This document shows, piece by piece, positions 1 through 64,000 of a DNA stretch of 64,000 nt. The notes beneath the pieces are model-generated. The model searched no databases, was not told the origin of the DNA, and saw only the letters and a program-made list of their open reading frames with translations. The position numbers and the translations under genes are program-made. This DNA is from an uncultured Acidimicrobiia bacterium (lineage in GTDB: Bacteria; Acidobacteriota; Terriglobia; Versatilivoradales; Versatilivoraceae): assembly GCA_963786955.1 (NCBI GenBank), contig CAWBAT010000007.1:169346-233345 (forward strand). The letters are read 5' to 3'. Within the stretch, counting starts at the first letter, position 1. The number at the start of each line of letters is the position of its first letter.

Positions 1-2
1 AA

Positions 3-572
3 AAGGAAGTCCTGCCTTATTTTGATCAACAGCCCCGCCTCCTGCGTCCTGCCAATTATCCCCCTACGGCCCCGGGGAAAGGACTCTATAAGGGAACTGC
101 GCGAAACGGGCAGCCCTTTGCTGTCTTGAATCTCCAGGGAAGAGTTTTCATGCCTTCCATTGACTGCCCCTTTCGAATCGGCGATGAACTCCTTGCGCAA
201 CTCAGTGATTCCGTTAAGGTCATCTTCATTGATTTCCATGCGGAGGCAACCGCGGAAAAACAAGCCGTGGGATGGTATTTTGACGGCAGAGTATCTGCCC
301 TTGTCGGCACGCATACCCATGTGGCGACAGCCGATGAGCAGGTACTCCCTAAAGGGACGGCATATATTTCCGATGCGGGCATGACGGGTCCCCACAATTC
401 CGTCATTGGAGTGAAGAAAGAAATCATTATACCCAAGTTTATCAATCAACTTCCGGCGCGGTTCGAAATAGCAACTGAAGATGTCCAAATCAATGGTGTC
501 GAGATTGAAGTCGATGACACGACTGGCCGCGCTTTGAGCATTCAACGTTTCGCCCGAAAAGTCCAATTGTGA
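3..572 (+). CDS. YmdB/TIGR00282-family metallophosphoesterase (5' partial)
   Basis: Open frame from the window edge (RLLRPANYP...NLQGRVFM); motifs DFHAEATAEK, GTHTHV, DAGMTGP. Confidence 0.92.
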   Translation, partial: KEVLPYFDQQPRLLRPANYPPTAPGKGLYKGTARNGQPFAVLNLQGRVFMPSIDCPFRIGDELLAQLSDSVKVIFIDFHAEATAEKQAVGWYFDGRVSALVGTHTHVATADEQVLPKGTAYISDAGMTGPHNSVIGVKKEIIIPKFINQLPARFEIATEDVQINGVEIEVDDTTGRALSIQRFARKVQL

Positions 573-581
573 GGCCTCTTC

Positions 582-1913
582 ATGTTTGATCAATTGTCGC
601 AGAAACTCCAGAAGGTCTTTAAGAATCTCCGTGGTGAAGGGAAACTTTCTGCCCAGCATATTGATGAAGCGCTCAAAGAAATCCGAATGGCGCTGCTCGA
701 GGCCGACGTCCATTTCAAAGTCGTCAAACAGTTTGTCGAGTCCATCAAGGAAAAGTCCCATGGTCAGGAGGTTATGGACAGCCTGACACCGGGACAGCAG
801 GTCGTCAAAATTGTTCATGATGAATTGGTCGAAATGTTAGGGGGCGCCTCTTCAAAACTGAATTTTGGCGCACGTCCTCCCAGCGTCTTTATGATGGTGG
901 GTCTCCAGGGATCCGGCAAAACCACGACGGCTGGAAAACTCGCCCTTTGGTTGAACCGTCACGGGCACCGGACCCTGCTTCTGTCCATCGACGTCTATCG
1001 TCCGGCAGCACGTGAGCAGTTGTCGGTCATTGCCAAGGATATCGGTGCTCATTGTTTCGCGGGGACTGGGGTGGACGATCCGAGCCAGCTCTGTCGTGAT
1101 GCTCTCCGGGAGGCGGGGAATTCCGGCTGCGATATCCTGCTTATCGATACGGCCGGGCGATTACATATCGACCAGCAGTTGATGGAAGAACTGCAAGTGG
1201 TCAAGCAGTTAGTCAATCCAGCGGAAATTCTGTTTGTTGCGGATGCGATGACCGGGCAAGATGCTGTCAAGAGTGCCAAGGAGTTTCATGATCAGCTTGC
1301 CTTGACGGGAGTCATCCTCACGAAAATGGATGGCGACGCCCGTGGTGGCGCCGCGCTCTCCATTAAATCGGTGACGGGTCAGCCCATCAAATTCGTCGGC
1401 GTCGGAGAGAAATCAGATGCCTTAGAGCAATTCCATCCCGATCGGATGGCATCCCGGATTCTGGGGATGGGCGATGTCCTCTCTTTAATTGAGAAGGCTC
1501 AGCAATCGATTGATCAGGAAAAAGCCGAAGAACTGGGTGAAAAGCTGCTGAAGGATTCGTTTACGCTCGCAGATTTTGGCGACCAATTGCGGCAAATGAG
1601 AAAATTAGGTCCCCTGGACCAACTGATCGGGATGCTGCCGCAGATCGGACCGTTTAAAGATATGAATAAGGTCAAAGTCGATGAACGGGAATTAATCCAT
1701 ATCGAAGCGATCATCAATTCGATGACCCCTTATGAGAGAGCCCATCATCAAGCCATCAATGGCAGCCGACGAAAACGGATTGCGCGCGGGAGCGGGACTT
1801 CTGTTCAGAAAGTGAATCAGCTGTTGAAGCAGTATGTCCAAACCCGAAAAATGATGAAGCAGATGAGCGGAGGAATGATGGCTAAGTTATCAAGAATGAA
1901 AATGCCATTTTGA
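582..1913 (+). CDS. ffh: Signal recognition particle protein Ffh
   Basis: GLQGSGKTT, DTAGR, TKMDGDARGG; Met-rich C-terminal M domain (SRRKRIARGSG). Confidence 0.98.
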   Translation: MFDQLSQKLQKVFKNLRGEGKLSAQHIDEALKEIRMALLEADVHFKVVKQFVESIKEKSHGQEVMDSLTPGQQVVKIVHDELVEMLGGASSKLNFGARPPSVFMMVGLQGSGKTTTAGKLALWLNRHGHRTLLLSIDVYRPAAREQLSVIAKDIGAHCFAGTGVDDPSQLCRDALREAGNSGCDILLIDTAGRLHIDQQLMEELQVVKQLVNPAEILFVADAMTGQDAVKSAKEFHDQLALTGVILTKMDGDARGGAALSIKSVTGQPIKFVGVGEKSDALEQFHPDRMASRILGMGDVLSLIEKAQQSIDQEKAEELGEKLLKDSFTLADFGDQLRQMRKLGPLDQLIGMLPQIGPFKDMNKVKVDERELIHIEAIINSMTPYERAHHQAINGSRRKRIARGSGTSVQKVNQLLKQYVQTRKMMKQMSGGMMAKLSRMKMPF

Positions 1914-2061
1914 CCTTATGATGTTTGTGGAGACAGTCGCCACTTTTATTATAGCTTCCGCTCCGGGCGCTTTCTTGAATCTAATGCTGTCCAAACCTGG
2001 CTATCCCCTCATTCTCTTCCGCCGAATTTACCGCGAAGAGGGTGTGCTTGGCCAATCTGGA

Positions 2062-3087
2062 TCAGGTTTCAAGAACGAGTTCTCTTACCTTCAGCAACGG
2101 TCCATCCGCAATGTCATTGGGGACCGAGCACCCGGGCGCCAGGATAAGGCGGCGCTTCTGCATCGCCTCTACCGCTTCCTGAATTTCGCCCTTGAGTTCG
2201 ACGTCGGTTAGCTTCGCCATATTGGTTTCGTCCAGGCCACCCATCAAAGTTCCAGAAAACTTCTTCTTCATTTCATTAAGACTCATTCCCGTCCCATAAA
2301 CAGAGTAGTTGATCGCCTGAATCGGGTAACTCAGGAGGGTGTCGAAATGAGGACTGTTCCCGTGAATATGCAGAATATTAAGGTAGCCTTTATCCTTGAC
2401 CGCATCCAGAATCATCAAATCGGATTCTCGGACGAATTTCAAATACTCCTGCGTATCCATAACCGAGTGATCCGCAGCCGCCACTGCCAAAAAAATTCCG
2501 GCGGCTCCAGCATCAAGGGCAAGTCTTGCATGGTTGCCTTGAGACTCGGAAATGGCGCGCAAGACTTTTTTGAGCGTAGAAGGATCCTCCCGTTTCAGCT
2601 GTTCCACTGCTTTTTTTGACGACAGCTTTTCCAGGACTGTCCATGATTGGAAAATTGTTTCCACGAATGGGGCTTTCCCTTTGAGTTCCTTGTCGATTAT
2701 TTTGAGAGCTTTGATTTGCTCCGGGAAGGGATTCTTAATAGGCTCAATTTTTTTCCAATCAGAAAACTCGGTGATGGCGCCCATATTCTCTGGAAGGGGA
2801 AAAGAATAGTCACTCATCACCTTCAATAGATCGACGTCGAATTTTCGATAAAAATCAAGGGTCGCTTCTGCTTGCTTTTCCCCTGGCAACTTTTCTAAAC
2901 CAAAATGATGCCAAAAAGTAAAAGGCGGGCGATCTACACGCTCGGCCCGCAACACAGCTTTGATGCGCTCTATTTTGGTCATCTGTGACTTAGAGTTGCC
3001 CAAAATTGTCCCCCTGTTCATCACTACTGAAGCGAATAGGCCACCCGCAGCCATGAAATGTCGCCGTGAGATTTTGCTTGAAGGCAT
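2062..3087 (-). CDS. Uroporphyrinogen decarboxylase/MtaA-like family protein with Tat signal
   Basis: SRRHFM twin-Arg leader; RPPFTFWHHF, ILHIHG, LILAPGCSVP. Confidence 0.8.
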   Translation of the reverse strand: MPSSKISRRHFMAAGGLFASVVMNRGTILGNSKSQMTKIERIKAVLRAERVDRPPFTFWHHFGLEKLPGEKQAEATLDFYRKFDVDLLKVMSDYSFPLPENMGAITEFSDWKKIEPIKNPFPEQIKALKIIDKELKGKAPFVETIFQSWTVLEKLSSKKAVEQLKREDPSTLKKVLRAISESQGNHARLALDAGAAGIFLAVAAADHSVMDTQEYLKFVRESDLMILDAVKDKGYLNILHIHGNSPHFDTLLSYPIQAINYSVYGTGMSLNEMKKKFSGTLMGGLDETNMAKLTDVELKGEIQEAVEAMQKRRLILAPGCSVPNDIADGPLLKVRELVLET

Positions 3088-3400
3088 CGAAAACTCATCC
3101 TTTCATTAAGCCAGATTACTTCTTGTGTCGTCGCAATGAAGAACTGCCGTCGCAATCTACGAGCGCCTACCGCGGTTATAGCATCCTGCCAGGACCGAAG
3201 ACAGACTTCCCCGCTTTTGCAACAGTTTCGAAATGTTACCATTTCTGGGTCTAAGGAGAAAGCTTGGGATCGAATATAATCCTGATTGATGTGGGGAACT
3301 AGAATATGGAGGGGGCGCCCTGCACTGAATTTTCAGGACTTTCCATGACGCTTTCTGAATGATGATCGTTGGGGAGCCAGCTTCTTGAAAGTTGAGGTTC

Positions 3401-4771
3401 TTAAAGATTATCCGCCTCTAGGATAAATTCTTCCTCAATGTCGCTTGCCCAATCCGCTCCAAGACTTGCTTCCGTGACGCCTAAAGCCATGATTGCGTCA
3501 GGCTTTTGGACTCCTTTGTCGAAATGGCCATTCTCAAACGATTTGATTACTCGTTCTTTCAACCCATTTAGGTCTGAGTCCGGATTCGTGGAGGCCTCAT
3601 TCATGAGATTTAACAGGTCCAGGTAATAATCCGCATGTCCGTAAACCACGAGTTTGTTAAGGCTCTCTCTTGCTTCCCGCACATTCCCATCCTGAAGCTG
3701 CAGAGTGACGAGCCTTTTCAAGTGCTCTTCGAGATTCCGCTTATCGTTCATTCGGATCATGATAGTTGTGAGGGTTTTCCAGATTCTAATATTTTCTCTA
3801 TCCAACCTCGCCAGATTGTCGAGAATTTCTCGCATGTTGTCTTCATCCTGCATCTGAATCGAGATATCAATGATGCTTTCCATCAAGTCCAGTGCAGAAT
3901 CAAGTTTCCCTTCACTAATCAACAGCTTGAGTAATTTTACTGCAGGTACATAAAGCGCAGTGTTCTCCCGGACGCTTTCTTTAAGGATCTTCAGGGCCGA
4001 CTCAAGATCCCCTGCCGTGATGAGCAATTCACACATCGTCAATTTGAAGTCCGAATCCTCAACCATTGTCAAGGATTGCAGGTATTCAATGGCCCGAGTC
4101 GTCATCCCGACTTTCTCCAATAATCGGAATAAGGCCTTTATGATCTCTTTGTTTTTGGGGCGAATGCGAAGGATATTCTCGGTAACGGTAATCGCCTCGG
4201 CGGTTTTGTTTTGATCTGCGAGGAGATTGGCACTCTGGAGGTAACATCGTATAGCCTCTTCAGCTTTTCCCTGTAATTCCAGATGTTGTGCCAATTTTAG
4301 AAAACCTTGGGAACACTCGGGTTCCAGATTACAAGCCTTTTGAAATAAGGATGAAGCTTCGTTATGTTCCCCAAGGTCCATCTTTTGTTGTGCCAGGATT
4401 TGGTAGAAATTCTTTGCATTAGTCTTTTGTCCTTGCCGTTCGAAAATAAGAGCTAACTGCATAATCGCCTCTTGATTCTTGGGGGCAAGCTTTAAGATCT
4501 TCTTGTAAGTGGCCACCGCATTTGAGAACAGTTCACGAGCGAAAAAGGATTCTGCAAGCTGGGCGTACCAGAACATTGCATTCTCTTTGTCATCCAAACG
4601 GACATAGAGGTCGCCAATGTTGTTTAGAATCGTTGTATCTTCCGGCTCCAATTCATGGATTTTTAGATATTGCTCAAGGGCAAGCGTCAGCTTTCCCAGC
4701 CTGACATATTTCCCGGCCTGTTGCAGATATTTACTCGTTTTCGCATCCATATGCCCTCTCCCTTTCCTCAT
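3401..4771 (-). CDS. Tetratricopeptide repeat protein
   Basis: Repeated TPR helices (LNNIGDLY, YKKILKLAP). Confidence 0.8.
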   Translation of the reverse strand: MRKGRGHMDAKTSKYLQQAGKYVRLGKLTLALEQYLKIHELEPEDTTILNNIGDLYVRLDDKENAMFWYAQLAESFFARELFSNAVATYKKILKLAPKNQEAIMQLALIFERQGQKTNAKNFYQILAQQKMDLGEHNEASSLFQKACNLEPECSQGFLKLAQHLELQGKAEEAIRCYLQSANLLADQNKTAEAITVTENILRIRPKNKEIIKALFRLLEKVGMTTRAIEYLQSLTMVEDSDFKLTMCELLITAGDLESALKILKESVRENTALYVPAVKLLKLLISEGKLDSALDLMESIIDISIQMQDEDNMREILDNLARLDRENIRIWKTLTTIMIRMNDKRNLEEHLKRLVTLQLQDGNVREARESLNKLVVYGHADYYLDLLNLMNEASTNPDSDLNGLKERVIKSFENGHFDKGVQKPDAIMALGVTEASLGADWASDIEEEFILEADNL

Positions 4772-5042
4772 GAACTGCTCAATTTCTAAGTTCCTTTATA
4801 CGCCACTACACCAATATACAATACACGTACCGTTCCAAAGGTCGGATCTGAATCAAGCCATTTATAATCAATAGGATAGAAGTAATGTGAAAACGAGAGG
4901 ACCCGGCTCCACCGGAATAACTGCCTTATTTTCGGTCATTTTTCCCGACCCCGCCGAGTTTCGAATCCGAATTGCGTTTCCGAAACCAATGACTTAGGAT
5001 TTGCTGAGTTTACAATTGGGCAGGATGTCGAACAGGTTTCTT

Positions 5043-6032
5043 ATGAACACCAGATTGGCCATCGTCGGCTTTGAACATATGCATGCCTCTCATTATCTTA
5101 GCTGCCTCCAATCCATGCCTGATTTGAGTGTCGTGGCCATTGTAGAGGCCGACGCGAGGAAGGTAGCGGAATATTCAGAACAGATCGGCATGGTACCCTG
5201 CATGGCGGATTACAGAGAACTTATTCGATCCAGTTCTGTAGACGGGGTCATTCTCTGTTCGGCCAACAGCAGACATAAGCAGATGGTGATTGATATTGCC
5301 CGCGCCGGAACCCCTATACTTTGTGAGAAACCCTTGGCGACGAAGAAGGCTGAAGCCAGAGAGATGCTAGCCATCGTCGAAGCTCATGGGGCTAACTTGG
5401 GTATTTGTTTCCCTTGTCGGTTCAGTGAATCGCTCCAGCAGGCAAAGCATTGGATTGAGAATGGGGTGCTGGGTGAAATTATCGCAGTCAATGCCACCAA
5501 CCACGGCACGATGCCAGGAGGCTGGTTTGCGGACCCGGCGTTATCCGGAGGCGGAGCCATCATGGACCATACGGTCCATGTTGTGGATGCACTGCGCTGG
5601 TTGTTTGACCGAGAATTCGTCCGAGTGTATGCACAAGCATCAACACGTCTGCACTCTTTGTCCGTGGAGGATGTGGCGGTTCTAAGTCTAGAAATGAGTA
5701 ATGGATTATTTGTGACATTGGATTCCAGTTGGTCTCGGCCCAGTCTCTCATTCCCGATCTGGGGAGACGTTAAGCTGGCTGTGGTTGGCACAAGCGGAAT
5801 CTTGAACCTGGATCTGTTCCCATGGACCCTGAGCCATTATTCAGAGCAGGCAGCCAAACAGGTGGCCATTTCCCATGATGGAGATCTCATTCGGCGGATG
5901 CTCGAAAACTTCGTCCATTGTATTCAAAATGGGCAGCCGATCTCGCCGAACGGTGTTGATGGATTAAGGGCCTTGGAAGTCGTCGAGGCAGCCTACGGTT
6001 CGGTTGCTACAGGAAAGGTTGTCATGCTTTAG
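5043..6032 (+). CDS. Gfo/Idh/MocA oxidoreductase
   Basis: CEKPLA, GGGAIMDHTVH; ATG at 5043 chosen over the upstream TTG. Confidence 0.9.
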   Translation: MNTRLAIVGFEHMHASHYLSCLQSMPDLSVVAIVEADARKVAEYSEQIGMVPCMADYRELIRSSSVDGVILCSANSRHKQMVIDIARAGTPILCEKPLATKKAEAREMLAIVEAHGANLGICFPCRFSESLQQAKHWIENGVLGEIIAVNATNHGTMPGGWFADPALSGGGAIMDHTVHVVDALRWLFDREFVRVYAQASTRLHSLSVEDVAVLSLEMSNGLFVTLDSSWSRPSLSFPIWGDVKLAVVGTSGILNLDLFPWTLSHYSEQAAKQVAISHDGDLIRRMLENFVHCIQNGQPISPNGVDGLRALEVVEAAYGSVATGKVVML

Positions 6033-6119
6033 TCCTGACTCGGAATGGCATGGCTTGGTGGGAAGAGTAAGCTCTTAGATTTGATTTCAGGAGATCACGG
6101 AGTGAGATGAGAAACAACA

Positions 6120-7166
6120 ATGAGTGAGTTCATGGACCGATCCGCTGCGCTTGCGGTTGTGCACAAACCTTTGGATGTGGCCATTCTTGGAGCCGGAAAT
6201 ATGGGCTTAAAGATGGTGCGAGCTTTGCAGAGAATTCCCGGTGTCAGGATCCGGTTCGTCTATAGCCGTACATTTTCCAACGCCGAGAAGTTAGCGCTCG
6301 CCTGCGATGCGGTTCCATTGGATCAACCGGATCCGGTATATGACGAATCTTCAGTCTCCGTTGTTTTTGACTGTCTCCCTACCTTTACTCGGTTGAGTAC
6401 GTTGCAAAAATGCGTGGCCGCACAAAAGCACGTTTTTTGCGAGAAGCCTCTCGCGCTGAACAAGCAGATGGCCGATGGGATCCGCCACTGTCTCTCTGGG
6501 TACAAACAGGTCGTCACCGTTGGGCTGGTCCTCCGGTTCTTTTGGGAGTACGCAAAACTGAGACAAATGGTGATGGCTGGAGACGTCGGCCAGGTGGGGA
6601 CCATTCGCCTTTCACGTTGTGTGGGATTCCCGGGGCCTGGATCTTGGTTTGCAGTACCAGAAAAAAGTGGAGGCGTCATTTTGGATCTACTCATTCATGA
6701 CCTGGACTTCCTGCGTTGGACGTTTGGAGAGGCGAAAACCGTCTACGCGAAATCGGCTTCAGAAAAACATCTTAATGGACTGGACTATGCCCTCTTGAGC
6801 ATTCAGTTAGAGTCTCATGCGATTGCACATCTTGAAGGGAGTTGGGCGCATCCGGTCGGAAGTTTTCATCAGAGCGTGGAGATTTGCGGTAGCCGGGGCA
6901 TGCTTGTTTACGACAACCTTGCTTCCAGCCGCTTTCATTGGATGTCCACAACAAATAGTCGAGACGAAATGGGTTCTCGGATTTCTCTTCTGCAAGTTGA
7001 CCCTGACAACGATCCCTACTTAGCGGAAACTCAGGACTTTATTCACTGCGTCAGGCACGGAAAAAAACCTGCAGTTTCCTGGGAGGATGCGCTGCGTTCC
7101 TGCGAGCTGGCTTTTTGCGCGGTTGAATCGGCACGGTCAGGGCAACCGGTCACTATGACCAAGTGA
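6120..7166 (+). CDS. Gfo/Idh/MocA oxidoreductase
   Basis: GAGNMG, CEKPLA, GGVILDLLIHDLD. Confidence 0.9.
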   Translation: MSEFMDRSAALAVVHKPLDVAILGAGNMGLKMVRALQRIPGVRIRFVYSRTFSNAEKLALACDAVPLDQPDPVYDESSVSVVFDCLPTFTRLSTLQKCVAAQKHVFCEKPLALNKQMADGIRHCLSGYKQVVTVGLVLRFFWEYAKLRQMVMAGDVGQVGTIRLSRCVGFPGPGSWFAVPEKSGGVILDLLIHDLDFLRWTFGEAKTVYAKSASEKHLNGLDYALLSIQLESHAIAHLEGSWAHPVGSFHQSVEICGSRGMLVYDNLASSRFHWMSTTNSRDEMGSRISLLQVDPDNDPYLAETQDFIHCVRHGKKPAVSWEDALRSCELAFCAVESARSGQPVTMTK

Positions 7167-7203
7167 TAATCGAATGTAATACGTAAGATATCGGGGAATG
7201 CCT

Positions 7204-7257
7204 GGTAGGGCGCGCTCGCTGAGCGCGCCGCGGACGGCCCGGCGGTCCGTCCCTTCC
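7204..7257. repeat. GTAG-type REP-like double hairpin
   Basis: GGTAGGGCGCGCTCGCTGAGCGCGCCG followed by GGACGGCCCGGCGGTCCGTCCCTTCC. Confidence 0.7.
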
Positions 7258-7328
7258 AAGTCAGCCGAGGCTCGAGCTGTGGTCGCCATTGCCCCCAAAT
7301 AACTAACCCGTTACGATCGAATCTCAAA

Positions 7329-7357
7329 TTGACTTCAGTCAGTGTCTTGCATAGCAT
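7329..7357 (+). promoter_or_regulatory. Putative sigma70 promoter for the enolase-family gene
   Basis: TTGACT-17 bp-TAGCAT. Confidence 0.55.
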
Positions 7358-7389
7358 GACGCTATCTCTTAAAACCAAAAGGAAACTCT

Positions 7390-8748
7390 ATGGACAGAAG
7401 GCAAGCACTACGTTGGATCTCATCCAGTGCATTGGCAGGAGGCACGAGTTTGCTTCCCCTGGACAATTCGCTGCAGCCACTGTGGGCGCAAAGTAAGCCA
7501 GGCGTCACTCGAGGTTTACCCCCCGTCAAGATCCGAGATATCGAAACGATCCTGACTTATCCCAATGGTGTCCGCCTTGTCATTGTGAAAGTGTTGACTA
7601 CCGAGCCTGGCTTGCACGGATATGGATGCGCAACCTTCACCCAGAGACCCCTCGTCGTGCAAACGGCGGTGGAGAAGTACCTCAAACCCTTCCTGTTGGG
7701 AAGAAACGTCGATGAGATCGAAGATATCTGGCAGTCCTCCTATGTCAGTTCCTATTGGCGCAATGGCCCGGTCCTCTTTAACGCAATGAGCGGGGTGGAT
7801 ATGGCGCTATGGGATATCAAAGGGAAGAGAGCCAATATGCCAGTCTATCAGCTGCTCGGCGGCAAATGCCGCTTTGCGGCAGAATGTTATTTCCATGCCT
7901 CGGGGCGAGACTTTCAAGAAGTTGAGACGAGCGCACGGCAAGCCATGGAGTCAGGATTCCGACATATTCGGATCCAAGTGGATGTTCCTGGTCAGAGGAC
8001 CTATGGAATCGGCGGCACGGACATGGATGATAAAGATATTGGACCCACCAATCCGCGAGCGGTTTGGGAGAACACTTCCTATCTTCTTCTGGTCCCTAAG
8101 CTTTTTGAGTATATGCGCGCGAAATTGGGGGACCAGGTTGAGTTGATTCACGATATTCATGAGCGTCTATCACCCAGCGAGGCTGTAAACCTATGCAAAG
8201 AATTGGAAAAATATCGCCCTTTTTTTATCGAAGACCCGGTGCCCCCTGAAGAGAGCGATCATTTTCGCTTGATTCGTCAACAATGCAGTACGCCCCTTGC
8301 GATGGGAGAGCTCTTCAATAACTTGCATGAATATCTGCCGCTGATTTCGAATCGTTACATTGATTTTATTCGCATTCATATCTCGCAGATCGGCGGCCTC
8401 AGCATGGCTCGCAAAGTTGCGGCACTGAGTGAATTGTTCGGTGTCAAAACGGCGTGGCATGGCCCAGGAGACGCCTCTCCGGTGGCGCACGCAGCTCAGT
8501 TGGCTCTTGAATTGGCCAGTTACAATTTCGGGATTCATGAAGGCTATCTCTTTCCGGCGGAGACGCGAGAAGTGTTCAAAGGCTGTCCGGAAATCAAGAA
8601 TGGATATATGTATGCAAACGAGGCCCCCGGTTTGGGAATTGAAGTGGACGAAAAACTGGCCGCAAAGTTTCCCTATCCTACCGATCGTACTTTTGACCCT
8701 ATATGGGGCACCATCAGAAAGAAGGATGGCACCGTCATACGCCCATAG
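7390..8748 (+). CDS. Enolase superfamily, D-mannonate dehydratase/RspA-like, with Tat signal
   Basis: MDRRQAL leader; YWRNGPV, HDIHER, FIEDP, MGE, WHGPGD. Confidence 0.88.
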   Translation: MDRRQALRWISSSALAGGTSLLPLDNSLQPLWAQSKPGVTRGLPPVKIRDIETILTYPNGVRLVIVKVLTTEPGLHGYGCATFTQRPLVVQTAVEKYLKPFLLGRNVDEIEDIWQSSYVSSYWRNGPVLFNAMSGVDMALWDIKGKRANMPVYQLLGGKCRFAAECYFHASGRDFQEVETSARQAMESGFRHIRIQVDVPGQRTYGIGGTDMDDKDIGPTNPRAVWENTSYLLLVPKLFEYMRAKLGDQVELIHDIHERLSPSEAVNLCKELEKYRPFFIEDPVPPEESDHFRLIRQQCSTPLAMGELFNNLHEYLPLISNRYIDFIRIHISQIGGLSMARKVAALSELFGVKTAWHGPGDASPVAHAAQLALELASYNFGIHEGYLFPAETREVFKGCPEIKNGYMYANEAPGLGIEVDEKLAAKFPYPTDRTFDPIWGTIRKKDGTVIRP

Positions 8749-8831
8749 GACTCCATCCCAATCAGAAGGCTTGAAATGAACCCTTTCTGGAATCTGCGAG
8801 TCAAGAAGTTCAGTCGAAACGGAGATAGAGC

Positions 8832-9815
8832 ATGATACGAAAGCAATGGATAATGATCGGCAGCCTGGTGTTTGTCTTGACAGCACTCTGGTTTGGAATT
8901 GTACGTTGGGAAATGGAGGCGACTTCTAATGGCGTTACCAAAATTGCTCCAGGGGTCTGGTTCCGGGAAGGTGACCTCAAGGAGAAAGGGTACTGCAATA
9001 ACATTTGGATTGAAATGAAAGACTATATCATTGTCGTTGATGCTAATTTCCCCAGCGGCGCTGAAGCTTGTCTGGTGGACATCAAGAAGACCAGCAGCAA
9101 GCCGGTCAAGTATGTCTTTGACACACATCATCATGGCGACCACGCCTACGGCAATCCGGTGTGGACAAAACTGGGGGCGACCACCCTGGCTTATATTGGT
9201 GTCGCGGAGGAAATGAAGCGCTACGAACCCAAGCGCTGGCTGGAAGCAGCGAAGACACGCGAAGATGTGGCAGCCTTGAATTTGCCAACAGCCGAGCCTC
9301 CCAAGCAGACGTTTGCGAGCAAAAAATATGTGTTGGAAGACTCAACGCGGAAGGTGGAATTCCATTTCTTTGGATGGGCCCATACCAGGGGTGACGGATT
9401 CGTCTACTTGCCAAAGGAAAAAATCCTCTGCACGGGAGATGCCGTCGTGAATGGACCCTACAACTATATGGGAGACGGGAATGTGGGTAACTGGCCTGAT
9501 GTGATCAATCACGCCCTTAAACTCGACGTGGTTACTGTTCTTCCAGGGCATGGAGTTCCTGGAAGTCGGGAGATGCTTCTCGGGGAACGGCAGTTTATCA
9601 ATGAGCTCGAAAAAGCTGTTCGAGACGCGGTGAAATCAGGGAAGACACTGGAAGATCTGGTCGTCAGGGAAGGTGACAAGTTGACAGGTGCCAAGATCCA
9701 GTTGCCTGAGTCGGTAAAGAACTGGGTGGGTGATTTCTTCCCCGGACAAATTGAAGTCGTCTATAAGGAAATCACGCTGGGAAAGCCACACGGGGAAATC
9801 AGCGGGGGAAAATAG
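8832..9815 (+). CDS. Secreted MBL-fold metallo-hydrolase (cyclase-like)
   Basis: THHHGDH, AHTRGD, TGD, PGHG; N-terminal hydrophobic segment. Confidence 0.88.
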   Translation: MIRKQWIMIGSLVFVLTALWFGIVRWEMEATSNGVTKIAPGVWFREGDLKEKGYCNNIWIEMKDYIIVVDANFPSGAEACLVDIKKTSSKPVKYVFDTHHHGDHAYGNPVWTKLGATTLAYIGVAEEMKRYEPKRWLEAAKTREDVAALNLPTAEPPKQTFASKKYVLEDSTRKVEFHFFGWAHTRGDGFVYLPKEKILCTGDAVVNGPYNYMGDGNVGNWPDVINHALKLDVVTVLPGHGVPGSREMLLGERQFINELEKAVRDAVKSGKTLEDLVVREGDKLTGAKIQLPESVKNWVGDFFPGQIEVVYKEITLGKPHGEISGGK

Positions 9816-9860
9816 AAAGTGATTTTCGATCGAGCTTGAGGATTAGCGGCTAGGAGTGGG

Positions 9861-9989
9861 ATGCAGACCAGAAGAGATTTTTTCCAAATCGTGATGGGGC
9901 TGGGAACCGCGGCGTTGGTGGCGTTCAAGCAAAATGGCCTGGAGCGAGTTCTTGCTGCCTCCAAGGATGCGAATTCCCGCTCTTATTAG
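9861..9989 (+). pseudogene. 42-aa ORF consisting almost only of a Tat signal (probable gene head remnant)
   Basis: AGGAG RBS; MQTRRDFFQIVMGLGTAALVAFKQNGLERVLAASKDANSRSY*. Confidence 0.6.
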
Positions 9990-10047
9990 ATTGGTCTCTG
10001 GTCTTTCCTAGCTTTTGACCCTCACTCTTTTCTCAGAGAATTATCGG

Positions 10048-10089
10048 CTCCCTTCGCCCCAACGCGGGAGAGGGTTGGGGGTGAGGGGG
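10048..10089. repeat. CCCTCTCCC/GGGAGAGGG-type intergenic palindrome
   Basis: CTCCCTTCGCCCC..GGGAGAGGGTTGGGGGTGAGGGG. Confidence 0.5.
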
Positions 10090-10108
10090 ATCTGCATAAT
10101 CTTACGTA

Positions 10109-10663
10109 CTACCTCTCAAAGCTCTTTGCTCCAGGCCAGGGACCTGGGGGTAAGTCGGGAAGAGTCTTCCAGGCTCTTTCTTCCTTGAACAGCCGAAATC
10201 CTCTGGACTGATAATTTTTAAGAGCGAATGGGCCATCCAGCGTGCAAGTATGGACCCAGACACGTGACGCGCCCATCTGCCAAGCGCGTCTCACCGCGGA
10301 CGTGAGTAAGGCTCCACCTAGTTTCTTCCCGATGAAAGGTGCCAGCAGACCGAAATAGGCGATTTCGATATTCCGATCTTCCTGCTTCTCCAATTCAAAA
10401 TATCCAGCCACCGAGCCTGAAAGGTAACCTACCCAGGTTTCCAGTTCGGGTCGATTCAGATATTCGAGCCATTGCGAATAGCTCCAGACCAAACGATCTA
10501 TCCAATACCAGTCGCCTCCAACACTCGTATATAAGAAACGGTTCAACTCAGGGCAGGGGATTGCGGCACGCTTAACTTCAAACCCGGCCAAGGGAGGATC
10601 GACCCCACGAAGTTCTGAAGCGCTGAGCATCTCGAGATAGTAGGTAATGACCTCAGTTTTCAT
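10109..10663 (-). CDS. GNAT acetyltransferase
   Basis: IAYFGLL..IGKKLGG, RVWVHTCTLD, NYQSRGF. Confidence 0.88.
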   Translation of the reverse strand: MKTEVITYYLEMLSASELRGVDPPLAGFEVKRAAIPCPELNRFLYTSVGGDWYWIDRLVWSYSQWLEYLNRPELETWVGYLSGSVAGYFELEKQEDRNIEIAYFGLLAPFIGKKLGGALLTSAVRRAWQMGASRVWVHTCTLDGPFALKNYQSRGFRLFKEERAWKTLPDLPPGPWPGAKSFER

Positions 10664-10677
10664 GAATTTGATAACAC

Positions 10678-10770
10678 CTGTGGCGGCGGTCTATGACCGC
10701 CGACCGAAGCAACTGTAGCGGCGCTCTACGTGCGCCGACGAAGCATGGCGGTCATAGACCGCTGCTACAG
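10678..10770. repeat. REP-like cluster, three copies
   Basis: CTGTGGCGGCGGTCTATGACCGCC, CTGTAGCGGCGCTCTACGTGCGCCG and the inverted GGCGGTCATAGACCGCTGCTACAG. Confidence 0.75.
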
Positions 10771-10782
10771 CCGACTAGCTCA

Positions 10783-11778
10783 TTACTGGGTAAATCCCTG
10801 ACAGAGAAATGGCAACGACTCAGACAAGTGGAGGCTCACCAATTCCCAGCCATGAGGCTCATTCGGATGTTCCACAAATGTGTGGGGAACATGCCGTTCG
10901 CTTAACACAGCGTCGAGAGCTTTTATGCTTTGGCCCAAACCCATGATCGCGTTATACCGATCGGCGGTTCCGTAATCAAAATAAATTCTCAATCCTGCTA
11001 GATCCGTGGTCTTGGCCAAATCTAACGGGTTGTTGTTTCGCCATTTATGGAGATCCACCGGATTGCCAAAAATAGGCGTAATCATTTGTGTGAACCAATT
11101 AAACCGGCCGCTATTCTTGGTTTCTTCGGACATGTGCTCGGGTTCGTTCAAGAACACGATAGGAGAATGGGCAGCCGTGGCGGAATATAGATCTTTGTGC
11201 TTAAAAGCGATTTTAAGGGCGCCAAAACCACCCATCGAAGTTCCTCCGATAGCACGCCACTTTGAACCTGTCTTGGCTCGGTAGTTTCTTTCAACGTATT
11301 GGATCAAGTCTTGATCAATGTAATCTTCATAGCGTTTGCTGCCATCGAGGTAGTTCGTGTAAAAACTGTTGTCTCCTTTTGGGTGGACCATCAAGATTTC
11401 AGGAATTTTCTTTTCCAGGATCAGTTGATCTACGGTTTGGTGCAGATGGCCGTAATGATCCACGATCCAACTGGTATGATCATTATTGAGTCCATGGAGG
11501 AAATAAACCACGGGATAGCTTCTCTGGCTCCTGTGGTAGGAAGGGGGAAGGAAAATCGAGTACTCGCGATTTTCTTTCAAGGACGCGCTAGGAAAGCTGC
11601 CAAATACGACTTGAGAACCGCTCGGCAACTGAATAGGGCTTTTGTCTTCGAGTTGTCGTTCGTCTTTAGGACCATCAAGTGATTTCGCGCTGGACTCAAT
11701 CGAGCTGATTTCCCATGTGAATCCAATTGAAAGGCTGATGAATCCGGCGAGGAGTATGCAAGTGCGGAATGATTTCAT
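10783..11778 (-). CDS. Secreted alpha/beta-hydrolase esterase
   Basis: YFLHG, GTSMGG nucleophile elbow, HGW; signal peptide. Confidence 0.88.
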   Translation of the reverse strand: MKSFRTCILLAGFISLSIGFTWEISSIESSAKSLDGPKDERQLEDKSPIQLPSGSQVVFGSFPSASLKENREYSIFLPPSYHRSQRSYPVVYFLHGLNNDHTSWIVDHYGHLHQTVDQLILEKKIPEILMVHPKGDNSFYTNYLDGSKRYEDYIDQDLIQYVERNYRAKTGSKWRAIGGTSMGGFGALKIAFKHKDLYSATAAHSPIVFLNEPEHMSEETKNSGRFNWFTQMITPIFGNPVDLHKWRNNNPLDLAKTTDLAGLRIYFDYGTADRYNAIMGLGQSIKALDAVLSERHVPHTFVEHPNEPHGWELVSLHLSESLPFLCQGFTQ

Positions 11779-11800
11779 ATTTCTTCCCTTCTGGCGTTGC

Positions 11801-11875
11801 TATAGGGGCGAAGCATTCTTCATCCAGCAATAGGTTTTTCCTGACCTGCCGATCAGCGAACGCTTCACCCTTACA
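11801..11875. repeat. GTAG-type REP doublet (degenerate)
   Basis: TATAGGGGCGAAGCATTC ... GAACGCTTCACCCTTACA inverted pair. Confidence 0.65.
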
Positions 11876-12088
11876 ATGATGCTATCCTTTCACTCTTCGT
11901 CACAATACTTAGCATTACCGTGCTGGAGTTTCCATATTAATTTGAGGTTCATGGAGAACTTTTCGTTATAATAGAAATTTTGGGAGACGAGTCAATCAGC
12001 TCAGCTTCCTTACCGCATTTATGATCACGACGAGTTTCCGTTAGAGGGGTTGAATTATTTGCAAGTATCATGGAGTCGATCCAGCGTG

Positions 12089-13483
12089 ATGAATCCAAAG
12101 ACACTTTTTGAAAAGATCTGGGAGGCCCATGTTGTTATGGAGGAGTCGGGGAAGCCTTCCTTGATCTATATCGATCGACACTTGGTCCACGAAGTCACCT
12201 CACCCCAGGCATTTGAGGGTTTGAGGCTGGCCGGAAGGAAGATCCGCAGACCGGATCTGACTTTTGCCACCATGGATCACAATGTGCCGACGACACGGCG
12301 CGGGTCTCCGATCGAAGATCCCATTTCGGCCCAGCAGATCGAGACGCTGGCAGTCAACTGCAGGGAATTTGGCGTCACGTTGTACGATTTGAATAGCCCC
12401 GAGCAGGGGATTGTGCATGTCATCGGTCCTGAACTCGGGCTCACTTTACCTGGGCTCACCCTGGTTTGTGGAGACAGCCACACGTCTACGCATGGGGCTT
12501 TTGGAGTTCTGGCGTTTGGAATTGGAACCAGTGAAGTGGAACATGTTCTCGCGACCCAATGCCTGCTTCAGGAAAGGCCCAAGACTTTTCTCATTCAGGT
12601 GGAGGGGCAAAGACCTTACGGTGTCGAGGCAAAGGATATCATTCTTTCCGTTATCGGGCGGATTGGGACAGGCGGGGGAATGGGGTACGTGATCGAATAC
12701 GCCGGAGAGGCCATCCGCAACCTCAGCATGGAAGAGCGAATGACTGTCTGCAACATGTCGATTGAGGGAGGTGCAAGGGCCGGCATGGTTGCCCCCGACC
12801 AGAAGACCTTTGATTATCTGCGAGGGCGGCGATTTGCTCCGAAGGACTTTGACGCGGCCGTTCAGCGATGGCAGCAGCTGAACAGTGACCCGGGGGCTAT
12901 CTTTGATCGGACTTTGGAAATGAAAGCTTCCGAACTTACTCCTCAGGTTACCTGGGGAACTAATCCGGGACAGGTGATTTCAGTGGATGCCCGAGTGCCT
13001 AGACCTTCAGACTTCTCTGACCCGAATTCCCGTAGGTCCGCCGAGCATGCCCTGGAATACATGGGTTTGAAACCAGGAACCCCGATCACGGAGATCCCCA
13101 TTGATCGTGTGTTCATTGGTTCCTGTACGAATTCCCGCTTGGAGGATCTACGCGCGGTTGCTCGTTTTATTGCGGGGAAAAAGGTTTCTGGCAAGGTCTA
13201 TGCCATGGTTGTTCCTGGCTCGCAGGAAGTCAAACGATTGGCAGAGAAAGAAGGGCTGGACCGAATCTTCAAGGAGGCAGGTTTTGATTGGCGTGAGTCC
13301 GGCTGCAGCATGTGCTTGGGAATGAATCCCGATATTCTCAAACCAGGTGAGCGCTGCGCCTCAACCTCGAACCGGAACTTCGAAGGGCGTCAGGGAAAAG
13401 GTGGAAGAACCCATCTCGTTAGCCCGATTATGGCTGCGGCCGCGGCTATCCAGGGACATTTCGTTGATGTCCGGCAATATTAG
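12089..13483 (+). CDS. leuC: 3-isopropylmalate dehydratase large subunit
   Basis: [42 protein letters not shown]. Confidence 0.98.
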
Positions 13484-13505
13484 TTGTGCGCAGGAAGGAG
13501 AAAGA

Positions 13506-14108
13506 ATGGAACCATTTACCAAGCTCAAAGGGGTTGTCGCTTTGCTGGATCTGCCCAATGTCGACACCGATCAGATCATTCCTAAGCAATTCTTGAAGCG
13601 AATCGAACGGACCGGGTTTGGGCAATTTCTCTTTTATGACTGGCGTTTTGTGGATGGAAAGGAATTGAATCGCGAATTTGAAATGAATCAGGAACGTTAT
13701 CGCGGGGCTCAGATTCTGGTGACCCGAGCCAATTTCGGTTGTGGTTCCTCACGCGAACACGCTCCCTGGGCATTGCAGGATTACGGCTTTCGCTGCGTGA
13801 TTGCCCCTTCTTTCGCCGATATCTTCTATAGCAACTGCTTCAAGAACGGGATGTTACCCATTCGTTTGGGAGAAGTTCAGATTGAGGAACTCTTTCAGCG
13901 GGTACGCAAAACTCCAGGATACACTTTGAATGTCGATCTGCAGGGGAATCGAGTCCATTCCGATGATGGATTGGTTTTCCGCTTTGAAGTGGAAGAGTTT
14001 CGGCGTCATTGCCTGCTCAACGGCTTTGATGATATCGGCCTCACCATGCAGAACCAGGATAGCATTCGACAATACGAAGAAACCCACCCCGTAGTGATTC
14101 CCCGCTGA
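13506..14108 (+). CDS. leuD: 3-isopropylmalate dehydratase small subunit
   Basis: [24 protein letters not shown]; AGGAG RBS before ATG 13506. Confidence 0.97.
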
Positions 14109-14163
14109 GGGCAGCATTTCATCTATTCACTGATCTGTCTTAGGATTGACGCCGTTGGAAAAT

Positions 14164-14206
14164 AAAAAAAGGGCCGAAGAGGGGAATTCTTTTCGGCCCT
14201 TTCTTT
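14164..14206. terminator. Bidirectional intrinsic terminator between leuD and tRNA-Phe
   Basis: A7-GGGCCGAAGA loop TTTTCGGCCC-TTTCTTT. Confidence 0.8.
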
Positions 14207-14254
14207 CCTCTCCGCTTTTGTGGAGCGCAGAGGCTTTTTGAAGGTGGGTTACGA

Positions 14255-14330
14255 TGGTGCCCAGGGACGGAGTTGAACCGCCGACGCCAGCCTTTTCAGG
14301 GCTGCGCTCTACCGCCTGAGCTACCTGGGC
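14255..14330 (-). tRNA. tRNA-Phe(GAA)
   Basis: GCCCAGGTAGCTCAGGCGGTAGAGCGCAGCCCTGAAAAGGCTGGCGTCGGCGGTTCAACTCCGTCCCTGGGCACCA; 76 nt, cloverleaf, encoded CCA. Confidence 0.97.
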
Positions 14331-14363
14331 ACAATCAGGGCTTCCCTTACGGAAAGCGCACGA

Positions 14364-14392
14364 AGTATAGAGAAACTATCCAGGGAGTTCAA
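14364..14392 (-). promoter_or_regulatory. Sigma70 promoter of tRNA-Phe
   Basis: TTGAAC-17 bp-TATACT on the minus strand. Confidence 0.7.
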
Positions 14393-14731
14393 GGGATTTT
14401 TGGTTGCAGCTAGGGATCGCTGCAACTCCAAGCGCAGAGGGGGGCGGTGTCGACGGCAGACCTAATCGTTTTCGAAGCCCGAAACTATGGTCCAACCGGA
14501 GGACCTCAGTTTCATGATGAAGTGTTCTCTAACTCTCAGCGAGCGCTACAGTTTCTGCTCAATCCTTGCTGTCGCTTCGAAACCAAGCCGACTGATGCGA
14601 GAGGGCTAACAAAGTAGATAGAACGGGTTTGTTTCAACGGAACATTTCTGAGTCCCCTCTCAGGTGGGGCGGAGAATATGGCCGCCAGGAAGTTTTGACC
14701 CAACAATTTTCGCTATGCGGGAGGATCACTA

Positions 14732-17014
14732 ATGACCGCTAGAATGACTCGCCGTCATTTTCTGGAGACTGGGACGGCCGGCATGCTCGCCGGCGTGATC
14801 GGAGCCTCAAAAGACCGCATTCAAGCATCAGAAGGTTCAACCAAACCAGCTTCCACGGCTCCCAGTTTCGAAGACTACGCTACGATTGAGGCCTCTTGTA
14901 ATGGGTTTCCGGTCTATTCCCTTGGCAACATCGCCTATATTTATGCGGTGAGCCCAGACCTGTACCCGGGGACCATCATGCAAGAGGGCAACACCAACCC
15001 CCAGGTCAAGATCAAGCCGAAAAAGTCTTGGGAGATTAAGCGCAATCCTTTTGGTGTGACGATAGCCGAACCGGGCCCGCGGACGATGTGGAACGACAAT
15101 CAGTCTATGCTGCCCATCCACCTAATCGACGGCGACCCGGATACGGCTTGGAGCAGTTACGGCAGCCAAGTGCCCGACGAACGCCCGGAATGGATCCGAA
15201 TCGATCTGCCAATGGAATCGATCGTAAAAGCGGTCAGTCTGGTTTGTAGCCAGGATTTCGCAGGAGCGAAGTTGTGGGAAGAAGGTAAGCTTATTGACAT
15301 CCAGGACTACCACAAGTGGGCGGGCAGAGCTTTGCCGAACGAACTGACTATCGAGACAAGCCGCGATGCCTGGCACTGGGAAGTGGCTTACGAGACCAAG
15401 AACTTCTCCGGAAACGAATCGGGGCCGGCGGTAATCGAGTTCGAACCCACCGATAAGAACGCCAACAAGCCCAGAATTATTCAGTCCCAAAAAGGCGCGA
15501 CGGTGATCGAGTTCAAGCCCCGCGCAGCCAAGCAAGTCCGCATTACCGGCCGTAATTTCAAACGCAGACTCGACAAGTATGTCGGGTACGCATTCTCGAT
15601 TGGCGAAGTGGAGGTGTGGGACTCAGGCGGACAGAACGTGGCGTTGCTGTCCCGCGGAGCTGGCGTGACCGTGTCCTCGACGTCTTACTTGATGAACCAC
15701 GATCGCCTTACTCAGAACTTCCTCTTTGGCCCAGTGGAGTACGACCTCGGGCTCAAATACATCCGGATTGGCGCAGATAACGGGCTGCTCACGTGGAACT
15801 CCGTCGAACGCGAGAAAGGGAAGATGGAGGTTGACCCTGTAGCTGAGCAGACGGTGACGGAGTTGCATCGCAATGGTATTACCGTGATTCTGAATCTCGA
15901 TGTCAAAGCCAATTTCGTTTACAAGGGGCGGAAATTGGACTGGAGTCAGGTGCGCACGCGGGAGATCAACAACATTTACTATGACCATCCTGGCTGGTGC
16001 TGGGAGACGCCGAAGATGTTCGAAGGCTACCTGCATTATGTGGATTTCATGGTGCGCCACTTCAAGGACCGGGTCGGCTACTGGGAGATCGGCAATGAGT
16101 GGGCTGGCCCCAGAGATGTTTACGAGCGGGCGGTTCGCGGGATCAAGAAAATCGACCCCAATGCACGGATCATGGTCGGTGTCGGCAGGATGTCCCAGTT
16201 CCGGGAAACGCTGGAGAAATGGGTCAAAGAAATTCCCCAAGAGGACTTACCTCTGCTGATGCCGGATGCCGTCGGGTCCCATCCGGGTACGCGGGTGGAT
16301 GCCGGGCTCACCTTGGACGACCTCCACTCCTTTTATTGGCAGGAAAACAGGACGGCCATAAAGGAATGCAATGCGCTTGGCTTCAAGGGCCGGTATATTG
16401 CCAGCGAGGTTTATAGCTGGTGTTTATATCCGCCTGGCCCACGTGAACTCAATAGAGATGAGCCGCGGTATGCCAACTACTACGGAGAATCTGAGATCGT
16501 CCGGGCCAAGTATCTGGCTCAAAACCTAGTCGGCCATGCAGGTCTGAACATGCTGGCGTTCCAGTGCAATACTTATTTCGTTTCAGCCTCAGTTGGCCAA
16601 TCCCTGTTTCGTGTTCCTGTTCCTTCGCAGACGATTAACGCCGTGCAACCCGATGCCGGCTACTACACGTTACGAACCCTCAGCACTGTGCTGGATGATT
16701 GGACCGGCGTCTCCTTCCCTGTAAAGTTCAGCAGCGGCGACAAGTTTGAGACGTTTACATTGAAACGTGGTGACGGGGAGTTGATGGTGGCGGCGTGGCT
16801 TCCCGGGAACACGACTGACGGGGTTGTAGAAGCAACTACGGACGTGACGCTGCCTGGAGTAAGCGCAAAGGAGGCTTGGGTGATCGACGTTCTGAACGGC
16901 ACGGAGCAGAAACTGATTTTCACTACCGACCAGGGCGACACTGTAATCAGGAGACTCAGGATTAAGGATTACCCAACGCTGCTTCGGTTAACCCCGTGTG
17001 GCCAAAAAACTTAA
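14732..17014 (+). CDS. Tat-exported discoidin (F5/8 type C) + clan GH-A glycoside hydrolase-like protein
   Basis: TRRHFLE leader; LIDGDPDTAW..WIRIDL..VRI..EVEV; WEIGNE and IASE candidate catalytic Glu residues. Confidence 0.7.
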   Translation: MTARMTRRHFLETGTAGMLAGVIGASKDRIQASEGSTKPASTAPSFEDYATIEASCNGFPVYSLGNIAYIYAVSPDLYPGTIMQEGNTNPQVKIKPKKSWEIKRNPFGVTIAEPGPRTMWNDNQSMLPIHLIDGDPDTAWSSYGSQVPDERPEWIRIDLPMESIVKAVSLVCSQDFAGAKLWEEGKLIDIQDYHKWAGRALPNELTIETSRDAWHWEVAYETKNFSGNESGPAVIEFEPTDKNANKPRIIQSQKGATVIEFKPRAAKQVRITGRNFKRRLDKYVGYAFSIGEVEVWDSGGQNVALLSRGAGVTVSSTSYLMNHDRLTQNFLFGPVEYDLGLKYIRIGADNGLLTWNSVEREKGKMEVDPVAEQTVTELHRNGITVILNLDVKANFVYKGRKLDWSQVRTREINNIYYDHPGWCWETPKMFEGYLHYVDFMVRHFKDRVGYWEIGNEWAGPRDVYERAVRGIKKIDPNARIMVGVGRMSQFRETLEKWVKEIPQEDLPLLMPDAVGSHPGTRVDAGLTLDDLHSFYWQENRTAIKECNALGFKGRYIASEVYSWCLYPPGPRELNRDEPRYANYYGESEIVRAKYLAQNLVGHAGLNMLAFQCNTYFVSASVGQSLFRVPVPSQTINAVQPDAGYYTLRTLSTVLDDWTGVSFPVKFSSGDKFETFTLKRGDGELMVAAWLPGNTTDGVVEATTDVTLPGVSAKEAWVIDVLNGTEQKLIFTTDQGDTVIRRLRIKDYPTLLRLTPCGQKT

Positions 17015-17146
17015 AGCGACCGTTCCACCGGTCCTCAATCTATGGTTACTCCATACTCCGGTCCCAACTAATCAGCGAGCCTTCCTATTTGGCGACAGGT
17101 GGTCTATCATTCCAAAAGAGGCGGTACGAATACGCCTCCAAGTTCG

Positions 17147-17902
17147 ATGATTAGACCCTATCGATGGCTGGCCCAGTATTACGACGAGCTCTTTTCGTCT
17201 CTTCGACTCCCGATCAATTCGGCGCGGGAGAGAGTACTGGGCCGGATCTTGCCCCACGTTGAAACCGCCTGCGATCTGGCGTGCGGCACGGGAACGACTG
17301 CTCTGATCCTGGCCCGCAGGGGGATCAAAACCTACGCTGTGGATCTATCCCCGCTGATGTGCCGACTTGCCCGCGAGAAGGCTCGTCGCGCCCGCCTGTC
17401 TGTACAGGTACTTCGAGGTGACATGAGGAGTTTTCAGCTTCCGGAATCAGTGGATCTCATTACTTGCGAATTCGATGCGCTCAATCATGTGCCGCGCCGA
17501 GCCGACTTGCGGAAAGTGGCGAAAGCCGTGGGTCGAGCACTGCGGCCCGGCGGGCACTTTTTCTTCGATGTCAACAACTCCCTTGGATTTCAGCGCTACT
17601 GGTCGGGTACCGTCTGGTTCGAGAATCCGGGCGTGGCGGTCGTGATGCGCAATGGCCATAATGGGCAAGCTGACAGGGCTTGGATCGATATTGAATGGTT
17701 CATCCGGGACGGAAGCTGCTGGCGCCGGCATTACGAACGCGTGGAAGAGGTCTGCTGGGATTCTGACGAGATCCGTCGTATTTTCTTAGCGACAGGCTTT
17801 GACCAGCTGCGTGGCTGGGATGCAGCTCCCTTCTTTAAGAACAATCCTCTGATCGGTCGTGGTTGCCGCACAATTTATCTGGCCCATAAATCCCGAGCCT
17901 GA
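17147..17902 (+). CDS. Class I SAM-dependent methyltransferase
   Basis: DLACGTG, VDLS, GDMRSF, LRPGGHFFFD; start uncertain (17099 GTG is an alternative). Confidence 0.88.
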   Translation: MIRPYRWLAQYYDELFSSLRLPINSARERVLGRILPHVETACDLACGTGTTALILARRGIKTYAVDLSPLMCRLAREKARRARLSVQVLRGDMRSFQLPESVDLITCEFDALNHVPRRADLRKVAKAVGRALRPGGHFFFDVNNSLGFQRYWSGTVWFENPGVAVVMRNGHNGQADRAWIDIEWFIRDGSCWRRHYERVEEVCWDSDEIRRIFLATGFDQLRGWDAAPFFKNNPLIGRGCRTIYLAHKSRA

Positions 17903-18244
17903 AGGCTCCCTGGAATATGACCCTGCCGTAAGGTGGCCGGCGAGGCGTTTCGGTCGCGTTGCATTTTGGCCCACATTGCGGCCGTATAGTCGGGAAACCG
18001 GAGATTGGGAATGGATCGCAAAGAACCGCCAATTGTGGATCGTAGGTGACCAGCAAGGGAATCACCTCAGCCCGGGTCGCACAATCCACGAGATGGGTCC
18101 ACGAAAGCCGCGGAAAGCACGTCAATTTTGGCTACCAGGGGACTACCTTGAAGAATGATGAAACACGAACGGGTGTGACGCTTAGAGAGGATTGTCCCAA
18201 GAACTGATGGCTATTGTACGGAACTAATGCGAATTGAGACGAGG

Positions 18245-18793
18245 TTATTTCTGTTTTGAGGTTTTCCCAATCCAATAGAAAAAGACGATGATCAGGCAAG
18301 CTGGCAAAACGGGACCCCACCAGCCTTTGAAACCTAGTAGGTTGATGACTGAAGGGCCGCCCCAGGCGACTAAAGCGAGGATGAGGCCGGCCCAAGCCAT
18401 CCCGCTAATCAAGCTGAATAGGCTGAAATGCAAGGCCGGAACTCCTGAGTACGCACAGGCGGCGGGGATGGCGATTCGCAACCCTGGTAGAAATCGGGAA
18501 GCCAGTATCATGCTCGTGGCATGTCGCCGAACTTTTTCTACGATCTGCTTGCCTTTGGCCGCGATAGCAGGGAAGCGGTCCAGCAGATGCCAAAAGCGCC
18601 CTCGGCAGACGTAATAGTAAAACTGATCTCCAGCGGAGCCACCGAGAGCCCCTGCGGCAAAAACCCCCAAAGGATTGAGCTTTCCCAGACCTACCAGGAC
18701 ACTGGCCGCGACAAAGACCACCTCTCCCTCGACGGCGGCAGCAAGAAATATCGCGAAATAGGCAAATATTCCGGGCCAAGTTTCCAAGCTCAT
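18245..18793 (-). CDS. DedA/VTT family membrane protein
   Basis: EGE, GD, SRFLPGLR motifs; overlaps the upstream stop. Confidence 0.88.
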   Translation of the reverse strand: MSLETWPGIFAYFAIFLAAAVEGEVVFVAASVLVGLGKLNPLGVFAAGALGGSAGDQFYYYVCRGRFWHLLDRFPAIAAKGKQIVEKVRRHATSMILASRFLPGLRIAIPAACAYSGVPALHFSLFSLISGMAWAGLILALVAWGGPSVINLLGFKGWWGPVLPACLIIVFFYWIGKTSKQK

Positions 18794-20064
18794 TTCATCC
18801 CTTCTTTGGCAGGAGACATGTTTTGTCCTGAATGTGAAGTGACCGCGGCCCGAACTCTCTCAGCCACAAGAGTAACCTGTGATTCGGAAAGGCTCTCATA
18901 GATCGGGAGCTGCACTGCGTTGGCTGCACGTTCCGCCCCTGTGGCACGGGAATTCGTGCCAAACAAGGGAAGCTGTGTGCAGAGGTCGACGTGCAGCGTC
19001 TCGACGTCAACACCTCGCCGGATGCAGCGTCTCACGAGGTCGTCCCGATCCGGTACGTAGACGCAGTATTGATAGTAAACGTGCTGTCTCTCGGGCGGTA
19101 CCTTGGGAGGCACCACTCCAGGAAGGTCTTTCAGTATCTGGTCCATCATTCGAGCATGCGATTGGGTTCTGCTGGTCCATTCCTCCAGATGCTCCAGCCC
19201 CGCCAGACCCAGGGTTGCCTGAACGTTTGAATACTTCCGAGTGTAGGAACTGGGCAGCGGCGAGAGGGGCTGTATCTTTTCCCACAAGTAGACGTCGGGC
19301 CGTGCGTTCAACCAGGATGCGCCGTAAAGGATAGGGAAGGCGGAGAAAGTAAACGCGGCGGGTCGAGTCAAGATCCTTTGAATTCTCCCCTGGAGAAACC
19401 TTTTCAAAATCTCTTTGGGAAGAGGATCGGGCTCAGCAGTCGCCAAATCAGCTACGCGCTTGGCAAGAGACGACTCTCTTACAACCGCCATCCCTCCACC
19501 GTAAGTGTTTAATGGCTTCAAGGTTTGAAAGCTAAAGAAACTGGCATCACTTAAAGTCCCAACTTTTTGCCCTTTGTAAGTTGCCCCTAGCGAATGAGCG
19601 CAATCCTCAATAACCGCTAATTGTCTTCTTCTCGCAATTGAAAGGATCGAGTCCATGTCACAAGGCAAGCCGTAGAGATGCGTGGGTACAACCGCCACGG
19701 TATCCGCCGTGACAGCACGTTCGAAAGCTTCTGGATCCAAGTTAAACGTCTCCGCATCAATATCGACGAAGACTGGCTTGAAGCCAGCCACTCGCGCCAG
19801 TTCCGGGATAACCCAAAAGGTTAGTGCGGGGAAAATAATCTCGGAACCTGGAGGGAATTGAAACGCCTTGAGGATGTAAAGGAAGGCCATTCGGCCATAA
19901 GAGGTGGCAATGGCATGGCTTCCGCCCAAACGCTTTGCAAAGGCCTTTTCAAATAACGCAATGGAAGGACCTCGGATCAGCTCATCTCGTTTCTTGCACT
20001 CCGCAATGATTTGCTCTGTGTTGGGAATGACTCTCGGGCCATACCGGGAAATTGCCTTCAACAT
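18790..20064 (-). CDS. DegT/DnrJ/EryC1/StrS PLP aminotransferase
   Basis: THLYGLPCDM, EDCAHSLGA, SFQTLKPL..GGGM. Confidence 0.9.
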   Translation of the reverse strand: MLKAISRYGPRVIPNTEQIIAECKKRDELIRGPSIALFEKAFAKRLGGSHAIATSYGRMAFLYILKAFQFPPGSEIIFPALTFWVIPELARVAGFKPVFVDIDAETFNLDPEAFERAVTADTVAVVPTHLYGLPCDMDSILSIARRRQLAVIEDCAHSLGATYKGQKVGTLSDASFFSFQTLKPLNTYGGGMAVVRESSLAKRVADLATAEPDPLPKEILKRFLQGRIQRILTRPAAFTFSAFPILYGASWLNARPDVYLWEKIQPLSPLPSSYTRKYSNVQATLGLAGLEHLEEWTSRTQSHARMMDQILKDLPGVVPPKVPPERQHVYYQYCVYVPDRDDLVRRCIRRGVDVETLHVDLCTQLPLFGTNSRATGAERAANAVQLPIYESLSESQVTLVAERVRAAVTSHSGQNMSPAKEGMK

Positions 20065-21455
20065 TCCACTTGCCTTGACATGACTTCCAACTCCTTTCGA
20101 GTATGGATCTCTTGCGCCTTCACGTCTAATTTTCTGGCGAAATTTTGAACGAACGCATTATTCAGGCGCCAGATATTGGCCACGAAAGAGGGTCTCATGA
20201 AAAAACGCGCAAAAGCGGCGCCAAGTAAAAAGGAGAGTTCCTCCGGTTTCAGATTGGGGTGTTTGAATGTTGGCGTATATCCATTGAATTTTTCCCAATC
20301 CTTCTCATAGACTAAAGGCTCTATCTGTTTCCATAAAGGAGTACCGGGATATGGGGTCAGTAATTTGAATAGGGCATAGGTGGAATCCAAGCTTATCGAA
20401 TACTCGATGGTGGCGGAAATAGAGCTCCACGTGTCGGTCAAGAACCCGAGAACGTAAAAGGCGACCGTCCCAATCCCCATGCGCTTACAGGTTGCAATAA
20501 TGGCTTTGGCGTGCGCGGGGGCGATGGGGGTTCGTGCGACTTTTCGCAGAATCTCGGGTGACACCGACTCGACTCCGAAATTGATGCGTCTGAGTCCGGA
20601 CGCATACAGTTTCTTCAAGAGGTCTTCATCCAGGCGGTCCAGCCGGGTCTCACATTCATAATGTAACTTGAGCTTTCGAAACTGGATCTCATCAGCCAAG
20701 TGGACGCAACGCTCCCTTTGGAAAGTAAACAGAGGATCACGAAAAACGACATAGGGATTGGGATGCCGCTCACACAATGCCTCCAGTTCATCTACGATGT
20801 TCTTGACGCTGCGTGCCCGATAGCTTGCAAGGATGCGGTGTGGACAATAGGTGCAGAACTCCGGGCAACTCCGGCTGGACATCAAGGAAAAAGAGCCCCC
20901 GCCGAGTTGGTCTCTTAGACCGATTTTTTGCCAGACGTCCGGAATCTTCTCAATCAGATCCCAGCGGGCATAAGGGATTGAATCCAGATCTGCGATGGCG
21001 GGGCTTGGCGTTAACCCGCCTAAGGTCTCACCAGCAGCCAAACGCATGATGGCGGCTTCGGGTTCGCCTTGAATCACGAAGTCTGAATGATCCAGGAAGA
21101 GTTGAGAAAGCTTGGAAGCTGCCAAGCCGACGAAACCGACGCGAACCCCTTTTTGCCGTGCCTCGTCGGCCCACCTGGTCTCGTGCTTGTAATCCACCAG
21201 AGACGATAAAACAATGGCCACATCTGCTTCGACCAGCTTGTCGGATGTGGCGACGACCTCATGACCCGCTTCCGCCAAAATTCCTGCAATGGTCGCCATT
21301 TGAACGCTGGGCACCTGATGAAAATTGCGTTTAAAGTGGCAATATAGCCTGGTTGTTTTTGAAAAAGGGCTCATCCTTGAGCCATAACCACCAACCACAG
21401 TATCTTTGACGACATATCCATGTTTTGACATCAAGTCAGCCAAAAGAATCCGCAT
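20058..21455 (-). CDS. B12-binding-type radical SAM protein
   Basis: GEPE, SRSCPEFCTYC (CxxxCxxC), FGVES, TPYPGT. Confidence 0.9.
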   Translation of the reverse strand: MRILLADLMSKHGYVVKDTVVGGYGSRMSPFSKTTRLYCHFKRNFHQVPSVQMATIAGILAEAGHEVVATSDKLVEADVAIVLSSLVDYKHETRWADEARQKGVRVGFVGLAASKLSQLFLDHSDFVIQGEPEAAIMRLAAGETLGGLTPSPAIADLDSIPYARWDLIEKIPDVWQKIGLRDQLGGGSFSLMSSRSCPEFCTYCPHRILASYRARSVKNIVDELEALCERHPNPYVVFRDPLFTFQRERCVHLADEIQFRKLKLHYECETRLDRLDEDLLKKLYASGLRRINFGVESVSPEILRKVARTPIAPAHAKAIIATCKRMGIGTVAFYVLGFLTDTWSSISATIEYSISLDSTYALFKLLTPYPGTPLWKQIEPLVYEKDWEKFNGYTPTFKHPNLKPEELSFLLGAAFARFFMRPSFVANIWRLNNAFVQNFARKLDVKAQEIHTRKELEVMSRQVEC

Positions 21456-21664
21456 TATTCCCTCTCATTTCGAATGGCATTAGATTGTGTATCGAGGAAG
21501 AACATTTGCAAATCTGCTCTTCGTGAATGCTTAATTTTCAGTAGGAAGTCATAAAGCCACTTCCCATGACATCGGAAAGGAGACCCATTAGATCCGCCAA
21601 GAAACACAGATTCAACGTCTAGAACGGTGAACCCTGTTATTCAGGCGAATCTCGCCTGTTCTTA

Positions 21665-22093
21665 TTAGGCTGTCGGAGTTTCGGGAGTCAAAGAAGGGGG
21701 TGGCCGATCAAAAAGGAAGAGAACAATTCCGTGCTGCACATGTTCAACCCTGGTTTCGGGGATTAGGATTTCGCAAAGGTCGCTTGGGACCAGAAGATCA
21801 CAAATCTCCAAACACGCCGAAGGGATAGCTTCATCGTCACCATCGAAATCCTCGTCAATCGTCGAGTAAAACTCAAGAATTCGAAAGGAAAATTGAAAGT
21901 TGGAGCGAACCGGTCGAACGGCGTCAAAAACACTGATTTCCTCGAATGATCTCAGGGTTGGAACTCTGTCTTCGGCCAAACGAATGGGCGTGCATTGAGC
22001 TGCCAAAAGGAAGAACAAAAGTAAAGAAAAGGCCCAGAATGCTGAGGGCAGGTGTTCTTGGAAGAATCGCTTCGGGATAAAGAACTGTGTCAT
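21665..22093 (-). CDS. Hypothetical membrane-targeted leader protein ending in RPPP
   Basis: Hydrophobic N-terminus (FWAFSLLLFFLLAAQC), acidic middle, DRPPP 9 aa before the stop. Confidence 0.6.
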   Translation of the reverse strand: MTQFFIPKRFFQEHLPSAFWAFSLLLFFLLAAQCTPIRLAEDRVPTLRSFEEISVFDAVRPVRSNFQFSFRILEFYSTIDEDFDGDDEAIPSACLEICDLLVPSDLCEILIPETRVEHVQHGIVLFLFDRPPPSLTPETPTA

Positions 22094-22204
22094 GATGAGT
22101 TTCTCACGCTCAACACAGGCTCAAGTGTCATTCGCTGGAGCCTGTCCAAATTCTTCTGCCCAAAGGCTATGCTATTGAAATGCTTGGAACTTAGCACACA
22201 CTCA

Positions 22205-22233
22205 ACACTAGTCCAATCCATTGGGAGTGTCAA
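22205..22233 (-). promoter_or_regulatory. Sigma70 promoter for the leader/radical SAM operon
   Basis: TTGACA-17 bp-TAGTGT; spacer contains the inverted repeat CCAAT-GG-ATTGG. Confidence 0.65.
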
Positions 22234-22284
22234 CCTGGAAACGACCTGAAAAGGACGCAGTGGCAGAACTTGCATCTCATATAA

Positions 22285-22348
22285 TTCTGCTTTGAGGTTC
22301 TCCCAACCCAATAGAAAAAAGCCACCATCAGGCAGGGTCGCAAAACGG
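22285..22348 (-). repeat. Degenerate copy of the dedA 3' end (18249-18312)
   Basis: 53/64 identical by manual ungapped alignment; translates VLRPCLMVAFFYWVGRTSKQ vs VLPACLIIVFFYWIGKTSKQ. Confidence 0.8.
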
Positions 22349-22416
22349 CATCCTCGAGCCGTCAAAACCGGGATGATTGATGACTGAATCGATATCTACG
22401 AAGACGGGCGTGAAAT

Positions 22417-25400
22417 TCACTCTGCCGGGATCTCAACTCCAGCGGTTGCAGGGCGGCGCCGAAATATCGTCCCGACCTTCTTCTGGAAGGAATCCAAATA
22501 GATGTAATAAACGGGAGTGATATACAGGGTAATCAGCTGAGAAACCACCAAGCCGCCTACCACGGCAAGACCCAGGGGGCGCCGCGCTTCTGAGCCCGCG
22601 CCAAAGCCAAGCGCAATGGGCAGAGTGCCCATCAGGGCAGCCACAGTGGTCATCATGATGGGACGGAAGCGAACGAGGCAGCCTTCGTAGATCGCATCCA
22701 CAGTATTCTTTCCTTCGATTCTTTCTGCCTCCAAGGCGAAGTCAATCATCATGATGGCGTTTTTCTTAACAATACCGATCAGCATGATGATTCCGACAAA
22801 CCCGTAAAGGTCGAGCGGATATTTGAAGTACATCAGCGTGAGGATGGCTCCCAGCCCGGCCGAGGGCAGACCTGAAAGAATGGTCAGAGGGTGAATTAAG
22901 CTCTCATAAAGGACACCGAGCAAGACGTAAATCACCATTATAGTTAGCGTCAGTAAGAGGCCCAGGCCGACGAGCGATGCTTGATAAGCCTGGGCCTCTC
23001 CCTGAAAGCTAGCGCTGATTGCACCTGACAAAGTGTTACGCGCGAGGTTCTCTACGTCCTTCACGGCGTCACCCAAGGCGACGCCGGGCTTGAGTCCGAA
23101 ACTAAGCGTGACAGAGGGGAGCTGTCCTGTATGGTTGATCACGAGAGGCCCTAAGCTTTGAGTTAACCTGGCCACAGCACTCAGGGCCACTAGTTGACCG
23201 GTCGAAGACCGGATATAAAGCGAGGAAAGAGTGGTCGGGTCTCTTTGGTACTGGGGCTCAAGCTCCATGATGACTTTGTACTCATTGTCAGGTCTAAAGA
23301 TAGTTGAAACCTGCCGGTCGCCAAAAGCGGAGGCAAGAGCGTCTTCCACCTGAAAAGCCGTAACGCCCAGGGCTGAGGCCTTGTCGCGGTCGATTTCGAC
23401 ATTCACTTGAGGGTTTGCGATCTGGAGGTCGGTGTTGACATCTTGAAGAGATTGAATCTGGCTCATTGCAGACAAGAGTTTTCCGGACTCCCTGTAGAGT
23501 TGCTGGGAGTCTGTGCCTTGCAGGGTAAACTGATAAGGGCTCTTGGTAAGCCGGCCCCCGATTTCAATGGCCGGTGGGTTTTGCATGAAAGCCATTATTC
23601 CCGGGACCGTCATGAGCTTTGGACGCAAATAGTTGATAACCTCGTCCGTACTCATACGGCGCACAGGATGAGGCTTAAGATGGCAGAAAAAGATACCTGA
23701 GTTTCCGGCGGATCCGGCAAAACCTGCGCCAGCCAAAGAAAACGTGGTTTCAACATTGGGGTCCTGAGTCACGATGGAGGTTATGGCCAATTGGTGCTCC
23801 CTCATCGAGTCAACGGAAATGCCCTGCGCCGCCTGCGTGAAACCAATAATTAGACCGGAATCTTCACTCGATAGAAACCCCTTGGGAATACGGAAAAAGA
23901 CGTAAACCGTGGCGATTAAAAGCAACATTGACATTATGAAGGTTAAAAAGCGATGCCTGAGGACCCCTCTAAGACTCCAGTCATAGGCTCTAAGCCAAAC
24001 CTGAAAAAACCGTTCTGAGGCGGCATACACGCGACCATGCTTCTCCGTGCCGGGTGGACGGACGAATCGGCTGCAAAGCATAGGTGTGAGAGTAAGGGAA
24101 ACAAAGCCCGAAACCAGAACCGCCGTGGCGATGGTTACAGCAAATTCGTGGAGAAGGCGGCCCAGGATTCCTCCTAAGAAGAGGACTGGGATAAAGACGG
24201 CAGCCAAGGAAAGCGTCATGGAGAGAATTGTAAAGCTGATCTCTTTTGAGCCGTTGAGCGCAGCTTCAAGAACTCCTTCCCCTCGTTCCATATGCCGGAC
24301 AATGTTCTCCAGCATGACGATGGCATCGTCCACCACGAATCCTACAGAAAGGGTCAATGCCATGAGCGATAAATTGTCTACCGTGTACCCGAGGAGATAC
24401 ATGACCGCAAAGGTGCCAATGATGGATACCGGGAGCGCCAGGCTGGGTATGACCGTAGCCGACAGGTTCCGGAGGAAGAGAAAGATGACCATGACCACGA
24501 GGGCGACGGTGAGATAAAGTGTAAACTTGACGTCCTCGATCGAGTCGCGAATGGTTTTGGATCGGTCATAGAGAATGTCCATGTGCACTGAAGCGGGGAT
24601 TTGTGACCGGAAGCTGGGGAGCAACTTCTTGATGTTATCCACTACCTCGACCGTGTTTGTGCCGGGCTGGCGGCGGATTGCAAGGACTTCCGCCCGGGTG
24701 GTATTAAACCAGTTGGCGACCTTGTTATTCTGGACACTGTCGATAACCCGGCCAAGTTGTTCGAGCCGCACGGGGGAACCGTTGCGATAAGCGACAATCA
24801 AAGGACGGTAGGCTGCCGCGTCGGTAAGCTGGCCAGTGGCTTGTAAGCTAAAGGCTTTGTGGGCACCGGTCAGCAGTCCGGTCGGAAGGTTCACATTGCC
24901 GCGTTGAATTGACGCTGTCACTTCATCAATACCGATGCCGCGGGCATTGAGCGCTTTGGGATCAAGCTGAACGCGCACGGCGTACTTTTGTTCACCATAA
25001 ACCTGAACCTGGGCCACTCCCTTCACCATCGAAATACGTTGTGCCATGAGGGTGTCTGCGTATTTGTGCACCGTGGAGAGAGGAAGTGTGGGGGAGCTGA
25101 CTGACATGTAAATGATCGGCTGGTCGGCGGGATTGACCTTAAAATAGGAGGGCGGGGCAGGCATATCCCTTGGTAGTTCACCTGCTGCCCCGGAGATCGC
25201 GGCCTGCACGTCTTGCGCGGCGGCGTCGATATTCCGACTCAGATCGAATTGCAACGTGACTGAAGTAAAACCCTGTGTGTTAACCGAACTCATTGAGTCC
25301 AGCCCCGCGATTGTGGAAAACTGCCGTTCCAGGGGGATGGCGACAGCAGATGCCATCGTCTCAGCGTTTGCCCCAGGGAGGCTGGCACCCACCTGGATGG

Positions 25401-25530
25401 TCGGGTAGTCCACGTTCGGAAGGTCGTTGACAGGAAGAAGCCGGTAGGCCAGGATGCCGAAAAGTAGAATCGAAGCTGTCACCAGCCCGGTCATGATGGG
25501 GCGGCGGATAAAGAGTTCAGCAAGGTTCAT
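22417..25530 (-). CDS. RND efflux permease (AcrB/MdtBC-like)
   Basis: 1037 aa; GFVVDDAIVMLEN, GIVKKNAIMMIDFA, RFRPIMMTT. Confidence 0.95.
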   Translation of the reverse strand: MNLAELFIRRPIMTGLVTASILLFGILAYRLLPVNDLPNVDYPTIQVGASLPGANAETMASAVAIPLERQFSTIAGLDSMSSVNTQGFTSVTLQFDLSRNIDAAAQDVQAAISGAAGELPRDMPAPPSYFKVNPADQPIIYMSVSSPTLPLSTVHKYADTLMAQRISMVKGVAQVQVYGEQKYAVRVQLDPKALNARGIGIDEVTASIQRGNVNLPTGLLTGAHKAFSLQATGQLTDAAAYRPLIVAYRNGSPVRLEQLGRVIDSVQNNKVANWFNTTRAEVLAIRRQPGTNTVEVVDNIKKLLPSFRSQIPASVHMDILYDRSKTIRDSIEDVKFTLYLTVALVVMVIFLFLRNLSATVIPSLALPVSIIGTFAVMYLLGYTVDNLSLMALTLSVGFVVDDAIVMLENIVRHMERGEGVLEAALNGSKEISFTILSMTLSLAAVFIPVLFLGGILGRLLHEFAVTIATAVLVSGFVSLTLTPMLCSRFVRPPGTEKHGRVYAASERFFQVWLRAYDWSLRGVLRHRFLTFIMSMLLLIATVYVFFRIPKGFLSSEDSGLIIGFTQAAQGISVDSMREHQLAITSIVTQDPNVETTFSLAGAGFAGSAGNSGIFFCHLKPHPVRRMSTDEVINYLRPKLMTVPGIMAFMQNPPAIEIGGRLTKSPYQFTLQGTDSQQLYRESGKLLSAMSQIQSLQDVNTDLQIANPQVNVEIDRDKASALGVTAFQVEDALASAFGDRQVSTIFRPDNEYKVIMELEPQYQRDPTTLSSLYIRSSTGQLVALSAVARLTQSLGPLVINHTGQLPSVTLSFGLKPGVALGDAVKDVENLARNTLSGAISASFQGEAQAYQASLVGLGLLLTLTIMVIYVLLGVLYESLIHPLTILSGLPSAGLGAILTLMYFKYPLDLYGFVGIIMLIGIVKKNAIMMIDFALEAERIEGKNTVDAIYEGCLVRFRPIMMTTVAALMGTLPIALGFGAGSEARRPLGLAVVGGLVVSQLITLYITPVYYIYLDSFQKKVGTIFRRRPATAGVEIPAE

Positions 25531-25539
25531 GCGGCTGCC

Positions 25540-26721
25540 TTATTCCGACTTCGAGTTGCCAACTTCGCCAGAATTCAAACTCCCTTTCAGTTCCACTTTC
25601 GCGCCGGGAAAGAGCAAAAGATGACCGTCCGTCACTACCTTTTCCCCCGGCTGCAGACCCTTATCAATTACTGTTTCAGCGCCGATCGTTGCTCCTGCGA
25701 CGACTGGCCTGGAGTCCACGGTGAGGTTCTGGCCAACGACAAAAACATAGTGGCCAGCCTGCCCGGTCTGCACTGCCTGGGTTGGGGCGACAACAGAGTT
25801 GGGCCGAGAAGTGAGTCTCAGAATCACATTAACGAATTGCCCCGGCCATAGGCGCTTTTCAATATTTTGAAACGTCCCTCGCAAAAGAATGCTTCCCGTC
25901 GTGCTATCGACCGTGTTGTTGAAGAAAGTAAGCAGGCCCTGCTCGGGTCGAGACTCATCCTGGGGCGGGATCGCTTCGATCTTAAGCTTGCCCCGCGCCT
26001 GGTATTGCTTGATCTGCTGCAAGTACTGTTCTGGAACGGAAAAGTTGACATAAAGGGGGCTGACCTGGTTGATCTCGATCAGTGCTGTGTCGTTGGCTTT
26101 AACAATGTTTCCCTGGTGAACCAGCAGCTTGCCAGTTCGACCGGTCAGCGGAGAATGAATGGAGCAATATGCAAGCTGTATCTTCACATACTCCACCGCC
26201 GCTTGATCAGCGCGGACGGCTCCTGCCAGCGCACCGGCGTTGCTACGGAATTGGTCGTGTTGTTCTCTGGATATCAGTCCGTCTTCATACAGCTTTTGGG
26301 CACGATCTGCCTGAGCCTGCGCATTCTTTTCCTGGGCCAGGTCTCGAGCCAAATTGGCTTCTGCCTGCTTTAGGGCAGAGTCAAAGGGGCGAGGATCGAT
26401 TGCAAAGAGGAGATCTCCTTCTCGCACATCCTGACCTTCCTGGAAGTAGACGCCGTGCAATTGCCCGTCCACTTGGGACTTAACGACGACTGTGGAATAT
26501 GCCTCGCCGTTTCCAATGACGCGTACTTCGATCGGAACAGTCTTTTGAGTCACCGTTGCAACTGTCACCGGGACCGCAAAATTCATGTCGGCCTGAGCAG
26601 CCTCTCCGGGGACACCGTTGCGGGAACAGGCTGGCCCGAACAATACTGCAACGAGCATGAGAAAGAGCCAAGCCGCTGGTCTGCGTCGGCGAAAATACGT
26701 GTTCAAATAATTGAATAACAT
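25540..26721 (-). CDS. RND periplasmic adaptor (MdtA-like), likely lipoprotein
   Basis: LFGPAC lipobox-like; GQDVREGDLL, SPLTGRTG, LWPGQFVNV; GGAGG RBS before ATG 26721. Confidence 0.92.
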   Translation of the reverse strand: MLFNYLNTYFRRRRPAAWLFLMLVAVLFGPACSRNGVPGEAAQADMNFAVPVTVATVTQKTVPIEVRVIGNGEAYSTVVVKSQVDGQLHGVYFQEGQDVREGDLLFAIDPRPFDSALKQAEANLARDLAQEKNAQAQADRAQKLYEDGLISREQHDQFRSNAGALAGAVRADQAAVEYVKIQLAYCSIHSPLTGRTGKLLVHQGNIVKANDTALIEINQVSPLYVNFSVPEQYLQQIKQYQARGKLKIEAIPPQDESRPEQGLLTFFNNTVDSTTGSILLRGTFQNIEKRLWPGQFVNVILRLTSRPNSVVAPTQAVQTGQAGHYVFVVGQNLTVDSRPVVAGATIGAETVIDKGLQPGEKVVTDGHLLLFPGAKVELKGSLNSGEVGNSKSE

Positions 26722-27050
26722 TCCGAACCGAGTCCTCCCTTTCTGCGCGGAGTGTATCTCAGCTCCGGCTCGGTGTCTATCAGGACGACCGGGTATGAAC
26801 CAATCCCGAACTGGCGCTGGGGCGGAGCTTGCATCCATCTAATTCGGAGGCTAAAATCAAAAACAGGCCGCCGCTGGGGGGGAATCAAGATAAAACCCAC
26901 TTTGGCAGGGAAATCATAGGAGGGGTTACTCGGGGGCGACCCGAAGGCTCCGGGTTGTAGCCGGTCTTGCGCAAGCCAGGTGAGGTCAAGGTAAACCGAT
27001 GCCACAGTCATTGCAAATTAGGTCCCGCTCTAGCGATATAGGAGGATAAT

Positions 27051-27545
27051 GTGTTGAATGCTCAAGAAATAGGAACTGCCTTCCTCAGTCAGGCACGATC
27101 GCATCTCAAGCATGACTTCATGCCGAAGATCGAGAAATGTTTTGAGCTGATCAATGAGAGTGATGTCTGGTGGCGTTCTCATGAAACTAACAACAGCATT
27201 GGGAATCTCGCGTTACACCTAGCCGGGAATGTCCGCCAATGGATTATCTCCGGGGTAGGAGGCCAGCCAGACGTCCGTGAGCGACAAAAGGAATTTGCCC
27301 AACGGGAGGCTCTGCCCAAGGAGAAACTTTGGTCCGCCCTAGAGCGTACTGTGGAAGAATCAGATCAAGTATTGGCAAATTTCCCCGTTGAGAGACTGAT
27401 GGAAAAAAGAGTCATGCAGGGTTTTGACCAGACGGCATTGCAGGCTATTTTTCATGTCGTGGAACACTTCTCCTTCCACACCGGGCAGATCATCTACATC
27501 ACGAAACTTCGCAAAGGTATTGATCTGAAGTTTTACAATCTTTGA
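27051..27545 (+). CDS. DinB/DUF1572 family protein
   Basis: NSIGNLALHLAGNVRQWI, HVVEHFSFHTGQIIY. Confidence 0.88.
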   Translation: MLNAQEIGTAFLSQARSHLKHDFMPKIEKCFELINESDVWWRSHETNNSIGNLALHLAGNVRQWIISGVGGQPDVRERQKEFAQREALPKEKLWSALERTVEESDQVLANFPVERLMEKRVMQGFDQTALQAIFHVVEHFSFHTGQIIYITKLRKGIDLKFYNL

Positions 27546-27555
27546 AGAGACACCG

Positions 27556-27680
27556 GAAAGCAGAAGGCGGGAAGCGGAATGCAGACGGCATAAGGCAGCA
27601 AGCAGAAGGTGGAGAGCAGAGGGCAGAAAGCAGAATGCAGAAATCAAAAGGCAACAGGGTGAAAGCAGTGGGGCGAAGGC
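27556..27680. repeat. Degenerate 7-nt tandem repeat tract (GCAGAAR-like)
   Basis: GCAGAAG GCGGGAA GCGGAAT GCAGACG GCATAAG GCAGCAA GCAGAAG... between convergent genes. Confidence 0.75.
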
Positions 27681-27691
27681 GCTTCCTTCGA

Positions 27692-28192
27692 CTAATGGCT
27701 GAAGAATCGCTTGATAGTGCGAGGGAAAGAGGGACTGGTTCGAAGCTGCACTCGAATCTCTGTGCTCTGACTCGAAACCACTTGGACTTCGCGAGTCTGG
27801 TCACCTAATTGAGGATGACTCACATGGACTCGAAAGCGTCCTGAATCTAGCGTGCTGCTCACCGCGCCGGACGAGTTCGGTGTCAATGTGGCAACGAGGG
27901 TTCCTTGCAGGGTTAAGATTTCAACCGTTGCATCAGGTAAGGCTTTTCCTGTTTTGGCATCTTGTACAATGGTTACGAGTTCTCCTTTGCCATGCACCGA
28001 TTTCAAAAGATTCGGAATCGCAATGAGAGCACCGGTGATCGAAATGATGCCAGCGGCAAGACTGACCAAAGTCTGAACCCTTGAAAGAGACAACTTCAGC
28101 CCCTTCCGAGCGCTCCCTGGCGGAATAGGACCCGGTCCTGGACCCTTGCCCTGGTCTTTCCCTAACCCTAAGATATTGAACCGCTTACTCAT
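27692..28192 (-). CDS. Membrane-anchored carboxypeptidase-regulatory-like domain protein
   Basis: One TM segment, then VQDAKTGKALPDATVEI...GRFRVHVSHP; start at MSKRF with a GAGGG RBS. Confidence 0.7.
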   Translation of the reverse strand: MSKRFNILGLGKDQGKGPGPGPIPPGSARKGLKLSLSRVQTLVSLAAGIISITGALIAIPNLLKSVHGKGELVTIVQDAKTGKALPDATVEILTLQGTLVATLTPNSSGAVSSTLDSGRFRVHVSHPQLGDQTREVQVVSSQSTEIRVQLRTSPSFPRTIKRFFSH

Positions 28193-28432
28193 ATCCCTCT
28201 TCCCGCAGCCTACATATTTTGTATCGACAATAACGGGTCTCTTCCGTAATTGAATTTTCTCATTTTCTCGCCGTATTGAGGGGGAGGCCCTGCTAGCATT
28301 AAAGTTTTCGAGCCGTGGAAGTTTCATAATCGGCTTGCCGATAGAAGTGATAGAAGTCTCTCGCATTGCTGACCTTGGCAGTGAGCGGGTGGAAAGATTT
28401 TCGTGGGGATTGCAAGGAGACAGTTAAGAGAA

Positions 28433-30325
28433 ATGGAGAAGATCTTGGGCTGGAGATGCTCTGTTGCACTTCGTGTGCTCATTCTCGGAATAGCCTCCAT
28501 TTCCTATGCCCAGCAAATCCGACCATCGACCGCACCAACAGCGGATTTGTCCTCTCTATTGCAGACTCTGAAGGAAAACGTGGGGCTCTCAGGGAATATC
28601 GTGCTCTCACTTGAAACCCAGAAGAAGATTTCTGAACTCGGCAAGAGAGAACCTCAAGCGGTAGTACCCATTATCATTGGAGAATTGAAAGCCTCACGCG
28701 TCTCCAGTCAGAAGACGCTGAATTATCGCATGGCCCTAATCTCAGTGCTTGAGGAGATCGGCCCCGCCGCAGAGGCGGCAGTCCCGGTTCTCACCGAAAT
28801 TGTTCAAAACGAAAAGGAACGGAATGACTTTATTTTGCTCAAAGCTCGAATGGCTTTGAGAGCAATCGGAACTCCTCCGGCCCGGCAAACCAGCCAAGCG
28901 GCCGAACAGAAGAACGTAGAGCAGTGGCTACGAAAGTCATCCCCGGAAGCAGTTGCGGAAGCTGTTGCCCAACACGCCTATCTCATTCGCCGAGAACTCC
29001 GCAGCCCTCAAATGAGCGAAGAAATGATTGAGGCCTCCGTCACAGCCCTCCTCCCCATGGGGTCACAGGCCGGGCAGGCGACGCCTACTCTTCTCCGCGC
29101 CTGGCAAGACCCGCGAGTCGGCGATAAACTGCGCTCACAGATTACCCGCTCTCTCACCACCGCTGGTGTCAAAGACATACAAGCCGCATCCAAACGGGAA
29201 CGGAGTCAAAGAGCAGCTGAAGGGGATCACGTCGATGAGATAATCATCGATGTCCGAAGTAACACCCCATTGGTAAGCACGATGGCCATGCAGGAACTGG
29301 GTGCCCTGGGGCCGACGGAAAAAGTAATTGACGTCTTGATTCAGTCACTGAAGGAGAAGAAGAACCCCGGGCAGGCCGCCCTCATTCTAGGAGGGCTTGG
29401 TTCGGCGGCCGGGAGAGCTGTCCCTGCGCTGTTGCCTTACCTTTCGGACCAGACCGCTGGGCCTAACGTCATCCAGGCACTGGGTCGAATCGGAGTCGGA
29501 GACGACGCGGCAATTGCTGGTTTAAGAAAAATAGTCGCCGACGAGAAGAGTCCCTATCGTGGGCTGGCGGCCTCTTCTCTTGGGGTTCTAAAGTCTTCTA
29601 GTGCTGTACCTGAATTACGGTTGGCTTTGTCGGCACCTGAAAAGTACACACGGATTCTGGCGGCAAACGCCTTGGCTGCACTTGGCTCAGAGGCAACGCC
29701 AGCGATTCCGGATTTGATCGGCCTCCTCAAAGACCCCGATCCCGATATCAGGGTGAGTGCCGTGGAAGCACTGGGAATGATTGGACCGACTGCAGCGGCA
29801 GCCGTTCCCCAAATTGAAAGGCAATTGCAATTTCCTGACCGTCGCTTGAAAGAGAGCTCAGTGGCAGCCCTGGAGAGGATTGGGGGAACGGAGGCTCAAG
29901 CGGCACTGGAACGTGATGCACTCCGCTATGCTGCCGTCGATCGGATTGAATTCAAGCGCTTGAAACAGGCGGGAAAATACGAAGACCTACAACGCTTTGC
30001 CACGGCGCTTCCTCGGACTCGCCGCATTCAGCTTGCGCGCGTCCTGTTGAAAGACCCGGATGCAGCCGTCAGTTACACCGGTGCAGAAGTATTGATCACA
30101 GAAGGCCTGGAAATGGAAACTGTTCCAACCCTGGCGACCCTTCTTCTCAAAGCCACGAGCGGCTCGACCGGCCGGCCTGACCACGACTGGCTGGCTCTTG
30201 ACAGTGGACAACTTTTTAGCCGGATGAAGCGCGAGATTTGTAATTACTTTGAAGTCAACCTCGGCCGCTATTCGACCGAGGAGCAAGAACGCATCAGGAA
30301 GCAGCTCTGTCCTCCTTCCAAGTAG
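28433..30325 (+). CDS. Secreted HEAT/PBS-lyase repeat protein
   Basis: Repeats such as ALGMIGPTAAAAVP and IPDLIGLLKDPDPDIRVSAVEAL. Confidence 0.85.
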   Translation: MEKILGWRCSVALRVLILGIASISYAQQIRPSTAPTADLSSLLQTLKENVGLSGNIVLSLETQKKISELGKREPQAVVPIIIGELKASRVSSQKTLNYRMALISVLEEIGPAAEAAVPVLTEIVQNEKERNDFILLKARMALRAIGTPPARQTSQAAEQKNVEQWLRKSSPEAVAEAVAQHAYLIRRELRSPQMSEEMIEASVTALLPMGSQAGQATPTLLRAWQDPRVGDKLRSQITRSLTTAGVKDIQAASKRERSQRAAEGDHVDEIIIDVRSNTPLVSTMAMQELGALGPTEKVIDVLIQSLKEKKNPGQAALILGGLGSAAGRAVPALLPYLSDQTAGPNVIQALGRIGVGDDAAIAGLRKIVADEKSPYRGLAASSLGVLKSSSAVPELRLALSAPEKYTRILAANALAALGSEATPAIPDLIGLLKDPDPDIRVSAVEALGMIGPTAAAAVPQIERQLQFPDRRLKESSVAALERIGGTEAQAALERDALRYAAVDRIEFKRLKQAGKYEDLQRFATALPRTRRIQLARVLLKDPDAAVSYTGAEVLITEGLEMETVPTLATLLLKATSGSTGRPDHDWLALDSGQLFSRMKREICNYFEVNLGRYSTEEQERIRKQLCPPSK

Positions 30326-30445
30326 TCGAAGGTTGTCCATCCAAAAGCTAGTTGCTTGGACCGAGCACAGAAACAGCCCCTATTCCGGAGGACTCGCGCT
30401 GAAGCAAACCCTGCAGCCTAGCCTTGACGCAGGCCGCTTTGGGGT

Positions 30446-31351
30446 TTGCGCTCAAATCCACCCTTTGGAGCAATACTAGTGAATCGCATCCTTCCGGCCA
30501 TCAGTATGCTGCTTCTTCTGACCTCCTGTCACATCGGATACGGCCCACTCCAGGACCACAGCGAATTCGTCAGCACACGGCTTGCAGACGACAATCATAT
30601 CGTGCTGTTTTCATTTCACCGTTTTGCCTATCGAGCAGCGGCCGGCTGGCGGGCCTTTCCGGACGGCGGTATTCCGGACTATGTCACAGATATCAATCTG
30701 CTGGGGACCTATGACTTGCAGACTCGGGAAACGAAGATTCTGAGACGAGAGAAGAATTCGCAATGGCAGCCAGGCAGCGGTCTATTCTTCGTCCACTCCA
30801 CAAAAGGGTCCAAGTTATTGATTTCCCAGGGAGGACAACGGCGTGGATCATTTGAGCTGGGTGTGAAGTATGTGTTGCTCGATTTCAAACAAGGCAATGC
30901 CACAGATCTTGACCTGAAATCAGACCTGGCCAGGTTCGGCAGGGACTCAGGCCAGATCTATCTCGTGGATGGAGGCGGCACGCTGTTGTTTGTTACGTTA
31001 TCTCTGGAGGAGTCTAAAGATTCGAGCGCGCACAGGAATGGCGGACTGGTTCCGGAGATCTGGGTTCGTACTCCGAGTGGAGATTACGTGAAGGCCGCCG
31101 TTTCGGCGCATTATCAGTGTACACGGAATGGCGAAGTGATCTACTGGGAGCCGTCAACCCGAGACTTCATGGCTTTTTCTATTGCCGGCCGCACAACGCG
31201 GAAAGCCCAGGAATTCAAAGTGGCCGGCTATGAGGACGTGGCCAAGGGTGTCATCCTTTCTTCTAATCGAAAGGGTCTGGAATTCGGCGTCAAAGTCAAT
31301 GGGCAATGGAAATACGAACTACTCGACCTGAAGCTCGAAGAGTTGAATTAG
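30446..31351 (+). CDS. Hypothetical lipoprotein
   Basis: LLLLTSC lipobox; beta-rich sequence; start uncertain. Confidence 0.6.
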   Translation: MRSNPPFGAILVNRILPAISMLLLLTSCHIGYGPLQDHSEFVSTRLADDNHIVLFSFHRFAYRAAAGWRAFPDGGIPDYVTDINLLGTYDLQTRETKILRREKNSQWQPGSGLFFVHSTKGSKLLISQGGQRRGSFELGVKYVLLDFKQGNATDLDLKSDLARFGRDSGQIYLVDGGGTLLFVTLSLEESKDSSAHRNGGLVPEIWVRTPSGDYVKAAVSAHYQCTRNGEVIYWEPSTRDFMAFSIAGRTTRKAQEFKVAGYEDVAKGVILSSNRKGLEFGVKVNGQWKYELLDLKLEELN

Positions 31352-31503
31352 GCAAATGCCACGCGCTATCCCCAGTTAATTTGCCAAAGTAAACGACGAG
31401 CCGGGTGAAATCTAAGAATGACAATCGGCTCCAGTATCGCGCGCCTTCGGAATAAACTTCTCATGCTTGAACACTTTCCTTCCTTTAGAACGAGGTGTCT
31501 TAA

Positions 31504-31717
31504 ACCCGAATTCCGAAGTTGCCTGAGCGTCGCTAGGTGGAGCGTGCGCGTGGGACCGCTGTCCTCCCGCGCACGCTCCATGAACGCGCCGCGGAGCGCA
31601 CGTTCCACCTGGATCCGCAAGTCATCGGTATACTCTCCTCCTTGCCAAGCGGCTTGCATGCCTCAGACAAATCAGCAACTAGATAGGAATCCCGCCCACC
31701 CACTTCGGAATTCGGGT
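31504..31717. mobile_element. 214-bp MITE / internally deleted IS
   Basis: Perfect 16-bp TIR ACCCGAATTCCGAAGT (31504-31519 and 31702-31717), TAA on both flanks. Confidence 0.8.
31535..31610. repeat. REP-like palindrome nested in the MITE
   Basis: AGGTGGAGCGTGCGC...GCGCACGCTCCA...GCGCACGTTCCACCT. Confidence 0.7.
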
Positions 31718-32940
31718 TAAGTCGCCTTTAACTCATCGAGGTTCAGTTTTCGGAGACGTGGTGAAAGTAAAGAGACAACAAAGACGGTAGCTAGGCAGAC
31801 AATTCCTCCCAAGACGGCCGCCGGTACGGCTCCCAGAAGGCGTGCAACAACCCCCGATTCAAATTCGCCTAGTTCGTTAGAAGAACCAATGAAGATGGAG
31901 TTGACGGCAGAGATCTTACCGCGCATCGAGTCGGGCGAAGAGAGTTGAACTGCCGACATCCGCACGACCATACTGACGCTGTCAAAAGCACCGCTCAACC
32001 CCAGGGCGAGAAGGGACAAAACGAAGTCGCGACTTAAGGCGAACACTAGAATACAGACTCCAAAACCGGTTACCGCTGAAAACAGCCAGGTGCCTGCCCG
32101 CTTTCGAATATCAAATGTTGTCAACCATAGGCTGATGATGGCTGCGCCAATCGCGGGCGCCGCGCGCAAGGCCCCCAAACCCTTGGGGCCGATCATCAAG
32201 ATTTCACCCGCATAGATGGGGAGTAAAGCGGTCACTCCTCCAAAAAGCACAGAAATCATGTCGAGGCTGAGCGCCGGAAAGAGAATGGGGTGGTGAATGA
32301 CAAACTTTGCGCCCGAAAGAAGTTCCGTCCTTCTGGACTGGAGCTTGCCGGAAGGCGGAAGAGGACTGGGAGAAGAGTGGATGAGCAATATGGTCCCTAC
32401 AGCTAGAACTAAGACAAAGCAGACGATCCCCGCCGAAGCCGACACACCCATCCAGCCGAAAAAGAGTCCCCCTAAGGCCGGCCCGGAAATACGAGCAACT
32501 TGCAACGACGATGCCATCCAGGCTGAAGCTCGAGGCAGAGTTTCTCGGTCGATAATTCGCGGAACAAGTGCAAAAATCGAGGGCTGGGAGAAGGCTCGAG
32601 CGGTACCTGTGAGAAAGGAAGAAAGAAAGAGACCCATGATCCGAATCTGGTGGCTTGCGCCAATCGAAGGAAGTTGTGAGATCAGAAGGATGAATCCAGA
32701 AAACAGGCTGATCGCGACAACTCTCCGAAAAACCAGCAGCGGGCGGCTCCGGTCGACGATGTAGCCTGCATATAAGGCCAGTCCTAAAGCAGGTATGGCC
32801 TCCACCAGACCGATGAGCCCCAGAAATAGGGGATCTCTGGTCAGGATATACATTTGCCAACCCAGGACGATTGCTTGAATTTGCACGGCAAGAGTAAATA
32901 GAAAGCGAGCCGCCATTAGCATTTTAAAATCATTCGGCAT
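31717..32940 (-). CDS. MFS transporter (EntS/DHA3-like)
   Basis: About 12 TM segments; AGYIVDR, LDMISVLFGG, MRGKISAVNSIFIGSSNELG. Confidence 0.9.
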   Translation of the reverse strand: MPNDFKMLMAARFLFTLAVQIQAIVLGWQMYILTRDPLFLGLIGLVEAIPALGLALYAGYIVDRSRPLLVFRRVVAISLFSGFILLISQLPSIGASHQIRIMGLFLSSFLTGTARAFSQPSIFALVPRIIDRETLPRASAWMASSLQVARISGPALGGLFFGWMGVSASAGIVCFVLVLAVGTILLIHSSPSPLPPSGKLQSRRTELLSGAKFVIHHPILFPALSLDMISVLFGGVTALLPIYAGEILMIGPKGLGALRAAPAIGAAIISLWLTTFDIRKRAGTWLFSAVTGFGVCILVFALSRDFVLSLLALGLSGAFDSVSMVVRMSAVQLSSPDSMRGKISAVNSIFIGSSNELGEFESGVVARLLGAVPAAVLGGIVCLATVFVVSLLSPRLRKLNLDELKAT

Positions 32941-33185
32941 TGTTATTCCCGTAAACTTCCAGTTCTAGTCACTGAATTCAAAGGTCCCCACTTCTGCTGG
33001 CGGGGAAAGTAGTCTAGTTGAGCGAACATCTGGATGGCTAGTAGATCCTCGCAGCGTTTCAGGAGTGATCAGATTGCCAATGCCTCATGCCGCATTGGCG
33101 TAAAGACTGCAATATCACCTCTGGGTGCGAGAGAGTATTATTTTTTATTAAAATATTTATTCGCCTCATTCGTCTACACAGTTAG

Positions 33186-33788
33186 ATGAAAAGATTAGCG
33201 AGCATGCAATGGGTAAACACCTTGGAAGACCAACGAATTGTTAAAGTCGTCGAGCGGGAGCAATCTCGGTTAAGAAACTTCATCTGGAAACGGGTGGCCG
33301 ACAGGTCCGATGCGGAAGATATTCTTCAGGAAGTCTTCTTTGAACTAGTGGAGGCATACCGGCTGGCCAAACCAATCGAGCAAGTCGGTGCCTGGCTGTT
33401 CCGGGTGGCTCGCAATCGGATCACAGACCTGTTCCGAAAGACAAAGTCAGATGTTTTGAAAGATATTGGGGAGGGGTCGGAAGAAGATGAACAGGAGCTG
33501 CAGTTGGTCGATCTTTTGCCGGCGCCAGAAGCTGGACCGGAGGCAGCTTTTGCACGGAATGTGCTCTTGGAAGAGCTGGAAGACGCTCTCAACGAGCTTC
33601 CCGAAGAGCAGCGCGAAGTATTCATCGCTCATGAACTCGAGGGGCGCAGCTTTAAAGAATTGGCTCTGGAGACCGGGCTCAGTGTGAATACGCTACTCTC
33701 CCGCAAACATTATGCGGTGCTACACCTACGTCAAAGGCTTCAGGCCATTTATGACGAATTTACGAAAGGAAGAGGACGAGAAAAATGA
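33186..33788 (+). CDS. ECF RNA polymerase sigma factor
   Basis: DAEDILQEVF, WLFRVARN, LPEEQREVF, SVNTLLSRKHYA. Confidence 0.92.
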   Translation: MKRLASMQWVNTLEDQRIVKVVEREQSRLRNFIWKRVADRSDAEDILQEVFFELVEAYRLAKPIEQVGAWLFRVARNRITDLFRKTKSDVLKDIGEGSEEDEQELQLVDLLPAPEAGPEAAFARNVLLEELEDALNELPEEQREVFIAHELEGRSFKELALETGLSVNTLLSRKHYAVLHLRQRLQAIYDEFTKGRGREK

Positions 33789-34129
33789 ACAGGCATTGGA
33801 TTGTAAAGGGTTTTGGAGTAGTACTCTTTGTGACGATTGTCATCGCAGGATTTGGACAAGCGGTTCTTCAATTATGGAACTGGCTCATGCCAAACATTTT
33901 TGGGCTGAACCGGATCAGTTTCTGGCAAGCAGTCGGATTGCTGGGTCTGAGCTGGATCCTCTTCGGCGGATTCCGTGGTGGTCGTTTCTTTGGTCATCGC
34001 GGACAGCACAGTATGAGGGAGCGCTGGGGACAAATGACTCCCGAACAGCGCGACAGATTTCGTAAGGGCCTTCAGCACCGGTGCGGAAAAATGGGACCAC
34101 GAGCGGCAGAGCCTGAGGGCAAATTCTGA
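33785..34129 (+). CDS. Small 2-TM protein coupled to the ECF sigma
   Basis: ATGA overlap; LWNWLMP.IFG..ISFWQA.GL. Confidence 0.75.
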   Translation: MNRHWIVKGFGVVLFVTIVIAGFGQAVLQLWNWLMPNIFGLNRISFWQAVGLLGLSWILFGGFRGGRFFGHRGQHSMRERWGQMTPEQRDRFRKGLQHRCGKMGPRAAEPEGKF

Positions 34130-34298
34130 ATAAATTCAATCTAAGGGGACGTTCTGGAGGCGGTGTTACTTGAAACCGCCAAACACATAGGGAAGCGCCG
34201 CTTAATTGCAGGCCATGGACCATGCGCCATGGAAACTCTCGCTCTGAAGCAAAATCTGGCGTGCAGCATCCCTCAGTTGTGGGTCGTTAGGTTTATCT

Positions 34299-34997
34299 TC
34301 ACCAGACTTTGCCTGGCGCAAGACGATAATCACCTTTGCCCGATTTGTCTATGAAGGTGACGGACAGGTTATCACCGATGCCCTCAATATGGCGGTATCC
34401 CCAAAACTCGTATGGCGGCATATTAGTGCTACCCGAAGGATGGGAATCGATCTCATCCGGAGGGCCGTAAACAATGAACATGTGGCCGCGATCGGTCTGC
34501 CAGCCCGGCCTGCCGGACGCCATCCGAAAATGATGGTTGGCATAAGTGATCCGGCGGGAATGGTCCTCTTTGAACTCGTTTTCAACCGTGTTTGGTGTCG
34601 GATCGCGCCGTTCCCAAAACTGCTCGATAAACTTCTCCCGTTCTTCCTCGGTAGTCAGTTTCAGGAACGCAGCCCGCTCTTCATCGGTGATGATGTAAAG
34701 CACGTCCTGATTCAACCATTTATCATAAGGAGAAGTCTCAGCGTGGTCCGTTTGCGGCTGGGCAGCGGCAAACGTTTGCTGAAGCGGCTCTAATTGCCAC
34801 GCGGCCAGAGCCACGGCGGCGATTGTAATGAGGATTATGGCGGCCAACATCGGCGTCCAAGCGCCATTCCGCCCTTTCGGATACAGCAGACCATGGATGC
34901 GTTTCACGTGAATAGCTTTTGAAGCGGAACCAGCCAGTTCACATAAAAGTGGCAAACCCGGAAACTGACCTGCCACCCCTTCTAGTTGGGAGTTCAA
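34299..34997 (-). CDS. GWxTD domain protein, probably N-terminally truncated
   Basis: YDKWLNQDV.YII, FIEQFWERRDP, GWQTDRG; start uncertain. Confidence 0.75.
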   Translation of the reverse strand: MNSQLEGVAGQFPGLPLLCELAGSASKAIHVKRIHGLLYPKGRNGAWTPMLAAIILITIAAVALAAWQLEPLQQTFAAAQPQTDHAETSPYDKWLNQDVLYIITDEERAAFLKLTTEEEREKFIEQFWERRDPTPNTVENEFKEDHSRRITYANHHFRMASGRPGWQTDRGHMFIVYGPPDEIDSHPSGSTNMPPYEFWGYRHIEGIGDNLSVTFIDKSGKGDYRLAPGKVW

Positions 34998-35000
34998 ATC

Positions 35001-35561
35001 TTAGCCTTTTTGGAACGTCGTGGACAGGTTCAAGGTCCCCCACTCCAGTATGAATTTTCCCAATTGGCCGTCTTTTCCACCGCTAAGGGTTAGCTTTTGG
35101 GAATTCTTAGGATTTTTTTCCATCTCCATGGGAGTCTCTACTCTTTCAAGTTTAATGGTTACCAATTCGATGGGCTGAGAGTTTTTCCCGAGTGTCAAAG
35201 GAACTTCTGCAATGAGTTCTTTTTCTTTGTAAATCATTAGATGCCATTTACCCGCTTCAATCAGCTTCGCTTTCAAAACATACTTTCCTTTGGAAACCGT
35301 CTTTTCTCCAAATTTAAGATCGATATCAGAACTCAACGTGGTGGGAGCATTTGACCCCATGCGCCATTCCATCCCCGGCTCAATCATCTTGGCGATATCA
35401 CGACCCGCAACAGCAGGCCGGCCGTAATCTACCGACACTTTTCCGTCTCCGATTTTCAAACTGGCTTCACCCCTGTCTTTTGGCGCCTCCGCTGGAGTCT
35501 GGGCGAAAATGGGCAAGGTGAGTAGGCAAACGGCGATCAGCGCAAGTACATTCTTCTTCAT
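35001..35561 (-). CDS. DUF2911 domain secreted protein
   Basis: Signal peptide; VDYGRP, WRMGSN, GKY. Confidence 0.85.
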   Translation of the reverse strand: MKKNVLALIAVCLLTLPIFAQTPAEAPKDRGEASLKIGDGKVSVDYGRPAVAGRDIAKMIEPGMEWRMGSNAPTTLSSDIDLKFGEKTVSKGKYVLKAKLIEAGKWHLMIYKEKELIAEVPLTLGKNSQPIELVTIKLERVETPMEMEKNPKNSQKLTLSGGKDGQLGKFILEWGTLNLSTTFQKG

Positions 35562-35642
35562 GTCTGAAATCTCCTTTTTGAGTGAGGGTAATCATTCCTT
35601 TAAAGATCGAGATTATATTTTGATTAGTTTCGGTTCACAACC

Positions 35643-35735
35643 CTAACTTGAACGAGGTTTATCCAAATCCCCAGTAATGAGTCGGGCCCCCCGCTGATAG
35701 GTGAAATACGCCCACGCCCACTCAAAGATCACGAT
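35643..35735 (-). pseudogene. Orphan 3' tail of a type II NADH dehydrogenase-like gene
   Basis: IVIFEWAWAYFTYQRGARLITG resembles the NDH-2 C-terminal motif; no gene body upstream. Confidence 0.65.
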
Positions 35736-35897
35736 GTGTGGTTTTGCTCCAGCATCCATACTTGGAATCTTAACACCATGGGAAAGGATGGCAAACAAAG
35801 CGTCTGAAACATTTCGCTTTCCGCTCCTGATGGCTTCGCACATAATCCAATGGAGTGCACTATTTGGTTGAACTGGGTGAAAACTCAATACCCTATA

Positions 35898-36326
35898 ATG
35901 GATGAACCATCCGCTGGCTATGTATTGCTGGATCACCCTGCCGACGTGGGAATTGAGGCTTTCGGCAAAGACTTAGCGGGTGCCTTCGTGCAGGCTGCCC
36001 TGGCTTTGATGTCGGTAATTTTGGACCCGGGGAAAATCGATGGTACCCAGTCGAGAGCGATCGACCTTGAAGGGGTGGACAGAGAGCACTTACTGATGAA
36101 GTGGCTCACCGAAGTCCTTTATCTTTACGACGGCCAGGGCTTTGCCGCAGGACATTTTGTGATTTCTGAACTTTCTTCGACGCGACTTAAGGCGACACTC
36201 AGCGGTGAGCCCTTCGATGCGATTAAACATGCGCCGCGATTGGATGTCAAAGCAGTCACCTATCATCAACTCTTGGTGGAGGAAGCTGCCGAGGGTGCCA
36301 GAGTAAGAGTCTTTCTAGATATTTGA
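35898..36326 (+). CDS. Archease
   Basis: DHPADVGI and VKAVTYH..VFLDI motifs. Confidence 0.93.
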   Translation: MDEPSAGYVLLDHPADVGIEAFGKDLAGAFVQAALALMSVILDPGKIDGTQSRAIDLEGVDREHLLMKWLTEVLYLYDGQGFAAGHFVISELSSTRLKATLSGEPFDAIKHAPRLDVKAVTYHQLLVEEAAEGARVRVFLDI

Positions 36327-36403
36327 AGATGAATGATCCGCTCTATTCCGCCTCGGTTGCGGCAAATTGTTAAGGGCGGAAAATAGTCCTACCCAATCGG
36401 AAT

Positions 36404-37828
36404 ATGCTCAGAAAGATCGACGATTATCGCTACCTTGTTCCAACTTCTCACAAAGAGGGAATGCGGATTGAAGGCCTCATCTACGCCAACGAGGAGTTGA
36501 TCCGTCAGATTGAGAAGGATCAAACCCTCGATCAAGTGGCCAATGTGGCGACACTTCCGGGGCTTGTGGGACGGTCGTTGGCCATGCCGGATGCCCATCA
36601 AGGCTACGGATTTTGCATTGGCGGAGTTGCTGCCGCCGATCTCAAACAGGGAGTCGTCTCCGCTGGCGGAGTAGGTTTCGATATTAACTGTGGTGTTCGG
36701 CTCTTGGTTTCTCCCTGGAGCGCGGAAGAGGTTCGTCCGAAACTGGAACCTTTGCTGAATCAACTTTTTCGGGATATCCCTTGCGGGACGGGAAGGCACG
36801 GGTTGCTGGCGATGTCTGGATCTGCCCTGGATGAGACATTGAAAGACGGTGCCCAATGGGCTGTCAAAAAAGGCTTTGGGGAAGAAGCAGACCTTTCCCG
36901 CATCGAAGACTACGGACGCATCCAAGGTGCGGACCCGTCGAAAGTCAGTTCCCGAGCAAAACAGAGGGGGCACGACCAGCTGGGAACACTTGGGTCGGGC
37001 AACCATTTTCTGGAAATTCAGGTGGTCCATGAAATTTTTGATGAAATTCTCGCCCAGAAGCTGGGATTGCAGCTCAATCAAATCGTGGTTTTAATGCACA
37101 GCGGATCGCGCGGGCTGGGGCATCAGGTATGCACGGACTACTTGGACCTCATGCAAGAAGGCATGAAGCGCTATGGAATCAATGTGATTGATCGTCAGCT
37201 CGCCTGCGTCCCAATCCGTTCCCCGGAGGGACAAGACTATCTGGCTGCGATGGCGGCGGCAGCTAACTTCGCGTTTGCAAACCGACAAATGATTACTCAT
37301 TGGACGCGTCAGGCATTTGAACGAATCCTCGGAAAGGGGACTCTCCATGTGGTGTACGATGTTTGTCACAACATTGCCAAACGCGAAGAGCATCAGGTAG
37401 GTACTGTTCGGAAGGAGGTCTTGGTCCACCGTAAAGGGGCGACGCGTGCTTTTCCGCCAGGACATTCCGCCTTACCTTCGGAACTGCGTCCCTTGGGGCA
37501 GCCGGTGCTGATCCCGGGCAGCATGGGAACCTGCTCCTACGTGTTGGTTGGAACCGAGCAAGCCATGGCAGAAACTTTCGGGTCTTGCTGCCATGGTGCC
37601 GGGCGTGCTAAGAGTCGGACACAAGCGAAGAGAGAGACTTCGGCTGACGAACTTCTGAAAGAAATGAAACGGAAAGGTATTCTCGTTAAAGGACAATCGC
37701 GGTCCGGATTAACTGAAGAAAAACCGGATGCCTACAAAGATGTCACTCAAGTGGTCAATGTCGTTCACGACGCCGGGCTTGCTCGTAAAGTGGCGAAATT
37801 GCTTCCGATAGCGGTCATGAAAGGGTGA
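36404..37828 (+). CDS. rtcB: RtcB RNA ligase (archaeal/eukaryote-like length)
   Basis: MPDAHQGYG, DINCG, GSGNHFLE, HSGSRG, HN, HRKGA, PGSMG, HGAGR. Confidence 0.96.
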   Translation: MLRKIDDYRYLVPTSHKEGMRIEGLIYANEELIRQIEKDQTLDQVANVATLPGLVGRSLAMPDAHQGYGFCIGGVAAADLKQGVVSAGGVGFDINCGVRLLVSPWSAEEVRPKLEPLLNQLFRDIPCGTGRHGLLAMSGSALDETLKDGAQWAVKKGFGEEADLSRIEDYGRIQGADPSKVSSRAKQRGHDQLGTLGSGNHFLEIQVVHEIFDEILAQKLGLQLNQIVVLMHSGSRGLGHQVCTDYLDLMQEGMKRYGINVIDRQLACVPIRSPEGQDYLAAMAAAANFAFANRQMITHWTRQAFERILGKGTLHVVYDVCHNIAKREEHQVGTVRKEVLVHRKGATRAFPPGHSALPSELRPLGQPVLIPGSMGTCSYVLVGTEQAMAETFGSCCHGAGRAKSRTQAKRETSADELLKEMKRKGILVKGQSRSGLTEEKPDAYKDVTQVVNVVHDAGLARKVAKLLPIAVMKG

Positions 37829-37935
37829 GGGAACCATGAGGGATGCCGCTGCGATCGTTTCCCCGGTTGGGCCTGCGAAGCTTAAAGGAAATAAACGCTT
37901 CTTCTTTATTAAGCATCACCTTTTGTAGATTTCTC

Positions 37936-38394
37936 ATGCAGATCAGTTTTCTCTGCCAACATTGCTATCGTGAATGCCAGAATGCCCCTGGTAGGGACAA
38001 GCCCGTGTTCGTTTGTCCATCCTGTAGGCGCCAGCAAGTCTTGCGCTACACGGAAGCGGTCACCTCTCGAAATCAAGTGGATAATTGTGCAGTCTGCGGG
38101 CGATCCGATCTTTACGTCCGAGATGATGCGCGTAGAATTTGGGGGTTCGTTTCCATGTTTGCTGGATTGGCAGCAGCATATTTCACTTATGGGCTGAGCA
38201 TCGTATTGGGAGCCTTTGGATTCTACTGGTACTCAATTCGTTATCCCAAATTAACAATTTGCTATCATTGCTTTGCAAAGTATCGGCAGAGCCGGTTGAA
38301 TCCACGACATCAGGAATTCGACCTGAATAAGATGGAACAATTTGAGAGCGAACTCCGCAACGACCGCAGTTCACGAGACTTCAAACTACAGTAA
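37936..38394 (+). CDS. Cys-rich (zinc ribbon-like) membrane protein
   Basis: Four CxxC pairs flanking two TM segments. Confidence 0.7.
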   Translation: MQISFLCQHCYRECQNAPGRDKPVFVCPSCRRQQVLRYTEAVTSRNQVDNCAVCGRSDLYVRDDARRIWGFVSMFAGLAAAYFTYGLSIVLGAFGFYWYSIRYPKLTICYHCFAKYRQSRLNPRHQEFDLNKMEQFESELRNDRSSRDFKLQ

Positions 38395-38398
38395 GGAT

Positions 38399-38492
38399 GG
38401 CTGCGAATGAACGCAAGTAAACATTTTTTTATGAGGGTATTGATGATGCTCCTCGGATTCCATTTTGCGTGCATTCGCGTTCATTTGTGGCC
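38399..38492. repeat. Inverted repeat of the GAATGAACGC type
   Basis: GGCTGCGAATGAACGCAAG ... TTTGCGTGCATTCGCGTTCATTTGTGGCC. Confidence 0.65.
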
Positions 38493-38509
38493 ATCTAACT
38501 ATTAATTCT

Positions 38510-38755
38510 ATGTTTACCGATCTCATAGAACTTCTCAGGATCTGTTGGGTTTTTAGACGACGTCATTGGTACTGTCATCTCCCGTTCTTGCCATTACCCC
38601 CCAAAAAATACATGGAGTGGCGAATTGAGACGGCCTATGGAGATAAATCACTCAAAAATATACGTTGGCGAGACGTCCGAGCCTATGCACACTGGCATCG
38701 GGCCATGCGCTTGAAGACTCCAACGCCAGTGGTGAAGACGGATATCTGGGAGTAG
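38510..38755 (+). CDS. Small hypothetical protein
   Basis: PFLPLP..Y..WRIETAYG; operon-like position before nadA. Confidence 0.6.
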   Translation: MFTDLIELLRICWVFRRRHWYCHLPFLPLPPKKYMEWRIETAYGDKSLKNIRWRDVRAYAHWHRAMRLKTPTPVVKTDIWE

Positions 38756-38822
38756 TATGTTAGAATCTCTTTAGTGGATGATTGATTCTACAAGGGACCT
38801 AAGGATCGGCTCATAAGACTCG

Positions 38823-39890
38823 ATGGAGTTTAACTCAATGCCAACACTCGCAGAAGTTCAGGAAACCTATCTGGAGATGCAGAAGAAGCTCAAGGACGTG
38901 GTTCCCGATTTCGAACTTCGCTATAAGGCGGAACTAGTTTGTGAAATTAATCGTTTGAAAACAGAACGCGGAGCGGTCATTCTTGGTCACAATTACATGG
39001 AACCTGCACTTTACCATACCGTTCCTGATTTCACGGGGGATTCACTCGAATTAAGCCGGAAGGCGGCCGAAACCCGGAAAGACCCGATTGTTTTTTGTGG
39101 CGTTCGATTCATGGCAGAAACAGCCAAGATTCTTAATCCTGAAAAGACCGTCTTGTTGCCTTCCATGAAGGCTGGGTGTTCCTTGGCAGAGAGCATCACG
39201 GCAGAAGACGTTCGTCAACTGAAGAATCGTTTCCCGGGGGTTCCCGTGGTGACCTACATCAATACCTATGCCGATGTGAAGGCGGAAAGTGATGTCTGCT
39301 GTACTTCTGGGAATGCAGCGGCTGTCGTTGAATCTCTCCATCAGGATACAGTGATTTTCCTGCCCGATGAATACCTTGCCAAGAACGTTGCTAAAGAGAC
39401 CGGCAAACATATTATTTTCCCGACAAACCAACCCATTTCCAAGGAACGGCAGGACGAGGCGCTCGATTATACGATGATTGGTTGGCACGGAAAGTGCGAA
39501 GTCCATGACAAGTTTACCGTGCAGGATATTGAGCACGTCCGGGAGCAATTTCCTGATGTCGTCATCCTGGCTCATCCGGAATGTTCTCCGGAAGTCGTGG
39601 CAGCTTCGGATTTTTCAGGTAGCACCTCTGCGATGACCCGATATGTGGAGAACACCCAGGCCCCACGTTACCTCCTCCTGACGGAATGCAGTATGGGGGA
39701 CAACATCGCGGCGGATAATCCGGGCAAAGAGATGCTTCGCCTTTGCAGCGTTCGTTGCCCCCACATGAACCAAATTACTTTAGAAGATACCTTGAATTCC
39801 CTCCGGTATACTCAGTACGTCATCGATGTCCCGCCGGAAATCATTGCCCGCGCCAGGAAGGCAGTTGAGCGAATGTTGACAATCGGATAA
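38823..39890 (+). CDS. nadA: Quinolinate synthase
   Basis: GHNY, FCGVRFMAETAK, GCSLA, CEVH, HPEC, CPHM. Confidence 0.96.
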   Translation: MEFNSMPTLAEVQETYLEMQKKLKDVVPDFELRYKAELVCEINRLKTERGAVILGHNYMEPALYHTVPDFTGDSLELSRKAAETRKDPIVFCGVRFMAETAKILNPEKTVLLPSMKAGCSLAESITAEDVRQLKNRFPGVPVVTYINTYADVKAESDVCCTSGNAAAVVESLHQDTVIFLPDEYLAKNVAKETGKHIIFPTNQPISKERQDEALDYTMIGWHGKCEVHDKFTVQDIEHVREQFPDVVILAHPECSPEVVAASDFSGSTSAMTRYVENTQAPRYLLLTECSMGDNIAADNPGKEMLRLCSVRCPHMNQITLEDTLNSLRYTQYVIDVPPEIIARARKAVERMLTIG

Positions 39891-39911
39891 TCGGAATAAG
39901 GTTTCTCAGAT

Positions 39912-40865
39912 ATGGCGAAAATCCTATTGACGGGGGGCGCCGGTTTCATTGGTTCCCACTTGGCGGAGCGGCTCTTAACGTCGGGGCATCGGCTTCTTGT
40001 CGTCGATGATTTCAATGACTTTTACTCCCCGGAAATCAAGCGAAGGAATTTCTCATCGATCCGCGCTCTTGGAACCGTTGATCTCATCGAAGCGGATATC
40101 TGTAATAGCGACCGGATGACAAGCGCCTTTGAACAGTTTGCCCCGGAAGTCGTCGTCCATCTGGCAGCGCGAGCCGGTGTTCGCCCTTCGCTCGAACAGC
40201 CTCTACTTTATGAGCAGACAAATGTTCGAGGAACACTACTTTTGCTTGAGCTGGCTAGAAAATTCGGCGCTCAAAAGTTCGTCTTTGCGTCTTCAAGTTC
40301 TGTTTATGGATCGACGAGTCGAGTCCCATTCTCAGAAGAGGCTTCGGATCCTTATCCGATTTCCCCGTATGGGGTTACGAAATTGGCCGGCGAGAAACTC
40401 TGCTACTGCTACTCAAGAATCTACAAACTGCCCACCGTGTGCCTTCGTTTCTTTACGGTTTATGGCCCTCGTCAGCGGCCTGATCTCGCGATTTATAAGT
40501 TTGTCCGGCTCATAGAGGAAAACCGGGAGATTCCCTTTTTCGGAGATGGAAGCTCTCTACGAGATTACACATTCATCGATGATATCGTGGATGGCATCGT
40601 TAGAGCGATGGCGCTCGACTCACAGTTTGAGGTCATCAACCTGGGGAATTCTCATCCGATTTCGCTTTCCCAGTTAATTCATCTTCTCGAGCAGAAACTG
40701 GACAAAGCTGCGAGAATCAAGACCCTTCCCTTACAACCGGGTGATATGCTCTCAACCCATGCCGACCTGAACAAAGCTTTTAAACTCCTGGGCTTTGAAC
40801 CGAGAGTTTCATTTGAAGAGGGAATTGGGCGATTTATTAATTGGTTCCGAAACGACATTCATTGA
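39912..40865 (+). CDS. NAD-dependent sugar-nucleotide epimerase (UDP-glucuronate 4-epimerase-like)
   Basis: GGAGFIG, HLAARAGVR, YGVTK, FFTVYGP..RPD. Confidence 0.9.
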   Translation: MAKILLTGGAGFIGSHLAERLLTSGHRLLVVDDFNDFYSPEIKRRNFSSIRALGTVDLIEADICNSDRMTSAFEQFAPEVVVHLAARAGVRPSLEQPLLYEQTNVRGTLLLLELARKFGAQKFVFASSSSVYGSTSRVPFSEEASDPYPISPYGVTKLAGEKLCYCYSRIYKLPTVCLRFFTVYGPRQRPDLAIYKFVRLIEENREIPFFGDGSSLRDYTFIDDIVDGIVRAMALDSQFEVINLGNSHPISLSQLIHLLEQKLDKAARIKTLPLQPGDMLSTHADLNKAFKLLGFEPRVSFEEGIGRFINWFRNDIH

Positions 40866-41002
40866 AGCAACCAATCAGTGAAAACTACAGACCGACTGGT
40901 CGCTTAACATTCGTGTCGCATCTTTAAGAATATAGACCCCCCGGGAATCCTTAATTATTCGTTCCTTCCGGTACGAAGGTGTTTGTTTTATTGGAGGACT
41001 TT

Positions 41003-44000
41003 ATGAGAGTAAGAAAGACGTTCCTCGTGGCTTTCATTCTTACGTTGTTCGTAACAGTGTGTCTGGCGTTCAGTCGAGTCATTGAAGCGGCCTCTGAACC
41101 AGTATGGCAGATTGGGACCTTTAACGAGTCTTCAGGCGAATTCAAGGAGGGTCTTGGAGCAGATCCGGTTTTTGTTGTAGGAAAAAGCAACCCGGCCCAA
41201 GATTGGTTGGCCTATCAGCCGGGCACTTCCAATGGTCTGGCGGGATTTCGACCGCATCCTTTTAAGATTCAGTTTGAGTTGCCTCAGGCTCCTAGTGGCC
41301 TATATACGCTAAAATTGGAGCTGCTCGCCTATACTGCCCGGCTGCCTTGGCTGGAGATCATTCTGAATGGACATCGTTCGGTGTTCTACCAGCATCCCAA
41401 ATTGACCCTCACAGCCGGAGATAATCCTGTTGTGTTCCTGCCTCACTACTCGACTGCCAATATTACGTTCGACCTTCCGACGCAGTATCTGAAACCAGGC
41501 GCCAACGAACTGATATTCACGGCCGTTGACAGTTCGGTTGAGCGTGACGACTCGAGCGGTGCGGCCGTCGAGGGTACTTCCGGGATTTTTTATGACGCCA
41601 TTGAACTGACCCGTGACGCTAAACGTCGTTACTCTCCGTCTGAGGTAATGGCTTCCGCAAACCCAACCATCTTTTACAAGTTAAAAGAGGGACGTTTGAT
41701 GGAACAGATCGATGTGTTTGTGCGTTTGGGTGATCGTCCCAGGAAGGGACAGGTGATTCTGACAATAGGTGAGAATCGCTTGAGTCAAGCGCTTCAAACT
41801 GGCCTGGATTTCGGGGAACAGAAAATGCAATTTGAAGTCCCGGAATTCACTTCAGCCAAGAAGGGGGAAGTCTTGGTTTCGGTGAATGGACGGTCACGGC
41901 GTTTCGCTCAAGAGTTGATCCCGGGAAAGAAATGGAATCTGTTTGTGGTTCCCAACGAGCATCTAGATGTCGGGTACTCTGACTATCAGCCTAAGGTTGC
42001 AGAGATCCAGAGCCGCGCGGTGGACGAGGTCATCGATATGATCCACAAAAACCCCGATTTTCGGTTTACATTGGACGGTTCCTGGATTGTAGAGCAATTC
42101 CTGGCCGGTCGCAGTCCAGATCAGGCGCAGCATTTCTGGAAGCTCATTCAAGAGAAGAAAATCCTTTTGCCGGCTCAATACGCGAGTATTCTGACGGGAT
42201 TCCCGACTGTCGAAAACCTGATCCGATCGCTGTATTCCAGTCACCGATATTTTCTGGAGCATGGGGGTAGTTTTGATCATGCCATTATCACGGATGTTCC
42301 ATCTTACTCATGGTCCTATGCGTCAGTCCTAGCGGCTGCAGGTCTAAAGTATTTTATTGCGGCGAGCGACAACTATCGCGCGCCGATCCTGCTCCACGGT
42401 CGTTTGCACGAAAGATCTCCCTTCTGGTGGGAGGGACCGGATGGCGGAAAAATTCTGATGTGGTATTCTCGGCACTATCACCATATGGCCAGTTTCTTTG
42501 GGCTGCCCCCTCAGTTGACGGCGGGGCAAGACAGTCTGCCGAGATTCCTGCAAATTTATTCACATCCTGAATACAAGTCCGACGGAGTTCTTATTTTCGG
42601 CACCCAGGTGGAAAATACCGATCTTTTCCCTCAACAAGCAGACGTCGTTCAGCAATGGAACAAGCTTTACGCTTTTCCGAAGCTCCAATACTCAGGATTT
42701 TCGGACGCCATGGCATATATTGCTGGACAGTTCGGCGATGCAATTCCAACGGTAAAGGGAGACGGAGGCCCTCACTGGGAAGATGGTATCCTCTCGGATG
42801 CGTCCGTTACTGCCCGGGCCCGCGAAAACGAGCAGCGCGCGTTGGCTGCGGAAAAGTTTGCAACCCTCAGCTCTTTTATTAATCCGCGTGTCCGGCCCAA
42901 TCGTGAGGTTTTAGACAAGGTTTGGGAGAACACCCTCTTGTTTGACGAGCATACCTGGACGGCTGACCGCGCCACCCGAGATCCGGAGAGTCAGCAGAGT
43001 ATTCGACAGCACGAGGTCAAGCAGATACGCACTACCGAGGGGAAGCGTCTTCTGGAAGAAATCATGTTGCGCGCCATGGCAGCAATTGCGGATTTCATTC
43101 CCAATCCCAGTGGCACTCTGGTGTTATTCAATTCACTCAGTTGGGAACGAAGAAGTTTGGTAGAAGTGGATCTCGACAAAGGACGAGAGTTAGTAGATCA
43201 GGTGACAAATCAAACGGTCCCGTATGAAGTCCTGTTTACGGGAAAGGGTTTTCGAAGAGTCCGCTTTCTGGCCTCGGATGTTCCGGCTTTAGGTTATAAG
43301 TGCTACACGATGCGTCCCACAACGGAGGAACTAGTAACAACTGCGGCTAGTTCTACAACCACTATAGAGAGTCCGTATTATCGAGTCGTGCTGCACCCGG
43401 AAAGCGGGGCCGTACAAAGCATCTTTGACAAAGAAGCCGGCCGTGAACTGGTGGATAATTCCAGCCCCTACCGATTCAATCAGTACATTTATGTCACGGG
43501 GGGAGACGAACTGCCCAACCGGCTGATCCAATACAGTACGGTTACCCCAATCCCCAAGTTGGAGCCTCATCCAGCAGGAGGGGGACGTCTGGTCTCGGTT
43601 ACAAAACTTCCGTTTGGCACCGTGGCACGCCTGGAAAGCTCAGGTCTAAACACGCCGCGTATCGAGACGGAAATCGTGGTGTTTGAAGGAGAAAAGAAGA
43701 TCCAATTCACAAATCGCGTTCACAAGACAAAGGTTTACACGAAGGAAGGTGTTTACTTTGCTTTTCCATTGGCAATGCAGAGCCCGGAGTTTCGCTACGA
43801 GATTCAGAATGGCTTTGTGAATCCGGCAAGAGACTTAATGCCTGGCGCCGGACAGGAATGGTTTACGGTACAGCATTGGGTCTCCGCAACGCAGGATGGA
43901 TTAACAGCTGCATTGGTTCCTGTAGACGCCCCAGTCGTCAGCCTGGGAGATATTGTACGTGGAACCTGGCCAAAGGAATTCGGCCAAAGAAAGGGCACGA

Positions 44001-44494
44001 TTTTTTCTTATATCATGAACAATTATTGGGATACGAATTGGCCTGCCGGGCAGGGAGGCGAGATACGGTTTCGCTACGTCTTTAGTAGCGGAAAGGGCCT
44101 TAACCCGGCAGCGCTAGGCCGGTTGGGCTGGGACGCCATGTCCCCGCTTGAAGTCAATGAGATCAAGACACAAGATAAGGCCATCAATCCGGCCCGTCCG
44201 CTCGAGGCGGCCCGAAGCAGCTTTCTGACTGTAGATCAGCCCAATGTGGTGCTCGTGACCTGGAAATTTGCCGAAGACGGCCAGGGCTCGGTGCTTCGTT
44301 TCCTGGAAGTGGCGGGCCAGCCCGGTGCCGTGAACGTCAAATTACCGTTACTCAACGTGCAATCGGCCTGGCGATGTAATGCTGTGGAGGAAAACCAGGA
44401 ATCCTTGCGGGTTTCGCCACACACATTACAATTTTCGGTCACTCCCCACCAGATCGTGACGGTTCGAGTGCTAGGAACATCGGCGCTCAAGTAG
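41003..44494 (+). CDS. Secreted GH38 alpha-mannosidase-like protein with N-terminal CBM/PL4-domain-III-like module
   Basis: HLDVGY, TDVP, FDEHTW, MNNYWDTN; WQIGTF..YDAIEL N-terminal module. Confidence 0.82.
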   Translation: MRVRKTFLVAFILTLFVTVCLAFSRVIEAASEPVWQIGTFNESSGEFKEGLGADPVFVVGKSNPAQDWLAYQPGTSNGLAGFRPHPFKIQFELPQAPSGLYTLKLELLAYTARLPWLEIILNGHRSVFYQHPKLTLTAGDNPVVFLPHYSTANITFDLPTQYLKPGANELIFTAVDSSVERDDSSGAAVEGTSGIFYDAIELTRDAKRRYSPSEVMASANPTIFYKLKEGRLMEQIDVFVRLGDRPRKGQVILTIGENRLSQALQTGLDFGEQKMQFEVPEFTSAKKGEVLVSVNGRSRRFAQELIPGKKWNLFVVPNEHLDVGYSDYQPKVAEIQSRAVDEVIDMIHKNPDFRFTLDGSWIVEQFLAGRSPDQAQHFWKLIQEKKILLPAQYASILTGFPTVENLIRSLYSSHRYFLEHGGSFDHAIITDVPSYSWSYASVLAAAGLKYFIAASDNYRAPILLHGRLHERSPFWWEGPDGGKILMWYSRHYHHMASFFGLPPQLTAGQDSLPRFLQIYSHPEYKSDGVLIFGTQVENTDLFPQQADVVQQWNKLYAFPKLQYSGFSDAMAYIAGQFGDAIPTVKGDGGPHWEDGILSDASVTARARENEQRALAAEKFATLSSFINPRVRPNREVLDKVWENTLLFDEHTWTADRATRDPESQQSIRQHEVKQIRTTEGKRLLEEIMLRAMAAIADFIPNPSGTLVLFNSLSWERRSLVEVDLDKGRELVDQVTNQTVPYEVLFTGKGFRRVRFLASDVPALGYKCYTMRPTTEELVTTAASSTTTIESPYYRVVLHPESGAVQSIFDKEAGRELVDNSSPYRFNQYIYVTGGDELPNRLIQYSTVTPIPKLEPHPAGGGRLVSVTKLPFGTVARLESSGLNTPRIETEIVVFEGEKKIQFTNRVHKTKVYTKEGVYFAFPLAMQSPEFRYEIQNGFVNPARDLMPGAGQEWFTVQHWVSATQDGLTAALVPVDAPVVSLGDIVRGTWPKEFGQRKGTIFSYIMNNYWDTNWPAGQGGEIRFRYVFSSGKGLNPAALGRLGWDAMSPLEVNEIKTQDKAINPARPLEAARSSFLTVDQPNVVLVTWKFAEDGQGSVLRFLEVAGQPGAVNVKLPLLNVQSAWRCNAVEENQESLRVSPHTLQFSVTPHQIVTVRVLGTSALK

Positions 44495-44660
44495 CAAGTG
44501 AGGGGGCTGGTTTGAGGCCAGTCTTCAAGCTTGAAAGATTGCGAGATTTCCCAACAAAGTTTCAAAACGGCATCCCTGTAGCCATGGTTGTCCCGCCCTG
44601 CCAGTTCGGGTAAAATATCACGTCAAAAATTTGAATAGCAAGTCTTCCTGGAGGAACAAC

Positions 44661-45653
44661 ATGGGAGTGGATGTCGACATCAAAGCAATTCATGAACGAG
44701 TCAAACTAGAGAGCGCTTTCGTAGAACGCCTGAGACATGAGGTTCAAAAGGTCATTGTGGGGCAGGAGTACATGATTGATCGACTGCTCATTGGAATCCT
44801 CTCTCAGGGGCATTTGCTTCTGGAAGGCGTGCCGGGCCTAGCGAAGACTTTGACGGTCAAAACCCTGGCCGCGGCAATTCAGACCGGGTTCCAGCGGATT
44901 CAGTTCACTCCGGACTTGCTTCCGGCGGACTTGATTGGAACCATGATCTTTGATCAAAGGCGTGGAGAATTTACGGCTCACAAAGGACCTATCTTTTCGA
45001 ACATCATCCTGGCTGATGAAATCAACCGTGCTCCCGCCAAAGTTCAAAGTGCTTTGCTGGAAGCCATGCAGGAACGCCAGGTGAGTATTGGCAGTACCAC
45101 CTTTAAGCTCGACGATCTCTTTCTGGTCATGGCGACTGAGAATCCCATCGAGCAGGAAGGCACTTATCCGTTGCCGGAAGCGCAAGTCGATCGTTTCATG
45201 TTGAAATTAATTGTCACCTACCCCAATAGAAAAGAGGAGAAACAGATTCTCGAGCGGATGACAGACTCGGCTGAGATCACAGTGACGCCTGTCGTCTCCC
45301 CCCAGGATATCTTCAATGCCAGAGAAGTCGTGAATCTCGTCTACATGGACGAGAAGGTGAAGGATTACATCGTGGACCTGGTATTTGCCACGCGCAAGCC
45401 CGAAGAGTATCAACTGGACACCAAAGACTTGGTTCAATATGGGGCTTCTCCCCGCGCGACAATTTTTCTCGCCAAAGCTGCTAAAGCCCATGCGTTTATC
45501 TGCGGACATGGGTATGTGACGCCAGACGATGTCAAGTCCATTGGACTCGATGTCTTACGTCATCGCATCATTCTCACTTATGAAGCGGAAGCAGAGAATG
45601 TCACGACTGAGGAAGTAATCCGACGCGTATTTGACAAAGTGGTCGTGCCGTAA
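44661..45653 (+). CDS. MoxR AAA+ ATPase
   Basis: EGVPGLAKT, DEINRAPAKVQSALLEAM, EAQVDRF. Confidence 0.95.
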   Translation: MGVDVDIKAIHERVKLESAFVERLRHEVQKVIVGQEYMIDRLLIGILSQGHLLLEGVPGLAKTLTVKTLAAAIQTGFQRIQFTPDLLPADLIGTMIFDQRRGEFTAHKGPIFSNIILADEINRAPAKVQSALLEAMQERQVSIGSTTFKLDDLFLVMATENPIEQEGTYPLPEAQVDRFMLKLIVTYPNRKEEKQILERMTDSAEITVTPVVSPQDIFNAREVVNLVYMDEKVKDYIVDLVFATRKPEEYQLDTKDLVQYGASPRATIFLAKAAKAHAFICGHGYVTPDDVKSIGLDVLRHRIILTYEAEAENVTTEEVIRRVFDKVVVP

Positions 45654-45654
45654 A

Positions 45655-45885
45655 GAAAGGAACCAGAGTCAAGGTGCAAGGAGCAGGGACCGATTTTGGG
45701 AGTGACGGCATAAAAAGAGGAGCAAGGGTCAAGGAACAAGTGACAAGGGTCAAGTTGAAAGAAACTCATCTAGGAAGATAGGGTGGAGTGAGCATAGACC
45801 TTAAATGTAGACGCGGTGACATGTTCCCACAAAAATCTCCCTTGTCATGCTTTCCCCTTAGCCCTTAACCCTTTAGTCTTTAAGT
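45655..45885. repeat. Opposed 7-nt repeat tracts inside the Bat operon
   Basis: CAAGGTG CAAGGAG ... CAAGGGT CAAGGAA CAAGTGA CAAGGGT on the left; CCCTTAG CCCTTAA CCCTTTA on the right. Confidence 0.6.
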
Positions 45886-45892
45886 TTTTGTC

Positions 45893-46771
45893 ATGATATC
45901 CAAAGAAATTCTTCAAAAGGTCAAACACATTGAAATTCGGACCAGCCGGCTTGTCAATGAAGCGCTGGGCGGAGAGTACCATTCCGTCTTCAAAGGGCGC
46001 GGAATGGAGTTTGACGAAGTCCGTGAATACCAGTACGGAGATGACATTCGAAGTATCGATTGGAATGTCTCTGCCCGGCAGGGACGTTTTTACGTGAAAC
46101 GTTATGTGGAAGAACGCGAGCTGACGGTCATGCTCATGGTGGACCTTAGTGCCTCAAAGGATTTTGGAAGTGTTGCGCGGATGAAGAATGAACTCGCGGC
46201 TGAACTGGCGTCCTTGTTAGCATTTTCGGCGATCAAGAATAACGATCGTGTCGGAGCTCTGATCTTTACGGAGGTAGTGGAAAAATATATTCCGCCGAAA
46301 AAAGGTCGCAAACATGTGTTGCGAGTCGTGCGTGAAGTTCTGGCTTACGAACCAGTAGGCCACAAGACTTCGATTTCTACGGCCGTCAGATACCTCGATA
46401 ACGTCTTAAGCAAGAAGTCCGTTGTTTTCTTGATTTCTGATTTTTTTGATGAGGGATATGAGAAGTCGCTGCGCGTGGCGAATCAGCGCCACGATCTGAT
46501 TGCCTTCCCGATTAGTGATCCTCGCGAAAGCGCCTTGCCGGATGCGGGCATTCTTCGATTATTAGACCCAGAGACCGGAGAGATGATTCTCGTCGATACA
46601 ACTTTACGCGCAGTAAGAGAGAAGTACGAGAAGTTGTGGAAAGAGCAAGTTGAGATGCGGAACCGGATTTTTAGAAGAAACCGAATTGAATTTGTTGAGA
46701 TCACGACTCACAAACCCTATGACATTCCGCTGATTAAATTTTTCCGCCAGCGAGCGAAACGAATGCGATAG
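45893..46771 (+). CDS. DUF58 protein
   Basis: GMEFDEVREYQYGDDIRSIDWNV, ISDF. Confidence 0.93.
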   Translation: MISKEILQKVKHIEIRTSRLVNEALGGEYHSVFKGRGMEFDEVREYQYGDDIRSIDWNVSARQGRFYVKRYVEERELTVMLMVDLSASKDFGSVARMKNELAAELASLLAFSAIKNNDRVGALIFTEVVEKYIPPKKGRKHVLRVVREVLAYEPVGHKTSISTAVRYLDNVLSKKSVVFLISDFFDEGYEKSLRVANQRHDLIAFPISDPRESALPDAGILRLLDPETGEMILVDTTLRAVREKYEKLWKEQVEMRNRIFRRNRIEFVEITTHKPYDIPLIKFFRQRAKRMR

Positions 46772-46836
46772 TCGGGGAGCACAATGGTTGGCGGCGATTC
46801 ATCCTTTTACGTGAACTTCTTGCGATTGGTAGGCCC

Positions 46837-47865
46837 ATGGAGGAGAGCGTTCTGATCCGCCCAATGACTCCAGTAGAACGGGTTTGTTCGAGCCCCCTAA
46901 AAAGGCGGCTCTTCCGTTGTCTACCACTCATGACGATGTTGATGTCGTTGTTGGGGAGTTCCATCCCTCTGGCGCAGGAATCAACCGGACACCTGAAAGC
47001 CTCTTTAGATGCGACCGAAATCACTATTGGCGACATCGTCACTCTCTCCCTGGTTGCTCAATATCCATCCTCCGTAAAGGTGGTCTTCCCTCCTGTTGGG
47101 AAAATGCTGGGAGAATGGAGCGTCCGGAACGTGAATAATCTCCCTGCGAAGAGTTTAAGTAATGGCAATCAAGAAGTGGGATTACAGATTCAGCTAGCCA
47201 TGTACAAAACGGGAGAATTTAGCATTCCGGCAATGGAAGTAGAATTGATCCAAAAAAGTGGGAAGAGAGAAGTTCTGGGCTCAGAGGCGATCAAAATCAA
47301 AGTCGAGTCGGTACTGACCGGGCAGAAGCAAGAGCTCAAGGAGTTAAAAGCGCAGGCAGAAATCACTCCGGACTACCGCCCTTTTCTCCTTCTCTTGGCG
47401 GCACTGGCATCGGCTGCTTTTCTCATTTATTGGTTGCTTAAAGTTTTCAGGAAACGGCAGAAGGGCGTGGTGACGGAGGTTCGTGATACCCGGACTCCCG
47501 AACAGGTTGCTCGCGACGCCATCCAAGACTTATTAAGCCGGAAGCTTATTGAGCAGGGTTTATTGAAACAGTTCTATCTGGAACTATCAGAAATTGTGAA
47601 ACGATTTCTCGGTCAGAAGCTGAATATTCTTTCCCTGGAACGGACCACCGAAGAATTTACCCTTGACTTGAGAAAAACTTCTTTGCCGATACCGGATTTC
47701 GAGATGATTCGAGAATTCCTAGTCGAATGCGATCTAGTCAAGTTCGCTAAATACCATCCCGGCCCGGAAGAGATTCAAAGCGTTCTTGAGCAGGCGATTC
47801 AACTGATCGACTCGATGGAGGCTTCACCAAAAGGCGGCGGTCAGGAAATGGAGGTGACCGCATGA
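46837..47865 (+). CDS. Bat-operon membrane protein (BatD-like/DUF4381)
   Basis: Position in operon; TIGD domain, TM segment, ERTTEE, DLVKFAK; start uncertain. Confidence 0.75.
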   Translation: MEESVLIRPMTPVERVCSSPLKRRLFRCLPLMTMLMSLLGSSIPLAQESTGHLKASLDATEITIGDIVTLSLVAQYPSSVKVVFPPVGKMLGEWSVRNVNNLPAKSLSNGNQEVGLQIQLAMYKTGEFSIPAMEVELIQKSGKREVLGSEAIKIKVESVLTGQKQELKELKAQAEITPDYRPFLLLLAALASAAFLIYWLLKVFRKRQKGVVTEVRDTRTPEQVARDAIQDLLSRKLIEQGLLKQFYLELSEIVKRFLGQKLNILSLERTTEEFTLDLRKTSLPIPDFEMIREFLVECDLVKFAKYHPGPEEIQSVLEQAIQLIDSMEASPKGGGQEMEVTA

Positions 47866-48878
47866 GCGGTTTTGGATGGCCGTCCCAACTGCGTTTTGCA
47901 GACCCATGGTATCTGCTCTTGTTATTGGCTTTGCCCTTGGCTTTAGTGAAAGACCGATGGGGTGGAAAGCGGTATCGAAGCGGGATTGTGTTTCCACAAG
48001 TCTTTCTAGCGGGGAAGCTGGGCAATAGCTGGACGCTCTTGGTGCAGAAACAATTGTTCATTGTGAAGCTTCTGGGAATTGGTCTTCTGATACTCGCTTT
48101 TGCCCGTCCGCAGCTGGGTTCGGCCGAAGAGGATATTCTCACCGAAGGCGTGGATATCATGGTTGCACTCGACATCTCGGGCAGCATGGCGGCCGAAGAT
48201 TTCAGACCGAACAACCGAATTTCTGTTGCCAAAAGGGTTGTTGCCGATTTTATCCAAGGCCGGCGTTCCGATCGAATCGGGCTGGTTATTTTTGCGGCGA
48301 AGAGTTTTACGAAATGCCCTTTGACGATTGACTACGATGTATTGCTCAAGCAAGTCGATGACGTTCAGTTGGGTGCCATTGAAGATGGGACGGCGATTGG
48401 AAGCGGGTTGGCCAATGCCGTGAATCGTTTGCGGGCATCGAAAGCAAAGAGTCGTGTCATCATATTGTTGACAGACGGAGTCAATAACAGTGGGGAAATC
48501 GATCCATTAACTGCCGCTGAACTGGCTCGTAGCCTAGGGATGAAAGTCTATACCGTCGGAGTGGGACGGGAAGGCATAGCCCCATTTCCGGTGAAGGACC
48601 CTATTTTCGGAAAACAATACGTGGATGTTGAAGTCCAGATTGATGAGGCGTTACTCAAGAAAATCGCAGCTTCTACAGGCGGCCAATATTATCGAGCATT
48701 GGACAGTGATTCACTGGAGCGAATCTTCAAAACAATCGACAGCCTGGAAAAATCGAGTGTGAGCGTAAAATCCTATACCCATTACAACGAAGTTTATAAC
48801 TATTTTCTTTGGCCGGCGTTGGGATTGATCTTCTTGGAAACCTTGCTGGCTTATTCTCGTTTTAAAACGTTGCCGTAA
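47862..48878 (+). CDS. batA: BatA VWA protein
   Basis: LARPQ-like FARPQ, DISGSM MIDAS, GTAIG, LLTDG. Confidence 0.9.
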   Translation: MSGFGWPSQLRFADPWYLLLLLALPLALVKDRWGGKRYRSGIVFPQVFLAGKLGNSWTLLVQKQLFIVKLLGIGLLILAFARPQLGSAEEDILTEGVDIMVALDISGSMAAEDFRPNNRISVAKRVVADFIQGRRSDRIGLVIFAAKSFTKCPLTIDYDVLLKQVDDVQLGAIEDGTAIGSGLANAVNRLRASKAKSRVIILLTDGVNNSGEIDPLTAAELARSLGMKVYTVGVGREGIAPFPVKDPIFGKQYVDVEVQIDEALLKKIAASTGGQYYRALDSDSLERIFKTIDSLEKSSVSVKSYTHYNEVYNYFLWPALGLIFLETLLAYSRFKTLP

Positions 48879-49945
48879 TGCACTTTGCGAATCCTCAATT
48901 CCTGATTCTCTTTTGGCTGACGCCCATCCTGGCGGTGTGCTTTTGGTGGAGTTTTCGCCAGAGGCGGAAGGCCTTGTATCGGTTTGCCGAAAAGAAGCTT
49001 GCCGAACAGCTGATCCGGGGGGTAAGTCCGACAAAGAAGGGGATCAAGGCAATCTGCCTCCTCTTTTTCTTCTCACTAGTGGTCCTTTCCTTGTGTCGCC
49101 CACAGTGGGGGACTAAGCTGGAGTCCGTCAAGCGAAAGGGAATTGATCTGGTGTTCGTATTGGACACATCATTGAGCATGGAAGCTCAAGATGTCGTCCC
49201 AGGGAGGTTAGAAAAGGCAAAGCATGAGATACGAGCCTTGATTGAGATTCTGGAAGGGGATCGCGTCGGGCTTGTCGTGTTTGCCGGAACGGCAATGGTG
49301 AATTGCCCGCTCACAATCGACCAAAACGCAGTGAAGTTATTCCTTGAAATTGTGAATACTCAAGTGATTCCACGTCCAGGGACCAATATCGGCGAGGCGA
49401 TTCAAAAAGCCATCCAAGCTTTCGATCCGAAGGAGCGGCGACATAAAGTCATGGTCCTTCTCACCGATGGAGAGAGTCTGGAAGGCAATCCCATCAAAGC
49501 TGCCGAGGAAGCACGGGCTGAAGGGATTGTGATTTACGCAATCGGCATAGGGACTCCAGCCGGCGAGCCGATTCCACTGAGAGATGAGCGAGGGAACGTA
49601 ACGGGGTACAAGAAAGAGGAGGGCGGGGGCGTGGTGGTCAGCCGTTTGGATGAAGAGTCACTGCAACAGATTGCGAGCGTCTCGGGGGGACAGTACTTTC
49701 GCGCAACGCCGGGGGAAAATGAAGTGGAGAAAATCGTTCGGGCCGTTGCACAAATGGACAAGAAGGAGTTTCAGTCGAAAATCTATTTGACCTATGTCGA
49801 TCGCTTTCAGATTCCTCTGGGAATCGCGATAACCATAATTCTGTTGGAGACATTCCTTTCCGTCTTCCAGCGCTCGGGTGGACCTTGGGGAAGATTTTCC
49901 GAGCTGTTGGATCTAAACCGATTAAGAAGAGATCGAGTCTCATGA
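48878..49945 (+). CDS. batB: BatB VWA protein
   Basis: RPQWG, DTSLSM, GTNIG, LTDGE, SRLDE. Confidence 0.9.
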   Translation: MHFANPQFLILFWLTPILAVCFWWSFRQRRKALYRFAEKKLAEQLIRGVSPTKKGIKAICLLFFFSLVVLSLCRPQWGTKLESVKRKGIDLVFVLDTSLSMEAQDVVPGRLEKAKHEIRALIEILEGDRVGLVVFAGTAMVNCPLTIDQNAVKLFLEIVNTQVIPRPGTNIGEAIQKAIQAFDPKERRHKVMVLLTDGESLEGNPIKAAEEARAEGIVIYAIGIGTPAGEPIPLRDERGNVTGYKKEEGGGVVVSRLDEESLQQIASVSGGQYFRATPGENEVEKIVRAVAQMDKKEFQSKIYLTYVDRFQIPLGIAITIILLETFLSVFQRSGGPWGRFSELLDLNRLRRDRVS

Positions 49946-50078
49946 GGCATATTTTATTGGAAAACATTGATGTAGGGGCAAAGCATTTGAAAAGGTATCG
50001 AGAGGTGACCCCTTTCCTTGTTGTCGAATGATTTGCCCAATAAACCTGTAAACCCTTAGAAAGACTAAAAGCCGCATC

Positions 50079-50897
50079 ATGAAACTGAAAAAGTTTAAGA
50101 ATGTCAGACACCCGTTTCTAATCGTTGCCCGCCAGCACTCTTGCCGGTTCATAGCTTTTTGGGCTGTCTTGATGCTATGCAGCGGACAAATTTGGAGAGA
50201 CCCTCTATCTCGCAAGAATTCCGAAGGGAATGAACTCTATCAGCAAAAGAACTTTCCGAAGGCCTTGGATAAGTATGTTGAAGCCCAAGATGGAAAGCAC
50301 TACCAATCGGAATTGTCTTACAACCTCGCCAACACTTTATACCAACAGAAGAAATACGCTGAAGCCATACAAGAATACGAGAAGGCAGCTTCCGTTGGAG
50401 AATCACGACTCAAAGAAAACATCTACTACAACAAAGGAAACGCATTTTTCCAGACCAGAAAATATAAGGAGGCCGTCGTATCGTATACGAAGGCTCTCGA
50501 ACTAAATCCCAAAGACCTGGACGCCAAGCATAATTTGGAATTGGCCCTTCGGAAAATGCAAGAGAACCCGCAATCGAAAGAAAGTCAGAATAAGCAGAAT
50601 CAGTCGTCGCAAAAGGAAAAGCCCAGCTCCGGGCAAGATCGTCAAAGCGAATCCCAAGAAGGAAAAAACAAGCCAGAGCAGCAACGGCAGGATGAACATC
50701 AACAAAAAGACAGCAAGGACCCATCGCAGAATAAACAGCCAGAAGGGCAAGCGCAATCGAAGCCTGACCGGGAACCTCGCATGGACCCTAAGCAAGCCCT
50801 GCAAATCCTGGATGCGCTCAATCAACAGGAGAAGCAAGAACAAAGAAAACAGGCCCTTAAGGTCCAGCGGGCAGGCACAAAAGGCAAGGATTGGTAG
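50079..50897 (+). CDS. BatC-like TPR protein
   Basis: YNLAN, YNKGN, HNLELA; Q/K-rich linker; ends KDW. Confidence 0.85.
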   Translation: MKLKKFKNVRHPFLIVARQHSCRFIAFWAVLMLCSGQIWRDPLSRKNSEGNELYQQKNFPKALDKYVEAQDGKHYQSELSYNLANTLYQQKKYAEAIQEYEKAASVGESRLKENIYYNKGNAFFQTRKYKEAVVSYTKALELNPKDLDAKHNLELALRKMQENPQSKESQNKQNQSSQKEKPSSGQDRQSESQEGKNKPEQQRQDEHQQKDSKDPSQNKQPEGQAQSKPDREPRMDPKQALQILDALNQQEKQEQRKQALKVQRAGTKGKDW

Positions 50898-52813
50898 AAG
50901 GTCTCATGCAACATCTTGGCATCCATTTCCAATCGGGGGCGTCCAAAAAACAGCGTGGGGGCATCAAACGGGCGTTATTTGCTGTCATCCTGACTCTCTG
51001 GGCCATGTCAGCCACATACGTCAGTGCCGAGGACGCGTCTGTTACCGCCCAGGTGGAACCAAACCCCATTGAAATCGATGAGCAACTGACCTTGGTCATT
51101 ACCGTGACGGGACCGGGCAGTGCAAGCCCGCCCCAGCTCCCGAAGATTGACGGGGTAAAGCTGACGGGCGGACCGGCAGTGGCCAGTCAGTTTCAATGGG
51201 TGAATGGCCAGTCTTCCTCCTCCCAGAGTTTCACGTATTATTTCCAACCGGAGCGGGAAGGCAATGTCAAGATCCCATCGATCTCCGTGAAAGTGGGCGG
51301 CAAGGTTTACCAGACTCAAGAGATCAATGTCAAAGTAGTGAAAGATGCGGGCGGTGGCCAAAAGAATGCGCCGAAGCGGAGAAGCCCCTTATCAATCTTT
51401 GACGACATGGGGCTTGATGAGGATAGCCCCTATCGAGATCGAACACCGCGGCGAGCTGATGTATTGGTTGTTGCCGAAGTCGATAAGAAAAATGTCTCCG
51501 TGGGCGAACAAGTGACCCTCACCTACAAGATCCTGACTCAACTTCCCATTACACAAGTGGAACTTAAAGAAAGCCCCGCCTTGAATGGATTTTGGGTAGA
51601 AGAAATCCCTACCTCGAAGAATCCCGAGGCTCAAAATCGCGTGGTTAACGGTAAGCAGTTCGCAGAATACATCGTCAAGAAGCAGGCGCTTTTCCCGACC
51701 GGCGCCGGTACCCAGCAAATTCCATCGTCCACATTCGGGCTGGTTGTAAGGACGGGTACGGGAGGCTTGTTTTCTCTAGGCAGTCAAGAAGCAGTCGTGC
51801 GAAAGACTGATCCAATCGCGATCAAGGTGGCTGCAATTCCTGAAAAAGGAAGGTTACCCAATTTCGTCGGCGCCGTGGGTAATTTCAAACTCGAATCAAG
51901 TGTTGATAAATCCTCGGCTGAGACCGGAGAGGCCGTCAATCTTAAAGTCACATTGACTGGAATTGGAAATTTGAAAACGATCACGGATTTTCCGCTTCCC
52001 AGCTTGCCGGGTTTTAAGATTTACTCTTCCAAAAGCAATGACAATATGAATTTCAAGAATGACGTTCTGCAAGGGACGAAGACCTGGGAATACGTCATTA
52101 TTCCTCAAGCTCCTGGCCAGGAAATAATCCCGGAGCTAAAGTTCGATTACTTTTCCCCTGAGTCGCGACAGTTTCAGGAGGCTCGTACCCCTCCGCTGCA
52201 GGTGACGGTTCGGAAAGGTAAAGAAACGGCCGGAACAGAATCTGGCCCATCGGCCGTCTTGCAACAGGGAATCATAAAACGCGGTAGCGATATTAACTAC
52301 ATTAAGGTTTATTCCGCACCACTGAGAGACCGGTCTCGTCACTTCTACCAGTCTATCTGGCTTTACCTGGTGATGATGATCCCCGCACTCTTCAATGGAT
52401 TCTTACTGGCGTATATCAATCGCCAGGCGCGTCTGAGCCAAGACCTCATCGGTTTTCGGAGACGGAGGGCGGGCAAGGTCGCAGAGAAGCGCCTCGCCGA
52501 TGCCAAAAAATGCCTTGAAAAGGAAGAATTCAGTCAATTTCATAGCATTTTGGAGTCGTCCATTGCCGGCTATCTGAGTGATAAATTCAACCTGCTGCAA
52601 ATTGAAATTACTTCTCAGCAAGTGAAGCGATTTATGGAAGAAAAAAAGCTGAATCCGGACCTTACGATGCAAATCAGCTCTTTGCTTGAAGAGTGTAATT
52701 ATGCGCGCTATGCGCCAGTCTCCCTTGACCGGAAGAACCTGGAAGCGCTTTTTGAGAAGGCCCGCAATGCCATGATCCGCATCGAAAAAGAGACAGGTTC
52801 AGTAAAGAGGTGA
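50891..52813 (+). CDS. batD: BatD family protein
   Basis: GEQV, GAVGNF, GEAVNL..TGIGNL; C-terminal ARYAP. Confidence 0.88.
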   Translation: MVEGLMQHLGIHFQSGASKKQRGGIKRALFAVILTLWAMSATYVSAEDASVTAQVEPNPIEIDEQLTLVITVTGPGSASPPQLPKIDGVKLTGGPAVASQFQWVNGQSSSSQSFTYYFQPEREGNVKIPSISVKVGGKVYQTQEINVKVVKDAGGGQKNAPKRRSPLSIFDDMGLDEDSPYRDRTPRRADVLVVAEVDKKNVSVGEQVTLTYKILTQLPITQVELKESPALNGFWVEEIPTSKNPEAQNRVVNGKQFAEYIVKKQALFPTGAGTQQIPSSTFGLVVRTGTGGLFSLGSQEAVVRKTDPIAIKVAAIPEKGRLPNFVGAVGNFKLESSVDKSSAETGEAVNLKVTLTGIGNLKTITDFPLPSLPGFKIYSSKSNDNMNFKNDVLQGTKTWEYVIIPQAPGQEIIPELKFDYFSPESRQFQEARTPPLQVTVRKGKETAGTESGPSAVLQQGIIKRGSDINYIKVYSAPLRDRSRHFYQSIWLYLVMMIPALFNGFLLAYINRQARLSQDLIGFRRRRAGKVAEKRLADAKKCLEKEEFSQFHSILESSIAGYLSDKFNLLQIEITSQQVKRFMEEKKLNPDLTMQISSLLEECNYARYAPVSLDRKNLEALFEKARNAMIRIEKETGSVKR

Positions 52814-52817
52814 GGCC

Positions 52818-53627
52818 ATGAAGAAGAGCGGGCAGGGAACTAAGTTCATGAGGATTGTGTTCATTATCCTTTCTCTGAATGGTTTATTTTCCTCCCTAAT
52901 CCCGGTTGTTCATGCGGAGGTTCGTGGGGCCGAAGTCTCACAGCTTCTGAGTAGCGGGAATCAGTTTTACAGTCAGGGGAATTATAGAGCGGCCATCGAG
53001 CAATATGAGAGATTGGTTCGATTGCCGTTTTCGAATGAGATTGTCTATTACAATCTAGGGAATGCTTACTTCAAAAACAGCCAGCTGGGGAATGCCATTT
53101 TGAATTTCGAGAAAGCTTCTAAGCTTGCTCCTCACGATCCGGATGTCATTGCAAACCTGGAATTGGTCAAGGGGCGAATTGCTGACAAGATTGAAGGCCG
53201 GCAAGAAAACTTTCTACTGAGAGAGTTGAGAAAAATGACCTCTTTTATTCCCCTGGATGTCGAAACTGTCTTGGTTGTGCTCCTCTTTATTTCTGCCAAT
53301 CTAAGCTTTACGCTGTTCCTCTTGAGCCGCTCTCCTTTATTTTCGCGGTTGGCCATGGTGGGCGCCGGAGTTCTGTTGTTTTTCTCCTGCCTATTGGGCG
53401 TCTCTAATGCCATGCGGATTTATCAGGCAGAGACTTTGCGTGAAGGGGTTGTACTAGCCGACAAGGTAGATGTCGTTAGCGGTCCTGCTGCTGATAATTC
53501 GATCCTATTCTCAATTCACGAAGGGCTAAAAATTCGAATTGAAAATGAATTGGAAGGCTGGCTTCACATCAGTCTCGAAAATGGCTGGAATGGCTGGATA
53601 AAGAAAGACGGAGTTGGGATGATCTGA
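52818..53627 (+). CDS. BatE-like TPR + SH3 protein
   Basis: YYNLGNAYFK, LFSIHEGLK, GWI. Confidence 0.85.
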   Translation: MKKSGQGTKFMRIVFIILSLNGLFSSLIPVVHAEVRGAEVSQLLSSGNQFYSQGNYRAAIEQYERLVRLPFSNEIVYYNLGNAYFKNSQLGNAILNFEKASKLAPHDPDVIANLELVKGRIADKIEGRQENFLLRELRKMTSFIPLDVETVLVVLLFISANLSFTLFLLSRSPLFSRLAMVGAGVLLFFSCLLGVSNAMRIYQAETLREGVVLADKVDVVSGPAADNSILFSIHEGLKIRIENELEGWLHISLENGWNGWIKKDGVGMI

Positions 53628-53663
53628 GCCAATCGACCGAGAGTCAACACCGATACGCAGGGT

Positions 53664-54659
53664 TCAGGAAGCTTTTGGATCTAGATTCAGTCGTTCCATC
53701 TCATACAAGAGCGTCTCGCGAAGCCCTTCTTCAAATGGGCGGGGCTGAAATCCGAGTTCACGTCTAGCCTTGCTATTGTCGCCAATATAGGTAGTCCCCG
53801 CGATCACCCGCAAACTTTCCGACGTATACTCCGGAGGAAGAGAGAAGAAATGACCCACGATTCCCATCAAATTAGCCATCATGCTCATCATCCCGGGCGA
53901 AGGGCGAAGTCTGGGGGCTTTGATTCCGGTGATTTTTTCTGCGAATGCAAAAGCCTCTTCAAAGGTATGAATGGGTCCGGCAATGATATAACTTTCTCCC
54001 GGCTTTCCCTTTTCCATGGCTAAGACATGCCCTCGGGCCGTGTCCTCGACATGCGCCCAGCAAAAAGCAGTTTGTTTCGGGATGAGAGGTAGTTTGCTTT
54101 GCAGATATTTCCTGAAAGTCTCCCCCATGATACTGGCATCTCCTGGTCCGTATACGACGCCCGGTTGGACGATGACTAAGGGTAATCCTTGTTCGATGAG
54201 GGGAAGAGCAACTTGGTAATGAGCCAGCCACTTCGTTCGGTCATACTCACTGAGCCAGGGCCCATCGTGACGGTAGGTTTCATCCACCGCTTTCCCTCTG
54301 GTGTCTGAGAATACCGCTAGGGTACTTGTATATACTCCTTTCGGGATTGCCAACTCTCGCATCAATTCGAGTACATTCCGGGTTCCATCAACATTAATCC
54401 TTTCCGCTAAAAGAGAGTTCGGCACGCCGACCTTATACCAAGCAGCAATATGGAAAACGCCTTCAGCCTGAGACATCGGCAGGCGCATGCATTCTTTGTC
54501 GATGATGTCTCCTTCAGAAAGCTCGACGCCAAGAGCTTTTAATTCTCCTCCTTTGGATTTGTCGCGCACCAAAGCATTGACGCGATGTCCGGCCTCGATC
54601 AGTTGACGAGCTACCCGACCGCCGATAAAACCTGTTGCTCCAGTCAGAAAATAATTCAT
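53664..54659 (-). CDS. NAD-dependent epimerase/dehydratase (dihydroflavonol reductase-like)
   Basis: TGATGFIGG, YDRTK, PGVVYGPGD. Confidence 0.88.
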   Translation of the reverse strand: MNYFLTGATGFIGGRVARQLIEAGHRVNALVRDKSKGGELKALGVELSEGDIIDKECMRLPMSQAEGVFHIAAWYKVGVPNSLLAERINVDGTRNVLELMRELAIPKGVYTSTLAVFSDTRGKAVDETYRHDGPWLSEYDRTKWLAHYQVALPLIEQGLPLVIVQPGVVYGPGDASIMGETFRKYLQSKLPLIPKQTAFCWAHVEDTARGHVLAMEKGKPGESYIIAGPIHTFEEAFAFAEKITGIKAPRLRPSPGMMSMMANLMGIVGHFFSLPPEYTSESLRVIAGTTYIGDNSKARRELGFQPRPFEEGLRETLLYEMERLNLDPKAS

Positions 54660-54784
54660 GGATAGACCTCGTCGGATGACTGGAAGAGGTTATCAACCAT
54701 GTGCGCTGCAAAGCAAGTGAGAGAAACGAATGGTCGATCAAGGCTGGTATCTGCATTTGCAATATTCAAACAAATATACTTCCT

Positions 54785-56126
54785 CTAGATGGGTATACGA
54801 AGACGGGCGACGCAACCCTTGGCGTCTGTTCGATCTTCAAGAGTCAACTGGCCTGCATGGGCCTCAGCAATTTGGCGACTTAGCACCAGTCCAATGCCTG
54901 ACCCGCCGGGCTTTGTTGTAAAGAAAGGAACGAATAGGTTGGTAGTCTTCGGAAGGCCAGGCCCTTCATCGGCTACCCAGACCTCGAGTTGCCCAATCAG
55001 TTTCTTCCAACCCAGTTCGACGGTTCCTCCAGTTTCTAGCGATGCATCCACAGCATTTCGAACCAAATTGATCAGTAGCTGCTCCAACTGGTCCTTGTCC
55101 CCCTGGATCTCCAATTCCGGCCCGGGTTGGAGTTTCACGGTTAGTCGTGTTTCCAATGGGATGACGGTTCGAATCCAGGTCCCAACATCGACTTGTCGAA
55201 ATTGCGGCTGCGGCAAACGCGCCAACCTGGCATAAGCTTGCATGAACCGACTTAATGCTTCAGCCCGTGTCGCAATCACTTCAAGGCCTCGCCGCATGTC
55301 ATCTTCCCAATCACCAGGGGGTGGTTTCTGCCGGATCAATTGTTCGAGGCTTCCAGCAATTGATTTGATCGGGGTGAGAGAATTATTCAGTTCATGGCCA
55401 AGGACCCGTACCAGCCGTTGCCAAGCCAGACGCTCTTCTTCTCGCAGGGCACGGCTGAGATCTGTCAACAACAACAGCTGGTGGGGAATGCCACCTTCAC
55501 GAAAAGTGCTGCGGCGGATGGCCCACCGGCCGCTTCCCCCTGGGAAGGTTTTCGATAGAGTGGCAGCCTCTTCTCCTTGCAGGCAGTCTTCCAGTCCAAG
55601 AGAATCTGCCGGCATTCCAGTCAGTTGCTCTGCCGTGGCCGCGAGCAACCGCTCTCCGGCTCGGTTTATTAATCGAAGGTTTTGACCCACATCGAAAGTG
55701 AACACCGCCACGTCAATCTCGGCCATGACGGACCTAAGCAGAGCAGTGGCGTCCACGGCTCCCATTCGTTGCTGGCGAAGAGACTCCCCCAAGGCGTTGA
55801 CCTCATGCATCACTTCGGCCAAGGCATCATTGAAACCGGCGCCACGGGCGCGGATTGAGTAATCTTCTTCTCGCAGTGCGGCTAAGAGATTTGAGAGTGT
55901 CTGAAGCGGGAAAACTACCTTTTTCCCGCAGACGGAAAGCGATTGCCAGCCAAGCGAGGACAATGAGAAGCAATACGGTCCATCGAAATCTCGTGGTGTA
56001 ATCTCCCGTCCAAAGCAGAACGCCTGTAGCAACCACTCCCGGAAGCCCCGCCAGAATGGCTAGTAGGAAGATCCTTCTCTCAAAATTCAGCCTCGGTGAT
56101 TTCGATTTGGGATTTGGATACGACAT
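54785..56126 (-). pseudogene. Sensor histidine kinase with a frameshift at about 55920
   Basis: 2-TM N-terminus (ORF 55827-56126) joins VVFPLQTL... frame with HELNNSL, NLVRNA, DEGPG, GSGIGL; one extra A in the A5 run. Confidence 0.85.
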
Positions 56127-56270
56127 TGGGATTCGATTTGAGAGTATTGGTCGCGAATAGGACCTGTGTCGCCAGCCAAGAAGAATGGATCTCGCTTACT
56201 TCTTTACTGCGAATAAACCGAGGGAACCTGGACAAGCTTGGATCTCTTTCACAATCGTAATCGTGCTAAT

Positions 56271-57641
56271 TCACAACCCATATCGTTGTAATCGTCGGTA
56301 GAGGGCGCTTCGGCTAACGCCAAGAGTTTCGGCGGCGCGGCTAACGTTTCCCTCAAATCGGGCTAGTGCCTTCTGGATAAGAACGCGTTCAACTTCTTCC
56401 AAGCTCATATCCTCCAAACGGGTTCCTGATTCTTGCCCCGGGGACAACCAAAGGTCTTCAGCCCTTACAATCTCTCCTGGACACATGAGAACAGCTCGTT
56501 CGATGGCGTGATCTAATTCCCGGATATTTCCAGGCCATGGGTGCGCCGCAAGACGCTGCTTTGCACGCTCCTCCATGCCCTTAACGACCTTGCGATAGTG
56601 CAAGGCATGCTGGCTGAGAAAAAGTGATGCAAGTAGAGGGATATCTTCCCTCCTCTCTCTTAATGGCGGAAGATGAATTTCAATGGTGTTCAACCGGAAC
56701 AGTAAGTCCTGGCGAAAACGTCCGCCGGCAATCTCCTGGCTCAAATTGGAATTGGTGGCCGATAGGATGCGTACATCGATTTGAATCGTCCTCGATGATC
56801 CAACTCTTTCAAATTCTCCTGTTTCAAGCACGCGTAAGAGCTTAGCCTGGAGGATTGGAGGAATATTGGCGATTTCATCCAGGAACAAAGTGCCTCGATC
56901 AGCTAGTTCGAATCGCCCGACACGATCACTTTTCGCATCTGTAAAAGCGCCCTTAACATGGCCAAACAGCTCGCTCTCAAAGACTCCTTCCGATAGACCA
57001 CCGGCATTGACCGTGATCAAGGGCTTTGCTGATCGAGACGATTTGGAATGGAGGATTTTCGCGACTAAACTCTTCCCAGTTCCGTTCTCCCCGGTGATGA
57101 GTACATTGGCGTCGGAAGAGCCTATCCGATCGATGAGCGTTTGCACCGGATGCATGGCAGGCGACTCGGCAATTATTTTTGGAAAAGTATCTTCTCTAAG
57201 AAGACGGTTCTCTTCTTCCAGCCGTTGCCCTTGACGCAAGGCCTGTCGAAGCTCAATCTGGTTTCTGAGGATGGAAAGCATCCGCGAGTTTTCCCAAGGC
57301 TTTTGGACAAAATCTCGTGCCCCTCGCTTAATGGATTCGACAGCCAATTCAACACTTCCCCATGCTGTCATCACAACAACGGGCAAAGTAAAGTCAAGAG
57401 ACTGAATACGTTTGAGAAGATCTAAGCCTTCCTGTCCCGAAGTGGTATCCCTCGTATAATTAAGGTCGATGAGCAAAAGGTCAAAATCCTGTTTAGTCAA
57501 AGCCTCGACGACGCTACTCGGTGAGGAGACAGACTTGATTTGATAGCCCTCTCCCTTTAGGAGCAGTCGAAGGGCTTCCAAGACATCGGGATGATCATCG
57601 GCAATCAGAATGGATGGATTCGGCATTTGGCTAGATCTCAT
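56271..57641 (-). CDS. Sigma54-dependent NtrC-family response regulator
   Basis: Receiver domain; GENGTGKS, GAFTDA, WPGNIREL; Fis HTH. Confidence 0.95.
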   Translation of the reverse strand: MRSSQMPNPSILIADDHPDVLEALRLLLKGEGYQIKSVSSPSSVVEALTKQDFDLLLIDLNYTRDTTSGQEGLDLLKRIQSLDFTLPVVVMTAWGSVELAVESIKRGARDFVQKPWENSRMLSILRNQIELRQALRQGQRLEEENRLLREDTFPKIIAESPAMHPVQTLIDRIGSSDANVLITGENGTGKSLVAKILHSKSSRSAKPLITVNAGGLSEGVFESELFGHVKGAFTDAKSDRVGRFELADRGTLFLDEIANIPPILQAKLLRVLETGEFERVGSSRTIQIDVRILSATNSNLSQEIAGGRFRQDLLFRLNTIEIHLPPLRERREDIPLLASLFLSQHALHYRKVVKGMEERAKQRLAAHPWPGNIRELDHAIERAVLMCPGEIVRAEDLWLSPGQESGTRLEDMSLEEVERVLIQKALARFEGNVSRAAETLGVSRSALYRRLQRYGL

Positions 57642-57709
57642 GGTTCTTATTTGACTTCTTCGTATTTCGTTATAGATTCGCAGTTCTCAGTGGCCAACGC
57701 AACTTCCAT

Positions 57710-57766
57710 CCCGAACCCAGGGTTTTTAGGTAGCATTCGAATGGCGTAGCGAAGGTCGTTTAGCAT
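57710..57766 (-). pseudogene. Orphan N-terminal stub of an ADOP-type ABC permease
   Basis: MLNDLRYAIRMLPKNPGF, matching the start of the intact permease ([18 protein letters not shown]), then unrelated sequence. Confidence 0.8.
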
Positions 57767-57860
57767 AGTGATAAGTGGTTGGTTGTCAGCCATCAGCTAA
57801 GAGCTTTTAGTCCTGGGTGTCAGTAGTCAAGAAGTCAAAAATAAGACGTCTGGTAAAAAG

Positions 57861-57893
57861 TGACTGGTCAATAGATTGGTCATCTGTTATCAT
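57861..57893 (+). promoter_or_regulatory. TA promoter/operator (likely leaderless mRNA)
   Basis: TGACTGGTCA and AGATTGGTCA boxes; TGtTATCAT extended -10 ending 7 nt before ATG 57901. Confidence 0.55.
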
Positions 57894-57900
57894 GCTTATT

Positions 57901-58134
57901 ATGAAGACAGTGGAAAAGACTATTGCGGCGAGTGAATTCAAGGCAAAGTGCCTCAAGATTCTGGAACGCCTCGATCCCCCGGGGTTGATCATCACCAAGA
58001 GAGGGCGGCCCATCGCGAAAGTGACTCCGATCCCGATTGAAGACAACCTGAAGTTGGTTGGGTCAATGAAAGGCAAAATCAAGATCAAAGGCGACCTCTT
58101 CTCAACAGGCATTAAGTGGAATGCTCAATCTTGA
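57901..58134 (+). CDS. Phd/YefM-family antitoxin
   Basis: ASEFKAKCL..ITKRGRPIAKV. Confidence 0.9.
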   Translation: MKTVEKTIAASEFKAKCLKILERLDPPGLIITKRGRPIAKVTPIPIEDNLKLVGSMKGKIKIKGDLFSTGIKWNAQS

Positions 58135-58486
58135 TACGCACATCCTTGTCTCCATGCTAGCGGGAGACATTTCCGACCGAGAGCTCCGGCTCATTCAGGG
58201 TGAACGACTAGTCATTTCTGACATCGTGCTCTGGGAACTGGCAAAAATGACGCAGCTCGGGCGTTTGGCGATGGATTTGGAAAGCTCTGAGTTTCGTCTC
58301 TGCCTACAAAGCTTGATCGTTATTCCCCTCTCACTTGAAATCGCACAGCAAAGCACGCAATTGGATTTCTCCTCTGATCCAGCCGATGAAATCATTGCTG
58401 CAACGAGTATTGTTGAGGACATTCCGTTGTTAACGCGCGATCGCCGGATTCTGAAATCGCGGATGGTTCCATTCCCAAAGAAATAG
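58121..58486 (+). CDS. VapC PIN-domain toxin
   Basis: LDTHIL, WE, DPADEIIAAT, LLTRD. Confidence 0.9.
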   Translation: MLNLDTHILVSMLAGDISDRELRLIQGERLVISDIVLWELAKMTQLGRLAMDLESSEFRLCLQSLIVIPLSLEIAQQSTQLDFSSDPADEIIAATSIVEDIPLLTRDRRILKSRMVPFPKK

Positions 58487-58631
58487 TTGGACGTTTTTGT
58501 TCTAATCACACGGGCCTTGTTTTCCCAAATTTCTCCTGCTCTCGAACCCACGTTTGCCTGTTCCTTAAACGAACCACCAACCCCGTACGACTTTACTCAA
58601 GTCACAAGCCAACTTCCGGATCTACGTCTTC

Positions 58632-58688
58632 CTGGGAGCGCGGCCGTCCCGGCCGCCACCGGAACGGGCAGGATGCCTGCGGTCCTGG
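58632..58688. repeat. REP-like double hairpin
   Basis: GGGAGCGCGGCCGTCCCGGCCGC...GGGCAGGATGCCTGCGGTCC. Confidence 0.6.
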
Positions 58689-58691
58689 AAT

Positions 58692-61112
58692 TCATTCGTA
58701 TCGCAACGCTTCCATTGGATCGACTTTGGTCGCCCGACGGGCGGGGAAGTAGCTGGCTAGAAGCGTCACTCCGGCCAGAAGCACTGAAACGCCCGCGAAG
58801 ATCGTAGGGTCCCTTGCACTCACGCCAAAAAGCAAGCTGGAAAGCGCGCGAGACAATGCCAGGGACGCTGCCAAGCCGATAGCCACACCAACCAGAGCAA
58901 GCAACATCCCTTGACGGACCACCAGCCGTATCACCCCACCCTTCTGAGCCCCTAATGCGATGCGGATTCCGATTTCGTGCGTCCGTTGTTGCACGGAATA
59001 GGACATCACACCGTAAATTCCCACCGAAGCCAGCAGCAGCGCTATGGCGGCGAAGACGCTCATCAGAAGCATGTTGAAATTTTGCGGCGCGATTGATGTG
59101 GAGACAACCTGCTCCATGGACCGGATGTTGAAGACTGGCTGTTGGCGATCGACTTTCTGGATCTCACGCTTTACCGCCTCACGCAGGCTGAGAGGTTCCA
59201 GGGCAGTACGCACAACCCAGTTCGGTGGCTGCATCTGGTTCATGAAGACCATCATTTTCGAGGGAACCTGCGGAGAGGGGACAAACAGTTCTGGCGACAC
59301 CTCGGGTTTATCCAGTGTTAACATGACGTCCCCAACTATTCCGACGATTTGACGCGGCGCATCGACCCGTTCCAGCCCCATCGAGATCGTCAAATGTTGA
59401 CCGATGGGGTCTTCGCTGGGCCAGTACTTGCGAGCCAAAGTCTCATTGATGATGACCACTGGTGACGTGTTCTCCGCGTCACCCTCCGTAAAGTACCGGC
59501 CCTGCATTAGGGGAATGCGCATTACTTTGAAATAGCTTGGCGTAATCGCGCGCCATTGGCCCCCTGCCGTAAAATTGGACCGGCCCTCAATATTGAAGTT
59601 CCAGCTGAGAGACTGGTCCAGCGGGAGACCGCTGACAGCAGCAGCGGTCTCAACCCCAGCCAAAGCTTCGATGCGCTCTAGGGCCTGGCGGTAGAAATTG
59701 GCTACTTGTGGAGTGGTGGCGTATTTCGACTCAGTCAACGACATTTGCAGGGTCAAGACGTGGCTCGGGTCAAAACCCGGTTTAACAGAACGCAAACGCC
59801 TGAAGCTTTCCATCAACAGGGTAGCCCCAATCAAAAGCACCAGCGCCAGAGAAACCTCGCTCACAACCAGCAGATTCCGAGCTCTTCGGCGGCGCGTTCC
59901 GACTGTGGTTCGGCTAGTCCCCTCCTTGAGGGTTTCGTTCAAATCAGATTTGGACGCTTCAAATGCAGGAGCCAAACCAAAAATTATCCCGGTCAGCAGT
60001 GAAATAGCCAAGGTGAAACCAAGAACTCGACCATTGATTCCAATCTCGCCAAGACGAGGGATGTTTCCCGGGTCCAGGGCAAGGAGAACCTCAAGAGCCC
60101 AAGCCCCCGTGAGAAGACCCAATGCGCCCCCAATGAGCGACAACAGCGCACTTTCCGTCAGCAACTGCCGAATCAGGCGGAGCCGACTGGCTCCAAGTGC
60201 CATCCGGACACCCATCTCTTTTTTCCTCGCCGTGGCTCGAGCCAGGAGTAGGTTGGCCACGTTGGTGCAAGCAATCAGCAACACCAAACCCACCGAACCC
60301 AGCAACAGCAGCAATGGCGGTTGAACATCCCCAACGAGTTGCTCTCGAAGCGGGATCAAGCCAACGGTCTCATTCTTCCCAATCCGGTTTGGGTATTCCT
60401 GGCGAAACTGCCGTGCAACACGGTCCATCTCTAACCGTGCCAATTCAATCGAAATGTCCGGCTTGAGGCGACCGACCACATGTAATCGGTTTGCCGGATC
60501 TTGGCTATTGGGGACACCGCGGAACAACGTCCAGAGATCCGCCTGTGCAGAGAACTGAAAGAAGGTTGGCATAATGCCGATGACGGTGTAGGTCTCACCA
60601 CTCAGGGTCAGCGGCTTTCCAAGTATATCGGGGTTGGCGCCAAACCGTTGTTTCCAGAGTTTCTGACTCAGGATCACGACCCGTTCAGCGCCAGGGTGGT
60701 CTTCTTCCGGCAGAAAGTTGCGGCCAAGGACGGGATTCACACCCACCAGCCGAAAGAAGTCGGCCGTAACGCGGATGCCGCGAAGGCGATCTGGCTCGCT
60801 GCCGCTGGCCAAATTGAAGCCGGTCTCGACAGGGTCGTAGCCAGCCATGTGCTCGAAGACCCCGTTCTGATTGATCCAGAATGCAAATTTGGGAACAGAA
60901 ATCAATGTGTTCCCTCCAACTGGATATCGCGCGTATAGTTGTATCAAGCGGTCTGGGTCCTTCAAGGGCAAAGGGCGCAACAAGACGGTGTTGACAACGC
61001 TGAAGATGGCGGTATTGGCTCCGATCCCAAGGGCGAGCGTCACCACGGCGACTGCGGTAAAGCCGGGTTTCTTGAGAAGCATGCGAAAGGCGAAACGAAA
61101 GTCGTTGAGCAT
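58692..61112 (-). CDS. ADOP-type duplicated MacB/FtsX ABC permease
   Basis: [55 protein letters not shown]. Confidence 0.95.
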
Positions 61113-61119
61113 AATGGTC

Positions 61120-61258
61120 AGTGTTTAGTCGTGGGTGGTTAGTGGTTCAAGGGTCCAGAGTCCAAAGTCCTACCTCTAAGGTCCAAAAGACAGCGGTCTT
61201 ATCGAACACAAACTCGAAAACCGGCTTCAATCCGCAATCCACAATCCGAAATCCGCAG
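61120..61258. repeat. 7-nt repeat tracts between the permease start and the TA promoter
   Basis: GTGGTTA GTGGTTC; GTCCAGA GTCCAAA; AATCCGC AATCCAC AATCCGA AATCCGC. Confidence 0.65.
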
Positions 61259-61271
61259 GGCCTGTCCGTTG

Positions 61272-61343
61272 TTGACGGTACGTTCATTTCGTCGTACTCT
61301 GTTTCTGGAAATTCCTATTTCTGGAAATTCCACTTCCTGGAAA
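61272..61343 (+). promoter_or_regulatory. TA promoter with three 16-bp-periodic operator repeats
   Basis: TTGACG-17 bp-TACTCT, then TTTCTGGAAATTCC x2 and TTCCTGGAAA. Confidence 0.7.
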
Positions 61344-61368
61344 ACCCTCTCAGAAAGGATCAGCTAGG

Positions 61369-61662
61369 ATGGTAAACCCAAAACGAAAAAGACTTACACG
61401 GCTTGTGAAACCCTTGTCCAAAGGGCAGGTCACGATTCCGATCGACTTTCGCAGAGAGCTTGGAATCTCTGAGGATACGATTTTGAATATCACCTTGAAG
61501 AACGGCAAAATCGAAATCTTCCCTCTGCATTCCCCTCGCGGTGAGCAGACGTCGCGGGAATTCAGTGAGGCTGAGATCCGCCAATTCTTAAGGGAGGACC
61601 GCATCGATACCAAGACGGCCGCCCGCGTTCGTCGTTTGCTTGGGAAAAGACTGGCCTCGTGA
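61369..61662 (+). CDS. AbrB/MazE/SpoVT antitoxin
   Basis: SKGQVTIPIDFRRELGI. Confidence 0.9.
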   Translation: MVNPKRKRLTRLVKPLSKGQVTIPIDFRRELGISEDTILNITLKNGKIEIFPLHSPRGEQTSREFSEAEIRQFLREDRIDTKTAARVRRLLGKRLAS

Positions 61663-62099
61663 AAGCGCCGGACCTCTTCCTGGACGCCTGCGTATTCATC
61701 GCTGCGGCCGCTTCCTCTCAAGGCGCCTCCGCTCTCGTACTGGAGATCTGTACGCGGGGGATGGCTCAGCCAGTGGCTACGCAGTTGATTCTCCAGGAGG
61801 CTGAACGCAACATTCGCTTGAAGTTCGATCAGGAAGTGCTTTGTCGCTTTTACCAGGATATTGCAGATTCCGAGCTTCGGCTGATTGAGCCCGCCAGACC
61901 TGACGAAATCGCGGCATGCAGCAGAATTATCGCTCCGAAGGATGCCCACGTCTTGGCCGCGGCAATCCGAAGTGAGGCAGGCATCCTCTTGACCCTGGAT
62001 CGAAAGCACTTTATGACTCCTTCCGTTCGTCATGCCAAGTCTGGTCTCGCCATCCAAACTCCGGGAGATTTTATCCGCCAGTGGGTTGATAGAAAGTAG
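61659..62099 (+). CDS. PIN-domain toxin
   Basis: LDACVFIAA, E, KDAHVLAAA, LLTLDRKHF; GTGA overlap. Confidence 0.88.
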   Translation: MKAPDLFLDACVFIAAAASSQGASALVLEICTRGMAQPVATQLILQEAERNIRLKFDQEVLCRFYQDIADSELRLIEPARPDEIAACSRIIAPKDAHVLAAAIRSEAGILLTLDRKHFMTPSVRHAKSGLAIQTPGDFIRQWVDRK

Positions 62100-62236
62100 T
62101 CAATCCAATCGCACAACCTGGGCAGTGGCTTAGATCAGCCTAGCCCCTCACCGGATTGGAGAGCTGTTTCACTCCTTACTTGTCGCCTCCACTTGTTACT
62201 GCCCCAACCTCACACCTGACACCTAATACCTGACAC

Positions 62237-62293
62237 CTATTCATATCTCAACGCTACCATCGAATCGACCTTCGTCGCGCGGCGCGCGGGATA
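62237..62293 (-). pseudogene. Orphan C-terminal stub of an ADOP permease
   Basis: [18 protein letters not shown]; no gene body. Confidence 0.85.
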
Positions 62294-62377
62294 CAGCGGA
62301 TCAGCTACAGACCACCTGCTCGGACAACGAGGTGGTGACCCAAGCCTTAGCCACCTCCAGGTGGTATAGTTCGAATC

Positions 62378-62626
62378 ATGAGCACCGTAGAGGAAATCGA
62401 GGCGGCAATTCGCTTGCTTTCGTCCGACGATCGAAGAAAGTTGTTGGAAGATCTGCCAGCACTGCTCCCGGAATTAAACGGTGACGCAATTTGGGAAAAC
62501 ATCATTCAAGACCCTCGTCCTCGGCCGTCATTTACTGCATTTTTAAACCAAATCGAATCTGAGCACCGTCGTAATCCCGAGGTTTTTCCTGAAATCCAAG
62601 AAACCGATTTCGAGCGGCGTTCGTGA
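62378..62626 (+). CDS. Putative antitoxin
   Basis: MSTVEEIEAAIRLLS...; GTGA overlap with a toxin remnant; TG-extended TATAGT -10 ending 7 nt upstream. Confidence 0.7.
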   Translation: MSTVEEIEAAIRLLSSDDRRKLLEDLPALLPELNGDAIWENIIQDPRPRPSFTAFLNQIESEHRRNPEVFPEIQETDFERRS

Positions 62627-62887
62627 TATCGAGAGCGACACCGTATTTCTGGAGCTGTATGGTCGATTGCCTGCTCCCATAAAAAAGCGGCCCGTCAGGC
62701 CTATCAAAAGTTTCGACGAGACCCAAGAAACCCCAGCTTGCATCTGGAACGATTGCACTTTGAACGGCGGGCCTGGTCGGTGCGTGTGACACTGAACTAT
62801 CGCGCCGTTGCCCTCCTAGAGGACGAGTTATGGGTTTGGGTCTGGATTGGCAACCATCAGGAATTTGACCGATGTTTTCCACGTTAA
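62623..62887 (+). pseudogene. RelE/ParE/HigB-like toxin with two frameshifts
   Basis: Reconstruction: MISRATPYFW/LYGRLPAPIK/AARQAYQKFRRDPRNPSLHLERL..WSVRVTLNYRAV..WVWIGNHQEFDR. Confidence 0.8.
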
Positions 62888-62942
62888 ATTCGTCCTTACA
62901 AACCAACGAACGCTGCACGCCTCCCTCATTACTCATCACAAT

Positions 62943-62990
62943 TCACCTTTTCTCGTATTGCAACGCCGCCATCGGCTCGACCCTGGTTGC
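62943..62990 (-). pseudogene. Second orphan C-terminal stub of an ADOP permease
   Basis: ATRVEPMAALQYEKR*. Confidence 0.7.
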
Positions 62991-63149
62991 CTGCAGTCCT
63001 ACCGTTTGTTGCCATGGCTTCTTCCGAGCATGCCAGTCTCCCTTGAGAGCAATCTTGGTTTTCCTTGCCAACTTCACACCAGCTTTGTATTCTACCCAGG
63101 AGAGTGTCGCTGGCCTCAACACCTAGAGAGATTCCTGATCTGATCGAAC

Positions 63150-63470
63150 ATGCACATTCAAGAAGTCCTTGACGAAATAGTCTCGCGTATCGTAAAGCGA
63201 TTTCATCCTGAGAGAATTATCCTTTTTGGATCCCATGCTCGGGGGACTGCCCAAACAGACAGTGATGTAGACTTGCTCATTGTCATGCCTGTTCCAGATA
63301 CTCGGCGAAAGTTGGCCACAGAGATCGATCTTTCTCTGGTTGGAATCGATATCCCAACGGATGTGATTGTGGTCACTCCCGAGGAGGTTCAACGCAACAA
63401 AGATCGAATCGGAACGATCATCCGACCGGCGATGCACGAGGGTAGAGTGCTTTATGAAAGAGCCGCCTGA
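63150..63470 (+). CDS. Minimal nucleotidyltransferase (MNT)
   Basis: LFGSHARG...DSDVDLL. Confidence 0.92.
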   Translation: MHIQEVLDEIVSRIVKRFHPERIILFGSHARGTAQTDSDVDLLIVMPVPDTRRKLATEIDLSLVGIDIPTDVIVVTPEEVQRNKDRIGTIIRPAMHEGRVLYERAA

Positions 63471-63822
63471 GAATTCATCCATTATTCGTCAGTGGGTAGA
63501 GAAAGCCGAACATGATCTCAAAAATGCTGAACATACCCTAACCTTACAAGAGGATTGCCCTCTCGATACCGTGTGCTTCCATGCCCAACAATGCGCCGAG
63601 AAGTACGTGAAAGCCCTGCTCCTGTCGCATTCATTCGATTTCCCCAAGACTGATGATCTCCGTGTTTTGGTCCAGCTTGTTTTGTCTGGAATGTCACTCG
63701 ACCTTGATATGGCTGATCTGGTGAAGCTGAACCGGTATAGCATTGAATCGAGGTATCCCGGTGACTGGGACCCGATTACCCGGTGCGATGCCGAAGAGGC
63801 AGTCGCCATCGCTCAGAGATAG
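63454..63822 (+). CDS. HEPN domain protein (possibly C-terminally frameshifted)
   Basis: FHAQQCAEKYVKA, PKTDDL, SRYP; overlaps the MNT stop. Confidence 0.85.
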   Translation: MKEPPENSSIIRQWVEKAEHDLKNAEHTLTLQEDCPLDTVCFHAQQCAEKYVKALLLSHSFDFPKTDDLRVLVQLVLSGMSLDLDMADLVKLNRYSIESRYPGDWDPITRCDAEEAVAIAQR

Positions 63823-63964
63823 TTTGCCAGATAATTAGAAAGTGCTTGCATCTTTAGGAATTTAAATTCCGTTACCAGTGATGCCAGGGAAACCATGTAG
63901 TGCCTTTGTTTTGATTTCGGACCCAATCGCTTTCCCCGGCTCGCCACTCGCCACTAACCACGAG

Positions 63965-64000
63965 TCACTCATAACGCAATGCTTCCATCGGATCGACCTT
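63965..64000 (-). CDS. 3' end of another ADOP permease (continues beyond the window)
   Basis: [11 protein letters not shown]. Confidence 0.8.
   Translation of the reverse strand, partial: KVDPMEALRYE

Follow-up and report, generated by a model that had tools for sequence, protein, structure and literature searches.

Modules of toxin-delivery systems, namely T6SS effector-immunity pairs in Vibrio cholerae and Rhs C-termini, are added behind a conserved anchor without an integrase, and the old 3' pieces become downstream orphans; homology-facilitated illegitimate recombination together with normal homologous exchange is proposed for these displacement arrays (PMC5361080). In the lpl cluster of Staphylococcus aureus (PMC2568036), recombination at a conserved block shuffles a unit consisting of "3' part + intergenic region + 5' part of next gene". 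Intergenic heptamer repeats occur in Beggiatoaceae and Bacteroidetes (PMC4679880). TA cargo at the ends of ADOP permease genes is not described in the literature searched, which covered few subscription papers.

The window analysed here is a 64,000-nt stretch of contig C7 from an uncultured member of the Acidobacteriota. Annotation and profile searches place four unrelated TA pairs between ADOP permease ends at 57710..64000, every pair being antisense; position 64000 is the end of the contig, with which the array end coincides. Gene order, strands and coordinates are as given in the initial annotation, including the antiparallel layout of all four pairs with one per interval; the heptamer-repeat arms found at every junction of the array had been overlooked. 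In each of the four predicted type II or VII pairs the small antitoxin gene comes first and overlaps the toxin gene behind it, which belongs to a known family. Judged from sequence comparison, the locus is probably a collapsed tandem ADOP permease operon, in which conserved gene ends acted as crossover points shuffling TA-bearing junctions.

Read along the minus strand from the contig end, the array begins with tail1 (63965..64000, minus), the last 11 ADOP permease codons plus stop, cut by the contig end (ADOP DNA profile E 6.4e-5); a heptamer arm immediately behind it is accompanied by a hairpin between the converging genes (63884..63964, minus; hairpin z −3.8 for 63880-63968). TA1 consists of a HEPN toxin (63454..63822, plus; Pfam), with an early stop ~11 codons short of its homologue's end, and a minimal nucleotidyltransferase antitoxin (NTP_transf_2; 63150..63470, plus; Pfam). 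The tail2 stub of ~42 nt (62943..62993, minus; E 3.1e-4) is decayed, with four to five amino-acid changes and a shifted stop; its arm (62908..62950, minus) is also decayed and is common to the TA2-bearing locus L083. The ParE/RelE-like toxin of TA2 (62623..62887, plus; Pfam) has two frameshifts in the assembly and a single open frame in L083 and L085, and the 82 aa antitoxin (62378..62626, plus) matches no Pfam or NCBIfam family. In tail3 (62237..62345, minus; E 1.2e-11) the final 57 nt (62237-62293) are fresh and are joined to an older ADOP remnant that has decayed; the two heptamer sub-arms behind it (62175..62236, minus) make up the left side of a junction of which G016 has the empty form. 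TA3, a PIN_3 toxin (61659..62099, plus; Pfam) with an AbrB/MazE antitoxin (61369..61662, plus; Pfam), separates these from the right half of the same junction (61113..61263, minus), which reaches the permease start codon. The intact permease (58692..61112, minus; 806 aa) is the sole full copy in the assembly and scores 996.7 bits on TIGR03434 (curated cut-off 622.3); behind its end, tail4, lies a REP-like palindromic repeat (58629..58690, minus) with seven more matches elsewhere in the genome. TA4 comprises a VapC/PIN toxin (58121..58486, plus; Pfam PIN) and a Phd family antitoxin (57841..58134, plus; weak Pfam match, E 3e-4, and above the TIGR01552 cut-off). A heptamer-like right arm (57767..57836, minus) precedes the ADOP head stub of ~19-22 codons (57700..57766, minus; E 6.3e-9), which is fused to the leader of a sigma-54 response regulator of the NtrC family (56271..57641, minus); the regulator is followed by its kinase, and in relatives it is the gene with which the ADOP operon ends.

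Run genome-wide, a DNA profile of 66 full ADOP genes finds tail3, tail2, tail1 and the head stub; a control with the pattern reversed gave no match in 31 genomes. The expectation that ADOP permeases occur as many paralogues is true of relatives, eight of which have 19-50 tail matches each, but not of the 93%-complete assembly itself, where one gene exceeds the TIGR03434 cut-off; the two congeners have none, and no other contig of the assembly carries an ADOP body able to continue the array. Paralogue ends are ~84% identical over the last ~57 nt and the first ~70 nt; by blastn the window tails are 81-83% alike. The stubs are 70-87% alike. That tails differ mostly at wobble positions is borne out for tail1 against tail4 (6/6 differences at third positions) and for tail3 against tail4 (8/12 over 18 codons compared), but is weaker for tail2, which differs from tail3 at third positions in four of nine cases and by five amino-acid changes in 11 codons. 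The last 54 nt of tail3 score 25, 20 and 24 bits, against 24, 23 and 21 for intact tails, while its decayed 5' part is common to L081 and L085. Six remnants below 150 nt and 11 of 150-1500 nt were counted among 245 tails. Eight pairs of tails less than 2 kb apart on one strand, picked by eye, comprise three stubs, two internally shortened permeases and three presumed half-size MacB-type genes, the last judged by spacing only.

Period-7 tracts dominate the genome (167, against at most 40 for any other period within 4-12). The ADOP junctions of relatives also carry heptamer arms, starting at stop codons and ending at start codons; most are empty, some hold a sense four-helix-bundle gene (12 cassettes, TIGR02436 / PF05635), and a TA pair is rarer. 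PF05635 has 10 matches in the assembly, none on C7. It could be argued that the heptamer-armed elements are the vehicles, inserting at stop codons with TA pairs as cargo and leaving the stubs as target duplications. The dominance of period 7, the tracts close to eight of eight four-helix-bundle loci, the position of TA3 between two sub-arms of one collinear junction, and a duplication of stop plus arm at L084 are all in keeping with such vehicles, as is the pairing of tail1's arm with the arm ahead of the intact gene (z −3.2). This reading is nevertheless quite unlikely: TA1 and TA2 have no right arm, and the stubs are too dissimilar to be near-identical target copies; native arm cargo lies in sense (12/12) whereas TA cargo is mostly antisense (14/18), and stubs in G087:C5 and G178 adjoin their cargo with no arm between. 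Furthermore, nine of ten arm pairs tested in the window pair no better than shuffles; among relatives, pairing at z ≤ −3 occurs at 24 of 90 junctions. A role for the arms in looping every TA pair out of the mRNA is not supported.

Cassette content differs between relatives, as had been anticipated, and ADOP junctions repeatedly hold TA modules, in most cases antisense. In five of five cases a close homologue of the TA2 antitoxin (87-90% identity) occupies an ADOP junction in antisense orientation, with differing neighbours; the six weaker matches from the same search do not. Units of tail, cargo and tail stub are found in four other genomes (one in G029, two in G087, one in G178), with a second stub/TA array in G010. 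Loci touching an ADOP end number one of 29 for TA1-like, two of eight for TA3-like and five of 29 for TA4-like modules; ADOP specificity is therefore weak for these. At 1e-20, the TA3 toxin matches nothing in 400 genomes from the phylum. Of the PIN genes in four relatives, 81/83 lie away from ADOP tails and 2/83 behind them, a borderline enrichment of about five- to eight-fold (P 0.03–0.07). Where loci of TA1 or TA4 type lie apart from ADOP genes, 8/56 show a same-strand direct repeat; the single repeat inspected (L127) begins after the neighbour's stop codon and so provides no case of gene-end duplication outside ADOP.

The orthologous junctions around TA2 point to exchange. The stubs of L081 and L085 are 91% identical over 111 nt and then diverge completely 9 nt before the stop; past this point L085 matches the empty junction of G007 (79% over 168 nt). 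The last part of tail3 matches the empty G016 junction on both sides of TA3, and the stub of TA2 changes partners within the conserved last 57 nt. These mosaic stubs map crossovers inside the conserved tail and support the proposal of the initial annotation that conserved termini serve as recombination sites. In L084, TA2 interrupts the junction that is empty in G007, and ~20 nt comprising stop codon and arm are present on either side of it; in L083, TA2 and a 20-nt tail piece lie between two genes that are adjacent in G007. In TA2 antitoxin DNA this genome shares 82-92% identity with contigs whose flanks match G007 at 81-88%, whereas identity in ffh is 72%. L081, L084 and L085 were considered as three independent insertions, however all lie behind the same permease orthologue and represent one lineage, and two of the five TA2 contigs may come from one campaign. 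Only at two sites can gain be told clearly from loss; ADOP arrays differ in the order of their genes, and a permease that seems "missing" may therefore have been gained by G007. Arms turning over on their own at stop codons may also mimic a crossover near the stop. A stretch of 57 nt at 84% identity is a poor substrate for RecA. In two DNA runs (share 0.05; low-depth contigs, other organisms or strains) three joints of low likeness were found, none joining two ADOP ends, and neither a crossover nor a circle or other intermediate was seen.

Loss has also shaped the locus. In relatives an ABC ATPase precedes NtrC; here the head stub replaces both the ATPase and the permease body and appears to be a deletion scar, the same deletion having presumably removed the ATPase. 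The HlyD-type and PadR genes of the operon have no match in the assembly, and L081 and L085 hold TA2 and a stub where G007 has a whole permease. These observations sustain the alternative offered in the initial annotation, that permease bodies were deleted while TA modules stayed; both of its alternatives, recombination at the termini and body deletion, operate. Collapse could in principle be the whole explanation, the TA pairs having inserted independently in an ancestral array whose bodies were then deleted up to addictive modules that block deletion, with the stubs as passive remains and no exchange. Besides the losses just described, remnants of all lengths and four different joints at the TA2 promoter edge agree with this, as does the stabilisation of the V. 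cholerae superintegron by TA cassettes (reported in PMC11551772). It would leave unexplained why tail3 has a fresh 3' half attached to an old remnant, why partners change within the stub, the second TA2 site in L083, the L084 duplication and the high identity of TA2 across genera, and collapse without exchange is thus considered unlikely. In the assembly the ParE-like toxin is broken by two frameshifts and the HEPN toxin by its early stop; with two of four toxins affected, "addiction" is weakened unless these are assembly errors. A near-identical genome for strain comparison was not found; G001 has no match to the locus, and G002 (ffh 92%) lacks kinase, NtrC, ADOP and TA genes beyond a shared epimerase.

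The contig break inside tail1 and the frameshifts in several genes of the region, the kinase among them, might suggest that mis-assembly of repeated ADOP ends made the stubs; this is hardly credible, as joints involving the stubs are also present in independent contigs (82-88% identity) and in run X2, and the stubs are unlike every intact tail of the assembly. The stub3–TA2 joint is homologous in two other metagenome contigs and the tail2-arm–TA2 joint in a third, while a contig of run X2 spans HEPN, arm and tail1 with one mismatch and a 2-nt gap. Where testable, then, the stubs are not artefacts; the TA1–tail2, tail4–TA4 and head-stub–NtrC joints have no counterpart in the independent data.

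The label "integron-like" given in the initial annotation does not stand in its strict sense: there is no integrase and no attC nearby, as far as the contig reaches, tail remnants vary in length (~9, 20, 37, 42, 46, 49, 50, 65, 110 and several hundred nt, up to >500) with no fixed recombination point or uniform cassette end, and non-TA genes occur in the same layout. The tyrosine recombinase family PF00589 has 11 matches in the assembly and none in the window, the nearest on C7 being a 37-codon fragment at 74054, 153 kb away; the attC core pattern occurs nowhere in 57641-64000, whichever strand is read (0.95 expected from shuffles). A trans-acting enzyme that recombined ADOP termini as attachment sites and added TA cassettes in order would account for the uniform antisense orientation in the window and for the clustering of short stubs at 36-65 nt, and a stand-alone protein with a weak match to PF07508 (the DNA-binding domain of large serine recombinases; 20-24 bits) recurs in relatives' ADOP arrays. 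This protein shows no match to a catalytic domain, and the assembly has no homologue of it; viral contigs show neither the ADOP tail pattern nor a TA2 relative, and plasmids show no match of the array. Together with the distant recombinase fragment, the lack of attC-like sites and the unfixed breakpoints, this makes a dedicated system very improbable. An integrative island at a gene 3' end would similarly be expected to have its own integrase, which is not present, and near-identical attL/attR, whereas the tails are only 81-83% alike.

The favoured reading, a collapsed operon with exchange at its gene ends, can be set out as a sequence of events. The locus would be what is left of an operon that gathers small cargo at its gene junctions. 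In relatives, some heptamer-armed junctions hold a TA pair that has its own promoter and lies head-to-head with a permease stop. Such pairs enter the arms by an illegitimate or microhomology-guided event, as TA3 and L084 show and as may hold for the remaining entries. The mosaics suggest that ordinary homologous recombination then crosses over inside the ~84% identical paralogue ends, which could move TA-bearing junctions between positions and between genera, could add a TA pair behind a tail while displacing the old tail downstream as a stub, and, between two ends, could delete permease bodies. Deletions may have halted at TA promoters, so that TA-bearing junctions were stacked as the operon was lost; no dedicated recombinase would be required, and the stubs would be scars still usable for crossover. 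The presence of ComEC in five of five genomes tested is in keeping with this reading. It is tentatively proposed, as a single wider reading, that ADOP ends form a shared, enzyme-free landing pad across Acidobacteria, and that a TA pair or other small gene bracketed by tail and stub is a portable cassette that regenerates its target each time and can be added by homologous recombination behind whichever of the tens of paralogues, and in whatever genus. If true, this would be a route of TA spread without plasmid, phage or transposon, in which heptamer arms let the operon be read through the inserted DNA.

To our knowledge, the movement of free-standing chromosomal TA pairs without mobile elements is poorly explained. 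In the locus and its relatives, given junctions can be followed through empty, filled and stacked states, and crossovers can be mapped within a gene end of 57 nt; the question therefore becomes testable. The locus also shows a large permease family of unexplained function to be a traffic hub for small genes.

Compared with the displacement arrays described in PMC5361080, the likeness lies in orphan 3' ends stacked behind an anchor (tail1-TA1-tail2-TA2-tail3, and also in G029, G087 and G178). Those systems feature an in-frame toxin tip with an immunity gene, whereas the cargo here is unrelated to the anchor, has its own promoter and is mostly antisense; the anchor also differs in belonging to a transporter family that counts tens of members per genome in relatives. 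As proposed here, the lpl cluster undergoes homologous recombination at a block conserved among its tandem paralogues; there the block is central and no extra genes are carried (PMC2568036), while here the block is terminal, the junction holds TA pairs and stubs are left. Sedentary chromosomal integrons similarly array unrelated small modules with deletion-resistant TA pairs (PMC11551772), however this locus has no intI or attC and no fixed cassette boundary. In contrast to the heptamer-armed four-helix-bundle cassettes, the window junctions hold antisense TA pairs and no four-helix-bundle gene, and at three of four modules the arms are unpaired. By analogy, the array may best be regarded as a variant of the Rhs/T6SS-type displacement arrays.

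Read on the minus strand from position 64000, the array runs through ADOP tail1, TA1 (MNT-HEPN), the tail2 stub, TA2 (antitoxin-ParE-like), the tail3 stub, TA3 (AbrB-PIN_3), an intact 806-aa ADOP permease, TA4 (Phd-VapC), a head stub, NtrC and a kinase; the plus strand carries all four TA pairs, each convergent with a permease stop. Gene and profile matches bear out the order and strands first described for these antiparallel pairs among ADOP ends. The ADOP stubs lie well above chance (genome-wide E 1.2e-11 to 3.1e-4) and a reversed-pattern control for ADOP ends gave 0 matches in 31 genomes; that the array is an artefact is scarcely credible. Third-position differences were said to dominate among the tails, which holds for tail1, tail3 and tail4 and fails for tail2, which is decaying. 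The array cannot be followed into a next window, as contig C7 stops at the window end (64000) with no sequence further on. The cut-off of the ADOP permease profile TIGR03434 is exceeded by one match in this assembly and by none in the congeners G001 and G002; in G002 the entire kinase-to-TA block is absent after the common epimerase. The ParE-like toxin of TA2 carries two frameshifts and the HEPN of TA1 an early stop, while the histidine kinase (54785-56126) is broken into two frames near 55900 through decay or assembly error; because a contig from sequencing run X2 is two letters shorter at the HEPN site and the kinase is likewise split, the toxin lesions may be assembly errors as well. The TA3 promoter (61290-61335) holds a 14-nt motif in two direct copies, probably the AbrB operator.

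Tandem heptamer repeats, here termed arms, went unremarked in the first description but occur at every junction in the window, beginning at a stop codon or ending at a start codon; genome tracts of period 7 number 167, against 40 at most for other periods from 4 to 12, and tracts lie near 8/8 four-helix-bundle loci. Outside the window, the majority of the tail-to-head spacers (n=104) are short and contain arms only; the longer spacers contain 115 candidate ORFs, of which 65 were scanned (those left out were for the most part overlapping frames) along with 12 ORFs close by, and this gave 12 four-helix-bundle genes behind an ADOP tail, all 12 sense, and two spacers with a TA pair, both antisense. 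Arm-borne elements, which would make the repeats themselves the vehicle, are a doubtful explanation. The antisense bias would most simply reflect selection against an autoregulated TA pair under the operon promoter. A VapBC pair also lies within a run of near-identical heptamer tracts of ~140 nt spacing elsewhere in this assembly (contig C4, 772400-774300).

Recombination within ADOP ends is suggested by mosaic stubs. Two contigs with TA2 homologues, L081 and L085, have in common a decayed remnant of ~110 nt (91% identical), and their stubs diverge 9 nt short of the stop and lead on to different junctions, that of L085 resembling empty junctions of the relative G007 at 77-79%. The decayed 5' part of tail3 is common with this remnant, but over the final 54 nt tail3 scores as an intact tail would. 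It runs on into a junction of which the relative G016 has an empty version; the left half adjoins tail3 and the right half lies beyond TA3. Orthologous sites point the same way: L084 is an empty G007 junction holding TA2, with ~20 nt of stop and arm repeated, and an ATPase and a permease that adjoin directly in G007 are separated in L083 by TA2 and a 20-nt tail piece. In the TA2 antitoxin gene this genome and these contigs are 82-92% identical, compared with 72% in ffh between this genome and G007, and four of the TA2 contigs have flanks 81-88% identical to G007. These three lines of sequence comparison (mosaic stubs, orthologous sites and transfer of TA2) favour the initial proposal that ADOP ends serve as recombination handles; the part of the evidence that speaks for deletion instead comes from L081 and L085, in which the permease that follows in G007 is absent, as expected of a deletion product. 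Pure deletion of permease bodies between junctions, which also draws on TA2 lying behind one and the same permease orthologue in L081, L084 and L085, is unlikely as the full account. An insertion and a crossover that joins a stub to a tail further downstream give the same product, so one array does not reveal the direction of gain or loss.

Deletion probably has a part in this genome. Large ADOP operons of relatives end with an NtrC-kinase pair, immediately before which stands an ABC ATPase; in the window the head stub occupies that place, and the closest counterpart of that ATPase in the assembly reaches 42% and lies on a different contig. The HlyD-type and PadR operon proteins have no match in the assembly (93% complete; the contig ends at tail1), and the alternative first offered, that permease bodies were deleted while TA modules were kept, is thereby strengthened. 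The NtrC-kinase junction is a hotspot in its own right, with TA4 homologues in two genomes and four-helix-bundle genes in two others (L202, L203, L034, L048).

The mechanism considered probable overall combines these processes: TA pairs would settle in heptamer junctions, opposing the permease stop; homologous crossovers within the conserved ADOP ends would move, add and delete junctions; deletions would stop at TA promoters; and the operon here would have collapsed to its TA-bearing junctions. TA2 at minimum, and probably TA4, would have been acquired from other genera; ComEC, found in 5/5 genomes tested, would be compatible with DNA uptake by transformation.

Relatives have stubs as well, as a survey of 1.08 Mb of their ADOP regions shows. 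Among 245 tails, 209 are full, 11 have a body of 150-1500 nt, six have <150 nt and 19 lie at an edge, a stub rate inflated by four of the six tail stubs coming from regions fetched for a close tail pair or TA; the 224 heads comprise 202 full, six partial, two stubs and 14 at an edge. Five of the six tail stubs (L059 left out) measure 37-65 nt. They stand behind antisense VapBC (G029 and G087), a sense nitroreductase (G087) and a sense unknown protein (G178), and G010 has a second stub array of head stub, sense PIN_3 pair, tail stub, arms, head stub and antisense TA4 homologue; the tail-cargo-stub layout is therefore general, rare and not limited to TA cargo. That TA, tail and stub form a portable cassette, addable behind any ADOP paralogue by homologous recombination, is a tentative reading. 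At L189:3150-4540 a tail, an arm and a palindromic repeat stand on each side of a nitroreductase gene, and the two sets are similar. Stubs from two genera with different TA pairs (L038:4890-4930 and L190:3116-3164) have an identical change in the tail Met codon, which may be a paralogue variant, as the intact ADOP gene L209 has it too. At L044:635-860 a second, different 150-nt tail directly follows an intact ADOP tail with no cargo between. On contig C9 of this assembly (302334-304518) a partial copy of a neighbouring winged-helix gene has a 520-nt ADOP 3' remnant fused behind it; a transposase-like ORF follows, and a tyrosine-recombinase match lies 5 kb away.

The TA2 antitoxin occurs at at least 11 metagenome loci; among the matches listed, 5/5 at 87-90% identity are antisense at ADOP junctions and 0/6 weak ones lie at such junctions. 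In L081 a TA1 homologue adjoins a truncated TA2, in the order of the window. The ADOP link of the other modules is looser: an ADOP end adjoins 5/29 TA4-like loci (two more lie within the NtrC-kinase pair), 2/8 TA3-like loci and 1/29 TA1-like loci, the last in sense orientation. A hand count of TA modules beside ADOP ends in genome records, met via targeted look-ups and no census, gave 14/18 antisense. Four relatives not picked for a TA4 match (G007, whose tail list is incomplete, left out) have 141 ADOP tails and 83 PIN matches; two of these matches, one of them known beforehand, stand no more than 600 nt behind a tail, where 0.26-0.43 were expected (P 0.03-0.07); three genomes picked for a TA4 match gave 5/81. 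Overall, ADOP ends are a moderate hotspot for TA genes and not their chief home; the enrichment initially supposed holds in exceeding expectation, but its significance is borderline and most PIN genes lie elsewhere. TA1- and TA4-like pairs also stand repeatedly, often convergently, behind a few housekeeping-like genes (L123, L127, L140, L152, L154, L156, L157), which we take from motifs to be such genes as mdh and asnS.

The array had been called integron-like, a description now abandoned: no tyrosine recombinase was found within the window and no attC-like sites within its array, and remnant lengths are not fixed, varying from 9 to several hundred nt. On the same grounds a site-specific system, in which a dedicated enzyme would move the modules, is very unlikely. 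A stand-alone protein of 140-165 aa inside ADOP operons of six genomes (L207:11540-12034, L208:11088-11576, L191:539-1012, L192:5077-5514, L025:2911-3333 and L064:9011-9445) weakly matches PF07508, the DNA-binding domain of large serine recombinases; it has no catalytic-domain match and no NCBIfam name, and none is present in this assembly.

TA arrays at ADOP ends are described nowhere in the literature searched. The array differs from an integron and from an Rhs array in the defining features of each; resistance to deletion conferred by TA modules has a precedent in the superintegron (PMC11551772). It works like the displacement arrays of T6SS modules in V. cholerae; no integrase was found for those, and illegitimate recombination guided by the anchor was proposed together with homologous exchange (PMC5361080). 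It also resembles the lpl cluster, whose unit of evolution is the junction (PMC2568036).
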